Numbered from the stretch's first letter, positions 1 through 64,000 are shown. The stretch: DNA of 64,000 nucleotides from Gemmatimonadales bacterium (GCA_041615815.1 JBFJCP010000013.1:42704-106703), one strand, 5' to 3'. Numbers and translations: made by a program. The notes: generated by a model not told the origin, from the sequence alone.

Positions 1-297
1 AACGATGCCGTTGACTCCACTCCGCGGCGTAGTGGGACCTACGATCTCCTGATGTGGGATACCTCGAAAGCGATCGGTCAGATAGACGCGTGGATCCTCG
101 GGGATTTGTGTGGTGAGATGCGCGTTCGCGTAGTCGATGGCATCCTGGAGCTTGGCAGCGTCCATCCCCAACGCTTCCGGCGCTCGCGTCTCCCACGCGT
201 CGCCCGGAGGGGGAACGTAGCTCCCGGCTTGGTCCCCTCCCGCGGCGCCTGCACAGGCAGCGAGCCATAGCGCGACAGCGGCTGTCGTCGGTTTCAG
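1..297 (-). CDS. Serine hydrolase (beta-lactamase-like family) lipoprotein, N-terminal part; runs off the window; probable CTG start
   Basis: Manual translation: (M)KPTTAAVALWLAAC-AGAAGGDQAGSYVPPPGDAWETRAPEALGMDAAKLQDAIDYA...EIVGPTTPRSGVNGIV. Lipobox LAAC; WETRAPEALGMD resembles the N-terminus of these hydrolases; AGGAG lies 5 nt before CTG297; in-frame TAA at 325-327. Confidence 0.7.
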   Translation of the reverse strand, partial: MKPTTAAVALWLAACAGAAGGDQAGSYVPPPGDAWETRAPEALGMDAAKLQDAIDYANAHLTTQIPEDPRVYLTDRFRGIPHQEIVGPTTPRSGVNGIV

Positions 298-327
298 CGT
301 TTCTCCTATCGTGGCCGAGGACCGTTA

Positions 328-924
328 TCAACCTTGCGGGCGACGCCCTGCATGCGGCCGCGTCCGCGTGCAGTACTCGATCCGGACACCCATCAGAACG
401 TTTCTCCCCGCGGCACCGATCAGTGCACTTGCCGTGGTGCTCCCCACCCGAAACGCCTGATCGCTTCTCCCCACCCGCGATCCGATGAGGGCGCCGAGAC
501 CGCCCATGACTCCGGCGCCCACCATGGCCAGCGACGTATAGCCCGTGAAGCCGCAGTCATCACAGGTCGTCGCCACGAGCAGGACTCCGCCGGCCACGCC
601 GAGACCCGCGCCGATCGCCGCGCCGGTGAAGGCGTTTCGGCGCGCCGCCTCCGGTGCGCGCGCTTGCGCGCCGATCAACGCGCCCATCGCACCGAGGAGT
701 GCTCCGCCGGCCACCGCTGCCACCAGTTGGGCGCCACCCGAGCACGGATCGGCGTCGCAGGCCTCGTTGGCGAACAGCAGACCCGCCACGACGCCGCTCC
801 CTCCACCAATCGCAGTCCCGATGAGCACCGGGGATGGGGCTCGGGCATTTTGGGACTTGGCGGGCGACCACGGAACGATCGCGACCACTAGGACTACCAC
901 CGTTGGGATGATCGTTCGGTCCAT
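328..924 (-). CDS. Hypothetical secreted/membrane glycine-zipper protein with two Cys-containing internal repeats
   Basis: GGAG before ATG924; signal peptide; two copies of a GxxxG-rich hairpin with CDADPC / CDDC ending GALIG. Confidence 0.65.
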   Translation of the reverse strand: MDRTIIPTVVVLVVAIVPWSPAKSQNARAPSPVLIGTAIGGGSGVVAGLLFANEACDADPCSGGAQLVAAVAGGALLGAMGALIGAQARAPEAARRNAFTGAAIGAGLGVAGGVLLVATTCDDCGFTGYTSLAMVGAGVMGGLGALIGSRVGRSDQAFRVGSTTASALIGAAGRNVLMGVRIEYCTRTRPHAGRRPQG

Positions 925-952
925 CGCTCCTGGCGCCTGCCGCCGCCTCTGC

Positions 953-3592
953 CTATCCAACCTCCACATCCATCACATACACGTCGCTCTCGTATTCGGT
1001 CACGGAAAAGTACACCGTGTTGCCGTGTAGGCTGAATCCAAAGGTCGGCGGCTTGGTGGGATCGTCCAGCAGCACAACGGGCCGGGGCGTGCCCCCTGCG
1101 GCAGGGATGCGATACAGCGCCAATGTTCCGGCGGTGTCGCGGCCTAGAAACAGGATTGACCGGCCATCGCTAGACCACTCGGCCCAACCCAAGCCCACAT
1201 CGATCGGAGCAAGACCGCTCGCTCGCCAGCGAAACAGCTCTCGGCTGGTACCGTCTCGCGTGAGGACTGCGAGAATCTCACCAGTGTCAACACTCAGGCG
1301 CTCCCCGTCGGGCGACCAACGACCGTAGAACCCATTCTCCGCGAGCACCCGCGGCTCTCCCCAACCACCACTCGCATCCCGCTCGATCACCCACACTTGG
1401 AACGTTTGGCGCTCAAGGGTCACCGTGTAGACAATCGTGCGACCGTCTGGCGAGAGGGATGGGTGGTACTCTTCGAGCGGACTGTCGGTAAGGCGCCGCT
1501 CGTTGCTACCGTCGGCCGCCATCAGGAAGAGGTCCCGGGTCCCGTGTCGCGTCGAGTAGAACACGATTTCGCTCCCGTCCCACGAAAAATCCGGGTGAAA
1601 GTCGTCACCCGGATCTTCGGTGAGGCGCCGTGGCTCGCCGCCATGCACCGGGACCACGTAGACATCCTGGTTTCCCTCGAGATTCGAATCGAACGCAAGC
1701 AATCGGCCATCGCGAGACACGCCGTGATTCTCGACGATTTGGTTTCCCACGGTGACCGGTCGCGCTTCTCGGATCGAGACCGCGCCAGTCGATGGCAGAT
1801 CGACGGCCCAGATGTTCCGCCGAAACGTGAAGCGCGAATAGGCGGCTACCGAACCGTCTGCAGTCAGCGAGATGGAGTGGGGATCGAGCCCCGTTGTGAT
1901 GCGAACCGGCGCACCCCGCGGACCTCCGTCCCGGTTCAACCGCACGACATAGAGGTCGCGAGGACCGTCTCTATTTGAGATGAACAGCAGATGTCTCCCG
2001 TCTGGCAACCATACCGGACTGACGTTGAGCGACCCGCCTCCCACGACTTCGATCGAATCACCGCCCGTAACCGCGGCAGTCCAGATCGCGCTGGGCCCCA
2101 CGTTGCCCAACGTCTCGAGGTCGGCGAATTGGTAGTTGCCCTGCGCGTACGCCAGCCGCGTCCCGTCCGGCGACCAGGCCACTGAATGAGGAAACGGTGG
2201 GTGTTCGACTACTAGGGTAGGCTCTCCACCATCCAAGGATCTGATGAGGATTCGCTGTCCGGCCGTGAACGCCACGAGATTCCCATGCAACGAGACCCGG
2301 CCATCGGCGCCAACGTCACGGGTGAGTCCGCCGAGCCGCGGAATCAGGTACGTTGTCCTTCGCCCATCGGGCGTGGATTCGGCGAAGAGGAGGTTGCGGC
2401 CGTCTGGCGTCCACCGAGGAGCGTATTGTGCCCCCGCCCGATCCGCGGTGAGCGGGAACGACCGTCCTCCGCTCAGATCACGTACGAAGACGTGCATGTC
2501 CATGCCGTAGCCTGCGGTATACGCGACCTCGCGGCCATCGGGTGAGATGGCAGGCTCCAACTCGAGTTCCGGTGCGCGCGTGACTTGCCGGATACTCGAG
2601 AAGGCCACCGTCGTGCCATCGGGGCGCAGCGAGGCCCACCCGAGAAACCCCAGCACTGCGATACTCACCACCACCCCCGTGATCACGGCCAGCTTGGTCC
2701 CCTGCCGTTCAAACACGGGAGCCGGCCTGATAGCGGCAGGGCTCAGGTTGGCCGCGCGAATGGCTTCGAGCTCTTTCAGCATGGCGTCCGCGCTTTGCCA
2801 CCGATCGGCCGGGCGCTTCTCGAGACACGTCATGACGAAACGCTCCAGACGCCGTGGCACCTGCGCGCGGCGCTTGCCCACGGGCTCGGGCGTTTGCGTG
2901 ATGTGCGCTGACAGCACGCTCTGGGCGTTCATGCCAGTGAACGGCGGCTGGCCCGTCAACAGCTCGTACGCCAAGGCGCCCACTGCATAGATGTCGACCC
3001 GGTGATCGATGTGACGTTCGGCGGCAGCTTGTTCGGGCGCCATGTAGGACGGGGTGCCGAGCGCCATCCCTGCCGTCGTGAGACTTCCCTCCCCCGCAGC
3101 TTCGCTCACCGCCTTGGCCACACCGAAATCGGTCACCATCCCATGGCCCTCGGCGAGCAGCACATTGTCCGGCTTGATATCCCGATGCACCAGGTTCCGG
3201 CGGTGGGCGTATGCCAACGCGTCCACCACGTCTCTGAGGATCTCCACCGCCGAGCCGATCGGGAGTTCGCCATGGCGCGCCACGCGATCGCGGAGCGATT
3301 CCCCCTCCACGTATGGCATCACGTAAAAGAGGAATCCGTCCGCCTCACCCGAATCGTGGAGTCCGAGGATGTGGGGATGCGTGAGGCTCGCCGCGATGTG
3401 CACTTCCCGTAAGAACCGGTCCGTTCCCATCGTCGCCGCGATCTGCGGATACAGCACTTTCACAGCAACGGGACGCTGGTGTTTCAGATCTTGCGCCAAA
3501 TACACGGTCGCGGTTCCGCCTCGGCCAAGCTGTCGCTCGAGGTGGTACCGGCCCCGAAGGGCGGCGTTCAGGCGTTCGAGGTCGCTGCTCAC
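953..3592 (-). CDS. Membrane Ser/Thr protein kinase with C-terminal TolB-like (PD40) beta-propeller repeats
   Basis: GRGGTATVY, VAVK, HRDIKPDN, DFG, GTPSYMAPE; one TM helix; many SPDG/WSPDG repeats; GTG3592 is the likely start. Confidence 0.93.
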   Translation of the reverse strand: MSSDLERLNAALRGRYHLERQLGRGGTATVYLAQDLKHQRPVAVKVLYPQIAATMGTDRFLREVHIAASLTHPHILGLHDSGEADGFLFYVMPYVEGESLRDRVARHGELPIGSAVEILRDVVDALAYAHRRNLVHRDIKPDNVLLAEGHGMVTDFGVAKAVSEAAGEGSLTTAGMALGTPSYMAPEQAAAERHIDHRVDIYAVGALAYELLTGQPPFTGMNAQSVLSAHITQTPEPVGKRRAQVPRRLERFVMTCLEKRPADRWQSADAMLKELEAIRAANLSPAAIRPAPVFERQGTKLAVITGVVVSIAVLGFLGWASLRPDGTTVAFSSIRQVTRAPELELEPAISPDGREVAYTAGYGMDMHVFVRDLSGGRSFPLTADRAGAQYAPRWTPDGRNLLFAESTPDGRRTTYLIPRLGGLTRDVGADGRVSLHGNLVAFTAGQRILIRSLDGGEPTLVVEHPPFPHSVAWSPDGTRLAYAQGNYQFADLETLGNVGPSAIWTAAVTGGDSIEVVGGGSLNVSPVWLPDGRHLLFISNRDGPRDLYVVRLNRDGGPRGAPVRITTGLDPHSISLTADGSVAAYSRFTFRRNIWAVDLPSTGAVSIREARPVTVGNQIVENHGVSRDGRLLAFDSNLEGNQDVYVVPVHGGEPRRLTEDPGDDFHPDFSWDGSEIVFYSTRHGTRDLFLMAADGSNERRLTDSPLEEYHPSLSPDGRTIVYTVTLERQTFQVWVIERDASGGWGEPRVLAENGFYGRWSPDGERLSVDTGEILAVLTRDGTSRELFRWRASGLAPIDVGLGWAEWSSDGRSILFLGRDTAGTLALYRIPAAGGTPRPVVLLDDPTKPPTFGFSLHGNTVYFSVTEYESDVYVMDVEVG

Positions 3593-3766
3593 GTGCCGAA
3601 AGATGCCGGCGACGGATGGGTGGAGCAACCAGCTGAGCCGATCGTTTTCATCCCTGCTTCATGCCCAGTTCACCGCATGATCGCTAGGCTCCGCCACAGC
3701 GCGGCGTGTGGACGGAAGCGCGGTCAGACCGGCGGTCCCGCCGCCGGCGGAAGTGGGGAGGTGTTT

Positions 3767-4423
3767 ATGAAAAGAACCATCATGTCAGCTGCGCTAGTTG
3801 GGTTGCTCATCGCTGTCTGCGCCAACACGGCGTACGCTCAGACCGTATGGCTGGGTGTCAAGGGTGGCTGGAACAATGCAACGGTCCACGTCGAACGGGC
3901 TGAGGGTTTGGATTTCGATCACATCAACTCGTTCCACGTTGGCGCGCTCATGGGAGTCGACGTGCATCCCAGTTTGGCCATCGAGCTGGAGGCACTCTAC
4001 GGGCGGAAGGGCTATGGCGTCAGTGCCGTGGATATCGATGGTAAGACCGAGGCCGGCTTTCTGCAGCTGCCGCTGTTGCTGCGGGTGAAGATCCCGACTC
4101 GGGCGGGTCCGGTGACGCCGCATCTGTTCGCCGGCCCAGCCGTGGGGTTCGAGCTGCACTGCCAGGTCTCGGGCACGGAACTCGGGGTCACCGTGGATGA
4201 GTCCTGCGATGATTTCGATCTCGAGCGCAAGAAGGTGGACATCGGCGTGTTGTTCGGCGCCGGATTGGGCATCGCTGCCGGACCGGGGAGCGTGCTCCTC
4301 GACGTCGCATACGACTTAGGGCTTCGGAATCTCAACGACGATCCCATTGGGGACGAGAAAATCCAAAGCAGGACGTTCTGCCTGTCAGTGGGATACATGA
4401 TTCCGATCGGGGGGCGACGCTAA
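3767..4423 (+). CDS. PorT-like outer-membrane beta-barrel protein
   Basis: GGAGG RBS, signal peptide, GVKGGWN..., LQLPLLL, FAGP, C-terminal aromatic strand LSVGY. Confidence 0.85.
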   Translation: MKRTIMSAALVGLLIAVCANTAYAQTVWLGVKGGWNNATVHVERAEGLDFDHINSFHVGALMGVDVHPSLAIELEALYGRKGYGVSAVDIDGKTEAGFLQLPLLLRVKIPTRAGPVTPHLFAGPAVGFELHCQVSGTELGVTVDESCDDFDLERKKVDIGVLFGAGLGIAAGPGSVLLDVAYDLGLRNLNDDPIGDEKIQSRTFCLSVGYMIPIGGRR

Positions 4424-4491
4424 CACGTCAGCAATGCGGTTCTCAAGCAGCAACGCGCTTCCGTCCGCACCGCGCTGACTGGGTGCGAACA

Positions 4492-4616
4492 GGGTCAAAA
4501 GGTCAGAAGGCCGGAAGGTTGGAAGGTGGCTGGTTCCTGGAAGTCGGAACGGGCCTTCCAGCCCATTGGCCTCTTCCGTTCCCTCCGTCCGACTTCGCTC
4601 GTTCCCAGACTTCTCA
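4492..4616. repeat. Degenerate 8-mer tandem array plus inverted counterpart, no gene inside
   Basis: AAGGTCAG AAGGCCGG AAGGTTGG AAGGTGGC, then CTTCCAGC...CTTCCGTT...CTCCGTCC GACTTC, between convergent genes. Confidence 0.65.
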
Positions 4617-5279
4617 CCGTCCACCGCTTCTCACTCGTGCTTCGACCTCTTCCAGCGCCGCTTGGCATTCCTCGAGCGTCACCGTCGATCCGTCCAACGG
4701 CTCGCCGTTGAACACCGTCACCGACGAAAACGGGAGTGGAAACGTGAAGTGCACCGGCCATCTGATGGTGAGCGAGGGACGGCCGTTTGTGATGAGCGGG
4801 ACCACCCATGCCCCGGTGGCGCGGGCGATGGCGGCGATGCCGGGTTTCACTCGCCGATAGGGGCCGCCCGCATCGGGAATCAGCCCGATGTTGCGCTTAC
4901 TCTCATTGATCATCTGAATGATCTGATCCCTGGGCCGCACTGGTGACTTGCGACGGTAGATCCAAAGACGATAGCCAAACCGCGCCCCGGTTCGCTGGAG
5001 CATACGAGAGAGCAAACCGTCGTGACCGATAGGCGTGGGCGTGAGGGCCGGCGGCGCGTCACGAAAGGTCAAAAAAATCATTGGTTCGTACGCATGCCAC
5101 GAGTAATAGATGATGGGCCGCCCGGTCCCGGTCACCCGTTCGAGCAGCCGTTCGGCCGGTGGATCCCACCGAACGCGCGCCGTTCGCCACGCGGGGTAGA
5201 TCCACAGCGTCAGCGCAGCATTCGTGACCAGCGTGAGTGGATGAAGCAGACGTTGGTGCCACGCGGTGTCATGCGGCAC
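4614..5279 (-). CDS. DUF374 / lysophospholipid acyltransferase-like protein (start uncertain, 5279-5381)
   Basis: IIYYSWH, IPDAGGPYRRVKPGIAAIARATGAWVVP, PLPFS motifs. Confidence 0.75.
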   Translation of the reverse strand: MPHDTAWHQRLLHPLTLVTNAALTLWIYPAWRTARVRWDPPAERLLERVTGTGRPIIYYSWHAYEPMIFLTFRDAPPALTPTPIGHDGLLSRMLQRTGARFGYRLWIYRRKSPVRPRDQIIQMINESKRNIGLIPDAGGPYRRVKPGIAAIARATGAWVVPLITNGRPSLTIRWPVHFTFPLPFSSVTVFNGEPLDGSTVTLEECQAALEEVEARVRSGGR

Positions 5280-5408
5280 CGCGGCAAAGGACACCCGGCC
5301 ACGGCGGCGCGGTGGCGACGCATCGCCGACGCGGTGCGTATCGCCGTTCCCTTCCCGTCCATCGCTCGGTCGAGCTTCCATCCAACCGTTCTTCCCCTTC
5401 CGTCCTTC

Positions 5409-6665
5409 CTACTTCTGTTCTTGGTCGTATCTGTCCCTCGTCTTGGGCCGCCGATCGACGGCTACCTGGCCGTTGGTGATGACGACCAGCACGTCTTGCA
5501 GGACGCCCACGTCTTCGAGCGGATTCCGGTCCACCACGATCAGATCGGCCTCCAGCCCCGGCCGGATGGCGCCCGTCCGTTCGGCGATGCCGAACAGCTC
5601 AGCGGCGAGACTCGTGGCTGCTCGGAGGGCATCCCATGACGAAATGCCGAGCTCCACGAAAAATCCCACTTCACGCGACACCCGCGCGTAACTCTCGGGA
5701 CCGTAGTTGGTGTCGACGCCGGTGACGACGGGGATCCCCAATTCGTAGGCTCGCTGCACCACCGCGCGCCTCCGTGGTGCCATGAACTGACCTCGCAGAA
5801 ACAAGCGCGGATCGGCATAGTCGCCCGGCTGCCCAAATGATGAGATGGAGCTCAGCGTGGGCACGAGATAGGTACCTCGTTCGCGCATCAGCCGGAGCGT
5901 GGCTTCTGTAGCAAAGGTGCCGTGCTCGATACTGCGGACCCCGGCCAACACGGCGGCTCGGATCCCCTCGTCCCCGTGCGCATGGGCCATGATGGCGACA
6001 CCGCCCCGCCGCGCCTCAGCCACGATCACCTGCAGTTCTCGTTCCGAGTATACCTGCTCCCGCGGATCCGTGTCCGGACGCCCGGCCCGCTCGGTGCCTC
6101 GGGTCTTCATCCAATCCACGCCGTGATCCAGGTTCACCCGCACCAGCCTCTGAATGGCCTCTTCGGTGCGCACACCGTCTATGAGTGGAAAAAGCCGCTC
6201 GTCGGCCAACACGGCGTCCGCCACGTCCGGCTGCACGTAGACCCCGGTGGCAAGCATATCCGGTCCGGGAAGCTGCCCGCTTCTGACGAGTTCCCGAATG
6301 GCGATATCCTCATACCCTCCCACGCCGGCCGTTCGGATCGTGGTCACACCGGACTCCAACGCCCGGCGAACCCCTGCGAGATCATTGACATGGCTATGGG
6401 CATCCATCAGCCCCGGGACGACCCAAGCGCCCCGGACGTCGAGCACCATGGCCCCGGCTGGGGTGGCCACCGGCTCATCCGTGATTCGAGTGATCGTACG
6501 GCCCGTCACCACGATCGTCTGCCCACGCTTTGGAACCGAGTCCAGTCCGTCGAGCACGTTGGCGTGCGTAATCAACAACGTGGGGGACTCCTGAGCCGTC
6601 GCCGCACTGGCGAGCAACAGCGAGATGCCAAGGCTCACAGCGAGCTGCGCACATGGTCGAATCAT
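5409..6665 (-). CDS. Secreted metal-dependent amidohydrolase (Xaa-Pro dipeptidase-like)
   Basis: Signal peptide; PGLMDAHSH, AHAHG, SIEHG, GVD, GAIRPGLEADLIVV. Confidence 0.9.
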   Translation of the reverse strand: MIRPCAQLAVSLGISLLLASAATAQESPTLLITHANVLDGLDSVPKRGQTIVVTGRTITRITDEPVATPAGAMVLDVRGAWVVPGLMDAHSHVNDLAGVRRALESGVTTIRTAGVGGYEDIAIRELVRSGQLPGPDMLATGVYVQPDVADAVLADERLFPLIDGVRTEEAIQRLVRVNLDHGVDWMKTRGTERAGRPDTDPREQVYSERELQVIVAEARRGGVAIMAHAHGDEGIRAAVLAGVRSIEHGTFATEATLRLMRERGTYLVPTLSSISSFGQPGDYADPRLFLRGQFMAPRRRAVVQRAYELGIPVVTGVDTNYGPESYARVSREVGFFVELGISSWDALRAATSLAAELFGIAERTGAIRPGLEADLIVVDRNPLEDVGVLQDVLVVITNGQVAVDRRPKTRDRYDQEQK

Positions 6666-6765
6666 CGTGGCACTCCGAGAGAGATCGACTGAGATACTAC
6701 GGGAAGGCTGGAATGATGGAAAGACGAATCGGATTACCGAAATGGGACCGTGTCGGACGGCTCCT

Positions 6766-7440
6766 CTATTGGCGTGGCGCCACTGGCAGACTGGGTTCAC
6801 GTGCGGCCAGATGCCGTACGAACCACGCAGCGGCGACCCGGGCCGCTTCCTCCAGCGTGCCAGGCTCCTCGAAGAGGTGCGTCGCGCCCGGAACCACCGC
6901 GAGTTCGGACGGTCCCCCCAGCGCCGCCTGCGCTTCCTCGTTCCACTCCAAGACCGGATGATCCAACGCGCCCACGATCAGGAGCGTGGGCACCGTGACA
7001 CGGGCCAATACCGGCATCGCGAGATCGGGACGGCCACCACGCGACACCACCGCGTGGATGGGATACGCAGCACGGGCTGCCGCCGCCAGCGCCGCTGCAG
7101 CGCCTGTGCTGGCGCCGAAGTAGCCGATGGGGATCTCAGGGAACTGTTCGCGAACCCACCCGGTCGCCTGGAGGAGGCGTTCCGCAAGCAAGGCAACGTC
7201 GAAGACCTTCGCACGATCGCGCGCTTCGAACTCGGTGAGGAGATCGAATAGCAACGTTCCCATCCCCCGCTGCTGCAAGACTTCGGCGACGTAGCGATTG
7301 CGGGGACTGAGGCGACTGCTGCCGCTACCATGTGCGAACACCACGATCCCGTGCATGGGCGCCGGAATCGCCAGTGTGCCCGGGAGCCTCATCGCACCAG
7401 CGACGATGGTCACGTCTCGGTCCCGTACCGCTCTCGCCAT
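6766..7440 (-). CDS. Dienelactone-hydrolase-like alpha/beta hydrolase
   Basis: FAHGSGSSRLSPRN, GYFGASTG, SRGGRPDLA, ATHLFEEPG. Confidence 0.9.
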   Translation of the reverse strand: MARAVRDRDVTIVAGAMRLPGTLAIPAPMHGIVVFAHGSGSSRLSPRNRYVAEVLQQRGMGTLLFDLLTEFEARDRAKVFDVALLAERLLQATGWVREQFPEIPIGYFGASTGAAAALAAAARAAYPIHAVVSRGGRPDLAMPVLARVTVPTLLIVGALDHPVLEWNEEAQAALGGPSELAVVPGATHLFEEPGTLEEAARVAAAWFVRHLAAREPSLPVAPRQ

Positions 7441-7447
7441 CCTGCCC

Positions 7448-8119
7448 TCACTTTGCCGCGGTCGCAGGGTGATAATGTGCCTCGCGTTCGAGCCGACTCC
7501 GTTTGAGTATCCGGCTTACGTCCAGATCCGTCATCTGTCTGAAGTCCTGGTAGTAGACGCCCACGGCGGAGAAATCCGTCGGGGTCTCGAGACAGACGAC
7601 CTCGTCGGCGCGTTGCCGCACCTTGTCCAACGATTGCGGGGGTGCCACGGGGATCGCCACGATCACACGGTCCGCCTCGAGACGACGTACCGCGCTTATG
7701 GCTGCGAGCATTGTGCTCCCGGTTGCGATCCCGTCGTCGACGAGAATGACGGGCCGCTCTCCAACTCGGAGTGGTGGGCGGTCCCCACGGAACCGCTGGG
7801 CGCGATCCTTGGCATCGCTCCGCGCCTGTTGGACGGCAGTCTCGACGTACCATTCCGGTACCCCGAGCAGCGCGATGATCTCATCGTCCAAGACAACGAC
7901 ATCGGAGGTCACCGCTCCGATGGCCAGCTCGGGTTGCATCGGAGCGCCAAGCTTCTTGACGACCAGAACATCCAGCGGGAGGGCAAGGCCGTGGGCCACT
8001 TCAAAGGCCACCGGCACGCCACCGCGGGGGAGAGCCAGGACCAGCGCATCCGAGTCGCGAAAGCGTTCCAGGACTGCCACCAGTCGCCGACCGGCTTCGC
8101 AACGATTCGCAAATATCAT
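7448..8119 (-). CDS. Phosphoribosyltransferase family protein
   Basis: LALPRGGVPVA, VILVDDGIATGSTM PRPP-binding motif. Confidence 0.92.
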   Translation of the reverse strand: MIFANRCEAGRRLVAVLERFRDSDALVLALPRGGVPVAFEVAHGLALPLDVLVVKKLGAPMQPELAIGAVTSDVVVLDDEIIALLGVPEWYVETAVQQARSDAKDRAQRFRGDRPPLRVGERPVILVDDGIATGSTMLAAISAVRRLEADRVIVAIPVAPPQSLDKVRQRADEVVCLETPTDFSAVGVYYQDFRQMTDLDVSRILKRSRLEREAHYHPATAAK

Positions 8120-8203
8120 GGTCACCCCCCACTTCACCGTCATAATATCGGTCCTCGGTGGTGAAGGAGGGGTGAAACACGCGTAAAGACCGAGAAGGAG
8201 GGA

Positions 8204-9658
8204 TTACGCCGGTACGATCCTCAACACCCGCCCATCGTCCATGAGCACATAGAGCTCGCCAAGCGCGTCCAGGCCAAAGGACACGACCCCACCCACGCCA
8301 GTGAGCCACTCGGTCTCATCCACCACCTGACCGTTCACGTATCGGAAGCTTCGGATCCACTGCTGGCACCAATCGGCATAGAAATAGTGTCCCCGAAGCG
8401 AGGGCATTGCACCGCCCCGATACGCGTACCCACCGGTCACCGAGCCTGAGCAGAACCCAGACTCGTCGTGCGCGTATTCGACTGCCGGCATGGTGAGCCC
8501 GAGCCCGGTAGGATCGCAGTTGGGTGGACTAAAACACTGCGAACCCTCGAGGATACGCCACCCGTAGTTGACGGGGGCGGCGTTTGCCGGCTGGGCGTTC
8601 ACTTCTTCGATCGAGTTTTGCCCCACGTCGGCAATGAAGATCAGATCTTCCACTGGATCGAACGCAATCCGCCAGGGGTTGCGGAGGCCGTATGCCCAGA
8701 CCTCGTCGGCACCTGTGGGATCGTCCACGAACGGATTGTCGGCAGGAATGGCGTAGGGATTCGCCCCATCAACATCGATCCGGAGCAACGAGCCCAGGAG
8801 CGTGCCCGGGTTCTGGCCGTGATTGGCGGCGTCCGCGCCGGTGCCGCCGTCGCCCAGGGCGACGTAGAGCATACCGTCCGGACCAAACACGAGATGTCCC
8901 CCGTTGTGCTCGTCATCGGGCTGATCCACCGCGAGGATGGTCAATGCCGAGGAGGCGTCCGCCACGTTCGGATCGCTCGACACGGTGTAGCGGACTACCT
9001 GAGTAGCGTCATTGAGGTCCGTGTAATTGACATAGAAGAACCCGTTGGTGGCGTAGTCAGGATGAAATGCCATGGACAAAAGCCCCTGTTCGAAGCCCGC
9101 CGACACCTGCCCCGAGAGATCGAGGAACGGCGCCGCCAACAGTTGTCCGTTCTCGATGATTCGGACCTGCCCGGCCTTCTCCACGACAAACAAGCGCGTG
9201 GCATCCCCCGGGGGCGCGGTGAGGTCGATGGGCAGCCCGAATCCGTCCATGACGAGGACGAAGCCGATGGCGCCCGTCCCGACTTGTGTGACGTTGATCG
9301 AGGCGTTTCCCGTCTGCCCCTCCACGGTCGCCGTGATCGTGGTGGATCCTGCCGCCTCGCCAGTCACGATCCCGGTGTCGTCCACAGTGGCCACATCCGT
9401 GTTGTCACTCGACCAGGCAACCGAGCGGCCCGACAAGACGTTGCCCTGGGCGTCCCGCGCCTGGGCCATGAGCTGGACGCTGCCACCCACCTGGATCGTG
9501 GGAGAGGCCGGAGAGACGGTCACCGACGCCACCGGAGCGGTACCGCCTCCACCATTGCCGTTCCCGTTGTCGGGGTCGGTGGTGGTGGTGCAGGCGGCCT
9601 GTGCGGCCAGAACGATCAGGGCAACGGTGGCGAGCCTGATAAAGGACTCCGTGCTCAT
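8204..9658 (-). CDS. PQQ-dependent sugar (glucose/sorbosone) dehydrogenase family lipoprotein with Ig-like Big_2 domain
   Basis: Lipobox QAAC; WSSDNTDVATVD Ig motif; HNGGHLVFGPDG, GLRNPWR, DVGQ. Confidence 0.9.
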   Translation of the reverse strand: MSTESFIRLATVALIVLAAQAACTTTTDPDNGNGNGGGGTAPVASVTVSPASPTIQVGGSVQLMAQARDAQGNVLSGRSVAWSSDNTDVATVDDTGIVTGEAAGSTTITATVEGQTGNASINVTQVGTGAIGFVLVMDGFGLPIDLTAPPGDATRLFVVEKAGQVRIIENGQLLAAPFLDLSGQVSAGFEQGLLSMAFHPDYATNGFFYVNYTDLNDATQVVRYTVSSDPNVADASSALTILAVDQPDDEHNGGHLVFGPDGMLYVALGDGGTGADAANHGQNPGTLLGSLLRIDVDGANPYAIPADNPFVDDPTGADEVWAYGLRNPWRIAFDPVEDLIFIADVGQNSIEEVNAQPANAAPVNYGWRILEGSQCFSPPNCDPTGLGLTMPAVEYAHDESGFCSGSVTGGYAYRGGAMPSLRGHYFYADWCQQWIRSFRYVNGQVVDETEWLTGVGGVVSFGLDALGELYVLMDDGRVLRIVPA

Positions 9659-9725
9659 TCGGCGGTTCGTCAGTTTCGGGCGTGGAAAGTGGACGCGTAC
9701 GTTGGGAAGGAATCAAGGAACGTGC

Positions 9726-9741
9726 CGTGACCGGGGTCACG
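9726..9741. promoter_or_regulatory. CRP/FNR-like operator candidate
   Basis: CGTGA-ccgggg-TCACG dyad about 70 bp upstream of the dehydrogenase start. Confidence 0.45.
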
Positions 9742-9868
9742 ACCGGACGGAAGGCTGGCCAACTGGAAGGCTGGGCGCTGCGAAGGTCGCGCGGTTGGAT
9801 CGAGGACCCGGCCAGCCGATCACCCAGGGCGTGCCCCTCGCAGCGCCGAACCACGTTAATATTGAACC

Positions 9869-10156
9869 ATGGTCCCGATGCTCTTGGCCGCCTACATCGA
9901 GTCCCGACTGCCCGGGATCCTACCGGTGCGGGCACCCGTACCGATGGTCCAGGTCTGTGAGCGCGCCGACGACTCGCTCGCACGGCTCGCCGCCTCGTTC
10001 GAGATGGACCCCGCCCGGATGGGAGCCGACCATCCACCCTTGGGCACGTCCGGCACGGCAACGGTGACCACGGTATCCGTGGAGCCTCCGACGAGCGACA
10101 CGTCACCCGGTGGTCCCCGCGGGCATGCGTGGACCTTGTTTGCTCAGACGGCGTAG
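9869..10156 (+). CDS. Possible hypothetical protein
   Basis: ORF fills the gap; no recognisable motif. Confidence 0.3.
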   Translation: MVPMLLAAYIESRLPGILPVRAPVPMVQVCERADDSLARLAASFEMDPARMGADHPPLGTSGTATVTTVSVEPPTSDTSPGGPRGHAWTLFAQTA

Positions 10157-10387
10157 TCACCACTCCTCCCGGGTTCGCTCGGCGTCCGGCGCGCCGAACA
10201 GACACGCCGGATCGCGCCCGCACATCGGCGGATCTATCCAGCCCACACTGACCCGCGTGGGTACGAGCACATATGGGCGGCGGGGCTTGGTTGAGCTCCA
10301 CCACCATGCCGCTGCTGTGGACCGTCCGCCAGGTTCGACTCGGCGTGCCCGGGGCGAAGCAGGTAGAAATGCGATATTCTTCGTTCT

Positions 10388-10783
10388 ATGAACCAACCCC
10401 CCGACGATGCATCTCCCCGAGTCTTCAGCGCGGCCGAGCTCAGCCAGCGTCTTCGCGGGGTCAAGCGCGCGCTCGAAGAGATCGAAAAGGAGCTGGCCGA
10501 TACCGACGGGTGTCCGGAGGGGCTGGACGACTTCAAGGAGGCGCTCGACCACATCCGGCTCAGCGCGTGGGCCATCCTCACGGCATCCGAATCGCATACG
10601 TACGACTACCAAACCGTGCTGGCCCACTTTCGCATGGCGCGGGCAACCGAGGTCTGTCACAACATCATCGCGGATTTGAAGGCGGGAGCCATCGTCCCCA
10701 CGGCCCCCGAATTCGAGGTGTTTCGCACCACGTTGTTGGACACTCTGGCGGCGATGGCCAAGCTCCTGCGCGAATACGAATGA
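10388..10783 (+). CDS. Hypothetical helical protein
   Basis: Host-like codon usage; FKEALDHIRLSAWA helical sequence. Confidence 0.75.
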   Translation: MNQPPDDASPRVFSAAELSQRLRGVKRALEEIEKELADTDGCPEGLDDFKEALDHIRLSAWAILTASESHTYDYQTVLAHFRMARATEVCHNIIADLKAGAIVPTAPEFEVFRTTLLDTLAAMAKLLREYE

Positions 10784-10887
10784 CGGTCGGTGCCCGCCGA
10801 TCGTCCGAGTGTCAGTAACGAACCTTCAAGCGAACTCTGTCGAGTTCTTCATACTCCGTGCTCCACCGTAAGGCTCTGAGGTGGATC

Positions 10888-12822
10888 ATGCGCAAACCAG
10901 CCGGATCGTCCAACCTGTTTTCCCGCCCGCTGCGAGCCCTCCAAGAACTCCCTGGGTGGCGCGCCACCGACGGCGACATCACTCGAGAGGACCTCGAGGA
11001 GCTCATTGAACGCCTCGATGCGGTCCGCACCTATGCCGCCACCGCCGAGGAGCGGTTCGCCGACCAACTGGCCCACACGGCCCCGCAATTCCGTGACAGT
11101 GCTCGGAATCTCCTCCATTACCTCTCGCTCCGGCATTACGATCTGCGGAGCATCCAGGACCGGCTCTCCGCCCTGGGCCTCTCGTCGTTGGGGCGTACGG
11201 AGGCACACACCTTGGCCAGTCTGTACGCCGTGCGGCAGGCGCTCGAACGGGCCGGAGGCATGCACGTAACCCACGAACTCGAGCCAGAGCCCGGGGTCGC
11301 CTTTCACGAGGGTGACGCGCTGCTCGCCACCAACACGGTGGCGCTGCTGGGTGAAGCCCCGCAGGGCCGACGCGTTCGGATCATGGTCACGCTTCCAACG
11401 GAGGCCGCGCGAAACTACGCGCTGGTTCGGGATCTCGTCGCGGCGGGCATGGATTGCGCCCGTATCAACTGCGCGCACGACGATGCCGTGGCATGGCGGG
11501 GCATGGTCGATCACATCGAGCAGGCTCGGGACGAGACCGGCCGCAGCTGCAAGATCTTCATGGATCTCGCGGGTCCCAAGCTGAGGACGGGACCGTTGGA
11601 ACCCGGCCCGCAGGTCCTCAGGTGGCGACCAAAACGTGACGTGCGTGGCCGCGTAGTGGCGCCGGCCCGGATCTGGTTCGGCCCCCCCGGCGTGGCGCCA
11701 CCCGCGGACGTGCGGGCCGACGCAGTCATTCCGGTTCCGCCGGAGTGGATTGCCGGCGTTCGCACGGGCGATACGATTGAATTCCTCGACGCGCGTGATT
11801 CGCACCGCAAGGTGGATGTCGTGGCGAGCGTCAAAGCCGGATTTTGGGGCGAAGCACGAAAGACGGCGTACGTCGAGACCGGGATCGAGCTCAGGCTGAG
11901 CGGGCGCCGCGGCTCGGTGCAGACGGCGCGCGTGGGGGAGCTTCCCAACACCGAAATCCCCATTGTGCTTAGCGAAGGGGAGACCCTCGTGCTGCACACC
12001 GATCCAGCACCCGGCGCCCCCGCCGTCCGTGCGGCGGACGGGACCGTGCTCGCTCCGGCACACGTCGCATGCACCTACCCAGAGATCTTCAAGGAGTTGG
12101 CCCCCGGACACCCGATCGCCTTCGATGATGGCAAGATCCAGGGGGTCGTCCGCTCGGTGACGGATCGCGAGGTGCACGTGGAGATCACGCTGGCCCGACC
12201 CAACGGGAGCCGGCTCCGAGGAGACAAGGGGATCAACTTCCCCGAGGCGACGCTCCGGGGCGTGGGCCTCACGGAGAAGGACTTGGCCGACCTCGATTTT
12301 CTCGTGGACCACGCCGATGGCGTCGGCATGTCGTTCGTGAACGAGCCGGCAGACGTGGAGCGGCTGCAAGACGAGCTTCGGAAGCGGGGCCGCAATCAGC
12401 TCGGCATCATCCTCAAGATCGAGACCCGGAGCGGCTTCCGTCGGCTTCCCTGGCTCCTGCTGGCGGCGATGCGGACGCATCCAGTGGGGGTGATGATCGC
12501 TCGAGGCGATCTCGCCATCGAGTGTGGGTGGGAGCGGCTGGCCGAGGCCCAGGAGGAGATCCTCTGGTTTTGCGAGGCCGCCCACGTCCCCGTGATCTGG
12601 GCTACGCAGGTTCTTGAGAATCTCGCCAAGACGGGCCTGCCATCGCGAGCGGAGATCACCGACGCGGCCATGGCCGAGCGCGCCGAATGCGTGATGCTGA
12701 ACAAGGGACCCTATGTAACCAAGGCCGTCCGCGTACTCGACGATATCCTGCGACGGATGCAGGAGCACCAGGCCAAGAAGACTGCCCGGCTCAGGAATCT
12801 GACTCTCGCGGGAGACGTCTAG
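10888..12822 (+). CDS. pyk: Pyruvate kinase (long, divergent type)
   Basis: GMDCARINCAHD, MDLAGPKLRTG, KGINFP, ILKIET, MIARGDL, WATQVLE, PSRAEITD, CVMLNKG. Confidence 0.9.
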   Translation: MRKPAGSSNLFSRPLRALQELPGWRATDGDITREDLEELIERLDAVRTYAATAEERFADQLAHTAPQFRDSARNLLHYLSLRHYDLRSIQDRLSALGLSSLGRTEAHTLASLYAVRQALERAGGMHVTHELEPEPGVAFHEGDALLATNTVALLGEAPQGRRVRIMVTLPTEAARNYALVRDLVAAGMDCARINCAHDDAVAWRGMVDHIEQARDETGRSCKIFMDLAGPKLRTGPLEPGPQVLRWRPKRDVRGRVVAPARIWFGPPGVAPPADVRADAVIPVPPEWIAGVRTGDTIEFLDARDSHRKVDVVASVKAGFWGEARKTAYVETGIELRLSGRRGSVQTARVGELPNTEIPIVLSEGETLVLHTDPAPGAPAVRAADGTVLAPAHVACTYPEIFKELAPGHPIAFDDGKIQGVVRSVTDREVHVEITLARPNGSRLRGDKGINFPEATLRGVGLTEKDLADLDFLVDHADGVGMSFVNEPADVERLQDELRKRGRNQLGIILKIETRSGFRRLPWLLLAAMRTHPVGVMIARGDLAIECGWERLAEAQEEILWFCEAAHVPVIWATQVLENLAKTGLPSRAEITDAAMAERAECVMLNKGPYVTKAVRVLDDILRRMQEHQAKKTARLRNLTLAGDV

Positions 12823-12827
12823 CGGCT

Positions 12828-13622
12828 TCAGGAGCCTCGCCAGAGCTCGACGTCACCGTTCACCGTGGACACGATGAGCATCGGTCCTCCACTTCCCAGC
12901 ATCCCACGAACGTCCCGGGGTGACATCTCGGTCAGTGCGAAATCCGTGTCGATTGAGCCATTTACCGTGCTGAGACGCACCTCGGCATTGGTGGATCCTG
13001 GTATGGTCACTTTCGCGGCACCGTTCACGGTCGCGAAGATCAGATCCTCCCCCCAATCGCTGAGCCCAATCGTGGAAGTGATCGATCCGTTAACGGTGCT
13101 CCCCTCAGCAAGCCCGCTCGTGGACACCTGAACGTCACCGTTCACCGTCGTCAAATACGCATCACTGTCCACGTCTATGGCGCTCACGGTTCCGTTGACC
13201 GTCCGGCCAACGAAGACGACACCGGCGGGCAGGCTCACGTCGAACGTCACGTTCACGTCGTTGTTCCGGACATTCATCGATCCCTCGTCTCCCGGCAGAC
13301 ATTGGTTGCGGGCCTGCCCGGGGACGTCCGGATACACAGCGCAAATGGTCACCCCGTCGGCATGGGGAACGACCTCGATCGCGACTCCAGCCGGATCGCT
13401 TCGCTGACCGCGCTTCGTAGCGGAGACGGAGACCGCTCCGGCGGTCGTTCCCGTGGCGCGTACGCGACCGTTGACGCCCTTGATCTCGATCCGGTCGCCG
13501 GCGGCGATCTGTCCGGTCCACTCGAACGACTGCTCAGCGGGACCCAGGACATCGTCGTTTTGACAATTGAGCGACAGGGCGGCGCAGAGCGCGGTGGGGA
13601 CAAGGAGGTAGGAAAGTCTCAT
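12828..13622 (-). CDS. DUF4097 family beta-strand-repeat (lipo)protein
   Basis: Signal peptide ending LNC; repeated TVNG motifs. Confidence 0.85.
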   Translation of the reverse strand: MRLSYLLVPTALCAALSLNCQNDDVLGPAEQSFEWTGQIAAGDRIEIKGVNGRVRATGTTAGAVSVSATKRGQRSDPAGVAIEVVPHADGVTICAVYPDVPGQARNQCLPGDEGSMNVRNNDVNVTFDVSLPAGVVFVGRTVNGTVSAIDVDSDAYLTTVNGDVQVSTSGLAEGSTVNGSITSTIGLSDWGEDLIFATVNGAAKVTIPGSTNAEVRLSTVNGSIDTDFALTEMSPRDVRGMLGSGGPMLIVSTVNGDVELWRGS

Positions 13623-13774
13623 GACGACCCCCAGCGGCGATCACTGGCGGGGAGTCGTTCGCATGTAACGGGACGATCCGTGAAACGAGCGTGAGATCGT
13701 GATGAGGCCTTGGGACAGCATTGTGCGGTAGCCTTGCTAACCGGTAGCGACCCAGGGCACATTCGCCCGATCCC

Positions 13775-14905
13775 ATGACTCCGCATGAGCCGCTCCGTAT
13801 CGGCGTGTTGGGCGCCGGCGCGTGGGCCCGCGGCGCGCACCTTCCGGGGTACCGCCGAGATCCGCGTTGCCGGGTCGTGGCCATCGCGGACCCCCAAGTC
13901 GATCTGGCCCGGGACGCCGCCCGGGAGTTCGCCATTCCCCACGTTGCCACCGGCCATCGGGAGTTGCTGCAACGAGACGACATCGATGTGGTCGACGTGT
14001 GCACCCCGAGCCACACTCACCACGACTTGGCTGTCGCGGCGTTGGAGGCAGGGAAGCATGTGCTGTGCGAGAAACCCGTGGCGTACGACTTTCGGGACAC
14101 GCAGCGCGCCAACGCGCTCGCCAGCTCCAAGGGACTGAAAACGAAAGTCGGGTTCACCTTTCGATACAGCCCAGCCATGCAATACATGAAAGCGCTGATC
14201 GATCAGGGCTACGTGGGCACGCCTTTCATTTTCAACGGGTACGAGCAAAACTCGCAGTGGCTCGATCCCGCCGTGCCGCTCCGGCAGGTGGATCACACCG
14301 CCGATCCGTCCGAGATTCAGGTTTCCTCGCTGGAAGGCTACGGTGCGCCGATCATCGACCTCGCCATGTGGTTCATGAATAGCACCTTTGTCGCGGTCGT
14401 CGGCACGATGCGGAACTTCGTGCCGGAACGGATAGTGCGAGCTACCGGACAAATGATGCGGATGAACATCGACGATGGCGACATCTTCCTGGGCGAGTTC
14501 AGCAACGGTGCCTTGGGGTCGATTCAAACAAGCTTCGTGACGGTGGGCAATTACCCTGGGCTCGAGGCCCGGGTGTATGGCAGCGAGGGAGCGCTGATCT
14601 GCCGGCTCGTGGAGGAGTTTGGGGTGTGCGAGACGTTGAAAGGCGCCAAACCGGATGCTGTCGAGTTTCGTGATATCGAGATCCCCCAAGAGTTCTACCC
14701 TCCGGAAGGGAGCCCCCGGGAGTCCTGGCGCACGCTGTTCTATGCGAACCTGATCTCTCACTTCGTGACGGAGATTCTCGAAGACAAAAACGAGAATCAG
14801 GGAACCTTCGAGGCTGGCGCGCAGGTGCAGGAAGTCATCAACGCCGTGGAGCGATCGTTTCGAGAGCGGCGTTGGATCACACTGCCCTTGAGCAATCCAC
14901 CATGA
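13775..14905 (+). CDS. Gfo/Idh/MocA family oxidoreductase
   Basis: GVLGAGAW Rossmann motif; GKHVLCEKP. Confidence 0.92.
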   Translation: MTPHEPLRIGVLGAGAWARGAHLPGYRRDPRCRVVAIADPQVDLARDAAREFAIPHVATGHRELLQRDDIDVVDVCTPSHTHHDLAVAALEAGKHVLCEKPVAYDFRDTQRANALASSKGLKTKVGFTFRYSPAMQYMKALIDQGYVGTPFIFNGYEQNSQWLDPAVPLRQVDHTADPSEIQVSSLEGYGAPIIDLAMWFMNSTFVAVVGTMRNFVPERIVRATGQMMRMNIDDGDIFLGEFSNGALGSIQTSFVTVGNYPGLEARVYGSEGALICRLVEEFGVCETLKGAKPDAVEFRDIEIPQEFYPPEGSPRESWRTLFYANLISHFVTEILEDKNENQGTFEAGAQVQEVINAVERSFRERRWITLPLSNPP

Positions 14906-16617
14906 TCGCGCCGCGGCACCATGTCCAGCCCGCCGTCGCCGTCGCGCTCGACAAGTTCTTCGAGAGCTTTTACCGCCTCCACCCCGTGGATGCCACCTTC
15001 GTAGGCGTGCACGATCACGACACCGAGCTTCCGGACTGGACTCCCAGCGGATTGGCTCGAGCTACCGATGAAATGCGGGCCCTCGAGCGCGAGCTTGCCG
15101 CCTGCGAAGCCTCCGCCGCCCCTGGTGACGATACTATGCCTCGCGTGGACCTGGCCCTGGCTCGCTCGTACCTCCTAATCCAGCTGGCCGAACTCGAGAG
15201 CCCCAACTTTCAGCGCGGCAATCCCGCCTTGTATACCGGCGAAGCGTTGTTCGGGGTACTCGGTCTCATGCTGCGGGACTTCGCGCCGGTTCCAGTCCGT
15301 GTCGCGGCCATTGCCGACCGGCTGCTGCAGGTCCCGACGTTCCTGGCAGGGGGGATGGCGACCATTCACAAACACCCGGTCCCTCGACTCTGGTTTTCGC
15401 GTGCCATCCGCGAGTGCCGCGCCGCGGAGCGGTTGTTGTTGGACGGTTTGCCCATCTGGTGCCAAGGTCAAGCGCTCGACCAAACCCAATGGGAGCATCT
15501 CCACGCCGCTGCCCGCGCGGCGTTGGTGGGATTCGCCACGTTTGGCGAGTGGTTGTCAGATCGGATGCCCGCCCAGCCCGGGGCCGGATCGTGTGGCGCC
15601 GACCTCTTCCAGCTTCTCATGCGCCGCGGGCATTGGGAGGAACGCCGCTTGGAGATTCTCCTGGAACGGGCTCTCCAGGAATTGGATCAGGAATCCGCAC
15701 GGTTTGACGAGTTGGCGCGGCACACGGCCCCTGCAGGATGGCACGGAGTCAAGGCCACCTTGGCCGCGCGCCATCCTCCAGTGGAGCACTACGTGGAGGC
15801 GTTTCACACGCAGTGGAACGCCGCCCGCGCGTTGGTTGAAGAGCAAGGCCTCGTGACGTGGCCCAGCTACCCAATCCGGTACGTACCCATTCCAGGATGG
15901 GCGCGCGCGGTCGCCGCCTCCACCTATTTCCTTCATTATCGTGCCCCAGCCCGCTTCGACCCCGTGGACGTTGTGGAGTATCTCGTGCCACCCGTGGACG
16001 ATGCCAAGGATCGCGCCGATCTGGACCGCCGACTGCAAGCGACCAACGACGCGGTCATCAAGCTGAACCACGTCGTGCATCATGGAGGCCTCGGTCACCA
16101 TGTGCAGAACTACTACGCGTATCGGGCGGCGTCACGAATTGGGCAAGTGGCCGCTGTGGACGGCGCGAGCCGCATCGCAATGTTCTTGGGTGGGACCATG
16201 GCCGAGGGGTGGGCCTGCTATGCCACCGACCTCATGGAAGAGGCGGGGTTCCTCACTCCCCTCGAGCGGGTAGCGCAACAGCATCATCGCGTCAAACAAT
16301 TGACCCGCGCCGTGGTCGACATCTCCATCCATGTGGGAGCGATGACGGAAGCCGATGCCACCCGATTCCATGTGGAGCGCTCAGACATGACCCGGGAGGC
16401 AGCGCGTCTCGAGGTGACCCGCACTACGATGTTCCCCGGAACGGCCATCATGTACTGGCTGGGGACCAACGGCATTCACCGAATCCGTGCGGAGCGCTCG
16501 AGCGCTGCCGGGGGGCGCTTTTCGCTCCGGCATTTTCACGATCAGCTGCTTTCGTTTGGATCACTGCCGGTGCCTGTGATCGGTGAGTTGCTGCGATCGG
16601 AACCGCCGGGAACCTAG
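14902..16617 (+). CDS. DUF885 family protein
   Basis: PVDATFVGVHDHD, HHGGLGHHVQ, AEGWACY, YWLG, FHDQLLSFGSLP; ATGA overlap with the upstream gene. Confidence 0.88.
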   Translation: MIAPRHHVQPAVAVALDKFFESFYRLHPVDATFVGVHDHDTELPDWTPSGLARATDEMRALERELAACEASAAPGDDTMPRVDLALARSYLLIQLAELESPNFQRGNPALYTGEALFGVLGLMLRDFAPVPVRVAAIADRLLQVPTFLAGGMATIHKHPVPRLWFSRAIRECRAAERLLLDGLPIWCQGQALDQTQWEHLHAAARAALVGFATFGEWLSDRMPAQPGAGSCGADLFQLLMRRGHWEERRLEILLERALQELDQESARFDELARHTAPAGWHGVKATLAARHPPVEHYVEAFHTQWNAARALVEEQGLVTWPSYPIRYVPIPGWARAVAASTYFLHYRAPARFDPVDVVEYLVPPVDDAKDRADLDRRLQATNDAVIKLNHVVHHGGLGHHVQNYYAYRAASRIGQVAAVDGASRIAMFLGGTMAEGWACYATDLMEEAGFLTPLERVAQQHHRVKQLTRAVVDISIHVGAMTEADATRFHVERSDMTREAARLEVTRTTMFPGTAIMYWLGTNGIHRIRAERSSAAGGRFSLRHFHDQLLSFGSLPVPVIGELLRSEPPGT

Positions 16618-16704
16618 GTATCGACCTTGGCGTTGCGCAGCGGGGCGCGTATCAATTAGTAGACCCCGATGTCCTCAGCAGACCGTCAGCCAGTCAGGAG
16701 GCCC

Positions 16705-17754
16705 ATGTCGATCCTGCTTCGACTTGCCAGAGGTCCGCGGTGGCTTGCCCTGCTGGCCGTGGGTGCAGCACCGCTGCCGGCCCAGGAAGCGCCGCCCGGC
16801 TCCATCTCCGTCGCATTCGACATCGACCGTGCCTGGGTGCCGGACTCAACGGTGTACCAACCGTTCTTTGTGGCCGACCGAGATATCCGTTCGCTCCGTG
16901 ACGCGGTACGAGAGAAGCTCTTGCACGAGGGCACACGCCTCTTGGTGTTGGAGCACGAGGCGGGCACCCTCGCGCTCGTCGTGGAGCAGATGGCCTACCA
17001 TCACGCGGCGCAGGGCGAAATGGCCGGAGAACCGTGGATGGTCTCGTTCTGACCCCCCTGTAACACGGGAGTCAGTATGACTCCCCTCATCGATGGCGTC
17101 GTCCATCATTTCGAGTGGCGCGGACTGTTCGACGGTGTGTCGATCCTGATGGATCGAGAGACGAGCACCTTGTGGCACCACATCACAGGCGAGGGCATGT
17201 ACGGCCCCCTGGCCGGGACGAAGCTTCCGACGTTCAATCTCTTACATATGACGGTGGAGCAAGCACTCGAGACCTATCCCCACCTGACGGTCGCGATTTC
17301 GGATCGGCAGATCACCGGCGAGCCGAGTGGTTGGTCGCCGTGGCTCGAGAAGATTCCGGTACTGCGGGGTCGGTTGAGAACCACGCTGACCCGGGAGGAT
17401 ACCCGGCGTCCCACTATGGATGTGGGCATCGGGGTATGGACAGAGAACATGAGTCGGTACTACCCCTTGGAACATCTGGCCAGGCAGCATGCGGTGATCC
17501 ACGAGTTCGACGGTCGCCCGGTATTGATCTACTATGCGCCGGGTGGCCGTGCACCCGGAGCGCTGTACGTGCAATCGAGCACGGCCTCGGTGGACGGTGC
17601 AATCATCCGACTCGGCAACGGCGACTATCTGGAAAAGGGGCTGCTGTACAACGCCGCCGGCGAACGGAAGACGATGCAGCGGCCAATGCAGCTCTTTACG
17701 CGCTGGTACGGGTTCGCGTTGACACACCCCGAAACCGAGGTGTACGAGCCGTAA
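16705..17754 (+). CDS. DUF3179 family selenoprotein (Sec at TGA 17050-17052; UxxC)
   Basis: ORFs 16669-17052 and 17077-17754 share a frame; readthrough gives VSF-U-PPCNTG at the DUF3179 CxxC position; DRETSTLWHHITGE motif; signal peptide; hairpin downstream of TGA. Confidence 0.88.
17067..17085 (+). promoter_or_regulatory. Bacterial SECIS-like hairpin
   Basis: GGGAGTCA-GTA-TGACTCCC perfect 8-bp stem starting 14 nt after the TGA, G in the loop. Confidence 0.8.
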
Positions 17755-17801
17755 CGGCGAGCGTATCACCCCCGAGGGTTGGGATCGTGCACGCGGTCGC
17801 T

Positions 17802-19388
17802 ATGCGCTCATTGTTGCTCGTGCTCGTCGTGACGCTCGGGGCGTGCCGCGGCAAGGGTACTCCACCGCCGTCCAACGATCTCCTGATCGTCGGGTACGAT
17901 CGGGAACCCGACGTGCTCAACCGGTTCTCGACACATATCCTCGAGGACATCCACTCCTGTATCGTCGAAGGTCTGACAACCACCGACGAGCACATGAACG
18001 TAGTTCCGGTGTTGGCGCGCGAAGTTCCCACCCCCGAAAATGGCGGCGTGCTGATTCGTCCCGACGGCGGAATGGACGTCACCTGGCGGCTCCGGCCGGG
18101 CGTGCGCTGGCACGACGGTACACCCTTCACTTCCGACGATATTGCGTTCACCGTCCGCGCCATCAACGATCCCGCGTACAATCCCGAGAGCACCGACGGC
18201 TTCGATCGTATAGAGTCCGTCAGCACACCGGATTCCCTGACGGCTGTCGTGCACTACCGCGAGATCTACGCGCCGTATGCGATTCAGTTCTTTCGCGGCG
18301 CGTTGCCCCGGCATGTCCTCGAAGGTCGGGACATCGATCGTGCCACCGACTACAACCGGAACCCACTCGGGACCGGGCCATATCGCGTCGTCGAGTGGAG
18401 GACCGGCGAGTATATCCTCTTGGAGCGAGTCGACGATTACTGGCGGGGGCCCAACCTCCCCAACATCCGGCGCATCATGTTCAAGTTCGTCCCCAACACC
18501 AACACGCGGATCAACCAACTCCGGAGCGGAGAGGTCCATGTGGTAGCGTTGGTACCGTGGGACAAGGTGCGGGAGATCGAAGACCTCGAGCATCTTCGGA
18601 TTCAGCGCATGGTGGGGAACAGCTATGAGCTGATCAATCTCAACCAGCGCGAGTTCCCACCGGTGCGTGACCTCCGGGTGCGCCGCGCGCTGGTGCACGG
18701 TATCGATCGGGAACTGATCGTGAACACGATCTTGGACGGACTCGCGCCCGTCGTGCACGGCCCCATTCAGCCAACCTCATGGGCGTTTACCGACCGTGTG
18801 CGGACCTACGCATACGATCCCGCTACCGCCAAGCGACTGCTCGACGAAGCTGGGTGGCGCGACACCGACGGTGACGGCGTACGCGACCAAGACGGTGAGG
18901 CCTTCGTTTTCACGCTGATTACCCAAGCGGGGTTCGCAGTGCGAGAAAACGTGGCGCAGACGATTCAACGGCAGCTCCGAGACGTCGGTATCGATATGCG
19001 CATCCAACTCATCGACGGCACGGCCATCAGTAGCTACTGGTTCGAGGGCCGGTTCGACGCGATGCTCCACTGGTGGCACATGCCGGCCGATCCGGAGATC
19101 ACGTTGTTCTTTGCGGGAGACCGGACGCCGCCGGCAGGTCGGAACATCAATTATTTCTCAGACGATTCGCTGACGACGTTGCTCTATGCGTCCGATCGCA
19201 CGGTAGATCGGGACGAGCGGCGTCGCCTCCTCGTCGCCGCGCAGCAACGCCTGGCCGAACTGGTGCCGGAGATCCCCTTGTACAACATCACGCGCCTCGA
19301 TGTCGTCCCGCGCAACCTGGCGAGCTTTCGGGGCAACCCCACGAACACGGGCATCTTCTGGAACGTGCACGAGTGGGAACTTCGGTAG
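17802..19388 (+). CDS. Peptide/nickel ABC transporter substrate-binding lipoprotein (family 5)
   Basis: Lipobox LGAC; LRPGVRWHDGTPFTSDD, GTGPY, VRRALVHGIDR. Confidence 0.93.
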   Translation: MRSLLLVLVVTLGACRGKGTPPPSNDLLIVGYDREPDVLNRFSTHILEDIHSCIVEGLTTTDEHMNVVPVLAREVPTPENGGVLIRPDGGMDVTWRLRPGVRWHDGTPFTSDDIAFTVRAINDPAYNPESTDGFDRIESVSTPDSLTAVVHYREIYAPYAIQFFRGALPRHVLEGRDIDRATDYNRNPLGTGPYRVVEWRTGEYILLERVDDYWRGPNLPNIRRIMFKFVPNTNTRINQLRSGEVHVVALVPWDKVREIEDLEHLRIQRMVGNSYELINLNQREFPPVRDLRVRRALVHGIDRELIVNTILDGLAPVVHGPIQPTSWAFTDRVRTYAYDPATAKRLLDEAGWRDTDGDGVRDQDGEAFVFTLITQAGFAVRENVAQTIQRQLRDVGIDMRIQLIDGTAISSYWFEGRFDAMLHWWHMPADPEITLFFAGDRTPPAGRNINYFSDDSLTTLLYASDRTVDRDERRRLLVAAQQRLAELVPEIPLYNITRLDVVPRNLASFRGNPTNTGIFWNVHEWELR

Positions 19389-20329
19389 TGCTGCGCTACG
19401 CGGCACGCCGGATCGCGGTCGCGGTTCCCCTTCTCCTGCTCATCTCGATGCTGGTCTTCGCTCTCACGCGAGCGGCGCCAGGGGGACCTGTCGAGATGTA
19501 TCTCGCGAACCCCAATGTGCGACCGGAGGACATCGAGCGGCTGCGGGTAGCACTTGGCCTCGATCAACCCTTGCTCGAGCAATACCTGGCGTGGCTCCGA
19601 GGGTTCGTGACCGGCCAGTGGGGGTACAGCTTCGTGGACGGCCGGCCGGTCACGACGCGCATCCTCGAGCGGCTCCCCGCCACCTTGGAGCTCATGGTCA
19701 GCTCCCTGGTGGTCGCGCTTGCGGCGGCGTTTCCGCTGGGAATCATCGCGGCGCTGCGGCAGCGGGGCTGGTTCGACCGCGTCAGTACGGTGGCGTCGTT
19801 CGCCGGGATCTCACTCCCGGTCTTTTGGTTTGGTCTGGTGCTGCAGTTGGTGTTTGCCATTGGGCTGGGTTGGTTGCCGTCGTCCGGGCGTTCGGCATTC
19901 GGAGCCGGCGGAGTGGCCGATCGCCTGGAACACCTCCTGCTCCCCGCCACCGTTCTGGCCACGGTGCACGCGGCGGCCTGGTCGCGATTCCTACGCTCCT
20001 CCATGGTGACGGCGCTGCGCGAGCCCTTCGTCACCGCGGCGCGAGCCCGAGGCCTCACAGGCCGCTCCGTGGTGGCACATGCGCTGCGAACTGCCGTGCT
20101 GCCATTGACCACGGTGGTGATGCTGGACGCTGCCATCATGGTATCCGGGGCGGTTGTCACCGAGAGCGTGTTCGCGTGGCCCGGGCTAGGGAGTCTCTTC
20201 ACCGAAGCCCTGGCCCGGCGTGACTATACCGTGCTGATGGCGTTTCTCATGAGCACGGCCACCGCGGTGGTGGTGCTCAATCTGTTGGCAGACGTCGCCT
20301 ATCGGGTCGTCGACCCGCGGGTAACATGA
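19388..20329 (+). CDS. Peptide ABC transporter permease (DppB/OppB-like)
   Basis: GTG overlaps the upstream TAG; GLDQP, ERLPATLEL, TAARARG, ESVFAWPGLG, DPRV. Confidence 0.92.
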   Translation: MLRYAARRIAVAVPLLLLISMLVFALTRAAPGGPVEMYLANPNVRPEDIERLRVALGLDQPLLEQYLAWLRGFVTGQWGYSFVDGRPVTTRILERLPATLELMVSSLVVALAAAFPLGIIAALRQRGWFDRVSTVASFAGISLPVFWFGLVLQLVFAIGLGWLPSSGRSAFGAGGVADRLEHLLLPATVLATVHAAAWSRFLRSSMVTALREPFVTAARARGLTGRSVVAHALRTAVLPLTTVVMLDAAIMVSGAVVTESVFAWPGLGSLFTEALARRDYTVLMAFLMSTATAVVVLNLLADVAYRVVDPRVT

Positions 20330-21123
20330 CGGGCGCTCATCGAATCGTGGGGAGGATGGCCCTCGTCGGGCTCCTCGCGATGGCGGTTCTCGCGGTCTTG
20401 GCCCCGATTCTCACTCCGTACGTCCCCGACGGTATCGATCTGGCCAACCGGCGCGCGCCGCCTTCCCTCTCGCATTGGTTCGGCACCGACGAATTAGGCC
20501 GCGACGTATGCACGCGGGTTCTGTTTGGCGCCCGGGTCTCGCTGGCCATCGGCCTTCTCTCGGCCGCCGTGACCGCGGTGGTGGGATTCGTCATCGGATC
20601 CGTGAGCGGTTATGCCCGGGGCTTGCTCGACGGAGTCCTGATGCGGCTCACCGATACGATGCTCTCGGTGCCCCGCTTGCCCCTGCTCATGATCTTGGCC
20701 GCCATTCTGGACCCCACGATCCCGATGTTGATCGTGCTGGTGGGCCTCGCCGGTTGGATGGAGACCGCACGCGTCGTGCGGGCGGAGGTGCTCTCGCTGA
20801 GAGAGCGATCGTTCGTGCTGGCGGCACGCGCTTGCGGCGCCCGGCCCCCCAGGATCGTGGGTCGGCACTTGCTTCCCAATGTGCTACCCGCCGCGATGGT
20901 GGCGACCACGCTCGCCGTGGCCCGAGGGATACTGTTGGAATCGACCCTCAGTTTCTTTGGCGTCGGGGTGCAGCCACCGACGGCGAGCTGGGGCAACATG
21001 CTCTATCAAGCACAATCGACCATGAGCACCGAGCCATGGGTGGCGATCTTTCCGGGGATGATGATCCTGCTGACGGTCCTGGCGGTGAACGTGCTGGGAG
21101 ACGCGGCAACGGGTGCCGCCTAG
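20326..21123 (+). CDS. Peptide ABC transporter permease (DppC/OppC-like)
   Basis: HWFGTDELGRD, ARVVRAEVLSLRE, HLLPN, SWGNML. Confidence 0.92.
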   Translation: MTGAHRIVGRMALVGLLAMAVLAVLAPILTPYVPDGIDLANRRAPPSLSHWFGTDELGRDVCTRVLFGARVSLAIGLLSAAVTAVVGFVIGSVSGYARGLLDGVLMRLTDTMLSVPRLPLLMILAAILDPTIPMLIVLVGLAGWMETARVVRAEVLSLRERSFVLAARACGARPPRIVGRHLLPNVLPAAMVATTLAVARGILLESTLSFFGVGVQPPTASWGNMLYQAQSTMSTEPWVAIFPGMMILLTVLAVNVLGDAATGAA

Positions 21124-21191
21124 CTAGCGAGTCACCTACAGGCTTGGCAACGCGGGCGCCACCTCGGCGCCCGCGTCGCGGTAGAGAGCGC

Positions 21192-21989
21192 TTAGGAATC
21201 GTCGTCGTCGAACTCGACGTCCGTGAACCCATTCTCCAGCTCGAAGCCGAACTCCAACAATTGTCCCGTGGTGTCGTAATCCCACTGCGAAAGATCGACC
21301 ACCGTGTCACCCGAAAGGAACCAAGCAGTGGGGTCCACTGTGACCGAAACGGTACGATCGACCGCATCCTCGGTGATCTCGAGCGGGGTGTCGAAATCCA
21401 GCTCGATCTCGATCTCTGCATCAAAGAACACGCGGAACGGAACCGCGCTTCCGCCCGTGGGGGTGAAGGAGCCCACGGCCAGCATGCTGGCTCCGGAGGG
21501 CCAGTCGTCGAACCCGGCGGCAAGAATGGCGTCCCGCACGGCCTGAATGGCCACCGCGTCGTCATCTTCTTCGTCGTCCTCGAGATCCTCGACTTCGAAC
21601 TCAAGTCCCGAATACGAACCGGCAGGTACCTCTTGCCGTACCACGGCCTGATCTACTCCGGCTTCCATCGGCACTTGCACGAACGCCGCCGGTGCCTCGA
21701 ACTCCTCACAGTCGTCGTCGAGCAAGCCATCACACTCGACACCGACCAGTTCCAGCTCGAACTCGGCGACGATGAGATACAGCTCGTCGATTGAGAGGGT
21801 GCCGTTACTGCCCGGGATTGGAATGGCGGCCGTGCCGGACCTCGCGAGCATGAGCCCGGAAGGTGCGACCTGGGCCGACACCGGCTGGAACGCGACCGTG
21901 ACGTTCCCCCCGGGTCCGGTGGCCGAATCGCAGGCCATGATTGCCAGCGCGAAGGCCGAAAACGTAAACACCGAATGCCGTACCTTCAT
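21192..21989 (-). CDS. Hypothetical acidic lipoprotein
   Basis: AAGGAG RBS; lipobox IMAC; beta-rich and very Asp/Glu-rich. Confidence 0.8.
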   Translation of the reverse strand: MKVRHSVFTFSAFALAIMACDSATGPGGNVTVAFQPVSAQVAPSGLMLARSGTAAIPIPGSNGTLSIDELYLIVAEFELELVGVECDGLLDDDCEEFEAPAAFVQVPMEAGVDQAVVRQEVPAGSYSGLEFEVEDLEDDEEDDDAVAIQAVRDAILAAGFDDWPSGASMLAVGSFTPTGGSAVPFRVFFDAEIEIELDFDTPLEITEDAVDRTVSVTVDPTAWFLSGDTVVDLSQWDYDTTGQLLEFGFELENGFTDVEFDDDDS

Positions 21990-22082
21990 GAAGCACTCCT
22001 TCGTCGTCGTCTTTAGGGGTGATCAACTGATGGAAACATGGTAAGCGGTCGGCAGCGGTGGTAGCTGCGATACGGACGGGAG

Positions 22083-22110
22083 CCTTTTTGTGACCGCGGT
22101 CACAAAAAGG
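22083..22110. promoter_or_regulatory. Perfect 28-bp palindrome with CRP-type core TGTGA-N6-TCACA
   Basis: CCTTTTTGTGACCGCGGTCACAAAAAGG is its own reverse complement; lies in a divergent intergenic region. Confidence 0.7.
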
Positions 22111-22363
22111 TGTGTGATTGCGGACTGTCCGCGGTCACGAGTACCACCCCTGTCACGAGATCGGTCAGGGCTGGCATCACGCAGGGCAGAGCTGAACCAC
22201 TTCGTGGCACTTCCGCCCACCGTCGGCGCAGCGGTCTCAGGCCGGAGAACCTCTTGTGACACGTGCCACGGTTCTCACCCTCCACGGTCGATAGTCTTAG
22301 CGGAGATCGGCTACACAACTCCGTCGCGCCCGTGGTCAGGTAACACTCGTGGAGGCTAACCCC

Positions 22364-22996
22364 ATGCGTATTCAGAGATTGCTCACTGCAGGGTTGAGTG
22401 TCGTTCTGGTGCTCGGCCTGGCCGGATGCGGCAACGACCCCCTGGGCATCAACGAGGGTGACCAGCTCACCGCCGCGGAAATTCAGTCCTTGTTCGACGC
22501 CATGTCGGCCGCCTTCGCCGGGGGTGGTGTGGGTGCCAGCTCCCCGGTCATGGCCGCCCAGGTGCCGATTCCGATCGATCAGAGCATCGCATTTTCGGCG
22601 TCCTGCCCGGCCGGCGGGACGGTAGGTCTCAACGGATCAGCCAACGGCCAGATCGACGACCAGACCCTCGAGGGGAATCTCTCGATGAATTTCGTATACC
22701 AGTTGAACGCATGCGCGGTCACGAACAACGCGGTGACCTTCACGGTGAGCCATGCTCCCGAGATCCGCTTCGAAGGGGATTTCCTGTTCGGGCAGGATGA
22801 GATCAGTGTGACAGCGAGCGAGCAAGGCGGCTTTCGATTCGAGTCGACGGATGGACGCGCTGGGAGCTGTCTCATCGACCTCGATTTCAGTGCATCGTAC
22901 AACAGCGCTACCCAGACATCGAGCGGCTCGGTGACCGGAACGGTCTGCGGGCTCGCCGCCGACCAGATGACCCCGCTGGATCTCGGGGGAAGCTGA
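22364..22996 (+). CDS. Hypothetical lipoprotein
   Basis: GGAGG RBS; lipobox LAGC; four further Cys; beta-rich. Confidence 0.8.
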   Translation: MRIQRLLTAGLSVVLVLGLAGCGNDPLGINEGDQLTAAEIQSLFDAMSAAFAGGGVGASSPVMAAQVPIPIDQSIAFSASCPAGGTVGLNGSANGQIDDQTLEGNLSMNFVYQLNACAVTNNAVTFTVSHAPEIRFEGDFLFGQDEISVTASEQGGFRFESTDGRAGSCLIDLDFSASYNSATQTSSGSVTGTVCGLAADQMTPLDLGGS

Positions 22997-23120
22997 GATC
23001 CTCTGGACGAAGAGCAGCTCGTCCCTCCCGGCGGCCGGAGGTCCTAGGTGGTCCATGCCGCGCAGATACGAGTCAGGTCCTGATCGCCGTCACGCGCCCC
23101 TTGACGACGGTTCGCGTCAG

Positions 23121-23453
23121 TCAGCCCTTGTTCCCGAAGCTGATGCGCCACCATTCCCTCGCGCACTCCGTCAACGACAGATCGCGGACCCGTTCTTCCG
23201 CCAGTCCCTCCATCACCCCGGCAGCAGCGTTCTCGAGCACCGCTCCGATGCCGCCTGCGATGCGTCCCGCATCCTCACCGTATTCCTCAGCTCGTTCCTT
23301 CCCCTGCTGCGTGAGTGACTCGACGTCGGACCGCGCGCGTTTCACCAGTTCTTGCCTGAGCATGGAGCAGGGGCTGAAGGTCCTGTATTTCACGACCGGA
23401 AACGCGGCGGCGGCGATCACGACGATGGCGAGCAAGGCGAGGATCTTCTTCAT
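23121..23453 (-). CDS. Hypothetical membrane-anchored protein
   Basis: MKKILALL hydrophobic N-terminus; two Cys. Confidence 0.7.
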   Translation of the reverse strand: MKKILALLAIVVIAAAAFPVVKYRTFSPCSMLRQELVKRARSDVESLTQQGKERAEEYGEDAGRIAGGIGAVLENAAAGVMEGLAEERVRDLSLTECAREWWRISFGNKG

Positions 23454-23782
23454 GGCATCTCGGCCGATGGGTGGCTCCCGAAGAAAGGCCTGGACGCGAG
23501 CGGCCGCAAGCTAGCCACGGTACGGGGAGCCCGCAACGTGAACCGTGGCGGCCTACCCCTTGGTGCGGCCACGATCGAATGTCCGAGCAACAAGACGGGA
23601 CGTTGACGTGTGCAGAGGGCTATCGACGGATTCGATGTCGCGGCCTACCTTGATCCACACGAAGCGCTCCGACGAAGCGTCGTTGCTCTACCGGACCGCC
23701 TTCGGTCAGGCGGGCCTAGAACTTGCCATCCTCCATTCGCGGTATGCCAAGCGCCACCTCGAAGAGTACCAACCCTCCTCCA

Positions 23783-25132
23783 ATGCCGACGCCCACGCCC
23801 GAGCAGTTGATCGCGTGGGGCGCCCGCCTGGCGTATGTCGTGGTCCTGATTCTGGCGACCCTCAAATCGCTGGAGTTTGTCCCCAACGTGGGTGATGCGG
23901 CCGCGCGCCTGGACGACGCATTCGATCCGGTCACCTCGGCCAGGGATCTCGTGGATGCCGTGCGCAATGTGGCACTCTTTGCCGGATGGGGTGCCGTTTG
24001 GGTGGCAACCGGGAAGCCCGCCCTCCGATTATTCACGACCCTGTTCGGGGCCGCCCTCACAGGATTCTTGTTGAGCGCCGCGGTCGAGACACTGCAGTTG
24101 TTCTCCGCCGTCCGAACCGCGAGTGTCTTGGATCTCATTACGAACACGGGTGGGGCATTTGCGGGAGCGGTGTTCATGACGGGGCTCGTGGCGGTGGCCT
24201 GGGGAATGCGAACGTGGAAGTCGTACGTCGGTGTTCCCGCTGTGGTACTCGCCGCAAGTTACCTGGCCGCGGTGTTCTTCGAGGCCGTGGTCCCGCTCAC
24301 GCGGGCGGTCCCGCTCCTGGGCGTCTACGGTGGGCCCATCAGCCGTTTCGGCGCGGCGATGGCAGAAATCCGGCTTGGTATGTCCGAATTCCCCATGCTG
24401 GACGTGTTACTGTTCTTCCCTCTCGGCCTGCTGTCCGTCGCAGCTTTGGTGGAGCTCAAGTTTCCTCGCCGCCGCGCAGGGTGGATTGCCAGCGCCGGTG
24501 GTCTCCTGCTTTCGACGACGGCCGAGATCGGCCGGGGGGTGTTGGGACTTCCGGTAGAGCTTGGCGTAATCGTGGTACACGCGCTGGCCATCGCTCTCGG
24601 GGCGGTGCTCGCCGTCAAAGGTCTACCGAGCTTCTCGCGCACGCTCCGTGGCCGCCGACGCGCGCTGTTCGTGGCCGTCGCCTACAGCTTTGTCTTGATG
24701 TTGTGGGCGTGGCGCCCGTTCATGCCGGAGTGGAGCCTCACGAACATCCTCGAGCAGTTCACGCTCGCGCGTTTCATTCCCCTCGAAGCCGCGCGGTGGC
24801 GTATGGACTTGTTCAGCGTATCCGACGTTGCAGGACAGTTCTTCCGGTACCTTCCGGTCGGAGCGCTCCTGGCGGTATGGCCTCTTCGGCGGCGGGGACC
24901 CCTCGGAGGTCCATTCGCGGGACTCTACCTCGCCGCGATCCTCGAGTTCGGTCAGGCGTTCGTCGCGGGACGGTTTTTCGACGTGGGTACCGATCTGGCC
25001 GTGCAGTGTTCCGGCGTGCTGATGGGGTGGCTGATGGTGCGGCAAGCGGGATTCAAAGCGTACGGAGCGCTCCTGCCACCATCACGTCGCCGCCGACCCG
25101 TCGTCGCTGGACGGCGGCAAGGCGCGGCGTAA
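23783..25132 (+). CDS. VanZ family multi-pass membrane protein (start 23744 or 23783)
   Basis: DAVRNVALFAGWG, AVETLQLF..RTASVLDLITNT; further VanZ-like units toward the C-terminus. Confidence 0.82.
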   Translation: MPTPTPEQLIAWGARLAYVVVLILATLKSLEFVPNVGDAAARLDDAFDPVTSARDLVDAVRNVALFAGWGAVWVATGKPALRLFTTLFGAALTGFLLSAAVETLQLFSAVRTASVLDLITNTGGAFAGAVFMTGLVAVAWGMRTWKSYVGVPAVVLAASYLAAVFFEAVVPLTRAVPLLGVYGGPISRFGAAMAEIRLGMSEFPMLDVLLFFPLGLLSVAALVELKFPRRRAGWIASAGGLLLSTTAEIGRGVLGLPVELGVIVVHALAIALGAVLAVKGLPSFSRTLRGRRRALFVAVAYSFVLMLWAWRPFMPEWSLTNILEQFTLARFIPLEAARWRMDLFSVSDVAGQFFRYLPVGALLAVWPLRRRGPLGGPFAGLYLAAILEFGQAFVAGRFFDVGTDLAVQCSGVLMGWLMVRQAGFKAYGALLPPSRRRRPVVAGRRQGAA

Positions 25133-25314
25133 CGATTCCTCTCGCCGAGCTCGGGCAATCTCCTAGCTATCTTCGTTGCAACGTGTTATTTGTACTGGAT
25201 GATTGGTTTCGGAATACGGCACGGTCCGACCATGCTCGCAGCCACCGCCGTCACCCGTACCCGTGTTCACCTCCCGACCGGGTCGTTCCGGGGCCGACAA
25301 CGCAGGGGATTCTC

Positions 25315-26025
25315 ATGACAGCACGAGCAACCATTTCCATTGCCTGTTCCATGTTGTTGGGACTTGGCGCGTGCCAAGGCGCCGAACAGCAGACTGAAGA
25401 GGCAACGGCAGGCGGCGACGTCGCGATGATGCAGGAGTACCCGAATTCGCCGGCGCCTGTGGCCCTCGAGACCGGTCACGCAGTGGTGCAGCGTCTCATG
25501 TCCGAACCCAATCAGTGGGTTGGGGAGCATGGGCACGCCGGCAACCAGCTCGCCATCGCGCTCGACGGCGGGACCATGATCTACAGGCAGAACGGCGAAG
25601 AGACCGAGACGACCTATACGCCCGGTCAGCCGTTTTGGATCGAGTACATCGCATCGCACGATCACGCGGCCAAGGATCGCGCCTCCAATGCGATCCTGAT
25701 CACCATGAAGCACTCACCTGGCGGGACGGCCATGGCACAGGAATATCCTGCCCGTCCGGCGACGACGATCATCGACAACGAGTACGCCATTGTTCAACGT
25801 ATCGTCGCCGAACCAGGTCAGTGGGTCGGTGAACACTCGCATCCCGGCACCCAGATCGTCGTCTTCCTCACGGGCGGAACCATGACGATGCGGGAGGGCG
25901 GTGAGGAAACCGTCACGACCTACGAGGCCGGCCAGACCATCGAAGTGACGGCCACCGAGGCGCATGATCACGCCAATACCGGAACCAGCCGCATCGAGGC
26001 CCTACTGATCACACCAAAGATGTAA
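25315..26025 (+). CDS. Tandem cupin-domain lipoprotein
   Basis: Lipobox LGAC; two copies of QEYP...VQR..EP.QWVGEHxH.G.Q...GGTM...HDHA. Confidence 0.82.
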   Translation: MTARATISIACSMLLGLGACQGAEQQTEEATAGGDVAMMQEYPNSPAPVALETGHAVVQRLMSEPNQWVGEHGHAGNQLAIALDGGTMIYRQNGEETETTYTPGQPFWIEYIASHDHAAKDRASNAILITMKHSPGGTAMAQEYPARPATTIIDNEYAIVQRIVAEPGQWVGEHSHPGTQIVVFLTGGTMTMREGGEETVTTYEAGQTIEVTATEAHDHANTGTSRIEALLITPKM

Positions 26026-26046
26026 CTGAAGCAACTCGACGTCCGG

Positions 26047-26081
26047 CGCGGGCGCCGGGACCCTGGGTCCCGGCGCCCGCG
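26047..26081. terminator. GC-rich inverted repeat between convergent genes (probable terminator)
   Basis: CGCGGGCGCCGGGACCC-T-GGGTCCCGGCGCCCGCG, 17-bp perfect arms, followed by TTGTATT. Confidence 0.65.
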
Positions 26082-26120
26082 TTGTATTCCTCCAGCCCAG
26101 TGACCGTCTCGAACTGGCGT

Positions 26121-26771
26121 CTACTCGGTCGTCCTCGACACACTCTCGAGATAGAGGACGATCTGAGCAAAGTCGTCCGTTGAAATCGTATCGCCCAGCA
26201 TGTCCTCCAGGTGCTGGCGCATACGTCGCGCCACGGCAATCCAATCTTCGGACGCATGCTGCCTCGGATCCGCCAACGCGTGACACCGGCTACAGGTCTG
26301 CATGAACAGCGCGCGCCCCGGACCGGGCGGCAAGTTCCGTTCACTCACCTGAAACGCGTGCTCGACGAAGTAGGGCACCATGGCCGCGCGCTCGGCGGTC
26401 GTGGGGACCGGAATGTCGAACGTACCGGAGACACGATCGATCCGGAGCCACATCCGGCGAAGCACGATGGGCCAGTCGGTGGCCGAGTGCATCCGGGGAC
26501 TTGGAACCGCGTGACAAGTCGTACAATACCGCCGCACCGCCTGAGCACCAGCCGACTCAGCCGCCGGGAGATCCGAGGGCGCGAGATCGCCTGGAGGCAG
26601 CGCTGCCCGCGCCGACGCGAGGAAGATATCCATGTCGACACCCTGGCTTGCGGTACCGCCAGTCTCCGTCACCGTAGGAGGCGGTGGCTGCTCGGTGGTG
26701 CAAGCCATCCATGCCAGCGCGCCCACCAGTACGACCCCGGTGCGACTCACCTTGGCGAGTGTTTTGAGCAT
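26121..26771 (-). CDS. Diheme cytochrome c lipoprotein
   Basis: GGAGG RBS; WMAC lipobox; CTTCH and CSRCH, each followed by P..H...W....RM. Confidence 0.85.
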   Translation of the reverse strand: MLKTLAKVSRTGVVLVGALAWMACTTEQPPPPTVTETGGTASQGVDMDIFLASARAALPPGDLAPSDLPAAESAGAQAVRRYCTTCHAVPSPRMHSATDWPIVLRRMWLRIDRVSGTFDIPVPTTAERAAMVPYFVEHAFQVSERNLPPGPGRALFMQTCSRCHALADPRQHASEDWIAVARRMRQHLEDMLGDTISTDDFAQIVLYLESVSRTTE

Positions 26772-26933
26772 ACTCCACCTCCTTCCGGCGTCGAGTGCTC
26801 GTGCTTGAGCACTCGTGAGCCCTTACGAAGGGTAGAGTGGAGCCAATGAAGGAGCCATGAAAGGAGTGTGGATTGGATCTGAACTCGACTTCACGAATCG
26901 GGCACGGCGCGGTCGCGGACGAGGCAGTCGGTT

Positions 26934-28778
26934 TTACGGAGATGTTACCAGGAGCACGTCTTGGGCTGGCGGATCGTCGTAGAGACGCTCCACCGCCTCT
27001 CCCCGCTTCTCGAGCACCGCCCGCTGGTTGATGTATCCCTTGTCGGTGATCTCGTCATCGTCGATGGAGGGGGGTTCGGTGACGAGCAGAACTCGAGCGA
27101 TCTTGGTGGAGGACCCGGTCTGATCGTCGTTGTACCGGCGCAAGGCACGACGAACGTGCTCTCGAACGTCAGGACAAGTCGCGAGCCGCCGGAGGTCGGG
27201 ATGGGCACCGTCGTGCGAACACAGTCTCCGGCTTCCCGCCAGATCGAGCCAGGCCAACAACCCAACGCTATCGCGATCGTGGCCACACACCACGGCGTCG
27301 TGGAGTGCCGGCGCGGCCGCCGCGAGGGCTGCAACCCTCAGGGTCCCCACGTGGACCCACGTCCCTGACGTGAGCTTGAAGTCCTCCGCCACGCGGCCGT
27401 CGAACATGAGACCGCAGGACGGATCATCGGGGTCAACCAGCAGGCCCGCATCACCGATCTTGTAGAACCCCTCCTCATCGAATGCGGCCTCGGTACGCTC
27501 GGGGTCTCGCAGATAGCCCGGCGTGACGTTGGGGCCCCGCACGCGCATCTCCAACTTGGAGCCTGAGGGAAGCAGCTTGAGGTCCACCCCGGGGGCGGGA
27601 AGCCCAATGATTCCAGCCCTCGAGATCGGGAAGTGGACCGTGGTCGCCATGGGTGCGGTCTCCGTCGACCCCCATGCCGATGCCAGCATCACCGGCTCTC
27701 CGGTAGCCTCGATCGCCACCGCCTCGAGACGCTCCCACAGATCCTGCGACAGCGCCGAGCCGGCGTAGAAGATCATCTGCAGCTGTTGAAAGAACCGTTT
27801 GCGCAAGTTGGCATCCCCCTCCAACAACGGTAGCAGCATCGCATACCCAGCCGGAACGTTGCAATAGATCGTGGGCGACACCTCCTGCAGGTTTCCTACG
27901 GTCACCTGGACGAGATCGGCCCGCGGTTTGCCCTCGTCGATGTAGAGCGTACCGCCTTGGGCGAGGACGAGGTTGAAATTGTGGTTTCCGCCAAACGTGT
28001 GATTCCACGGGAGCCAGTCGACGAGCACCGGTGGTGTGTCCCGTACGAATGGCCAACACTGCTCGATCATCTGCTGATTCGCACACAGCATCCGGTGCGT
28101 ATTGATCACCCCTTTGGGGGTGCCGGTGGACCCAGACGTAAACAGATACTTGGCGATCGTATCCGGCCCAACGAGCGCTTCCGCGCGTTGCAGGGCGGGA
28201 CCCGGCCGCTTGGCTTGGAGTTCATCGAACGCCACGACTCCGCGAGGCCCTTCATCGGGATCGCTCGTAACGATCTCGACTTGAGCACTTCTTAATTCCC
28301 AGAGGACGGACGCAAATGGCTCGAATCGATCCACATAGATGAGACCGGGACGCACCAGCTCCACGATGCGGTGCACCTTGCCATAATCACTCGTCATCAG
28401 GGAGTACGCTGGAGAGACCGGCGCGATCGGTACGCCCGCCAGAAAACAACCCAGCATCAAGAGCGCGTGGTCGACGGAGTTGCCCGAGAGCACGAGCACC
28501 GGCCGGTCGAGTCCCAGGTCGCGGCCCAGGAGACTCTGGGCAATCCGCTGGGCCGCGCGCAAGGCCTCCACATACCGCACCTCCCGCCAGCCCACCGCGG
28601 ACCGCTCTGCCAGAAACACCTGTTCGGGCCGGTGCAGAGCCCAGTGCCGCAGAAACTCGCCGAGGTTACGCCCGTACGAGTGTAACGGCTGCGGGGAACG
28701 AAGCAGCATCGAACCGTCGGCACGGTCGATCCTCGTCACCTCGGCGGGGGCCAAGAGGATGGGGGTTCGTTCCGGCAT
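26934..28778 (-). CDS. fcs: Feruloyl-CoA synthase
   Basis: FTSGSTGTPKGV, DWLPWNHTFGGNHN, WGSTETAP, DGRVAEDFKL, EITDKGYINQRAVL. Confidence 0.88.
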   Translation of the reverse strand: MPERTPILLAPAEVTRIDRADGSMLLRSPQPLHSYGRNLGEFLRHWALHRPEQVFLAERSAVGWREVRYVEALRAAQRIAQSLLGRDLGLDRPVLVLSGNSVDHALLMLGCFLAGVPIAPVSPAYSLMTSDYGKVHRIVELVRPGLIYVDRFEPFASVLWELRSAQVEIVTSDPDEGPRGVVAFDELQAKRPGPALQRAEALVGPDTIAKYLFTSGSTGTPKGVINTHRMLCANQQMIEQCWPFVRDTPPVLVDWLPWNHTFGGNHNFNLVLAQGGTLYIDEGKPRADLVQVTVGNLQEVSPTIYCNVPAGYAMLLPLLEGDANLRKRFFQQLQMIFYAGSALSQDLWERLEAVAIEATGEPVMLASAWGSTETAPMATTVHFPISRAGIIGLPAPGVDLKLLPSGSKLEMRVRGPNVTPGYLRDPERTEAAFDEEGFYKIGDAGLLVDPDDPSCGLMFDGRVAEDFKLTSGTWVHVGTLRVAALAAAAPALHDAVVCGHDRDSVGLLAWLDLAGSRRLCSHDGAHPDLRRLATCPDVREHVRRALRRYNDDQTGSSTKIARVLLVTEPPSIDDDEITDKGYINQRAVLEKRGEAVERLYDDPPAQDVLLVTSP

Positions 28779-28963
28779 GGCGGTAGGATAGCGCTCAGGC
28801 AGAACGGGCAGAAGAGGTCAAGCACACGGTAGCAGTAGGTGAGACCGGAGCATGGAAGGAGCCCAGGGTGACGTGGGCCATCACCGCCCCGCCCCTTCCG
28901 TCATCTCTCATGATGATGTTGCTTGTGAGCAAAGGGATTTCCAGACGCGGGAGGCGACCAACT

Positions 28964-29260
28964 ATGGACTGGGACGGCATTGGCACGTTTGCGGCATTCC
29001 TCAGCGCCGGGGCCGTGACCATGGGTTGGATCGTGCTGGCGGGATACAAGGCGAAGCTCAAGGCCGAGTCTGAGCAACGACGTTTGGGAGCAGCATCGGG
29101 CGAGGCGATAGAAGAGCTTCGACGGGAAACGCACGATGCACTCCGCGAGCAACAACAACAACTGGACGAGCTCCACGAACGACTCGATTTTGCCGAGCGA
29201 CTCCTGACCCGAGGACAGGGAGCGGAGCGGCCTCCGAAGCGGGAATCGACCCCCACCTAA
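28964..29260 (+). CDS. Hypothetical TM plus coiled-coil protein
   Basis: GGAGG RBS; N-terminal TM; ELHERLDFAERLL coiled coil. Confidence 0.78.
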   Translation: MDWDGIGTFAAFLSAGAVTMGWIVLAGYKAKLKAESEQRRLGAASGEAIEELRRETHDALREQQQQLDELHERLDFAERLLTRGQGAERPPKRESTPT

Positions 29261-29378
29261 CACGACTCCACGCCCGTGCCAGCGAGAAGGTCCCGGTGAT
29301 CGACGATCCCGGGCCGGTGATGCCCACCTCGAGATTGGTCAGGAACGCGGCGGGCGTGGGCCTGCGGGAGTCTCCCGC

Positions 29379-29516
29379 CTAAACCACCACGCGGCCGGCC
29401 TCCGGGCCCTCCGCGAGCACATCGCGCAACGTGTCGAGCGCTCCCTGCAATTGGTCGCGGCTCGAGGCGGGACCCACACAGAGCCGGACCGCGTGGGGTG
29501 GTACCGCGTGACGGGA
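29379..29516 (-). pseudogene. C-terminal remnant resembling MocR/PLP-dependent regulator
   Basis: Manual translation PPHAVRLCVGPASSRDQLQGALDTLRDVLAEGPEAGRVVV*; no start codon and an in-frame TAG just upstream. Confidence 0.5.
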
Positions 29517-29544
29517 GGGGCGCAGCCATCCCGCCTATCCGCCC

Positions 29545-31188
29545 TTAGTTCGACTGCGCGTACCCCTTGACATAGGCCTTGGCCACGGCGACCTCCGGAC
29601 GATCTCCGGTCGCCGTTTCCATCAGCGCGACGTAGCGCGCGTACCAGTCGGCCGCGGCGGCGTGCTCGCCCGCAAGTTGCGCCGCCCACGCGGCACCAAA
29701 GACACTCCGTGCCCGGTTCGGTTCGCGCTCGAGAGTGGCCGTGTAGGCATTATAGGCGTCTTCGTACCGAGCGAACTCCACGAAGAGATCGGCCTGCAAT
29801 TCCCGAGCTGAAGTAATCGGCCCGGGCGTCACCGGGTGTTTATCGGCGGCGACCTCGAGATCCGCTGCCTCGGCCGCGAAGAGTAATGCATTCGTCGTGT
29901 CGCCTTCGGCAAAGGCAACCCACGCCGAGAGTGCGAGGCGCTGAGACTTGGCGAGGTCGGCCCAGTACGCATCGCCGCCGAGCTTGCGCTCCACGGCTTG
30001 AAGCGCGTTGAGCTCGGATCGTGCGCCCTGAAGGTCTCCCAACCGCGCGGCCCCTATCCCGCGCGCGAACCGCCCAATGGCTTCGGCAAACGGAAAGTCA
30101 GGAGAGGGCCGCACGGGGAGTTTGGCCGCTTGGGCCCAGTCTCGCCGCTCGAGGGCGTAACGCGCTGGTATGGCCGCCAGGGCATACGCCGCCCCAATGG
30201 CCTGCCCACCGGGTGCTACGCTGTCCACGCGGTGCGCCTCGTGCGCCAGCGCCCGTGCCTCCGTGTCATGACCCCGCTGAAGGTACGCGTAGGCGAGGTA
30301 GTCCATGGCGTGGAGCCGCGCATGATGAATTCCGTTTGCTTCGTCCTGTTCCTCGAGCGACCGAGCCACCGCAGCGGACGCGAGGTTGGATCCTATCGTC
30401 TCGTCCCACATCCCCAACCGCACGAAGATGTGCGAAGGCATGTGCAGGGCATGATAGGCCGCCGGAGCGATCTGTGCGTATCGTCTGGCGGCGTCCAGAC
30501 CGAGGTGGGCGAGCTCGGGCGAATCGTAGATGTGTATCAGGTAGTGGGCGATCCCCGGGTGATCGGGATACCGGCGAAGGAGCGTGTCCAGTAGAGCACC
30601 AATCTCCTGATGGCGCTCGTATGTGGAGTCGTTCTTTGGCGCATTGGCTGCCGCAGCCAGTGCATAGAAGACCGTGGCCTCGACGTCATCCGGATACCGG
30701 CTCGCCAGCTCTCGCATTTTGACTTCGTGCGTAAGCATACGAGTGTGATGCTCGAGTTGGTCGAAATCGCGATAGAACCCGGCGATGGCTTCGAGATAAC
30801 CCCGCTCGCGCGGGGTCCCCGTCCGCATGATGGCGGCTCGTTGTAGGAGCGCCCACCCACGCCGGAGGTTTTCCTCGGGCGGCGCACCGGCGAAGGGGTT
30901 CAGCCGGAGCGTCATGGCCAACCCCCACAGCGCCATCACGCAGCTCGAGTCCGTCTCAGCCACCTGCTGGAACGCCTGTTCTGCTCTCTCCCACCAGAAG
31001 GAGTGAAGCAGGGCCACCGCGCCGGGCAGACGAGCCTGGGCAGCCGGTGCGCAGGACGTCTCCAATGTCACGCGGCCAAGCTGATCGCCGGGGATGGCCG
31101 TCGGAGCGGGTTCCTGGGCGGAGACGGCGCTGGCGAACGCAAGGCAGCAAGCGATGGCGAAAGCACTTAGCGATACGGCGGACGGCAT
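29545..31188 (-). CDS. Secreted TPR-like helical repeat protein
   Basis: Signal peptide; ALLHSFW, PDHPGIAHYLIH, HALHMPSHIFVRLG, HAMDYLAYAYLQ. Confidence 0.85.
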   Translation of the reverse strand: MPSAVSLSAFAIACCLAFASAVSAQEPAPTAIPGDQLGRVTLETSCAPAAQARLPGAVALLHSFWWERAEQAFQQVAETDSSCVMALWGLAMTLRLNPFAGAPPEENLRRGWALLQRAAIMRTGTPRERGYLEAIAGFYRDFDQLEHHTRMLTHEVKMRELASRYPDDVEATVFYALAAAANAPKNDSTYERHQEIGALLDTLLRRYPDHPGIAHYLIHIYDSPELAHLGLDAARRYAQIAPAAYHALHMPSHIFVRLGMWDETIGSNLASAAVARSLEEQDEANGIHHARLHAMDYLAYAYLQRGHDTEARALAHEAHRVDSVAPGGQAIGAAYALAAIPARYALERRDWAQAAKLPVRPSPDFPFAEAIGRFARGIGAARLGDLQGARSELNALQAVERKLGGDAYWADLAKSQRLALSAWVAFAEGDTTNALLFAAEAADLEVAADKHPVTPGPITSARELQADLFVEFARYEDAYNAYTATLEREPNRARSVFGAAWAAQLAGEHAAAADWYARYVALMETATGDRPEVAVAKAYVKGYAQSN

Positions 31189-31393
31189 GGAGACCCCCGA
31201 AAAGAGTACGGTGTGGTTGTGGGCAGATGATACTGGGCGCCGAGGCACCGAGCCTCGTCCTGGTACAATAGGACCGGGCGTGTCGAGGGCCGTGATGGGG
31301 GTCACATGGGGCGGGAAAGGTGCACGTGCCGAGGGGCGCAGCAACAGTCACCCTTATGTCATACCACCGCCACTGTTGCCTCTGCCGCCTGCA

Positions 31394-32716
31394 TCAAAAC
31401 AGCGCCTGCACCACCGGCACGGCCGATCGTACCGTGATGATGAGCACGACGAGCAGCGCCAGGGGAATGACCGTCCGAAGCAGCCAGAGCCATGCTCTGA
31501 TGGGACCCACTGCCGGGAATCCCCGAGCCAACTCCTGCTCGGCGTTGTGCGACCACACCCATCCCGTGACCACTGCAATGAGGAGTCCCCCCAGGATTAG
31601 GAAGACCTCGCCGACCATTTTGTCGACGAACGCCAACCAGTTCGTGCTGAGCGCTCCCGGGAGACCACACAGCGTGATGGCACCACCCGCCAGCAGCGTG
31701 GTCCGGTGACGTGGCCACGCCCAGGCATCCATGACACTGGCGACGACGACTTCCAGCATGATGGTGGCCGACGTGAGAGCGGCGATATAGAGCGCGAAGA
31801 AAAAGACACCACCAACCACGGTCCCAATGGTTCCGAGGGAAGCGAAAGCGCCTGGCATGGTTATGAACAGCGCCCCGATGGGACTCGCTCCCACCTGATT
31901 CTGCAGTCCGAGGTGATAGATCACTGGAAAGGTGACCAGTCCTCCGACGACGGCCACGGTCGTGTCCGCGACCGCGATCGTGGCCCCTTGGCCGGCGAGA
32001 TTCTTCTCCGAGCGTTCCATGTACGATGCCAGCGTGATGAGCCCGCCCATGCCGAGCGAGAGAGAGAAGAACGCTTGCCCAGCCGCCGCTCCAATGACGT
32101 TGGCATCCAGGAGCGCACCGAGATCGGGTTTGAGGTAATACGCATATCCCGCGGGGGCGCCCGAGAGCGTGGCAGCCCAGACGGCTAGCACCAGGATGAG
32201 ACCGAAGAGGACGGGCATGAGGAGCCGTGCCAGTCGCTCGATCCCACCGCGAATGCCGGCAAATACGACGAGCACCGTGAGCGTCATGCTCACCAGAAGA
32301 AACGGGAGAACCGGCAAACCACTGCTGATGGCTCCGAAATGCGCGGCGGTGTCGGCAGGGATCGCGCCGCGGACGGTGTCCAGCAGGAGTCGCGCCGTCC
32401 ATGCCATGATGATGGAATAACTCGAGAGCACCAGAAACCCGACCCCAACAAACATCCACCCCAACCAGCGCCAGTGCCGGCCCGCCACTCTCTCGAACGC
32501 GAGGATCGGACTCAGGCGCGTGTGGCGGCCGATGCTCAACTCCGCCGTGAGGAGCGGGATGCCAACCAGCAGCACGAACCCCAGGTAGAGCAGCACGAAC
32601 GCCGCTCCCCCGCCCTGTGAGGCGGTATACGAAAACCGCCAGAGATTGCCCAGACCCACGGCTGCACCGACGGCCGCAAGCAGAAATCCAGTGGAGCTAC
32701 GCCAGGTTTCGCGCAT
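31394..32716 (-). CDS. Sodium-dependent transporter (NSS/SNF family)
   Basis: RETW..GF.LAAVGAAVGLGNLWRF, GQAFFSLSLG. Confidence 0.93.
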   Translation of the reverse strand: MRETWRSSTGFLLAAVGAAVGLGNLWRFSYTASQGGGAAFVLLYLGFVLLVGIPLLTAELSIGRHTRLSPILAFERVAGRHWRWLGWMFVGVGFLVLSSYSIIMAWTARLLLDTVRGAIPADTAAHFGAISSGLPVLPFLLVSMTLTVLVVFAGIRGGIERLARLLMPVLFGLILVLAVWAATLSGAPAGYAYYLKPDLGALLDANVIGAAAGQAFFSLSLGMGGLITLASYMERSEKNLAGQGATIAVADTTVAVVGGLVTFPVIYHLGLQNQVGASPIGALFITMPGAFASLGTIGTVVGGVFFFALYIAALTSATIMLEVVVASVMDAWAWPRHRTTLLAGGAITLCGLPGALSTNWLAFVDKMVGEVFLILGGLLIAVVTGWVWSHNAEQELARGFPAVGPIRAWLWLLRTVIPLALLVVLIITVRSAVPVVQALF

Positions 32717-32721
32717 GGGAA

Positions 32722-32832
32722 CAGTAGGAGGGAGTGGGAAGTGAGGGGTCAGAGGGAAGATTCGTGCAGGGAATGGCGAGCCCGAGGCGCAGCATCAACA
32801 CCCCGTTACCCCTCACTCCTCACCCCTCATCG
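32722..32832. repeat. Inverted pair of degenerate 7-mer arrays, no gene inside
   Basis: GAGTGGG AAGTGAG GGGTCAG ... CCCCTCA CTCCTCA CCCCTCA. Confidence 0.65.
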
Positions 32833-32836
32833 TCGT

Positions 32837-33349
32837 TCACTCCCCTCGGATGCGCCGCGTGAGTGCCGGCTCGAGTCCCATCAGTCGAGCGTATAGCGCC
32901 AGCTGCCCGCGATGATACATCTCTTGCGCGATGCCGTGGTGCAGCCACTGCAACTTGGTTCCTGGTCTGCCGTCGAATCGCTTCATGAACTGGTAAAGCG
33001 CCAGCTCTCCCGTTCGGCGAAACGCCCGCGACGCATCCAACACCTGCGTCTTCAGGAGACCCACCAGTTGTTCCTTCGTGTTGGCCTCATACGCCGGACC
33101 GGCATACATCTTCACGAGCTTGGCAAACGGTGCTCGATGCAAGTCGGTGTCGGACCGGGTCAGCTCACCAGTCATCATCATGGACACCTCGAGAATGTGT
33201 TGCACGAGTTCCCGCAGCGTGCGGCTCTCGGGGGTAGGGCGAAAATCAAACTTATCGTCTGGGATGTTCTCGACCTCTTGGACGATCCCCTCACGTACGT
33301 TGCGCCACGCCTCGAGTGTCTCTTCAAGGAAAGTTAGGTACGCTTCCAT
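32837..33349 (-). CDS. DinB family protein
   Basis: FDFRPTPESRTLRELVQHI; EMYHRGQLALYARLMG. Confidence 0.88.
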   Translation of the reverse strand: MEAYLTFLEETLEAWRNVREGIVQEVENIPDDKFDFRPTPESRTLRELVQHILEVSMMMTGELTRSDTDLHRAPFAKLVKMYAGPAYEANTKEQLVGLLKTQVLDASRAFRRTGELALYQFMKRFDGRPGTKLQWLHHGIAQEMYHRGQLALYARLMGLEPALTRRIRGE

Positions 33350-33553
33350 TCTCAGACTCCCAGGATGACCCTTACCCGGCTACCGGACCATGACAGGCCG
33401 GAAGGATATAACATGAGGACAGATTGCAGAAGACAGAGGGCAGGCGGAGTAGGTAGCGGGCGCACAACGTGGATTGAGGGGTCGCGACAACCGGGCAAGC
33501 CCGTGGAATGACGATGGCAGCGGACGCATCCGAGTGCGGGCTATGCCGTGTAC

Positions 33554-34033
33554 CTAGTACTTCATCGCCTCGAGTCCCAGTGCTTTCCTGAGCAGTGCCA
33601 TCTGACCGATATGATACGACTCGTGCTGCGCGAGAAACGTCACTCCGCCGAGCACCGTGCTATCGTCCACCGGAAAGCGCTGCGATGACGCCACTGCCAC
33701 CGTACTCTCACTCAACCCCTCAAGGATCCCGGCGAGTTCGCGTGCCACGCTCGACCATTCCTTCCTGATGACCGACATTGGGGGAAACTCTGGAATGTCC
33801 TCGATCCCCCGGGCAACAGTGAGCAAAGCCGAATGCGGGTTACCGATATGGCTTCCCAGGTACTCGCCCAGGAAGCATCGCGCGTCCGTGAGGTGACAGG
33901 CCAGGAATGCCAGGGAGTTGGTCGAGTCCGTAACCCGCTGCTGCGCTTGCTCGTCCGTGACGCCGTCGAGACAGTTGAGCAGCAATCTCGTATTGAGGGC
34001 GTATATCTCGCGCAGCGCGTGCAGCGACTTCAC
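33554..34033 (-). CDS. DinB family protein
   Basis: NSLAFLACHL; HESYHIGQMALLRKALG. Confidence 0.88.
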   Translation of the reverse strand: MKSLHALREIYALNTRLLLNCLDGVTDEQAQQRVTDSTNSLAFLACHLTDARCFLGEYLGSHIGNPHSALLTVARGIEDIPEFPPMSVIRKEWSSVARELAGILEGLSESTVAVASSQRFPVDDSTVLGGVTFLAQHESYHIGQMALLRKALGLEAMKY

Positions 34034-34051
34034 TCCTCACTCCTCACCGAT

Positions 34052-34396
34052 TCACTTCCTCTTCTGTTTTGCGGCGTTCGTGAGCATCGCTGCACTGCCC
34101 GCAAGGAGCATCGGAAACAGAACAGTCACACCCATCAAACCCCAATTCGGGAGCGAGAGGATGGGTGCAACGGCTTGGCTGAGCTCAACGATCGGCCCAC
34201 GCAGGGCTGCCCATCCCAGCAAAGCGGCCCAAGCGAGACCGGAGGCGGCGGCGGCTGTCATGACGGGCGCCGTTTCCCGTGCCGCGACGATGCCCCACAC
34301 CGCCCCGACGAGTGGAACCGTCCACCATCCCACGAAAATGGTCAGGATGGTGACGATCATGAAGAGCACCACGATGCGTACGGTCACTTGCATCAT
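34052..34396 (-). CDS. Hypothetical membrane protein
   Basis: Several hydrophobic segments; ATGA-coupled to the acylase gene. Confidence 0.75.
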   Translation of the reverse strand: MMQVTVRIVVLFMIVTILTIFVGWWTVPLVGAVWGIVAARETAPVMTAAAASGLAWAALLGWAALRGPIVELSQAVAPILSLPNWGLMGVTVLFPMLLAGSAAMLTNAAKQKRK

Positions 34397-36930
34397 CGAC
34401 CTCCTGACGCCGGCCGAAGGGTGAGGTCCGCCGCCACACGGTCCGGGTCGAGAGCGGCGGGCTGGGCTGGAAACAACACAGGATCCAGCTCACCGCTGAC
34501 CCACTTGTCGATGCGATCCCGATACCAAGGACTCACGGGATTCCCCGATTGCCCACCAGGATAGATGGTCCATGCGCTGACATCCGGTCGCAATTCGACC
34601 ACCATCCGCCAACTGGCGCCGAACACCCCGCTTCCCGACGACGGATTGAGGGTTCCGGGCCCGCCTTGGATCGGCAGCGCGAGTGCCGAGAGGCTGGGCA
34701 ACCGGAGCAGGTGGTGAATGTTGGTGTGGCGGATCCCCGCCCAGCGCCATCCACCATCCTCAGGGGATCCATGCTCTTCCTTCGCGTGCCGGAGCCCCGC
34801 TTTGAGCGCGGCCCCGAGGATGGCATCGCGGTCTTCGACTACGTCCTCAGTAGCGCCGTCATCCCACCAGACACTGAGCGGTTGGTCGAGCAGGTCCGCG
34901 AGCACCGCTGAGCCGGGCGTCGAGAGGCGGCGCGATTCGCCATCCTCCGACGGCAGCACCAGCTCGTCCCACGTCAGGCGTACCAGTTCGTCCATCGCGA
35001 GTTCAAACAGGATCGCTCGCTCGTTGTCGCGGGTGTACTGCCGGTCCCACTGTGCCAAGAGTTGGGCTGCCTCACGCAATTCGTCGTCCCCCGTCACCTG
35101 GCTCAGCGAATGCTCGGCTGCGGCTAGAAACGCCGGTACAAAGCGATCGGCCCGTGCGCTCCCGGGATCGAGTTGAAACCGCTGCATGTCCACGGGGGTG
35201 ACGGCACTGTCGGATCGAAGGAGCTGGTTGATCCGCATCGCCCGCCAAGGCGAGGGCCAGTTGGCGCCCAAATAGATGGTGTTGCTATCCGGATGCAGTG
35301 GCTCCTGGTTGGCGGAAGCCAGGAAGCCCTGCGGCGGATTCACAGCCAGGGGCAGTTGGTCGACGGTCAAGAAACCGAGCCAGTCGCTGTCATTCCGGGT
35401 TCCGTCGCGGATGACGGTGCCTCGGCCATCGCCCGGTCGCACGGGGAATCGACCCGTGGAGCGAATGGCGATGGAACCCGTCCAATCCGCCACGATCATG
35501 TTCTGCGGCGGTGCCCGGTACGCGGCCATGGCAGCCATCCAATCACCCACACTTTCCGCTCCGGCCGCGTCGGCCAGCGCCGCGATGCTTCCCGCCTCGT
35601 CCAACGCCGTCCAACGCAGCGAGCGCGGTCGATCGCCCTCCCACTGGAGGGGGCCCCTGTGGGTGTAGTAGACCGTGTCAATGGCCAACACGTTGCCCCG
35701 CGGGCCGCGAAACTCCTCGATGCGTCGGGTTAGCGGCCGCCACGTGCCATCCACGACGTACGCCGTGGGCTGGTCCCGATCGTCCAGTGTCTCGTCGTAG
35801 AAATCCAAGACGTCGGCCTCGGTATTGGTGAAGCTCCAGGCGACTCGCCGATTGAACCCGATCACCACGCCGGGAACCCCGGGGATGGTGACCCCGTAGA
35901 TGTCCAGCTCGTTGGGGACGGAGATGTGCACCTCGTACCAAATGGAGGGAAGCGTGAGCTCCAGGTGTGGGTCGCCGGCGAGCAACGCGTAGCCGGCTTC
36001 GGTGCGAGAGGGAGCGACCGCCCAATTGTTGGAACCGAGAGCGCCACGCTCTTCAACGACGATGAAAGGATCGAAGGTTGAACGGTCGAAAGGTTCGACA
36101 CCACCCGACATTCCAGCCTTCCGTCTTTCGAACGTGGCTACCACCGTCGCCGGCACCGGTTCTTCGCCTTCCGTCGTTCCATCCTTCGGGCCTCCCGTCT
36201 GTACCGGGATGATCGGCTCCTGGATGGGACTGTGCAGAGGGAAGAGAGCCTCGGTAGCTTCGGCTCCGAGCACCGCGGACACGCGTTCCCGACGGAGCTC
36301 ATGCGGATTATACGTGAGGGTGTAGCCCATGCGTTTGATCAGGTAGTACGTATAGGCAGGTTCCCACCGCAGGGGCTGGGCATTCAGCAGACGGTACTCG
36401 AGGGGAAGGTCTTCGGGGCCCATGATGTCGATCCATGCGTTGACCCCTTCTGCATAGGCCGTAACGACGACAGCGGCGGTGGACGCGGGATCGAGCTCGC
36501 CAAAATCGCGTTCGGCGCTCCAAGACAATCCCAGCGCACGCATCCTGCGATCCGCTGGCAGCAGCCTGGGCCCCAGCAGCTCGGCGAGCGTCCCCGCGGT
36601 GGCCCGCGTCTGCAGCTCCAATTGGAACAGTCGATCTCGCGCCACTACGTATCCCAGGGCTCGCGCAGCATCCGCGACACTCCCCGCAAAGATGTGCGGA
36701 ACGCCCCGATCGTCGTACAGCACGCGGACTTGGCCGGCGAGCGTGGGAAGCTCGTCTCTGGCCTCTCGGGGCAGCCGCGCTGTCGCGGCAACGGCCCAGA
36801 CTCCCTCGCGCGGATGAAGGAACTTTCCCAAGGGAGGGAGCGGACCAATGGGCCAGTAGCCGGCCACGAGTGTGGCAATCAGAACGATCGTCGCGATGGC
36901 GATGCGGGCGGAGCGCATGACAGGTGACAT
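34393..36930 (-). CDS. Penicillin acylase family (Ntn hydrolase) protein
   Basis: DDRGVPHIFA, DRLFQL, GSNNWAV (catalytic Ser at 36031-36033), AGDPHL, PGGQSGNP. Confidence 0.93.
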   Translation of the reverse strand: MSPVMRSARIAIATIVLIATLVAGYWPIGPLPPLGKFLHPREGVWAVAATARLPREARDELPTLAGQVRVLYDDRGVPHIFAGSVADAARALGYVVARDRLFQLELQTRATAGTLAELLGPRLLPADRRMRALGLSWSAERDFGELDPASTAAVVVTAYAEGVNAWIDIMGPEDLPLEYRLLNAQPLRWEPAYTYYLIKRMGYTLTYNPHELRRERVSAVLGAEATEALFPLHSPIQEPIIPVQTGGPKDGTTEGEEPVPATVVATFERRKAGMSGGVEPFDRSTFDPFIVVEERGALGSNNWAVAPSRTEAGYALLAGDPHLELTLPSIWYEVHISVPNELDIYGVTIPGVPGVVIGFNRRVAWSFTNTEADVLDFYDETLDDRDQPTAYVVDGTWRPLTRRIEEFRGPRGNVLAIDTVYYTHRGPLQWEGDRPRSLRWTALDEAGSIAALADAAGAESVGDWMAAMAAYRAPPQNMIVADWTGSIAIRSTGRFPVRPGDGRGTVIRDGTRNDSDWLGFLTVDQLPLAVNPPQGFLASANQEPLHPDSNTIYLGANWPSPWRAMRINQLLRSDSAVTPVDMQRFQLDPGSARADRFVPAFLAAAEHSLSQVTGDDELREAAQLLAQWDRQYTRDNERAILFELAMDELVRLTWDELVLPSEDGESRRLSTPGSAVLADLLDQPLSVWWDDGATEDVVEDRDAILGAALKAGLRHAKEEHGSPEDGGWRWAGIRHTNIHHLLRLPSLSALALPIQGGPGTLNPSSGSGVFGASWRMVVELRPDVSAWTIYPGGQSGNPVSPWYRDRIDKWVSGELDPVLFPAQPAALDPDRVAADLTLRPASGGR
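36061..36196. repeat. 8-mer arrays with inverted arms inside the acylase spacer peptide
   Basis: GAAAGGAT CGAAGGTT GAACGGTC GAAAGGTT ... CATTCCAG CCTTCCGT CTTTCGAA ... CTTCCGTC GTTCCATC CTTCGGGC. Confidence 0.65.
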
Positions 36931-37100
36931 CTCTCATGTTGGGGTCGAGAAGTGCCGCGCGAGGCGGCCAAGGGCGACGATCACACAAGTGTAACACGAC
37001 GGTCCGCATCCCCGACAGCCGCCACCCTTGAACCGTCGCGAACTGCGACTAATATCACGCCACGAACCTCACCACCGAACACCCATCGTTGGAGACGGGA

Positions 37101-39569
37101 ATGGCAGGTCAACGAAAGGACCCAGGCGCCGAGGCCTTCGAGAAGCTCGGCGCGTTCTATCTGGGACGCCGATACGATTTGGACGAGGGCGAGCTGACAC
37201 CGGACCTCGTGCTCTACGATTCCAAGGACCTCACAACTCACGGCGTCTGCGTTGGTATGACCGGGAGCGGCAAGACCGGCCTCTGCGTTTCGCTGCTCGA
37301 GGAAGCGGCCATCGACGGCGTTCCCGCAATCGCGATCGATCCCAAAGGTGACCTGGGGAATTTGCTGCTCACCTTCCCCAAACTGCGCGCCGAGGATTTC
37401 CGCCCGTGGATCGACGAAGGCGAAGCGGCACGCAAGGGGACCACACCGGACGAGTATGCGCAGACGACCGCCGCACGGTGGAAGAACGGACTCCGCGATT
37501 GGGGAGAGGATGGGAACCGCATCGAGCGGCTGCGGGATGCGGCGGACTTCGCCATCTACACGCCCGGAAGCAGCGCCGGCCTCCAGCTCAATCTCTTGCG
37601 ATCCTTCTCGGCACCGCCGGCCGAGCTGGTACAAGACGCCGATGCCTTTCGCGAGCGTCTTACCACAGCGGTATCCGGCCTCCTCGCGCTCCTCGGCATC
37701 GACGCCGATCCGCTGCAGAGCCGTGAGCACATCCTACTCTCGAACCTCTTCGATCACGCGTGGCGCGAGGGACGGGATCTGGATATCACGACATTGATCC
37801 AGCAGGTGCAGGCACCACCGTTCGAGAGGATCGGTGTGATGGATCTGGAGTCGTTCTTTCCGTCGAAGGATCGGACATCGCTGGCGATGAACCTCAACAA
37901 CCTCCTCGCCTCTCCGGGATTCGCTGCCTGGATGGAGGGGGAGCCGCTCGACATCCCGCGCCTGCTCTGGACGCCGGAGGGGAAGCCCCGGGTCTCGATC
38001 CTCTCGATCGCCCATCTGTCGGACGCGGAGCGCATGTTCTTCGTCACGCTGCTGCTCAACGAGGTCCTGGGGTGGATCCGAACCCAGTCCGGCACGTCGA
38101 CACTGCGCGCCCTGTTGTACATGGACGAGGTGTTTGGCTTCTTCCCGCCGGTGGCCAATCCACCGTCCAAGACGCCCATGCTCACCCTCCTCAAGCAGGC
38201 GCGTGCGTACGGCCTGGGCGTGTTGCTCGCCACCCAGAATCCGGTGGACCTGGATTACAAGGGGCTCGCCAACGCCGGAACATGGTTCCTGGGACGTCTG
38301 CAGACGGAACGCGACAAGATGCGGGTGATCGAGGGTCTCGAAGGCGCTTCGGCCACGGCCGGCGCCACCTTCGACCGCAAGCGCACCGAGCAGATCCTCG
38401 CGGGCCTCAAGTCCCGCGTGTTCCTCATGAATAACGTCCATGAAGACGAACCTGTGCTGTTTCACACCCGTTGGGCCATGTCGTACCTGAGGGGACCGCT
38501 CACCAGAGTACAGATTCAAGACCTCATGGAAGAACGAAAAGGGGAGCCAGTCCAGATCTCCGAGGCTGGCACGGCCGCCGTTTCGGCGCCAAGACCCGCC
38601 AAGGCACCCAAAACCACCGAGGCTCGCCCGGTGGTCCCGCCGGACGTTCCCCAGTTCTTCGTTCCAGCCATTGCCGACACGCCCCCAGGCGCAAGACTCG
38701 TCTATCGGCCTGGTCTCCTGGGAACCGCCGATCTCCATTTTGCGAACGCCAAGGCAAGCGTGGATGTATGGAAGAAAGTGTCGTGCCAGACGCTGCTGGG
38801 CTCACGGGATAGCGGCAACGTGTGGAGCAAAGCGGGACTACTGCCGGAGGGCGAGCCCAACCTCGACACGGAACCCACAGACGGCGCGGGGTTCGGTACA
38901 CTTCCCGCCGCGGCGAGCCGGAGCAAGAGCTACACGACGTGGGAGAAGGCGTTCAAGACACACCTCTATCAGAACCACACACTGACTCTGTGGACGTGTA
39001 AGCCGCTCAAGCTCACCTCCACACCGGACGAGAGTGAAGCCGAGTTTCGCGTACGGGTACGGGAAGCCGCCAGGGAGCATCGGGACACGAACGTTGAGAA
39101 GCTTCGGAAGCGCTACGGCCCCAAACTGGCGCGCTTGCAGGACCAGATCAAACGCGCGGAAGAGCGAGTGTCACGAGAAGCCTCGCAATACTCGCAACAG
39201 AAAATGCAGACCGCGATCTCACTCGGCGCAACGGTTCTTGGCGCGATGTTCGGACGCAAGCTCGGCAGCGTGGGCACCGTGGGGCGGGCCACCACGACCG
39301 CCCGTGGTGTCGGACGGACGGCTCGGGAGAAAGAGGACATCGCCCGAGCCCAGCAGCGGCTGAAGGACCTGCACCAAAAGTTGGCGGATCTCCAAGAAGA
39401 GTTCGAGGATGCGACGGAAGACTTGAAGGTCGAGTCCGATCCCGAACAGGTCGATATCAAAGAGGTTGCCGTTCGTCCACGGAAATCGGACATCAGCGTG
39501 AACCGTGTCGCGTTGGTGTGGCTGCCGTTCTCGGTGGGAGAAGATGGGATGGCGGTGGCAGGATGGTGA
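37101..39569 (+). CDS. HerA/DUF853-like P-loop ATPase with C-terminal coiled coil
   Basis: GMTGSGKT Walker A, IDPKGD, LYMDE Walker B, LLKQARAYG, ATQNPVDLDYK. Confidence 0.88.
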   Translation: MAGQRKDPGAEAFEKLGAFYLGRRYDLDEGELTPDLVLYDSKDLTTHGVCVGMTGSGKTGLCVSLLEEAAIDGVPAIAIDPKGDLGNLLLTFPKLRAEDFRPWIDEGEAARKGTTPDEYAQTTAARWKNGLRDWGEDGNRIERLRDAADFAIYTPGSSAGLQLNLLRSFSAPPAELVQDADAFRERLTTAVSGLLALLGIDADPLQSREHILLSNLFDHAWREGRDLDITTLIQQVQAPPFERIGVMDLESFFPSKDRTSLAMNLNNLLASPGFAAWMEGEPLDIPRLLWTPEGKPRVSILSIAHLSDAERMFFVTLLLNEVLGWIRTQSGTSTLRALLYMDEVFGFFPPVANPPSKTPMLTLLKQARAYGLGVLLATQNPVDLDYKGLANAGTWFLGRLQTERDKMRVIEGLEGASATAGATFDRKRTEQILAGLKSRVFLMNNVHEDEPVLFHTRWAMSYLRGPLTRVQIQDLMEERKGEPVQISEAGTAAVSAPRPAKAPKTTEARPVVPPDVPQFFVPAIADTPPGARLVYRPGLLGTADLHFANAKASVDVWKKVSCQTLLGSRDSGNVWSKAGLLPEGEPNLDTEPTDGAGFGTLPAAASRSKSYTTWEKAFKTHLYQNHTLTLWTCKPLKLTSTPDESEAEFRVRVREAAREHRDTNVEKLRKRYGPKLARLQDQIKRAEERVSREASQYSQQKMQTAISLGATVLGAMFGRKLGSVGTVGRATTTARGVGRTAREKEDIARAQQRLKDLHQKLADLQEEFEDATEDLKVESDPEQVDIKEVAVRPRKSDISVNRVALVWLPFSVGEDGMAVAGW

Positions 39570-39731
39570 GCTGGGGTTAGGGGTTAGCGACGACGGAGTC
39601 ACGGTGACGGGGGCCGCAAGCAGTTGCGACGGGCGAGCGAAGGGATCGAGGGTACGGGCGCTGTCACGGATCGGCCAACACATCAGCGCCAAGTCCCTAA
39701 ACCCCTACTATTCTCGCCTTTGACCGCCGAC

Positions 39732-40943
39732 CTAATCCAACGACATTGCGGCCACTCGCACTCCGCCGCGCTCTCCCGGCACCGTCCACGCGATCACGAT
39801 CTCGTCTCCCGCCCGAACCATTCGGGGGAATCCGGCTGCTCGGCCGTCCTCGGTCAACGCCACGACCCAGGAGGTTCCTGTCGGTCCGTCGCGATGCACC
39901 ATGCGCGCGCGCACTTGCCCGACCCCGCCGGAGACAGCCAGCCAACTCACGAGCGCGGCTTCCGCACTCACCCAGACCACGTCCACCCGTCCCCGGGGGG
40001 TGCCCTCGTCGTCCACGCGCATCGGCTGCCCGAAGGATGCCCCGCCGTCATTCGAGAACGCGACGCGGACCTTGGCCGAGTCGTTGGGTGAAGTAAACCA
40101 GGCGATGACGACGGAATCCCCAAGGGCGTCGAGCTGGGGACCGTTCACGGGACAGCCGGGGAAGTGCCATCGATCGTCACCCACGATCATCGGTACCGTC
40201 CAACGGCCGTTCACGTACCGCACGACTGCCACGTCGCGAATCTCATCGGTGGATCGGTCTCGGTAGGCTGCAAGCAGACCGTTGCTGGTTTTGACCATCG
40301 ACGTCGTGCAGCACTCGCACGTACGATCGTCGAGCAACACGTCTGGTAACGGGATCCCGTCCGCTCCCAACATCGTCGCTCGAACGGTCATCGCGCCCGG
40401 CGGCGCCTCGTGGGTCGTGGCGTCATAGCCGTCCATGGCCCGTCCATCCAGCCAGATGAGCGCCGCGCCACCGGACCAGGGAGCCATGGATACGAATCCG
40501 TGTTCGGTGGGCGAGCGATCCCCGTGCGGCACCACTGGGTCACTCCAGCTAGCCCCGCCGTCCAGCGAGCGCACGAGCTTCACGTGATACGCATATGGAC
40601 TTTCGGCCGTCTTCTCGAGCCAATGCACCACCCACGATCCGTCCTCGAGTTCGGTGATGGAGGGGAAGTCCGCCCAGTTCACGAAGAAGGGCCGTCCTTC
40701 AACCACCGTTCGTGGCGGCGACCACCCGCCTCGTTCTCGCGTGGCGACCCGCAGAGCATGGCTAGTGTCGCCAACTCGCTCGAACCAGGACATGAGCACG
40801 CGACCATCGGCCGTGGCGAACAAGTTTGGCTCGCCACTCCCTGCTGGTCCGGAGAACTCGACGGTGACCTGGGGCGCACCGCCGCAGGCTGCAACCACGG
40901 AACAGGCCGCGACGACGATTGATCGTTGGAGTGCGTTCGACAT
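39732..40943 (-). CDS. BNR/sialidase-like beta-propeller lipoprotein
   Basis: VAAC lipobox; FVNWADFP, SLDGGASW, TCECCTT, GCPVNGP, SNDGGASF. Confidence 0.85.
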   Translation of the reverse strand: MSNALQRSIVVAACSVVAACGGAPQVTVEFSGPAGSGEPNLFATADGRVLMSWFERVGDTSHALRVATRERGGWSPPRTVVEGRPFFVNWADFPSITELEDGSWVVHWLEKTAESPYAYHVKLVRSLDGGASWSDPVVPHGDRSPTEHGFVSMAPWSGGAALIWLDGRAMDGYDATTHEAPPGAMTVRATMLGADGIPLPDVLLDDRTCECCTTSMVKTSNGLLAAYRDRSTDEIRDVAVVRYVNGRWTVPMIVGDDRWHFPGCPVNGPQLDALGDSVVIAWFTSPNDSAKVRVAFSNDGGASFGQPMRVDDEGTPRGRVDVVWVSAEAALVSWLAVSGGVGQVRARMVHRDGPTGTSWVVALTEDGRAAGFPRMVRAGDEIVIAWTVPGERGGVRVAAMSLD

Positions 40944-41171
40944 GGGATGCCACTCGGTGTTGGACGAATTGTAAGGGAAACAGCTGGGAAACGTGCGGGA
41001 AGTCAAGGAGAGCACTTCAGCGATTCCGGCGGTCCGTGGCGAAAGGCACTTCTGCCACTCCTGCCGCCTGTTGTCACTTCTTCCGCTTCTGCCCATCCCT
41101 TACTCAGTTGCGCGCGTACGGTTCCCTCGCCACCCTTTACATCTCAATCACCTTTCTGATCAGGAGCCTTC

Positions 41172-41723
41172 ATGACTCGACTCGCCCTCGCGGCAGTACT
41201 GGTGCTCGCCCATCCTGCCACGGTGCTCGCGCAACAGACGAGCCCCACGGGCGGTGAGGTTCCGCCGGCCAAGGCATCGGACGTCCAATCCGTGGATGCC
41301 ATCATCGCGGCGCTGTACGATGTCATCTCTGGACCCGCGGGCGAAAAACGTGATTGGGACCGGTTTCGCTCCCTGCACTTGCCCGAGGCGCGTCTCATCC
41401 CAACCGGCTTCCCTCAAGGAAGCGATCGTGCGCGCGCGCGTGTGATGACCGTCAATGACTACGTCACCAACAGCGGTCCGTTTCTCGAGGAGCGGGGCTT
41501 CTTCGAGGTCGAGGTGGGTCGTGTCACCGAGCGGTTCGAGAACATCGTCCATGCTTTTTCGACCTACGAGTCGCGCTGGAACCCGGACGACGCTGATCCC
41601 TTTCAGCGCGGTATCAACAGCATCCAGCTGATGTGGGATGGCGAGCGATGGTGGATCACGAATATCATGTGGCGCGGGGTGGGGCCGGAGTTCGAGATTC
41701 CGGGGAAGTATTTCAAGAAGTAG
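41172..41723 (+). CDS. Secreted NTF2-like hypothetical protein
   Basis: AGGAG RBS; signal peptide; LYDVISGPAG.RDWDRF, HAFSTYE, RGINSIQL. Confidence 0.85.
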   Translation: MTRLALAAVLVLAHPATVLAQQTSPTGGEVPPAKASDVQSVDAIIAALYDVISGPAGEKRDWDRFRSLHLPEARLIPTGFPQGSDRARARVMTVNDYVTNSGPFLEERGFFEVEVGRVTERFENIVHAFSTYESRWNPDDADPFQRGINSIQLMWDGERWWITNIMWRGVGPEFEIPGKYFKK

Positions 41724-41810
41724 GCGGGATCGGCGGGATCGGCAGGATGCGTGACATGGATGGCGTGGCCGACGTTTCCCCTGGTGTCCACCCATCCCGC
41801 CTATCCCACC
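41723..41810. repeat. Inverted pair of 9-mer arrays between convergent genes
   Basis: GGCGGGATC GGCGGGATC GGCAGGATG ... CATCCCGCC TATCCCACC. Confidence 0.7.
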
Positions 41811-41814
41811 TCCT

Positions 41815-42438
41815 CTAAAACCCCACTTCCAGCCCGAACCGTGCCGTGGTCACTTGAATTGGCACGTCGTTGCGGCGTACCTGCCGATCGAAGCGCTGAA
41901 ACTCGTACTCGCCCAGGACCCGAATGCGACCGTTGGCGGTGCCGATGGCGGTCCCGAGACTCAGCTCCACGGAGAGGCCGGCGGTACCGCCGCCGCTGAA
42001 CTGCGGTGCCAGGAGATAGGCTCCCCGAGCCCACACGGTCGCGATCTGGGCGAGCGGATACTCGGTGAGGATCCCGATACGAACGAGCCCCACCTCTTGG
42101 GACGAGAAATCCGGATCGATCCACCGCCGGCCAGCTCCCACCTCCAAGGCGATCGACCGTGCCACCAGCACACTCGCGCGCCCATCCACTTGCACGACAT
42201 CGAAGGATGCCGCATCGGCGCGGTCGGGATCGAGCTGGGCGTAGTATCCGCGGGCCTCGAAACCGATGCGGCCAAACCGCACGGCGACCAGCCCACCGGC
42301 CCCGAGGCCGTTGGCACTCAGTTGATCGGTAATCTCGTTGTGGGTGACCGCCACACCGTGGACCCCAATTCGCACGGTCTGCGCCTCGACCGTCGCGGTC
42401 ACCACAAGGGCGGCCAATCCAACCAGCGCGACCCTCAT
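41815..42438 (-). CDS. Outer-membrane beta-barrel protein
   Basis: Signal peptide MRVALVGLAALVVTATVEAQ; amphipathic strands; terminal FGLEVGF. Confidence 0.8.
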   Translation of the reverse strand: MRVALVGLAALVVTATVEAQTVRIGVHGVAVTHNEITDQLSANGLGAGGLVAVRFGRIGFEARGYYAQLDPDRADAASFDVVQVDGRASVLVARSIALEVGAGRRWIDPDFSSQEVGLVRIGILTEYPLAQIATVWARGAYLLAPQFSGGGTAGLSVELSLGTAIGTANGRIRVLGEYEFQRFDRQVRRNDVPIQVTTARFGLEVGF

Positions 42439-43460
42439 GACCCTCCCGGGGTGGCTGGTGTGACAGTGAGGGTAATCTGTCGGCGCCTCAGCGCGTTTTG
42501 TCTCGCGATCTCGACGTTCTGCTGGGCGACTTGCTCCCGCAACAATTGATTGAACAGGATGTTGGCGGGGACCGGACGCGGGTCCGGTTTCCGTACGCTC
42601 ATCACGAGGCCGGTGATGAGGGCTCCTGCGCTCACGCTGACGATGACCGGTCGCACCCCACCGCCCAGTGCCCGATCCTCCAACGCGAGGGTGGCGGCGC
42701 TCGTCAGTCCGGCATACAGCGCCGCGATGCCGAGGGGCCGAAAGTCTCGGGGTGGAGACACCATCTCCGGAAGCTCGGTGTAGCCCTCGAGACTCGTCAC
42801 ATGCGGCATCGTATCCACTGGCGAGTGCGCGACGAGAATCGGTTCGGTGGCGGAGAACTCGTTTCGCCCTTCGATCGCGGTGACGATCACCTGGTAACTG
42901 CCAGCCGCCGCCGGCCCGCCGTCCGGGGCGAGGGCGCGCCACCGAATCTGCGTGGGACCCGCGACCAGCTGGGAGTCGACGACGGCATCGAAGTCCGGTC
43001 CCACGATGCGCGTGATGGCCCGTCCCGGACGCGTGAGCTCGAAGCTGATGGGAACGCTGCCGTCCCCGGCCACGAACGCCGCCGAATCGACCGTCAGACG
43101 TCGCACGACTAGCACGCGGCCGAGCGCCTCGCGATACAGACTGGCAATCGTGGGGGAAACCCGCTCGATGTCCGGTTCCCAGTCCGGTTCCAGAAAAATC
43201 AGATCGCGAAAGGTATCGCGCGCTTGTTGCGAGGAGTCGAGCACGCCGTAAGAAAAGGCTAGGACTTCATACGCCGCAATGCGGTCCTTGGTGCTCAGTC
43301 GCTCCTGGAGGGCCCGACGCGCAGCGGCGATGGCGCCCGGAAAGTCGAGCGCATCGTAGGAGTTCTTCGCGCGCGCGACAGCCGGATTCTCAGCCTCCTG
43401 CGCTCCAAGGGACGCCAGCGGGCACACCACCAAGACGAGCGCGAGGAGTTTCCGCATCAC
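42435..43460 (-). CDS. Secreted TPR-like protein with FlgD-Ig-like domain and hydrophobic hairpin
   Basis: Signal peptide; AKNSYDALDF..AI helix pairs; WRALAPDG..AAAGSYQVIV; C-terminal hydrophobic pair. Confidence 0.75.
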   Translation of the reverse strand: MMRKLLALVLVVCPLASLGAQEAENPAVARAKNSYDALDFPGAIAAARRALQERLSTKDRIAAYEVLAFSYGVLDSSQQARDTFRDLIFLEPDWEPDIERVSPTIASLYREALGRVLVVRRLTVDSAAFVAGDGSVPISFELTRPGRAITRIVGPDFDAVVDSQLVAGPTQIRWRALAPDGGPAAAGSYQVIVTAIEGRNEFSATEPILVAHSPVDTMPHVTSLEGYTELPEMVSPPRDFRPLGIAALYAGLTSAATLALEDRALGGGVRPVIVSVSAGALITGLVMSVRKPDPRPVPANILFNQLLREQVAQQNVEIARQNALRRRQITLTVTPATPGGS

Positions 43461-45094
43461 TGCTGTGACTCCCGAATGAGCGCGCGACGGAGCGTAGTGG
43501 TACTCCCAGGATTCACGACCACCGTGGCAGTGATCGGGACGTACCCTTCACGGCGGATGGTGACCTCGTGGGAGCCGATGGGAAGCTCATGCTGGAACAC
43601 CGGCGTATCACCGATCTCGACACCGTCCACGAAGACTGTCGCGAAGCTCTGCTCGCCGTTCTCTGTGACCCCCACCGTGAGGAATCCGATGCGCGGAGTT
43701 GCCGGCGGCGAGGGCGTCTGTGCCGGACTCGATACCGGTCGTTGGACCGGGCGTGCTGGCTCTTGGCGTGGTGGTGGCGATGACGCAGGCTCGGTGACCG
43801 GTTGCGCAGCCATCGTATTGGCCGTATCCGACATGGCAACCGTCGCCGAGTCGACCGTGTCGATCGCCGAGCCGCCGAGCGTTGAGTCAGGCGTATCGAT
43901 CATGGCCGTCTGGGTTGGCTGGGTGTTGGGCCCTTCGGTCCCACGCAACAAGTTCAGGGGATCATCCAGCAACAACGTGGCACCGGCGACTCCGCCACCA
44001 GCCACGACCAAGAGGGTCCCGAGGACCGCCGCCACCTTCAGTCCACGGCGCTTCGGTTCCTGCGGAGACGGCGACGTGATCTCGGTGGCGGCGTCGAGCG
44101 ACGTCCGGGGGAACGAACCGCCAGAGACCGAGTAACTCCGCACGGGATGCTCTGGCCATACCGCGGTGGCGAACTCCTCCATCGTAGCAAATCGATCGTC
44201 GATATCCTTCACCAACGCACGAGCGATCGCCTCTCGCACGAACTCGGGCGCGTCGGGCCGGAACATCGCGAGTGGCGGTGGCATCTCGAAGATGTGCTTG
44301 TAGATGACGGTATGGACCGAGTCGTCCATGAACGGGAGCCGGCCAGCCAACATCCGATACGCCACCACACCCAACGAGTACTGGTCGGTTCGCCCATCAA
44401 CGGGAATCCCCTTGGCCTGCTCGGGACTCATGTAGTGCGGCGTGCCGATCACCTGTCCGGTGGTGGTGAACCCGTGAGCGGATTCCAGCGCCTTGGAAAT
44501 ACCGAAGTCCGTCACCATGGCGCGACCGTGATCATCGATCATGATGTTGGCCGGCTTCACATCGCGGTGCACGACCCCCCGCTGGTGCGCGTGTCCCAGC
44601 GCGCAGGCGGACTCCCAGAGAATCCGTTGGGCGAGGTCCACCGGGAGGGGACCGGACTGCAGGAGCTGATCGAGCGTGCGACCGGTCACGTACTTCATGA
44701 CGAAGTAGTTGATCTCGTCACTGCTCTCGACGGCGTAGATCGGGATGATGTGCGGATGGTCCAGCTTGGCTGCCGTTCGGGCCTCGTGCTCGAATCGCTG
44801 ATAGAACTTCTTGTCTTCGGACAGGTCCGGGGGGAGCACCTTGATCGCCACCGGTCTGTCCAACGACAGATCCGTGGCAAGAAAGACCGCGCCCATGCCA
44901 CCTCGTCCCAACAGTTCTTTCACCTCGTAGTGCCCCTTGGTCGACGCCTGCAGCCGGATCATGAGATCCGCCGACGACCCGAGACTCACCCGTGGGCTCG
45001 AACCCGGATCCTCGGTGTCCGCGCCACAGGTCGGGCAGAACCGGCTGCCCTGGGGCATCAGCGACTGGCAGTGAATGCAGTTCACGGCCGCCAC
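43457..45094 (-). CDS. Ser/Thr protein kinase with N-terminal zinc ribbon, TM and C-terminal PEGA domain
   Basis: CIHC..CPTC; GRGGMGAV, HRDVKPAN, DFG, GTPHYMSPE; TM; VFVDG..IGDTP...GSHEVTIRREGY. Confidence 0.93.
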   Translation of the reverse strand: MAAVNCIHCQSLMPQGSRFCPTCGADTEDPGSSPRVSLGSSADLMIRLQASTKGHYEVKELLGRGGMGAVFLATDLSLDRPVAIKVLPPDLSEDKKFYQRFEHEARTAAKLDHPHIIPIYAVESSDEINYFVMKYVTGRTLDQLLQSGPLPVDLAQRILWESACALGHAHQRGVVHRDVKPANIMIDDHGRAMVTDFGISKALESAHGFTTTGQVIGTPHYMSPEQAKGIPVDGRTDQYSLGVVAYRMLAGRLPFMDDSVHTVIYKHIFEMPPPLAMFRPDAPEFVREAIARALVKDIDDRFATMEEFATAVWPEHPVRSYSVSGGSFPRTSLDAATEITSPSPQEPKRRGLKVAAVLGTLLVVAGGGVAGATLLLDDPLNLLRGTEGPNTQPTQTAMIDTPDSTLGGSAIDTVDSATVAMSDTANTMAAQPVTEPASSPPPRQEPARPVQRPVSSPAQTPSPPATPRIGFLTVGVTENGEQSFATVFVDGVEIGDTPVFQHELPIGSHEVTIRREGYVPITATVVVNPGSTTTLRRALIRESQQ

Positions 45095-46725
45095 GATCGA
45101 ATCGCCTCCGGGAGGGCTCGCCCGGGTGTGGCCATCGTCTTCGCTGCCTCGCGTTTGGCTCGGAGTTGTTGGAGATCGGCCGCACTGAGCACCGCCGGGG
45201 TAGGGATAGCTCCGGCGGGCGGCGCGGTGAACGTGGTATTCATCGTGTATCCCACGGGTACACCGGCAAAATCGAATACAACCAAGAAATAGTCACCCGG
45301 ACCCAGAAACTGCGTGATGCTTTCGCTGGGACCGGCATTTGTTTCGGCGTTGACGAGCACGAGGGAATCGGGCCGGAAATCGGCAATCAGGTACAGATCC
45401 AGATCGGCTTCGGCCGTGCCGTCTGTCGTGGCGGTCACATCGAAAACTTGCCCACCCCCCGGAACGGTAAACCGATACCAGTCGATATCGTGCGGATTGT
45501 CGATCGTGAGCGAGACGTTGCCCAGCGGGATGTTGCCTGCCACGTCACAGTAGTCGTTTTCCTCTTCACTGTCGCGAGCAAGCCCAGCGAGAGAAGCATA
45601 CGCCGGGAAGATCAGGAGCTCGTAGGAAGCCGCGTCGCCCTGCGGGACGTACGGGATGAAGATATGGTACGTGCCCGCAGGAAGATCGCCCAGCGCGACA
45701 AGGGTGAAGGGGAACGGAATCTCGGCGAAGGCGACGGGCTCACCACCAGCGGCCGCCGATCTCACCTGCAGACCGTCGCACTGGTATGTCTCGCGTCCGA
45801 TGGTCCAGGCCGAGCTCCCGAACGCAAAGTCGAACGTCGTCCCATCCCATGCGATGGAGTCCGTGAGAAGCGTGATGAAGGTCTCTGCGCCCACCATCTC
45901 CGAGAAGACGAGGATGGTCCGATCGGCGGTTTGCGTATTGGTGAACGTGTACCAGTCGACGGCCGCCTCCGTCTCCGTCCGGGCGCGAGACTCGAAGGCC
46001 AATCCAGGATTGCGAAAGCCCAGGGGGACGGGTCCGAGGCTAGCCGGGATGGTGTCGTTGAATTCGAAGAGATCCCGCTGAATGACGTTGATCGTATCCG
46101 GAAAGAGCAACCCACCGTTGAAGCCGAGGACGAACAGTTGTGACTTTGGTGTCGCGGGTGGTGGCGCCCACACGAAGAGCCGGCCCAGACCGTTGCGTCT
46201 CGCGGGATCGACGGGAACGTACTCGAAGATCTCTGCTTCCACGCCCCCAATTTGGACCACAAACAGCGACTCGGGACTCAAGCCAACACCAGAGATCTCC
46301 AGCAGATCGCCGAACCAAGCGTTGCCAGGTGCCCGAAGGGCGTTCAGGTTCCGGATGCTATCGATCTCCAGGACCCCACGCACCTGCGCCACCTGCATCG
46401 CGGGTGGCGCATTGTCGTATCCGATGGCGCGTGCCACCACGTTCGCCGTGCCGACGCCGACCGCGAGCAGCCGGCCCCCCTGCGTGACGCTCACGACCGC
46501 GGCGTTGTCGGATTCGTAACGGATGACCGCGTTGCGCACTTCTCCACCACCCGCTTCCATCAGCCGCGCGCGCAGTTGGAGAGTGTCCTGGATGAACAGG
46601 TTTGGGAGGGCCACCATCTCGACGCGGAGCTCATCTGACCGATCGGTAGGTAACAGACAACCTGCCGCTCCCGAGACTGTGAGAGCGGCGAGTAGAGTTC
46701 CCCGACGCGCCAATCCGTGCAACAT
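45082..46725 (-). CDS. Lipoprotein with Ig-like (Big_2) and PPC-like domains
   Basis: Lipobox AAGC; YESDNAAVVSV; DWYTFT, DIDWYRF, DLDLYL, GDYFLVV. Confidence 0.8.
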   Translation of the reverse strand: MLHGLARRGTLLAALTVSGAAGCLLPTDRSDELRVEMVALPNLFIQDTLQLRARLMEAGGGEVRNAVIRYESDNAAVVSVTQGGRLLAVGVGTANVVARAIGYDNAPPAMQVAQVRGVLEIDSIRNLNALRAPGNAWFGDLLEISGVGLSPESLFVVQIGGVEAEIFEYVPVDPARRNGLGRLFVWAPPPATPKSQLFVLGFNGGLLFPDTINVIQRDLFEFNDTIPASLGPVPLGFRNPGLAFESRARTETEAAVDWYTFTNTQTADRTILVFSEMVGAETFITLLTDSIAWDGTTFDFAFGSSAWTIGRETYQCDGLQVRSAAAGGEPVAFAEIPFPFTLVALGDLPAGTYHIFIPYVPQGDAASYELLIFPAYASLAGLARDSEEENDYCDVAGNIPLGNVSLTIDNPHDIDWYRFTVPGGGQVFDVTATTDGTAEADLDLYLIADFRPDSLVLVNAETNAGPSESITQFLGPGDYFLVVFDFAGVPVGYTMNTTFTAPPAGAIPTPAVLSAADLQQLRAKREAAKTMATPGRALPEAIRSWRP

Positions 46726-47048
46726 CACCCCTTCCTACAGTATAGCCTGGCGAACATCCGCTATTGCCTTTCCGGTGTCAAGCCAACTGCGTCACATTTC
46801 TAACATCTTGCCGCTCTGAAAGTTAAGGCTGGCAGACGGCCGGACCGGCGGACGGGCGGTTACCGGCGCGCAAACGGGCCACCCGGAATGGCGAGGGCCA
46901 GGACAGAGCCACGGCCCAATGTACATAACCCTATATGGGGGCGTTGGTTCGAACTTCATTCTGCCATCGACTCGTGATCGCCCGTCGCATGGTGCGCGTC
47001 GTGCCAACCCCTCTAGCCGTCTCGCCACTGCGATGCTATTTCCCCCGC

Positions 47049-48983
47049 ATGTCGTCCATCGCGTGGTCTCCCCCGCCCGAACTCGTCGAGCACGCCAACG
47101 TCACCCGGTTCATGACCCGCCACGGCATCGGCGACTTCACTTCCTTGTATCGGCGATCGGTGGACGATCCCGAATGGTTCTGGGACGCGGTGGTCGATGA
47201 TCTCGGGATTGAGTTTGCGGAGCCGTACACGGCCGTCATGGATGCAAGCCGCGGGGCGCCATGGACCGACTGGTTCTTGGGGGGGCGCCTGAACATCGCG
47301 GCGAATTGTCTGGACAGACATCTGCGCACCGATCGCGCCGACGCGCTCTGTCTCGTCGCGGAGCGCGAGGACGGCCAGGTGTGGCAGTACACGTTTCGTG
47401 AACTCGCCGAGGCGGTGGACCAGTGCGCAGCCGCGCTGCGGGCTCGCGGCATCGGCCCGGGGGATCGCGTGGCCGCCTACATGCCGATGGTAGCCGAAGT
47501 CGTGATCCAGATGCTCGCCACCTTCAAGGTGGGCGCCATCTTCATCCCGATCTTCAGCGGCTACGCTCCGGCCGCGGTTGCGGAACGGCTCCAGGCCGCC
47601 GAGGTGCGGTTGGTGTTCACGGCGGACCGCTCGGAGCGACGTGGCAAATCAGTTCCCATATGGGCGACAGCCACTGAAGCCGTGAACATGTCACCGACGG
47701 TCCAGTGCGTGGTCGTCGTTCGTGGCTACGACGATACGATCCCTTTCCCAGAGGGGCGCAATGTCGATTGGCGGACGTTCTTGGGCGAGGGAGAAGACTC
47801 GAGCACGCTGATGCTGCCATCGATGGATCCGGCACTGATCCTCTACACCTCGGGTACGACGGGACGCCCCAAGGGGACCGTGCATAGTCATGCTGGCGCA
47901 CTGCTCCAGATCACGAAAGAGGTGGGTTATTCATTTGACATGAAGCCGACCGATCGTTTCTGGTGGCTCTCTGACATTGGATGGATGATGGGCCCGTGGA
48001 TGATCATCGGTGGGTTGTTTCATGGTGCCTCCATCGTGCTCTTCGATGGAGCATTCGACTGGCCGTCACCGGATCGTTTGTGGGAGATGCTCGAACGGCA
48101 TCGTGTTTCGGTGTTCGGGATCTCGCCCACTGCCGTTCGCCTGGCTATGCGCGCCGGCACCGAACACGTCACCAAGCACGACCTTTCCCGACTGCGCATT
48201 CTCGGCTCGACGGGCGAACCGTGGGACGAGAAGTCTTGGTGGTGGTACTTCGAACACGTAGGCCAGCGCCGGTGCCCCATCATCAATATCTCGGGTGGCA
48301 CCGACATCATCGGCGGGTTCTTGGTTCCGCTGCCGATCCATGAGCTCAAGCCGTGCAGCCTGGTGGCGCCGGGACTCGGCATGGCGGTTGACGTGTGGAA
48401 CGAGCAGGGCCAGCCCGTGCGCGGCGAGGTGGGATACCTTGTCGCGACCAAGCCAGCCCCGTCCATGACCCGTGGATTTTGGAACGACCCGCAGCGATAT
48501 CTCGAGTCGTACTGGTCCAAATGGGAGAACGTATGGAATCACGGCGACTGGGCGTTCATCGACCAGGACGGCCACTGGTTTCTTCACGGCCGCGCGGACG
48601 ACACGCTCAAGGTTGCCGGCAGGCGAATCGGGCCTGCGGAGGTGGAAGGGGCCCTCATCAAGACGGGGAAGGTGAGTGAAGCGGCTGCCATCGGTGTGCC
48701 GCACGAGATCAAGGGCGAGGGCATCGTGTGCTTCGCCGTCTTGCGCCCCGGAGTCGAGCCAAGTGACGAGCTTCGACAGGAGTTGGCGCAGGCGGTCGTG
48801 GATCAGTTGGGAAAGATCGACCGACCGGAGAACGTGCTGTTCGTGACCGACCTGCCCAAGACGCGAAGCGCGAAGATCTTGAGACGCGTCGTCAGGGCCA
48901 AATACCTCGGGGAACCCGATCTGGGAGATCTGAGCTCGCTCCAGAACCCGGACGCGCTGGAGGCGATCGCGCAGGCCACGTAG
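47049..48983 (+). CDS. Acetyl-CoA synthetase-like AMP-forming acyl-CoA ligase
   Basis: YTSGTTGRPKG, STGEPW, SGGTD, GRADD, PKTRSAKILRR. Confidence 0.92.
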   Translation: MSSIAWSPPPELVEHANVTRFMTRHGIGDFTSLYRRSVDDPEWFWDAVVDDLGIEFAEPYTAVMDASRGAPWTDWFLGGRLNIAANCLDRHLRTDRADALCLVAEREDGQVWQYTFRELAEAVDQCAAALRARGIGPGDRVAAYMPMVAEVVIQMLATFKVGAIFIPIFSGYAPAAVAERLQAAEVRLVFTADRSERRGKSVPIWATATEAVNMSPTVQCVVVVRGYDDTIPFPEGRNVDWRTFLGEGEDSSTLMLPSMDPALILYTSGTTGRPKGTVHSHAGALLQITKEVGYSFDMKPTDRFWWLSDIGWMMGPWMIIGGLFHGASIVLFDGAFDWPSPDRLWEMLERHRVSVFGISPTAVRLAMRAGTEHVTKHDLSRLRILGSTGEPWDEKSWWWYFEHVGQRRCPIINISGGTDIIGGFLVPLPIHELKPCSLVAPGLGMAVDVWNEQGQPVRGEVGYLVATKPAPSMTRGFWNDPQRYLESYWSKWENVWNHGDWAFIDQDGHWFLHGRADDTLKVAGRRIGPAEVEGALIKTGKVSEAAAIGVPHEIKGEGIVCFAVLRPGVEPSDELRQELAQAVVDQLGKIDRPENVLFVTDLPKTRSAKILRRVVRAKYLGEPDLGDLSSLQNPDALEAIAQAT

Positions 48984-49048
48984 CAGTGAAGTGAGGAGCG
49001 AGACGTGACGGATCGAGCATACCGCCACGGGCCCCTAGCTCCGAACAC

Positions 49049-50257
49049 CTACTTCAACGCCCCAAACGCCTCTCTCGCGGCCTGCATGCCTTCCACGATG
49101 TGCTCGTCCGGTGTGGCAAAGGAGAGTCGCAGGTATCCGTCCTGCATGAATCCGGTCCCCGAAGCGGTCACGACACCGGCTGTGAGAATCAAGTACTCGG
49201 CGACGTCATCCGAATTGCGGAGCACCGTGCCGTCGGGTGTGCGCTTTCCAAACGCTCCACGCACATCCCAGAACGAATAGAACGCGGCCGGTGAGGGCCA
49301 CACCTCGATGTGGGGGACGTCCTTGACCCGCTCGAGCAGTAAGTCGCGTTTCTGCTGCAGGTCGGCCTTCAGCTCGGGATCGTACGCGTGTGATATGGCT
49401 GCCAGAGCCGAGTATTGGGTGGGAACCGCAGGCCCCGACGTATAGTGGCTCTGGAGGTTTACCATGGCCGTAGTCAGGTCCCGAGGCCCCACGGACCACC
49501 CGATCCGGAGACCGCCGGTGCGACGAAAGTTCTTCGAGATACCGTCTACCTGAATGAGCCACGGTTTGGTCTCGTCATCCACGCGCGGTTCGGGGTAGGT
49601 GCCCCCATCGAAGGTGAGTCGCCAATACAACCGGTCCAGTACGAAGTAGACGCGATGCTCGACGCACACCTGCAGCAGCGATTCCACTTCTTCCTCGTCG
49701 TACAGCTGCGCAGTGGGATTCACCGGGCTGTTGAGGAGGAAGAGCTTGCTGTGCGGTCGCGCGGCGAGGTTTCGACGCAGATCGTCGGCGGTCACCTTCA
49801 GGTAGTTGGCCGCGCCCGCCGCGGGAAGGACCATGATCGGAGATGCATAGGACGCCACGGCCAGCGGTTGATAACTCACCCACGGAGCGGCATCGAACAG
49901 CACGGTGTCGGCGGGGTTGCAGATGGCGAGGAAAATATTAAAGAGGCTCTGCTTGGCCCCGGCGGTGATCACGACGTCCTCGATCCCGTACTCACCGCCC
50001 AGGTTCAGCCAATCCAGCACCGCCTGGCGGAGCTCCGGAACACCGGCGGGATCGCCGTACATCGTATGACCTTCGCGATAGGCGCGCTCTCCCGCCTCGC
50101 GGATGTGCGGCGGAAGGACGCCCTTGGTCTCACCGAGCCCGAAGTCATAGACCGGAAGACCGTGCGATGTGCGCTCAGCCGCTAGGCGTTTCAGCTCCAG
50201 CGTAAGGGACGGTCGAAATTTTGCGAGCTTTGCCGAGACGCGTTCGCTGTCGAGCAT
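49049..50257 (-). CDS. Class I/II PLP-dependent aminotransferase (aspartate aminotransferase-like)
   Basis: TAGAKQSL, NSPVNPT, D.LY, ISKNF..GLRIGW, YLRLSFAT. Confidence 0.9.
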   Translation of the reverse strand: MLDSERVSAKLAKFRPSLTLELKRLAAERTSHGLPVYDFGLGETKGVLPPHIREAGERAYREGHTMYGDPAGVPELRQAVLDWLNLGGEYGIEDVVITAGAKQSLFNIFLAICNPADTVLFDAAPWVSYQPLAVASYASPIMVLPAAGAANYLKVTADDLRRNLAARPHSKLFLLNSPVNPTAQLYDEEEVESLLQVCVEHRVYFVLDRLYWRLTFDGGTYPEPRVDDETKPWLIQVDGISKNFRRTGGLRIGWSVGPRDLTTAMVNLQSHYTSGPAVPTQYSALAAISHAYDPELKADLQQKRDLLLERVKDVPHIEVWPSPAAFYSFWDVRGAFGKRTPDGTVLRNSDDVAEYLILTAGVVTASGTGFMQDGYLRLSFATPDEHIVEGMQAAREAFGALK

Positions 50258-50291
50258 GTGGGGTGGGCCGTTAAGGGACGGGATAAGTTAG

Positions 50292-50363
50292 AGCAGGGGC
50301 GGGAGAGGCGGCAGGGGTAAACCCGTTCCGCTTCTTCATCTCCTTTCGCTACTTCCGCCTCTT
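50292..50363. repeat. Inverted pair of degenerate 9-mer arrays
   Basis: GCAGGGGCG GGAGAGGCG GCAGGGGTA ... CCGCTTCTT CATCTCCTT TCGCTACTT CCGCCTCTT. Confidence 0.6.
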
Positions 50364-50399
50364 TATCTTTCGCCCGCCACCGATCCCAATGAGGTCCCC

Positions 50400-51167
50400 A
50401 TGGACTGGCTGACCAATCCCGAGATTTGGATCGCCCTCGTCACGCTGACGTCACTGGAAGTCGTGCTGGGCATCGACAACCTCGTCTTCATCTCGATCCT
50501 CGCCGGGAAGCTGCCCCCGAGCGAGCAGAAGCGGGCTCGCCAAATCGGGCTGGTGGCTGCGATGGTGATGCGGATCCTCTTGCTCCTCTCGCTGGCGTGG
50601 ATCATTCGCCTCACGGCTCCATTGTTCACGGTGCTGGGCCAAGAGATTTCGGGACGCGACCTAATCCTGATCCTCGGAGGCGTGTTCTTGATCGCCAAGG
50701 GGACGAGCGAGATCCACGACAGACTCGAAGGCGAGGAGGGCCATGCCAGCGCCAAGGTGAAAGCCTCGTTCTGGTCGGTGATCACGCAGATCATGATATT
50801 GGACATTGTCTTCTCCCTCGACTCGGTGATCACGGCGGTGGGCATGGTGCGGCAAATCGGCGTGATGGTCGCGGCGGTCCTGATCGCCGTGGGGATCATG
50901 CTTCTTTCCGTGGAGGGGATCAGCCGTTTCATCAGCCGGCGGCCCACCGTCAAGATGTTGGCGCTCAGCTTTCTCCTCTTGGTGGGCTTCACCCTCGTGG
51001 CCGAGGGATTCGACCAGCACATCCCCAAGGGTTACATCTATTTCGCCATGGGCTTTTCCATCTTCGTGGAGGTCTTGAATCTGCGGGTGCGGGCCAAACG
51101 GGCCGCGGCACCCGTTGAGCTCCGGACGCCGTATACCGGAGAGCACCCGACCCAGACGACCGCCTAA
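50400..51167 (+). CDS. TerC family membrane protein
   Basis: LEVVLGIDN, DIVFSLDSVITAVG, KGYIYFAM. Confidence 0.93.
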   Translation: MDWLTNPEIWIALVTLTSLEVVLGIDNLVFISILAGKLPPSEQKRARQIGLVAAMVMRILLLLSLAWIIRLTAPLFTVLGQEISGRDLILILGGVFLIAKGTSEIHDRLEGEEGHASAKVKASFWSVITQIMILDIVFSLDSVITAVGMVRQIGVMVAAVLIAVGIMLLSVEGISRFISRRPTVKMLALSFLLLVGFTLVAEGFDQHIPKGYIYFAMGFSIFVEVLNLRVRAKRAAAPVELRTPYTGEHPTQTTA

Positions 51168-51248
51168 CAGGTCTGGGGACACCTGTGTATCTTTATCCCC
51201 GCCAACAAACGTCTGAGCGGTATCTGCACTACAATCCTCTGAGGAACC

Positions 51249-52547
51249 GTGGGCAAAGACACCCTTTCCGTTACCGATAATCGAACCGGCAACAGTTACG
51301 AGATCCCGATCTCTGACGGCACCATTCGCGCCCTCGATCTCCGTGCGATCAAGGTGAACGACGACGACTTCGGGTTGATGACGTACGACCCGGGGTTCAC
51401 GAACACGGCGTCGTGCCGCAGCGCCATCACCTTCATCGATGGCGGCAAGGGTATCCTCCGGTACCGAGGGTACCCCATCGAGCAGCTCGCCGAGGAGAGT
51501 ACGTTCCTCGAGACGGCGTATCTCCTGCTCTACGGAGAGCTCCCCAACAAAGCGGAGCTGGACCAGTGGATGTACGACATCACCCACCACACCTTCGTGC
51601 ACGAGAACGTCAAGAAGTTCATGGAGGGACTCCGATACGATGCCCACCCCATGGGTGCGTACATCAGTACGGTGGCGGCGCTCTCCACTTTCTATACGGA
51701 CGCTAAGCGTATTCGAGATTCCGAGGCCGCCGACCATCAAGTCCGGCGCCTCATCGCGAAGAGCCCCACGATTGCCGCCTTCGCGTATCGCCATATGGTG
51801 GGGCTGCCGTACGCATATCCGGACAACAGCCTCTCGTATGCCGGGAATTTCTTGAACATGATGTTCAAGACCACAGAACTGAAGTACGAACCGAACCCCG
51901 TGCTCGAGAAAGCGCTCGACGTCCTATTCATCCTCCACGCGGACCACGAACAAAACTGCTCTGCCAACGCCATGCGGAGCGTCGGCTCCAGCGAATCCGA
52001 TCCCTACAGCTCCATGGCCGCGGCGGCCGCGGCGCTTTACGGTCCGCTGCACGGCGGTGCCAACGAGATGGTGCTGCGGATGCTCCGGGAGATCGGGAGC
52101 ACGAAGAACATCCCGGATTACGTGAAACGAGTCAAAAACCGTGAAGTGCGCCTGATGGGGTTCGGCCACAGGGTGTACAAGAACTACGACCCCCGGGCCC
52201 AGATCATCAAGCGGATTGCCCATGAGGTCTTTGCGGTCACGGGGAAAAACCCCCTCATCGACATCGCGGTGGAGCTCGAGCGGATTGCGCTGAAGGACGA
52301 CTTCTTCATTTCGCGAAGCCTGTACCCCAACGTCGACTTCTACTCCGGCATCATCTACGAGGCGATGCGGTTCCCCGTGGAGATGTTCCCGGTCCTGTTT
52401 GCCATCGGCCGAACAGCGGGCTGGCTCGCCCAGTGGAAGGAGTTGATGTCGGACGACGAGCAGCGGATCGCGCGGCCCCGACAGATCTATATTGGGAGTG
52501 GGGAGCGGGATTACGTGCCGATTGGGAAGAGGAAGGGGAGGAAGTAA
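51249..52547 (+). CDS. gltA: Citrate synthase
   Basis: LHADHEQNCS, GPLHGGAN, GFGHRVYK, YPNVDFYSG. Confidence 0.95.
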   Translation: MGKDTLSVTDNRTGNSYEIPISDGTIRALDLRAIKVNDDDFGLMTYDPGFTNTASCRSAITFIDGGKGILRYRGYPIEQLAEESTFLETAYLLLYGELPNKAELDQWMYDITHHTFVHENVKKFMEGLRYDAHPMGAYISTVAALSTFYTDAKRIRDSEAADHQVRRLIAKSPTIAAFAYRHMVGLPYAYPDNSLSYAGNFLNMMFKTTELKYEPNPVLEKALDVLFILHADHEQNCSANAMRSVGSSESDPYSSMAAAAAALYGPLHGGANEMVLRMLREIGSTKNIPDYVKRVKNREVRLMGFGHRVYKNYDPRAQIIKRIAHEVFAVTGKNPLIDIAVELERIALKDDFFISRSLYPNVDFYSGIIYEAMRFPVEMFPVLFAIGRTAGWLAQWKELMSDDEQRIARPRQIYIGSGERDYVPIGKRKGRK

Positions 52548-52590
52548 GGGCGCAACTGGGCAGAGGCGGTTCTCCGACGGAATCCTCGAG

Positions 52591-54426
52591 CTACGGAATC
52601 CTCAGGCCCGGGATCCCACGCGTGACCCGTCGGAGCTCCTCTTCGAGCCGACTCCTCAAGTCCTGAGCTTCCTGGAGTTGCTGACCGACGACCTGCTCGA
52701 CCTCCGTCCGCACAGCCTGGAGCCGAGCCCGCGCCTCGGTAATGCGCGGCTGAACCAGCCGGTCCACCTCCGCCCGGACTTGCTGCTCCGCTCGCTGGAT
52801 CTCCGCGCCTAGCTCCCGGCGGAGACTCGCGGCCAAGGCATCGGCCAGATTCGTCCGCACGTAGAGCGCAGGGCGCTCGATACGACCGCGGAGACCCATA
52901 TCGATCTCCACCTGCCGGATCCCCGCGAGCGTTCGCCACAAGAGATCTCGGCCCCACGCCGCCGTCCCGACCCGAAGCGATGCCACCACCGAGTCCCGAC
53001 GCACCCACGTGACCGCGTTGGCCACCCACTCCAACTGGGCATCCAACTGATCACCCACTCGGGACAATGAGAACCGCGCGTTTCCCTGCCCCAGCTCGAG
53101 CCGACCACCTACGACATCGAGATCGATGCCGGGCAAGCCAACCCCACTCAACTGGAGCATCACCGAGTCCCGCAGCGGCCGCTCGCCGTGTGCGAGCTGG
53201 GCTGCGAGACGCACGTCCCGCGGTCCTCGGACCGCCCCCGTGCGGGCGGCCGCTATCTCGATCGGTCGCCCGTACAGCGCTGGGGCGGAGGAGAGGCCAC
53301 GCACCAACGCCACATAGTTTCCGGCCTCCGTTCCGGTCCCGCCAATGGCGAAATCCGTCTCACCATGCAGGAGGAGGAACCGTGGATAGGTGGCCCGACC
53401 GGGATAATGGACCGTGGTTCCCGGAGCCCGCGCCCGTCTCGGGCCGGGGAACCGCTTCGGGTCCAGTCCAGGAGGGACGAATCGCTCGGCGGCACGGACC
53501 CAGTAGAGCACCGGCTTCATCCAGGTCACCGCCGTCTCGCCAAACAACCCCGGGGAAAGACTCGGGGCTTCGAGCGATGGCAGCCGCAACAGGCTCCGCG
53601 CATACGCCAGATCGGCGTCCCGAGTCGCTGCGAACTCCCCCACGTTCGCTTGGAGGGCGCCTACGCCGGCTCGGACGGCGCTGTCGAGGCTCGCGAGACG
53701 GTCCCGCAAGCCGGTGATTCCCGAGAGACGCGCCCGGCCGTCGTTTACCAGGCTGGTCACGCCGGCGATCCCGAGCTGAACCGGGTTCGCGTTCTCGAGG
53801 CGCCGCACGAATGCGCGGGCAGAATCCAGTTGCGGCCTGGGATCCAGGGCGACCAGGCGGCTCTCCCATGCACCTCGCATCGAGTCCACACGCGCCACCA
53901 TGGCCCGGGCGTGTGCGAGGGTGCGGAGACTGTCCGCGCTCAGCGCACTCACATCCACCACGCCGCCAAGGCCTTCCAGGCTCAGGGACGGGATTCTGAT
54001 GCGGTCCGCCCAGGAATTGACTTCTCGCCAGAGCTGGCCACTGCCCGGCGGCGGATTCTCGAGTGCGCCCGACGTGGCTCGAGGCGTACCGAAGCGGACA
54101 CCCCGGATGGCCAGGGTCTCGACTACCACCTTCTTCTCGAGAAGTGGTGGCATCATCACGTTGGCGACGACCTCACGCGCCTCGACGAGATTCGTCATGG
54201 GCGCGTCGGGATTGGCGACTTGGAGCCCTCGCAGGACGACCACGCCGTCGCCCACCCGAACGTCAGCCTCGCCGACATCGACCTTCGCTCCCACGATCGA
54301 AGCGCCCGCCTCCTCCACCCCCTTGGCGACCAACCGATCGAGGAGGAGCCACCAACCCACCACCAGCAGCACGAGGAGGAGAACCATCGGAATGAATGCG
54401 CGGAGCCGCAGCAAGCGTTTCAGCAT
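52591..54426 (-). CDS. TIGR03545 family (AsmA-like) protein
   Basis: N-terminal TM; GAKVDV, LQVANPDAPMTNL, FGTPRATSG; adjacent to TIGR03546. Confidence 0.8.
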   Translation of the reverse strand: MLKRLLRLRAFIPMVLLLVLLVVGWWLLLDRLVAKGVEEAGASIVGAKVDVGEADVRVGDGVVVLRGLQVANPDAPMTNLVEAREVVANVMMPPLLEKKVVVETLAIRGVRFGTPRATSGALENPPPGSGQLWREVNSWADRIRIPSLSLEGLGGVVDVSALSADSLRTLAHARAMVARVDSMRGAWESRLVALDPRPQLDSARAFVRRLENANPVQLGIAGVTSLVNDGRARLSGITGLRDRLASLDSAVRAGVGALQANVGEFAATRDADLAYARSLLRLPSLEAPSLSPGLFGETAVTWMKPVLYWVRAAERFVPPGLDPKRFPGPRRARAPGTTVHYPGRATYPRFLLLHGETDFAIGGTGTEAGNYVALVRGLSSAPALYGRPIEIAAARTGAVRGPRDVRLAAQLAHGERPLRDSVMLQLSGVGLPGIDLDVVGGRLELGQGNARFSLSRVGDQLDAQLEWVANAVTWVRRDSVVASLRVGTAAWGRDLLWRTLAGIRQVEIDMGLRGRIERPALYVRTNLADALAASLRRELGAEIQRAEQQVRAEVDRLVQPRITEARARLQAVRTEVEQVVGQQLQEAQDLRSRLEEELRRVTRGIPGLRIP

Positions 54427-54429
54427 TCG

Positions 54430-54948
54430 CTAGGGTCGAAACAGTTTATAGACGTTGTACAGCTTGGATGCCCGAATAGCCTTGAAGAATCTGGCGTCCT
54501 TGTAGCGAGCATAGACCGTCGCTCGGTATCGCCCCACCCCCCAGCGTGTCAGCAGAAAGATGGGAAACGCCAGCACCAACCAGCTTACGAGACTCCCCAA
54601 CACCACACTATTGGTCAGGTTCGTCAGCGCGAGCACAGGGGTGTTATAGATCGTTGACCACGTGGCGGAGAGGGCGGGCACCTCCATGAGGAGTGCGCGT
54701 CCAACAGCATCAAACACGGGATCGAGCGCAAACCCGAGGGGCACACACAAGAACCATCCCAGGAGTGCGCCGGGTACCGAGACGTTCAGCAACAGGACGG
54801 CGATGAGCACGAGCACGTTGTGGATGTTGATGAGGGGTGTGAGCCCCACGGCGGCCCCGAGCGCCATCCCGGCCCCAACCTGCCCCGGGGTCCCTTCAGA
54901 ATTGAGCGCTTTGACGAGGCTCTGTATCAGCTTGATGAGCCAGTACAT
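54430..54948 (-). CDS. TIGR03546 family membrane protein
   Basis: ALNSEGTPGQ, GLTP, LDP.FD.VG, TNSVVLGS. Confidence 0.85.
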   Translation of the reverse strand: MYWLIKLIQSLVKALNSEGTPGQVGAGMALGAAVGLTPLINIHNVLVLIAVLLLNVSVPGALLGWFLCVPLGFALDPVFDAVGRALLMEVPALSATWSTIYNTPVLALTNLTNSVVLGSLVSWLVLAFPIFLLTRWGVGRYRATVYARYKDARFFKAIRASKLYNVYKLFRP

Positions 54949-54983
54949 GGGAGAAGTCTTGGGGGGTCGTTGGGGGATTGTCT

Positions 54984-55036
54984 AGGGGCAGGGGCAGGAG
55001 GGGATAGGAGGGGCAGGAGAGGCAGGAGAGGCAGAA
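54984..55036. repeat. Purine-rich 9-mer array, left arm of four-helix-bundle cassette 1
   Basis: GGGGCAGGA GGGGATAGGA GGGGCAGGA GAGGCAGGA GAGGCAGAA. Confidence 0.8.
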
Positions 55037-55054
55037 GTCGTTTCCGGCCTGGGA

Positions 55055-55409
55055 TCAACGCCTCCCTCTCTTGAGCAAAGCAAAGAGGCCTGCTGCCATC
55101 CGCCGTCGCAGCGAGTCTATTCCCTGGAGCAAGGAGTCGTCGAGTTGATAGAGAGTTGGCAACGTACACCGCATCGAGTCGACCTCGGCCAAACTTGAGA
55201 TCGCGATGTCAAAGAAGCGGCGTCGTTCGCGGCCTACCTAAACGCGCGTTTCCTTCGGCAATGTTGTTCTGAATGGACCAAGCTGCACGTCGGAGCTGTG
55301 GAGTCGCTACGAAGCGTTCGTCCTTAGGCAGGCTTTTCGTAAGCTGGTAAACGAGACGAATGAGCTCGCCGGCCATATTCCACACCTCGAGCCGCCGGTG
55401 AAGATTCAT
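55055..55409 (-). pseudogene. Four-helix-bundle protein (TIGR02436 / 23S rRNA-IVP family) with a single +1 frameshift
   Basis: LEVW, QLRRAAWSIQNNIAEG; continues in the shifted frame as ERRRFFDIAISSLAEVDSM...LLKRGRR*; 355 nt = 118 codons + 1. Confidence 0.85.
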
Positions 55410-55483
55410 GGCGCCAAAATAGGATTGACAGCTGCGGCACCTGGCTCGTTCCTACGCGTCCAACATCATTGATACGCCTCTAG

Positions 55484-55550
55484 CTGACTCCTCTGACTCT
55501 GCTGCCTCCGCTGCCCCATCTGCCCCCCTCCTGCCCCTGCGGCCCCTCTC
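55484..55550. repeat. Pyrimidine-rich 9-mer array, right (inverted) arm of cassette 1
   Basis: CTGACTCCT CTGACTCTG CTGCCTCCG CTGCCCCAT CTGCCCCCCT CCTGCCCCT; its reverse complement contains AGGGGCAGGAGGGG, identical to the left arm. Confidence 0.8.
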
Positions 55551-55564
55551 TGTAAATTCCCCCC

Positions 55565-57724
55565 ATGCCGATTCGATCTCTCGACGCCATCCTGCGCCCC
55601 AGCTCGATTGCCGTCATCGGGGCCTCACGCCAACCCAACACCATCGGTTGGCACATCATCGACAATCTGCTGAAGCATGGCTTTCAGGGCCCCCTCTACC
55701 CCGTCAACCCCAAGGCCCGTTCCATTCATTCCATTCCGGCCTTCCCGTCCATCGCCGACGTGCCCGGACCGGTGGATCTGGCCGTCATCGCGGTACCGAA
55801 AGAGTATGTCGTGGAGGTGGCCACGCAGTGCGCTGAGTGCGGGGTCAAAGGACTCGTGGTGATCTCTGCCGGGTTCAAGGAGGTGGGTGGCCCGGGTGTG
55901 CAACGGGAAGAGGAGCTGCTCGCCGTCACTCGCAAATCGGGCATGCGGATGGTGGGCCCCAACTGCCTCGGCGTGATCAACACGGAGCCGGACGTGCAAA
56001 TGAACGCGACCTTCGCACCCAACATGCCACCGCCCGGTCCGGTGGCGTTCATCAGTCAGTCGGGCGCGATGGGTCTCAGCGTGTTGGACTATGCGCAGAG
56101 CCTTGGCATTGGGGTTTCCATGTTCGTCTCGTCGGGGAACAAGGCGGACGTGAGTGGGAACGATCTCCTCGAGTATTGGCAAGACGACCCGGCCACGCAG
56201 GTCATCCTCATGTACATCGAGAGCTTCGGAAAGCCGGCGAGATTCGTGGAGTTGGGACGGGAGATCACCCGCGAAAAACCCATCTGCATCGTGAAGTCCG
56301 GCCGCACCGGTGCCGGGCAACGCGCGGCGGCCTCGCACACGGGCGCGCTTGCCGGAACGGAGTTGGCTACCGACGCGATCATCGGACAGGCCGGGGCCAT
56401 TCGGGCGCAGACCGTCGAGGAGCTGTTCGACCTCGCCATGGCGTTCTCGAATCAACCCCTGCCGGCGGGTAACCGCGTGGCGATCGTGACCAATGCGGGG
56501 GGGCCGGGAATCATCATCGCGGACGCCTGCGAGTCATTTGGGCTCGAAATCCTGCGACTCTCGCTCGAGACGGAAGAGCAACTGCGTGCCAAGCTTCCCG
56601 AGGAGGCAAGCGTCAAGAACCCCGTGGACCTGATCGCATCCGCCACACCCAAGAGCTACGAGTTTGCCCTCAAGTGTGTGTTCGACGACGAGACCGTGGA
56701 TGCGGCCATCGCGGCGTTCGTCCCGCCACTCGGGATTCAGGCCAAGGACGTCGCCGAGGCCATCGTTCGAGTCAACAAACAACACCCGGAAAAACCGTTG
56801 CTGGCCGTCTTGATGGGGAAGGAGGGTGTCCCCGCCGGCATGGCCGAACTGCACGAGGCGCGTGTCCCCGCGTACATCTTCCCCGAATCGGCGGCCAGGG
56901 CGCTCGGGGCGATGTGGCGCCAGCGCCGTCGCCTGCAGCGGTCACGCGGACGGATCGTCGAATTCGACACCGATGACCGGAAGGTCGAGCGTATTCTCGA
57001 CGCCACCTTGGCCGAGGGACGCGCCAAGCTCTCCGAGCCGAATGCGCTCCGTCTCCTCGAGGCCTATGGCATCGCGGTGTTGCCCTGGGAGTTCGTGTCG
57101 AAGGAAGGACCGGGAAGCTTACCGTCGACGACTGCCGACGCCGCATCCGGTATCGGGTTCCCCGTCGCCATTAAGATCGTGAGTCCCGAGATCGTTCACA
57201 AGACGGATGTTGGCGGCGTTCGGTTGGGCCTCAAGTCCAAGACCGAGGTCGAGCGGGCAGTCCGCGAAATGATCAAGCGGGTGCGGGAATGGGGAGCGAA
57301 GAGCGGGGAGCCGGGAGCAGGACGGCATGACGAACCAGCGATTTCCGGGGTGTTAGTGCAGCAGATGGCGGACGGGGGAACCGAGACCATCGTGGGACTC
57401 ACCCGGGTTCCGGGTGTGGGGCCGCTGGTCATGTTCGGACTCGGCGGGATCTATGTTGAGGTGATGCGAGACGTGGTGCTCCGGTTGAGTCCGGTTCGCG
57501 ATAGCGACGCGGAGGAGATGGTTGCGGGCGTCCGGCTCCACAAGCTCCTCGAAGGGGTGCGCGGCCAGCGCCCGCGTGACAAGCGAGCACTGGTGGAAGC
57601 GATCCTCCGACTTTCACAGCTCGCGCAGCGACACCCCCGGATCGCCGAAATGGACATCAATCCACTCCTGGCCCTTGAGGAGGGGAGCGTGGCGATCGAT
57701 GCCAGAGTGCAGTTGCACAAGTGA
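55565..57724 (+). CDS. Acetate--CoA ligase (ADP-forming) family, CoA-binding plus ATP-grasp fusion
   Basis: SIAVIGAS, GPNCLG, SQSGA, GNKADV, ASHTGALAG, HKTDVGGV, EMDINP. Confidence 0.92.
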   Translation: MPIRSLDAILRPSSIAVIGASRQPNTIGWHIIDNLLKHGFQGPLYPVNPKARSIHSIPAFPSIADVPGPVDLAVIAVPKEYVVEVATQCAECGVKGLVVISAGFKEVGGPGVQREEELLAVTRKSGMRMVGPNCLGVINTEPDVQMNATFAPNMPPPGPVAFISQSGAMGLSVLDYAQSLGIGVSMFVSSGNKADVSGNDLLEYWQDDPATQVILMYIESFGKPARFVELGREITREKPICIVKSGRTGAGQRAAASHTGALAGTELATDAIIGQAGAIRAQTVEELFDLAMAFSNQPLPAGNRVAIVTNAGGPGIIIADACESFGLEILRLSLETEEQLRAKLPEEASVKNPVDLIASATPKSYEFALKCVFDDETVDAAIAAFVPPLGIQAKDVAEAIVRVNKQHPEKPLLAVLMGKEGVPAGMAELHEARVPAYIFPESAARALGAMWRQRRRLQRSRGRIVEFDTDDRKVERILDATLAEGRAKLSEPNALRLLEAYGIAVLPWEFVSKEGPGSLPSTTADAASGIGFPVAIKIVSPEIVHKTDVGGVRLGLKSKTEVERAVREMIKRVREWGAKSGEPGAGRHDEPAISGVLVQQMADGGTETIVGLTRVPGVGPLVMFGLGGIYVEVMRDVVLRLSPVRDSDAEEMVAGVRLHKLLEGVRGQRPRDKRALVEAILRLSQLAQRHPRIAEMDINPLLALEEGSVAIDARVQLHK
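57285..57326 (+). repeat. In-frame 6 x 7-mer array inside the acetate--CoA ligase
   Basis: GGGAATG GGGAGCG AAGAGCG GGGAGCC GGGAGCA GGACGGC (42 nt), same unit type as the cassette 2 arms. Confidence 0.7.
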
Positions 57725-57808
57725 GAGCGCAGAGGACAGAGGTGTGAGCGGCGAGAAGAAAATGGCCGTTCGGCCGTTTTCAGTTCTAACGGACGGGAAA
57801 TCACCGAC

Positions 57809-58711
57809 ATGAATGTCTTTCTGACTGGCGGAACCGGCTTCATCGGACGCAAACTCGTGCGCCGATTGATCGATGAAGGCCACAAGTGTGTCGTGGTGTC
57901 GCGATCTGGCAGCAACCCGTGGAAACACGATGCCGTGCGGGTCATCGAGGGCAATCCATCGGAACCGGGGTCGTGGCAGGAAGAAGTGGCCAGCGCGGGT
58001 GCGGTGTTCAACCTCGCAGGAGAGCCACTCGTGGATCCGCTCAATCGCTGGACGGACGCGCGCAAGGCTACCCTTCGAACGAGTCGGGTCGACACCACCC
58101 GACACGTCGCGCAGGCCATTCGCAACGCCACCGAGGCGCCGGCGGTGCTCGTGAGCTCCTCCGCGGTCGGCTATTACGGGGATGCGGGGGACACCGAGTT
58201 GGACGAGAACTCACCAACCGGCAACGACTTTCTCGCCCATCTCTCCCTCGAGTGGGAGCGTGCGGCCTTGGATGCGGCATCGCGAACGCGGGTGGTGCTG
58301 GCGCGGACCGGCATGGTGCTGGCACCTGGCGGAGGTGTGCTCGAGCCGTTGCTCCCCCTCTTCAAACTGGGCCTCGGAGGGCCGTGGGGTAGCGGCAAGC
58401 AGTGGTGGCCATGGATTCACATGGCGGACGAAGTGGGGTTGTTGCGGTTTGCCATGGATCACGACGTCTCGGGAGCGGTCAATCTGACTGCTCCGAGTCC
58501 CGTGACGGTCAACGAATTCGCCAAGGCACTGGGGAATGCCCTCAAGCGACCCTCGTTCTTGCGGGCGCCGGAAGCGGCCCTTCGTCTGGCGTTGGGAGAA
58601 GCCGCGGATGCATTACTCGCCTCGCTCAGAGTCTTGCCGAGGCGCGCACTCGAGGCCGGCTATCAGTTTCAATTCCCGACGCTCGAGCCCGCGCTCGCGG
58701 ATCTGTTTTAG
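57809..58711 (+). CDS. TIGR01777 family NAD-dependent epimerase-like oxidoreductase
   Basis: TGGTGFIG, NLAGE, SSSAVGYYG, GSGKQWWPWIH. Confidence 0.92.
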   Translation: MNVFLTGGTGFIGRKLVRRLIDEGHKCVVVSRSGSNPWKHDAVRVIEGNPSEPGSWQEEVASAGAVFNLAGEPLVDPLNRWTDARKATLRTSRVDTTRHVAQAIRNATEAPAVLVSSSAVGYYGDAGDTELDENSPTGNDFLAHLSLEWERAALDAASRTRVVLARTGMVLAPGGGVLEPLLPLFKLGLGGPWGSGKQWWPWIHMADEVGLLRFAMDHDVSGAVNLTAPSPVTVNEFAKALGNALKRPSFLRAPEAALRLALGEAADALLASLRVLPRRALEAGYQFQFPTLEPALADLF

Positions 58712-58750
58712 GGCGGGGAGCAGGGAGCAGGGAGCGGGGAGCAGGGGGGG
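58712..58750. repeat. 7-mer array, left arm of four-helix-bundle cassette 2
   Basis: GGGAGCA GGGAGCA GGGAGCG GGGAGCA. Confidence 0.85.
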
Positions 58751-58756
58751 AACCGA

Positions 58757-59122
58757 TCATCCGTTACGAGGACGACTCAGGCTTCGTATGAGGCCGAAAA
58801 GGGTGGCGGCCGTCTTGTCGGCTACGGACTGGAGCTCTGTTGCAGTTGCACTCTGCAGATAGCCGCGTTCGACAACCAGTGTGAGAAGTTGTTGTACTTC
58901 TACGGCCGATCCCAACGCGATCCGGAGCTGCCGCCGGAACGTGGGCGTTGTACCGTAAGCGTATCCCTCGGCGATGTTCAGTTGTACGGATATCGCCGCG
59001 CGCCGAAGGTGGTCGAAGACTGGATGTCGTCCCCGAGATCCCAGCCCATCCGTGGTCTCGAGTACACCGAGGCACAATTGATGAGCATGTTGCCACGCGG
59101 CGAGTGATTTGAATTTGTCCAC
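58757..59122 (-). CDS. Four-helix-bundle protein (TIGR02436 / 23S rRNA-IVP family)
   Basis: FKSLAAWQ, HLRRAAISVQLNIAEG, IALGSAVEV, LFGLIRSL. Confidence 0.9.
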   Translation of the reverse strand: MDKFKSLAAWQHAHQLCLGVLETTDGLGSRGRHPVFDHLRRAAISVQLNIAEGYAYGTTPTFRRQLRIALGSAVEVQQLLTLVVERGYLQSATATELQSVADKTAATLFGLIRSLSRPRNG

Positions 59123-59183
59123 GCGGTAACGTTGTACCCAGAGCGGTGCCGATCTTCCATCGTTCTTGTGCGCCGATGATCAA

Positions 59184-59259
59184 TCCCGCTCCCCGCTCCC
59201 CGCTCCCTGCTCCGAGCTCCCTGCTCCGAGCTCCCCGCTCCCCGCCCCCTGCTCCCCGT
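59184..59259. repeat. Inverted 7-mer array, right arm of cassette 2
   Basis: About 10 units of CCCCGCT / CCCTGCT / CCGAGCT, the reverse complement of the left-arm unit. Confidence 0.85.
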
Positions 59260-59261
59260 TG

Positions 59262-59537
59262 TCACATCCCCGGCAGCCTCCGTGTGTCCTTCGCTCCATG
59301 CGCCACGCCAACCCCCACGCCGGTTCCAAAGACGAGCGCCGAGATCGTGCCGACCACGGGCAGGAGCGCCACGACCGGGGCGGCCACGAGCGCGGCGGCC
59401 GCACCGGTAATGAGCGGGGCAGCCGGCTTTTTCACGGCATCAACGTAGCGGAGCTTGCCACGGACGAATTGCCGTGTCTTGAGATATCCGATGGCCGTTG
59501 CCGCACCAGTGCCGGCCAGCCAAAGCAGTTCGATCAT
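59262..59537 (-). CDS. Small hypothetical membrane protein
   Basis: GGAGG RBS; RQFVRGKLRYVDAV followed by Gly/Ala-rich TM segments. Confidence 0.8.
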   Translation of the reverse strand: MIELLWLAGTGAATAIGYLKTRQFVRGKLRYVDAVKKPAAPLITGAAAALVAAPVVALLPVVGTISALVFGTGVGVGVAHGAKDTRRLPGM

Positions 59538-59560
59538 GGTATCCTCCCTCTGTTACACCT

Positions 59561-59587
59561 GACGGGTACCCGCCGCCCCAGGTTTCA
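59561..59587 (-). promoter_or_regulatory. ECF-sigma-type promoter candidate
   Basis: TGAAAC-N17-CGTC on the minus strand, 24 nt upstream of ATG59537. Confidence 0.4.
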
Positions 59588-59643
59588 TCCGGGCCTGGCA
59601 ATCACCTTGACCGGCATCAGTCACGGAGCCACCATTCGGGACC

Positions 59644-60279
59644 ATGCCCCGTGAAATCATCGTGCGCTGGATCATTGACGGCGGCTCCTACGTGTCCCGA
59701 TTTCGGGAGAAGGAGCGCATCGTCAACCAGGCAGTGATCCCCATCCTCGCCACTCCCGCCGTGAAGGATTTCGCCACGGACTACTTCGTGAGCAAGCGGC
59801 GCGGCACCGAAGTGTGGCTCACCATGTTTGCATCCGACCGCGAAATTCCGCCGCTGCGTGAGGCGGTCGAAGGTGAGCTATACGACTTCGCGTGGCGTCA
59901 CGAACGCGTGGATGAGGGCGATCCGCTGCTGGCACCGGCTTTCCGCAGCTATCGTCGCCGACTGCGGGAGGTGACCGACGTTGCCCTCGACCTGCACGGC
60001 GATCCAAATCTGGTGGAGCATCAGATGTTCCTCATCCAGATTGCATGCGGGACCGACGACAACGCACGTGAGTTGCACGATTTCCTGGTCCAGTACAGCG
60101 CCACCTACGCCACCTTCCCCGAACATCACAAGATCGCCTTTTGGAACGAGTTTACTCAACCGGCGCCCGATTCCAGTCTTCCGGCCCCGATCCAGTGCTT
60201 CTGGAACATCGTCTTGGGATGCGAGCCCGCACCCGGCGGAAACCCGGCAGCCGTGGCGGATATGTTGGGAATAGCATAA
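59644..60279 (+). CDS. Hypothetical protein
   Basis: Host-like codon usage; no recognised motif. Confidence 0.7.
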   Translation: MPREIIVRWIIDGGSYVSRFREKERIVNQAVIPILATPAVKDFATDYFVSKRRGTEVWLTMFASDREIPPLREAVEGELYDFAWRHERVDEGDPLLAPAFRSYRRRLREVTDVALDLHGDPNLVEHQMFLIQIACGTDDNARELHDFLVQYSATYATFPEHHKIAFWNEFTQPAPDSSLPAPIQCFWNIVLGCEPAPGGNPAAVADMLGIA

Positions 60280-60362
60280 CTGTTGGCGGTCGGAAAGTCA
60301 GATAGACGGAAGGTCAAAATCGAAGGGCTGAAGATGAGAAGAGCGGAGACCGCGCCACCTGC

Positions 60363-61811
60363 TCACCTGATGACTCTTCCATGAGCGGTGGACCCCGCGG
60401 TTGTGGGTGCCGCTGCCACCACCCGGTCTCGTCCCCCCCGTTTTGCCACATAGCACGCCGCATCGGCGTCGCCAATGAGGCGCTGGCCACTCGCGGGCCA
60501 TTCTTCGGTGGCCGCGGTACCGAGGCTCAGCGTGACACGGATCGGATATCGCACCCCTTCGGTCACCAACGGCTGATCTGACACGGTCCGACGAATCCGT
60601 TCCGCGAGATTCCGGGCGTCGGCCGGCCCCGTGTGCGGGAGAAGTACCACAAACTCCTCGCCGCCCCATCGAAACAGGAGATCGTGTTCACGCATCACGC
60701 CCCGCACCCGATTCGGCAACAATCGGAGGACGCGGTCCCCGACCTCATGGCCGTAGGCATCGTTCACCCGTTTGAAGTCGTCGATATCAAAGAAGACGAC
60801 CGAGATCCCCTGATTCAAGCGCCGGCTGCGCTCGGCTTCTCGCTGGAAGAAATCGGCGAACGCGCGTCGGTTGTAGCACCCTGTGAGCGTGTCGCGTAGC
60901 GCCTCTCGACGCTCGCGCTCGCTGATACTGGCGAGGGCCGAGCTGAAGATCCACGCGGTGAGCAGCGTGACGGCGAAGAGCAGCCCCAGGAACAGGCCAA
61001 TCTGCGCAAACCGATCCAGCACACGTTCGCCCCCGGGTGTCGTTACCGTCGCGGCAACCTGAAGGGTCTCGGCCACCATGCCCACGCCGCGGAACACCAA
61101 GACTCCGAGCAGGCTGAGCGCCAGGAGTACGAAGCCCACCGCGCGGGGATAGCTGATTCGGCGACGTGGCGGAATCCCCACCTGCCGATCCATCCAGCGC
61201 CTGACGCCCGGGCCCCACCAGTGCAGCACCGGCGCGGTGATCAGCCAGAACTGCACGACATCGCCGATGACCCATCCCTGCCAGATCCGTTGACCTGTGA
61301 CGAGGTCCAGACCCTGTGTCTGGTTCCACATGAGGGCCGCGAGCGACGACGCCGTAGCGGCAATGAGGGTGACCGGCAAATACCGACTGAGATCCCGGAG
61401 CGTTCGCAGGTCGGGCTGAATCTGCAGCGTCACCATGGATCCCCAGATCAGCAGCAGCTCCACAGGCGTCGCCGCGGCAAACAGCACGGCAACGTCCAGG
61501 GTCATCCCGCCAAGCAACCCGCTCACCAGCGTGGCGGTGTAGGCGGGGATCATCCCCCAGAGGGGACCCATCCACACCGTGAGCAGCAGGGTCACGAGAA
61601 GAGGGGGATAGACCGTGACCCCCACCGTCACGCCGGCGATCGTGATGGGGAGACCGCTCCAGCCCAGGCGCGCCTCCAGGACGGCCGCCAGGATGCCCAG
61701 GAAACTGATCACGAGCCAAAGCGCAACGATGTTCCGGACCCCGGGTCTCCCTATCTCGCGCCATGCGATCGAGAGCGGCCACCACCCAGGTCCACGGTAG
61801 GGAGTCTCCAT
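60363..61811 (-). CDS. Membrane-bound diguanylate cyclase (multi-TM sensor plus GGDEF domain)
   Basis: D.LTG.YNRR, DIDDFKRVND.YGH..GD, RWGGEEF; RxxD I-site (REHD). Confidence 0.92.
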   Translation of the reverse strand: METPYRGPGWWPLSIAWREIGRPGVRNIVALWLVISFLGILAAVLEARLGWSGLPITIAGVTVGVTVYPPLLVTLLLTVWMGPLWGMIPAYTATLVSGLLGGMTLDVAVLFAAATPVELLLIWGSMVTLQIQPDLRTLRDLSRYLPVTLIAATASSLAALMWNQTQGLDLVTGQRIWQGWVIGDVVQFWLITAPVLHWWGPGVRRWMDRQVGIPPRRRISYPRAVGFVLLALSLLGVLVFRGVGMVAETLQVAATVTTPGGERVLDRFAQIGLFLGLLFAVTLLTAWIFSSALASISERERREALRDTLTGCYNRRAFADFFQREAERSRRLNQGISVVFFDIDDFKRVNDAYGHEVGDRVLRLLPNRVRGVMREHDLLFRWGGEEFVVLLPHTGPADARNLAERIRRTVSDQPLVTEGVRYPIRVTLSLGTAATEEWPASGQRLIGDADAACYVAKRGGRDRVVAAAPTTAGSTAHGRVIR

Positions 61812-62247
61812 GATCGGCCAATTTGAAACGGAATGACGGGAGGTGGGAAGGTTGGAAGGACGGTCGGCGGATCGGAAGATACCGACCACCGGACCGATCA
61901 GCCCCGGGGAGCGGCTCGGTGCGACGGGGACCAGTCGCGTGCGGGGGGATGGGGGTTGGGGTCCGGCGAAGGGCTAGTCGGTTGCTGGTAACTACCGTCC
62001 AAACAGCTGTCCCGCCGCCGGCGTTACCACTACCTCGAACCGGTCGCCTTGGCGGGCGTCTTCGGCAAAGAGCTCCGCCCGCGAGCTAACCGAATCCTGC
62101 CACACGATCACGATCAACAGCCCTCAAACTTAGGAAACCAGGAAGGCGGACCTCAGAATACGGTCTGACCGTCTTCCTGGTGTGGCCGTGGCAACGGGTG
62201 GACCCGCCGGGGCCGAGGAGTGATGTGGAGGGGGACCGCCGAGAAAG

Positions 62248-62319
62248 AGCCACCGGTCGGAATCGAACCGACGACCACTCGATTACGAATCGAGAGCTCT
62301 ACCTCTGAGCTACGGTGGC
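62248..62319 (-). tRNA. tRNA-Thr(CGT)
   Basis: GCCACCG/CGGTGGC acceptor stem; CTCGA-TT CGT AA-TCGAG anticodon arm; GGTTCGATTCC T-arm; CCA not encoded. Confidence 0.95.
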
Positions 62320-62362
62320 TGGTGCGCGGTGGGAACGACGAGGAATTCGACCTGAATTCGGA

Positions 62363-62389
62363 CCGCCAATCCCGCCAATCCCGCCAATC
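62363..62389. repeat. Three exact copies of CCGCCAATC in the tRNA spacer
   Basis: Direct reading. Confidence 0.85.
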
Positions 62390-62421
62390 CGCCGGGGTGG
62401 CGGAGGAGTAGCGGTGGATCA

Positions 62422-62503
62422 TGCCCTGGCCCGGATTCGAACCGGGACGGCTCTCGCCACTGCCCCCTCAAGACAGCGTGTCTACCAGTTCCACCACCAG
62501 GGC
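62422..62503 (-). tRNA. tRNA-Leu(GAG)
   Basis: GCCCTGG/CCAGGGC acceptor stem; CTGTC-TT GAG GG-GGCAG anticodon arm; long variable arm; GGTTCGAATCC; CCA not encoded. Confidence 0.95.
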
Positions 62504-62811
62504 GTGCTGAGGGGGCGTAACCCCCTGAGGGAGAGGAAGCTATCGGGAAATGGGGGGCGGGGTCAAGCGGTCGCGCGAGCGCTGCGGGCTCGGCGTGGCG
62601 GTGGCGGTGCCGCGTGATCGGCTTTCTTCGAAAAGCGGCGGCCGCAGACGCAGGGGCGTCCGGGCCCATCGGACGGACTACCCGTCACGCTGGACAGCGT
62701 CTTCTTGGCCTGGTCTCGATCCCCCTGGCCACCGGCGCCGAGACGTCACATTATGGGGGGATCCGTCAGCAGCGACCCGCACGCACCCGTCTAAGGAAAA
62801 AGGGGGGAGTC

Positions 62812-63912
62812 ATGCTCCGCCGTCCGGCCTCTCTCTACACTGTGCTTCTCATTTGGCCAACCGCGATGTTCGCTCAAGGAGGCGAGTCGGCGCCCCAGTC
62901 GATGATGACCGACGTCCCGCTGTTCGCCGCCCACGAGGCCATCAACTTCACGATCGAGGCACCGCTCGAGAGCATCATGAAGCAGCGAGATCAAGAGAGC
63001 GAGGAGATGCCAGGTGCCGTGATGATCGAGTCACCGGAAGGCGTGCAGGTCACGGTTCCCGTGAAGATTCGAACGCGTGGCAAGGCGCGCCTGCAAAAAC
63101 GGGTGTGCAAGTTCCCCCCACTACGGCTCAACTTCCCCCAGGACTCCGTGGCCGGGACCCCGTTCGAGGGTCAGGACAAACTCAAGCTGGTAACGCACTG
63201 TCAGGACGACCGGGAGGAGTACGAGCAGTACGTGCTGCTCGAGTACTTGATCTACCGCACGTACCAGATGTTCACCGACATGAGCTTCCGGGTTCGCCTC
63301 GCCAAGATCACGTATCACAACACGGAGAAAGAAGACGAACCGGTCACGCGGTACGGCTTCCTGATCGAGGACGAGGACATGATGGCGGCCCGGGCTGGTT
63401 GGCAGTATTTGAAGCTCCCCGTCATTCCGCCGACGTCCGTCGACCCTGCCAACCTCGCCCTCCTCGAGATGTTCGAGTACTTCATTGGCAACACGGACTT
63501 CTCCGCATTCATGCGGGAGCCCGAGAAAGATGAGTGCTGCCACAATACCAAACCCATCGGGAACCCCGCGGGGCCGGTGTTCTCGGTGCCGTATGACTTC
63601 GACCTTGCGGGGCTCCTCGACACCCGCTATGCGAACCGTCTGTATCGGGGGAACCTCGAGAAGATGGAGCTCCGCTCCGTACGGGATCGCTTATATCGTG
63701 GATGGTGCGAGTCTCGGACCCACGTGCCCGACATCATCCAAGCGTTCAACGAAAAACGCGACCCCATCTACGAACTCTACAGACAACAGCCTGATCTCGA
63801 GCCCAAGGTGCTCGAGGAGACGCTCGAATACTTCGACAAGTTCTACGAGACGATCAACGACGAGCGGAAGACCAAGCGGCAGATCTACGACAAGTGCCGC
63901 GCACTGCAGTAG
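62812..63912 (+). CDS. Secreted hypothetical protein with CotH-like atypical kinase motifs
   Basis: Signal peptide; TRG..R...C.FPPLRL, KLKLVTHC, EYLIYR.Y, IGNTD, HN, PYDFD. Confidence 0.7.
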   Translation: MLRRPASLYTVLLIWPTAMFAQGGESAPQSMMTDVPLFAAHEAINFTIEAPLESIMKQRDQESEEMPGAVMIESPEGVQVTVPVKIRTRGKARLQKRVCKFPPLRLNFPQDSVAGTPFEGQDKLKLVTHCQDDREEYEQYVLLEYLIYRTYQMFTDMSFRVRLAKITYHNTEKEDEPVTRYGFLIEDEDMMAARAGWQYLKLPVIPPTSVDPANLALLEMFEYFIGNTDFSAFMREPEKDECCHNTKPIGNPAGPVFSVPYDFDLAGLLDTRYANRLYRGNLEKMELRSVRDRLYRGWCESRTHVPDIIQAFNEKRDPIYELYRQQPDLEPKVLEETLEYFDKFYETINDERKTKRQIYDKCRALQ

Positions 63913-64000
63913 AACGGAGCGGCAAGCGGACAGACCCATAACGGAGTGGTAACGGCAAGGCCGCAACGTGAGATCGGGCGGCGCGGGGAATCCCCGCGCC

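Follow-up and report, generated by a model that had tools for sequence, protein, structure and literature searches.

Four-helix-bundle genes between inverted tandem-repeat arms: a candidate mobile cassette in Gemmatimonadales

The window analyzed here is a 64,000-nt stretch of a Gemmatimonadales bacterium genome (GCA_041615815.1, JBFJCP010000013.1:42704-106703; the genome is called G000 below, and its congeners G001 and G002), of which positions 54,984-59,259 were studied. Two genes of the four-helix-bundle family PF05635/TIGR02436 lie in this region, each enclosed by two inverted short-tandem-repeat arrays, as a sequence-only reading of the window had noticed. TRF recovered 9-mer arrays at 54990-55034 and 55478-55550 around gene 1 (cassette 1) and 7-mer arrays at 58716-58746 and 59185-59258 around gene 2 (cassette 2), with inverted pairs at 55000-55035/55492-55527 (78%) and 58713-58746/59191-59224 (88%). 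The arm-to-arm local scores of 52 (cassette 1) and 49 (cassette 2) were each equaled by 0/2000 flank shuffles, and cross-cassette scores were just 15 and 24. Both genes, previously read as divergent, are encoded on the minus strand; the host context differs, with cassette 1 between divergent genes (TIGR03546 and acetate--CoA ligase) and cassette 2 between convergent ones. The reported order of purine arm, gene and pyrimidine arm is present, but both strands of any inverted pair read purine-first, so it describes the polarity of the pair and not the coding strand. Both genes are more AT-rich than their surroundings, as had been judged by eye: their GC contents (0.563 for gene 1, 0.582 for gene 2) compare with 0.59-0.68 in six neighbors and are lower than the 5th percentile (0.587) computed from 565 small gene calls.

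In cassette 1, the left arm (54988..55039) comprises ~5 units of a GRGGCAGGA-type 9-mer and constitutes the 3' (pyrimidine) arm of gene 1, while the right arm (55478..55550), a degenerate 9-mer array, is its 5' (purine) arm; the whole cassette folded as DNA gave z -2.9. Gene 1 (55055..55409, minus strand) belongs to the assigned family, yet it is not the single open reading frame first described, as it carries a frameshift near codon 60. The N-terminal half (55209-55409, 66 aa) matches PF05635 positions 2-55 (PF05635 60 bits, TIGR02436 50.2 bits; cut-offs 33.8 and 24), whereas the part encoding the C-terminus is read in a different frame (55055-55237). Contigs from two studies (X4, and X5 from another study) span the site without an indel, so the shift is no one-off assembly error; X5 shows 8 substitutions over 4.6 kb. 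A programmed frameshift is unlikely, given that the orthologue in G002 is intact and two related loci (L158 and L001) are broken at other positions. A predicted -10 hexamer of the form TAnnnT (55416..55421, minus strand) lies 6 nt ahead of the gene 1 ATG, where it may serve a leaderless promoter. Immediately outside the arms, we located by eye, in filled and gene-less alleles alike, a conserved host motif that resembles a -35 hexamer for TIGR03546 (54978..54985, minus strand) and, just beyond the right arm, a putative host -10-like hexamer (55553..55558, plus strand) 6 nt 5' of the acetate--CoA ligase ATG. Because these divergent promoter-like motifs fall outside the arms, no host mRNA carrying both arms is expected at this site. 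Contigs of one further set (X6) end at 54982 and restart at 55533, at the edges of cassette 1; none joins across, and they were set aside.

Cassette 2 is the intact counterpart. Its left arm (58713..58751, ~4.5 units of GGGAGCR) adjoins the stop codon of the TIGR01777 gene and is the 3' arm of gene 2, and its right arm (59185..59258, 10.6 units of the 7-mer) is the 5' arm and adjoins the stop codon of a 91-aa host gene. Gene 2 (58757..59122, minus strand) encodes 121 aa (PF05635 78.8 bits, TIGR02436 76 bits; cut-offs 33.8 and 24), is related to a Xanthomonas structure (PDB 2GSC, E 1.4e-10) and has its closest named relatives mostly in Gemmatimonadales. A predicted -10 hexamer of the form CAnnnT (59129..59134, minus strand) lies 6 nt ahead of its GTG start. 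Folded as RNA, the whole cassette forms a terminal stem (z -6.1). The cassette-2 unit also occurs as an in-frame run (57285..57321, plus strand) in the part of the acetate--CoA ligase gene that encodes a variable loop, where four relatives carry different low-complexity inserts. Joints that skip cassette 2 were rejected since their sides measure just 21-29 nt and likely derive from other arrays, and G000 yielded no match to the joined form; weak CasDinG matches (E ~0.1) were taken as chance. The neighboring 91-aa gene (59262-59537), which has no Pfam or NCBIfam match, is present in 113/121 family genomes, nearly always as a single copy, and represents a conserved unnamed family.

The PF05635 family was detected in 35/41 relatives, at 0-13 copies per genome. 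G000 contains four matches: genes 1 and 2, a copy on contig C36 that has 7-mer arms but is broken at its 3' end, and an armless copy on contig C12. GxxExxY (TIGR04256) had no match in G000. To examine whether arm, gene and arm form a unit, as had been proposed, we gathered 114 family genes from the genomes of relatives and from records of gene relatives, of which 104 had enough flank (10/114 were dropped for short flanks). The inverted match between the 200-nt flanks exceeded the 99th percentile of 3454 control genes in 93/104 family genes, against 1% of controls by construction; the controls all come from G000 alone with crude start calls, and related family genes are not independent. Inverted arrays are thus far commoner here than at random genes, and the unit is supported by a hold-out set of 40 family genes fetched later, mostly weaker matches, in which 32/38 scored genes (2/40 dropped) lay above the threshold. 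The arms are locus-specific: only 4.2% of mismatched flank pairs passed the same threshold, and the own flank partner ranked first in 65/104 genes. The two top-scoring control genes were, in first place, a 104-aa membrane-type ORF on contig C39 (C39:8460-9060) and, after it, gene 2 itself. The C39 ORF lies inside nested 7-mer inverted arms and has a weak DUF4231 match (21.3 bits) and no family match above the cut-off; it is possibly foreign cargo carried between arms.

The suggestion that each protein clade is tied to its own repeat period also held. A period (7, 8, 9 or 10) could be assigned confidently to 53 proteins (45/98 rows dropped); their tree requires 9 changes of period, compared with a null mean of 17.3 and with 0/1000 label shuffles as low, on a tree of 117 columns with many weak forks. 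Metagenomic relatives of gene 1 at 52-70% identity carry 9-mer arms at several unrelated junctions, as judged by eye, and many clades with different repeat units coexist within one genome. The family genes are under purifying selection (median pN/pS 0.26 in 89 pairs, which were selected for >=62% identity and are not independent), and decayed copies are frequent, with 12/114 genes in the first set and 17/40 in the hold-out not intact-like. A divergent PF05635 clade lacks arms altogether (C12:46137-46421 in G000; L089; L095), is syntenic in all three congeners and lacks the promoter-like hexamer described below. This clade looks domesticated, and its existence shows that the protein can persist without arms, which counts against the cassette model.

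The absence of an obvious Shine-Dalgarno (SD) sequence from both genes was confirmed, and in each a YAnnnT hexamer lies 6 nt ahead of the start codon. Across the family, this hexamer occurs 5-7 nt ahead of the start in 77/109 genes, compared with 189/3514 control genes, with 4/109 family genes at two offset windows and with a shuffle mean of 7.5. The pattern was picked after looking at ~10 loci; in the hold-out set, collected later, it was found in 19/27 genes (offset, 1/27). SD-like words precede only 8/109 family genes compared with 961/3514 controls. A -10 hexamer at such a distance from the start codon marks leaderless transcription, and a leaderless start from this -10-like element likely explains the missing SD. 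The distance from the end of the 5' arm to the start codon has a median of 81 nt, and the 3' arm starts roughly at the stop codon; the C-rich 3' arm would therefore be the only one in the predicted own mRNA, since a leaderless start would fall downstream of the 5' arm.

Cassettes are also oriented non-randomly relative to the host gene downstream, which is on the opposite strand at 56/70 loci (47/58 distinct host genes, ~80% head-on). Upstream host genes are unbiased (36 vs 34), and the hold-out set gave opposite-strand host genes downstream in 16/20 and upstream in 15/22 cases. The 5' arm contains more G than C in 82/93 genes. The 3' arm has a pairing probability of 0.87-0.94 in the predicted read-through RNA, compared with 0.46-0.58 in the predicted own mRNA. 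We speculate from these folds that Rho could load on the free C-rich 3' arm in the own mRNA, whereas pairing would hide this site in read-through RNA. With 25/87 orientation calls dropped as unclear or short, 58/62 classified cassettes sit where a host transcript could enter, and 4/62 (site 1, i.e. that of cassette 1, and three others) lie between divergent genes.

Comparison of orthologous sites, which the sequence-only reading had called for, revealed filled, empty and reversed alleles, so that vertical inheritance lacking gene-less alleles does not describe these loci. Among 30 loci at site 1, a family gene is present only in G000 and G002, and 14 loci have the host genes 45-174 nt apart. 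G002 encodes the intact gene 1 orthologue (66-67% identical) flanked on each side by a 9-mer that differs from that of G000 (its own arms score 29 as a pair, cross pairs 14-25); the two arms of this site therefore change together. In G001, arms of the G000 type enclose an opposite-strand remnant of the gene's last ~25 codons (0/2000 shuffles, pairwise scoring), an assignment that depends on pairwise scores, as the match to the family profile is not significant (E 0.067) and an assembly artefact in G001 is possible. Site 1 thus offers a natural series within one genus: intact, frameshifted and reversed remnant. Two family members (genomes) carry gene-less arms there with periods of 7 and 10, as seen by eye.

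At site 2, the position of cassette 2, 0/29 other loci had a family match, and where TIGR01777 lies within range, at 10 loci, the position is occupied by other small genes or by gaps of 426-966 nt, which leaves no clean empty allele. At six loci (L205, L207, L210, L211, L214 and L219), a gene for a small Arg/Asp/Glu-rich repeat protein lies between TIGR01777 and the 91-aa gene. More broadly, of 32 armed loci whose two flanks could both be placed on neighboring genes of G000, 24 fall at 19 junctions that are gene-less in G000, with gaps of -17 to 161 nt. Within each of two pairs of loci (L001/L049 and L058/L123), the same junction is occupied by cassettes of opposite orientation; the L058 and L123 proteins share 33/115 residues and belong to unrelated clades. 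The four G000 copies are 24-43% identical in the three pairs computed, and no very recent transposition was seen. Empty alleles at the sites compared are strongly diverged from filled ones, and no target-site duplication could be defined. Elsewhere in the window, the divergent aminotransferase/TerC junction (50257-50400) is gene-less, and a metagenome contig (L158:2370-2930) has a frameshifted cassette of the gene 1 type there; residual arms at the window's junction were rejected because their score of 17 falls within that of 20 shuffles (12-24). A gene-less 7-mer inverted pair is visible by eye in G002 (L035:7220-7300) at the convergent end of the acetate--CoA ligase gene.

Gene-less arrays are common in G000. 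The cassette-2 unit forms 39 arrays there and 0 in a shuffled genome, and all close opposite-strand pairs (8/8, one being cassette 2) are purine-first. Counted as matches, the unit occurs 43 times in G000, 0 times in G001 and once in G002, beside a broken family gene; both congeners are without cassette 2 at site 2. The top count, 67, was obtained in G038, a genome that has a cassette with this unit on both arms; this cassette is one of gene 2's five nearest relatives. Four other genomes have 15-27 matches, and no cassette with the unit on both arms was present among the loci fetched from them. Further short 7-/9-mer arrays are scattered through the window (62363-62390, 41723-41748, 32799-32829 and 34030-34047), one of them just past the tRNA at 62248-62319.

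The four-helix-bundle gene and its two inverted arms form one unit with locus-specific arms and a period that tracks protein clade; it is found filled, empty or reversed at the same host junctions, and it decays. On balance, we lean towards reading it as a single cassette that is likely selfish and mobile, with a predicted leaderless promoter and a protein that likely recognizes its own arms. The cassette would express its protein from this promoter, and by analogy with 2GSC and Avd the protein may assemble into a pentamer. It would then bind its cognate repeats, probably as DNA, since arms are kept even at sites where no single transcript is expected to span both. Gene-less arm pairs may be non-autonomous remnants or offspring, and the head-on orientation may have been selected because such cassettes neither fire into host genes downstream nor block them. 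As for movement, our guess is that host recombination or repair acts on the paired ends. To our knowledge, no catalytic motif has been described for the PF05635 family. No reverse transcriptase had been noticed in the window, and no PF00078 match was found in the whole of G000 (95.7% complete); one was found in 7/41 genomes, which are drafts, and in none of the six genomes with 7-13 family genes. Matches to the Y1 transposase (PF01797) were found in 17/41 draft genomes and not in two of those six, and G000 has one weak match, on another contig. Presence of either enzyme does not track cassette number.

A bolder form of the same reading, which we regard as possible though doubtful, is that these are autonomous mobile elements of a new class, which lack any recognized nuclease, recombinase or reverse transcriptase. 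An Avd-like pentamer would read ~5 tandem units per arm, the period (7, 8, 9 or 10) being fixed by the geometry of its ring, and would join the ends for host enzymes to move the cassette or the arms only; such an element would be the source of both ORF-bearing rRNA intervening sequences (IVSs) and the lineage-specific heptamer repeats of bacteria, for which an explanation has long been lacking.

The sequence-only reading had instead suggested that the arms pair as an IVS-like stem that loops out the ORF. For an RNA element outside rRNA, this would mean that the arms base-pair whenever host transcription reads through the cassette, that RNase III cuts the resulting stem, and that the arms are kept as they make the insert harmless to the host mRNA. 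The terminal stem of cassette 2 agrees with this part of the proposal, as do the higher pairing of the 3' arm in read-through RNA and the 58/62 cassettes open to host transcripts; in the Coxiella IVS, according to the accessible text of PMC4990558, a terminal stem of 28 bp is accompanied by heptamers repeated in tandem upstream of S23p, and RNase III cleaves the insert. Against it, the predicted own mRNA lacks the 5' arm, no rRNA lies in the window, and cleavage without religation would account for tolerance and not for spread. An RNA stem cannot be the whole story because site 1, between divergent promoter-like motifs (one of the 4/62), keeps matched arms whose unit differs between G000 and G002. 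As a complete explanation we therefore judge it improbable, although RNase III processing may be a secondary role compatible with a mobile cassette. Somewhat less probable again is a host-beneficial regulatory pair, in which the protein binds dispersed arrays at junctions (as terminators, insulators or nucleoid sites), resembling co-opted REP/RAYT, and the gene moves only by incidental recombination between arrays. The 39 arrays, the uniform polarity of close pairs, the purifying selection and the family's presence in 35/41 relatives all suit such a role, and RAYT/REPIN co-option is discussed in the accessible text of PMC3337134. It fits poorly with a copy number of 0-13, with the broken copies in both sets, with many clades of different units in one genome, and with turnover of the unit between congeners. 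A passive association, in which slippage-born repeats form hairpins at junctions and catch small foreign genes by chance, could draw on the many gene-less arrays, the enclosed C39 ORF and the two family members in which site 1, by eye, has arms with other periods and no gene. It is already largely refuted by the 93/104 inverted flanks, the period that tracks clade and the match of arms to their own locus over others, and we give it very little weight relative to a mobile cassette.

Among known systems, the cassette is like a cross of two and a member of neither, because it is not in rRNA and its protein is not an HUH transposase. The 23S rRNA IVS (Coxiella S23p, accessible text of PMC4990558) shares the protein family, an insert length of ~450 nt, a terminal stem, tandem heptamers on the 5' side of the ORF, a poor SD and ORF decay in some lineages; a terminal complementary stem encloses the ORF in both cassettes here as well. 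Unlike the IVS, the cassettes are intergenic, have periods of 7-10 and a predicted leaderless promoter of their own, and occupy some sites outside expected host transcripts. The Rfam search of the window found one tRNA (62248-62319) and no rRNA, the flanks being protein genes, and apart from the tRNA no covariance model, Gut-1 included, matched at E<=1 in 49000-64000. RAYT-REP/REPIN systems, in the accessible text of PMC3337134, likewise combine a short gene flanked by inverted repeats, dispersed extragenic gene-less doublets and a repeat type tied to protein type. However, RAYT is an HUH/Y1 transposase, whereas the protein here is a helical bundle without such a motif and with PF05635 as its sole match; the arms are tandem arrays and not palindromic REPs, and here the gene itself changes site. 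The protein also shares a homologous fold with Avd of diversity-generating retroelements, a positively charged pentamer that binds structured RNA (accessible text of bioRxiv 10.1101/2023.10.23.563531 and PMC10053308). It differs in that the Avd model NF033474 scored 20.4 bits for the gene 1 N-terminal half (cut-off 80) and did not match gene 2, and in that no reverse transcriptase was found in G000.

Although PF05635 is very common, no function is known for this family, and there is no accepted origin for the 7-9-mer repeats dispersed in bacteria. Cyanobacterial STRRs are intergenic heptamer arrays of such a lineage-specific kind. The same applies to the Xanthomonas GGGAATC (PMC4692102) and Beggiatoaceae TAACTGA (PMC4679880) heptamers, whose arrays are intergenic, often form inverted pairs and are of unexplained origin according to the accessible text of both sources, in which the term 'four helix' is absent; the arrays described here differ in being linked to a flanked gene whose clade tracks their period. 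Our literature search, confined largely to main texts outside subscription journals, returned no account of such a cassette outside rRNA, and PMC5524665 merely lists the gene in a table. The cassettes are real, widespread and apparently undescribed in print. That protein clade and arm unit change together allows a direct binding test for both protein and repeats. The putative leaderless promoter and the head-on orientation, in turn, predict a transcription start at the start codon with the 5' arm outside the own mRNA, which separates a DNA-level element from an IVS-type RNA element.
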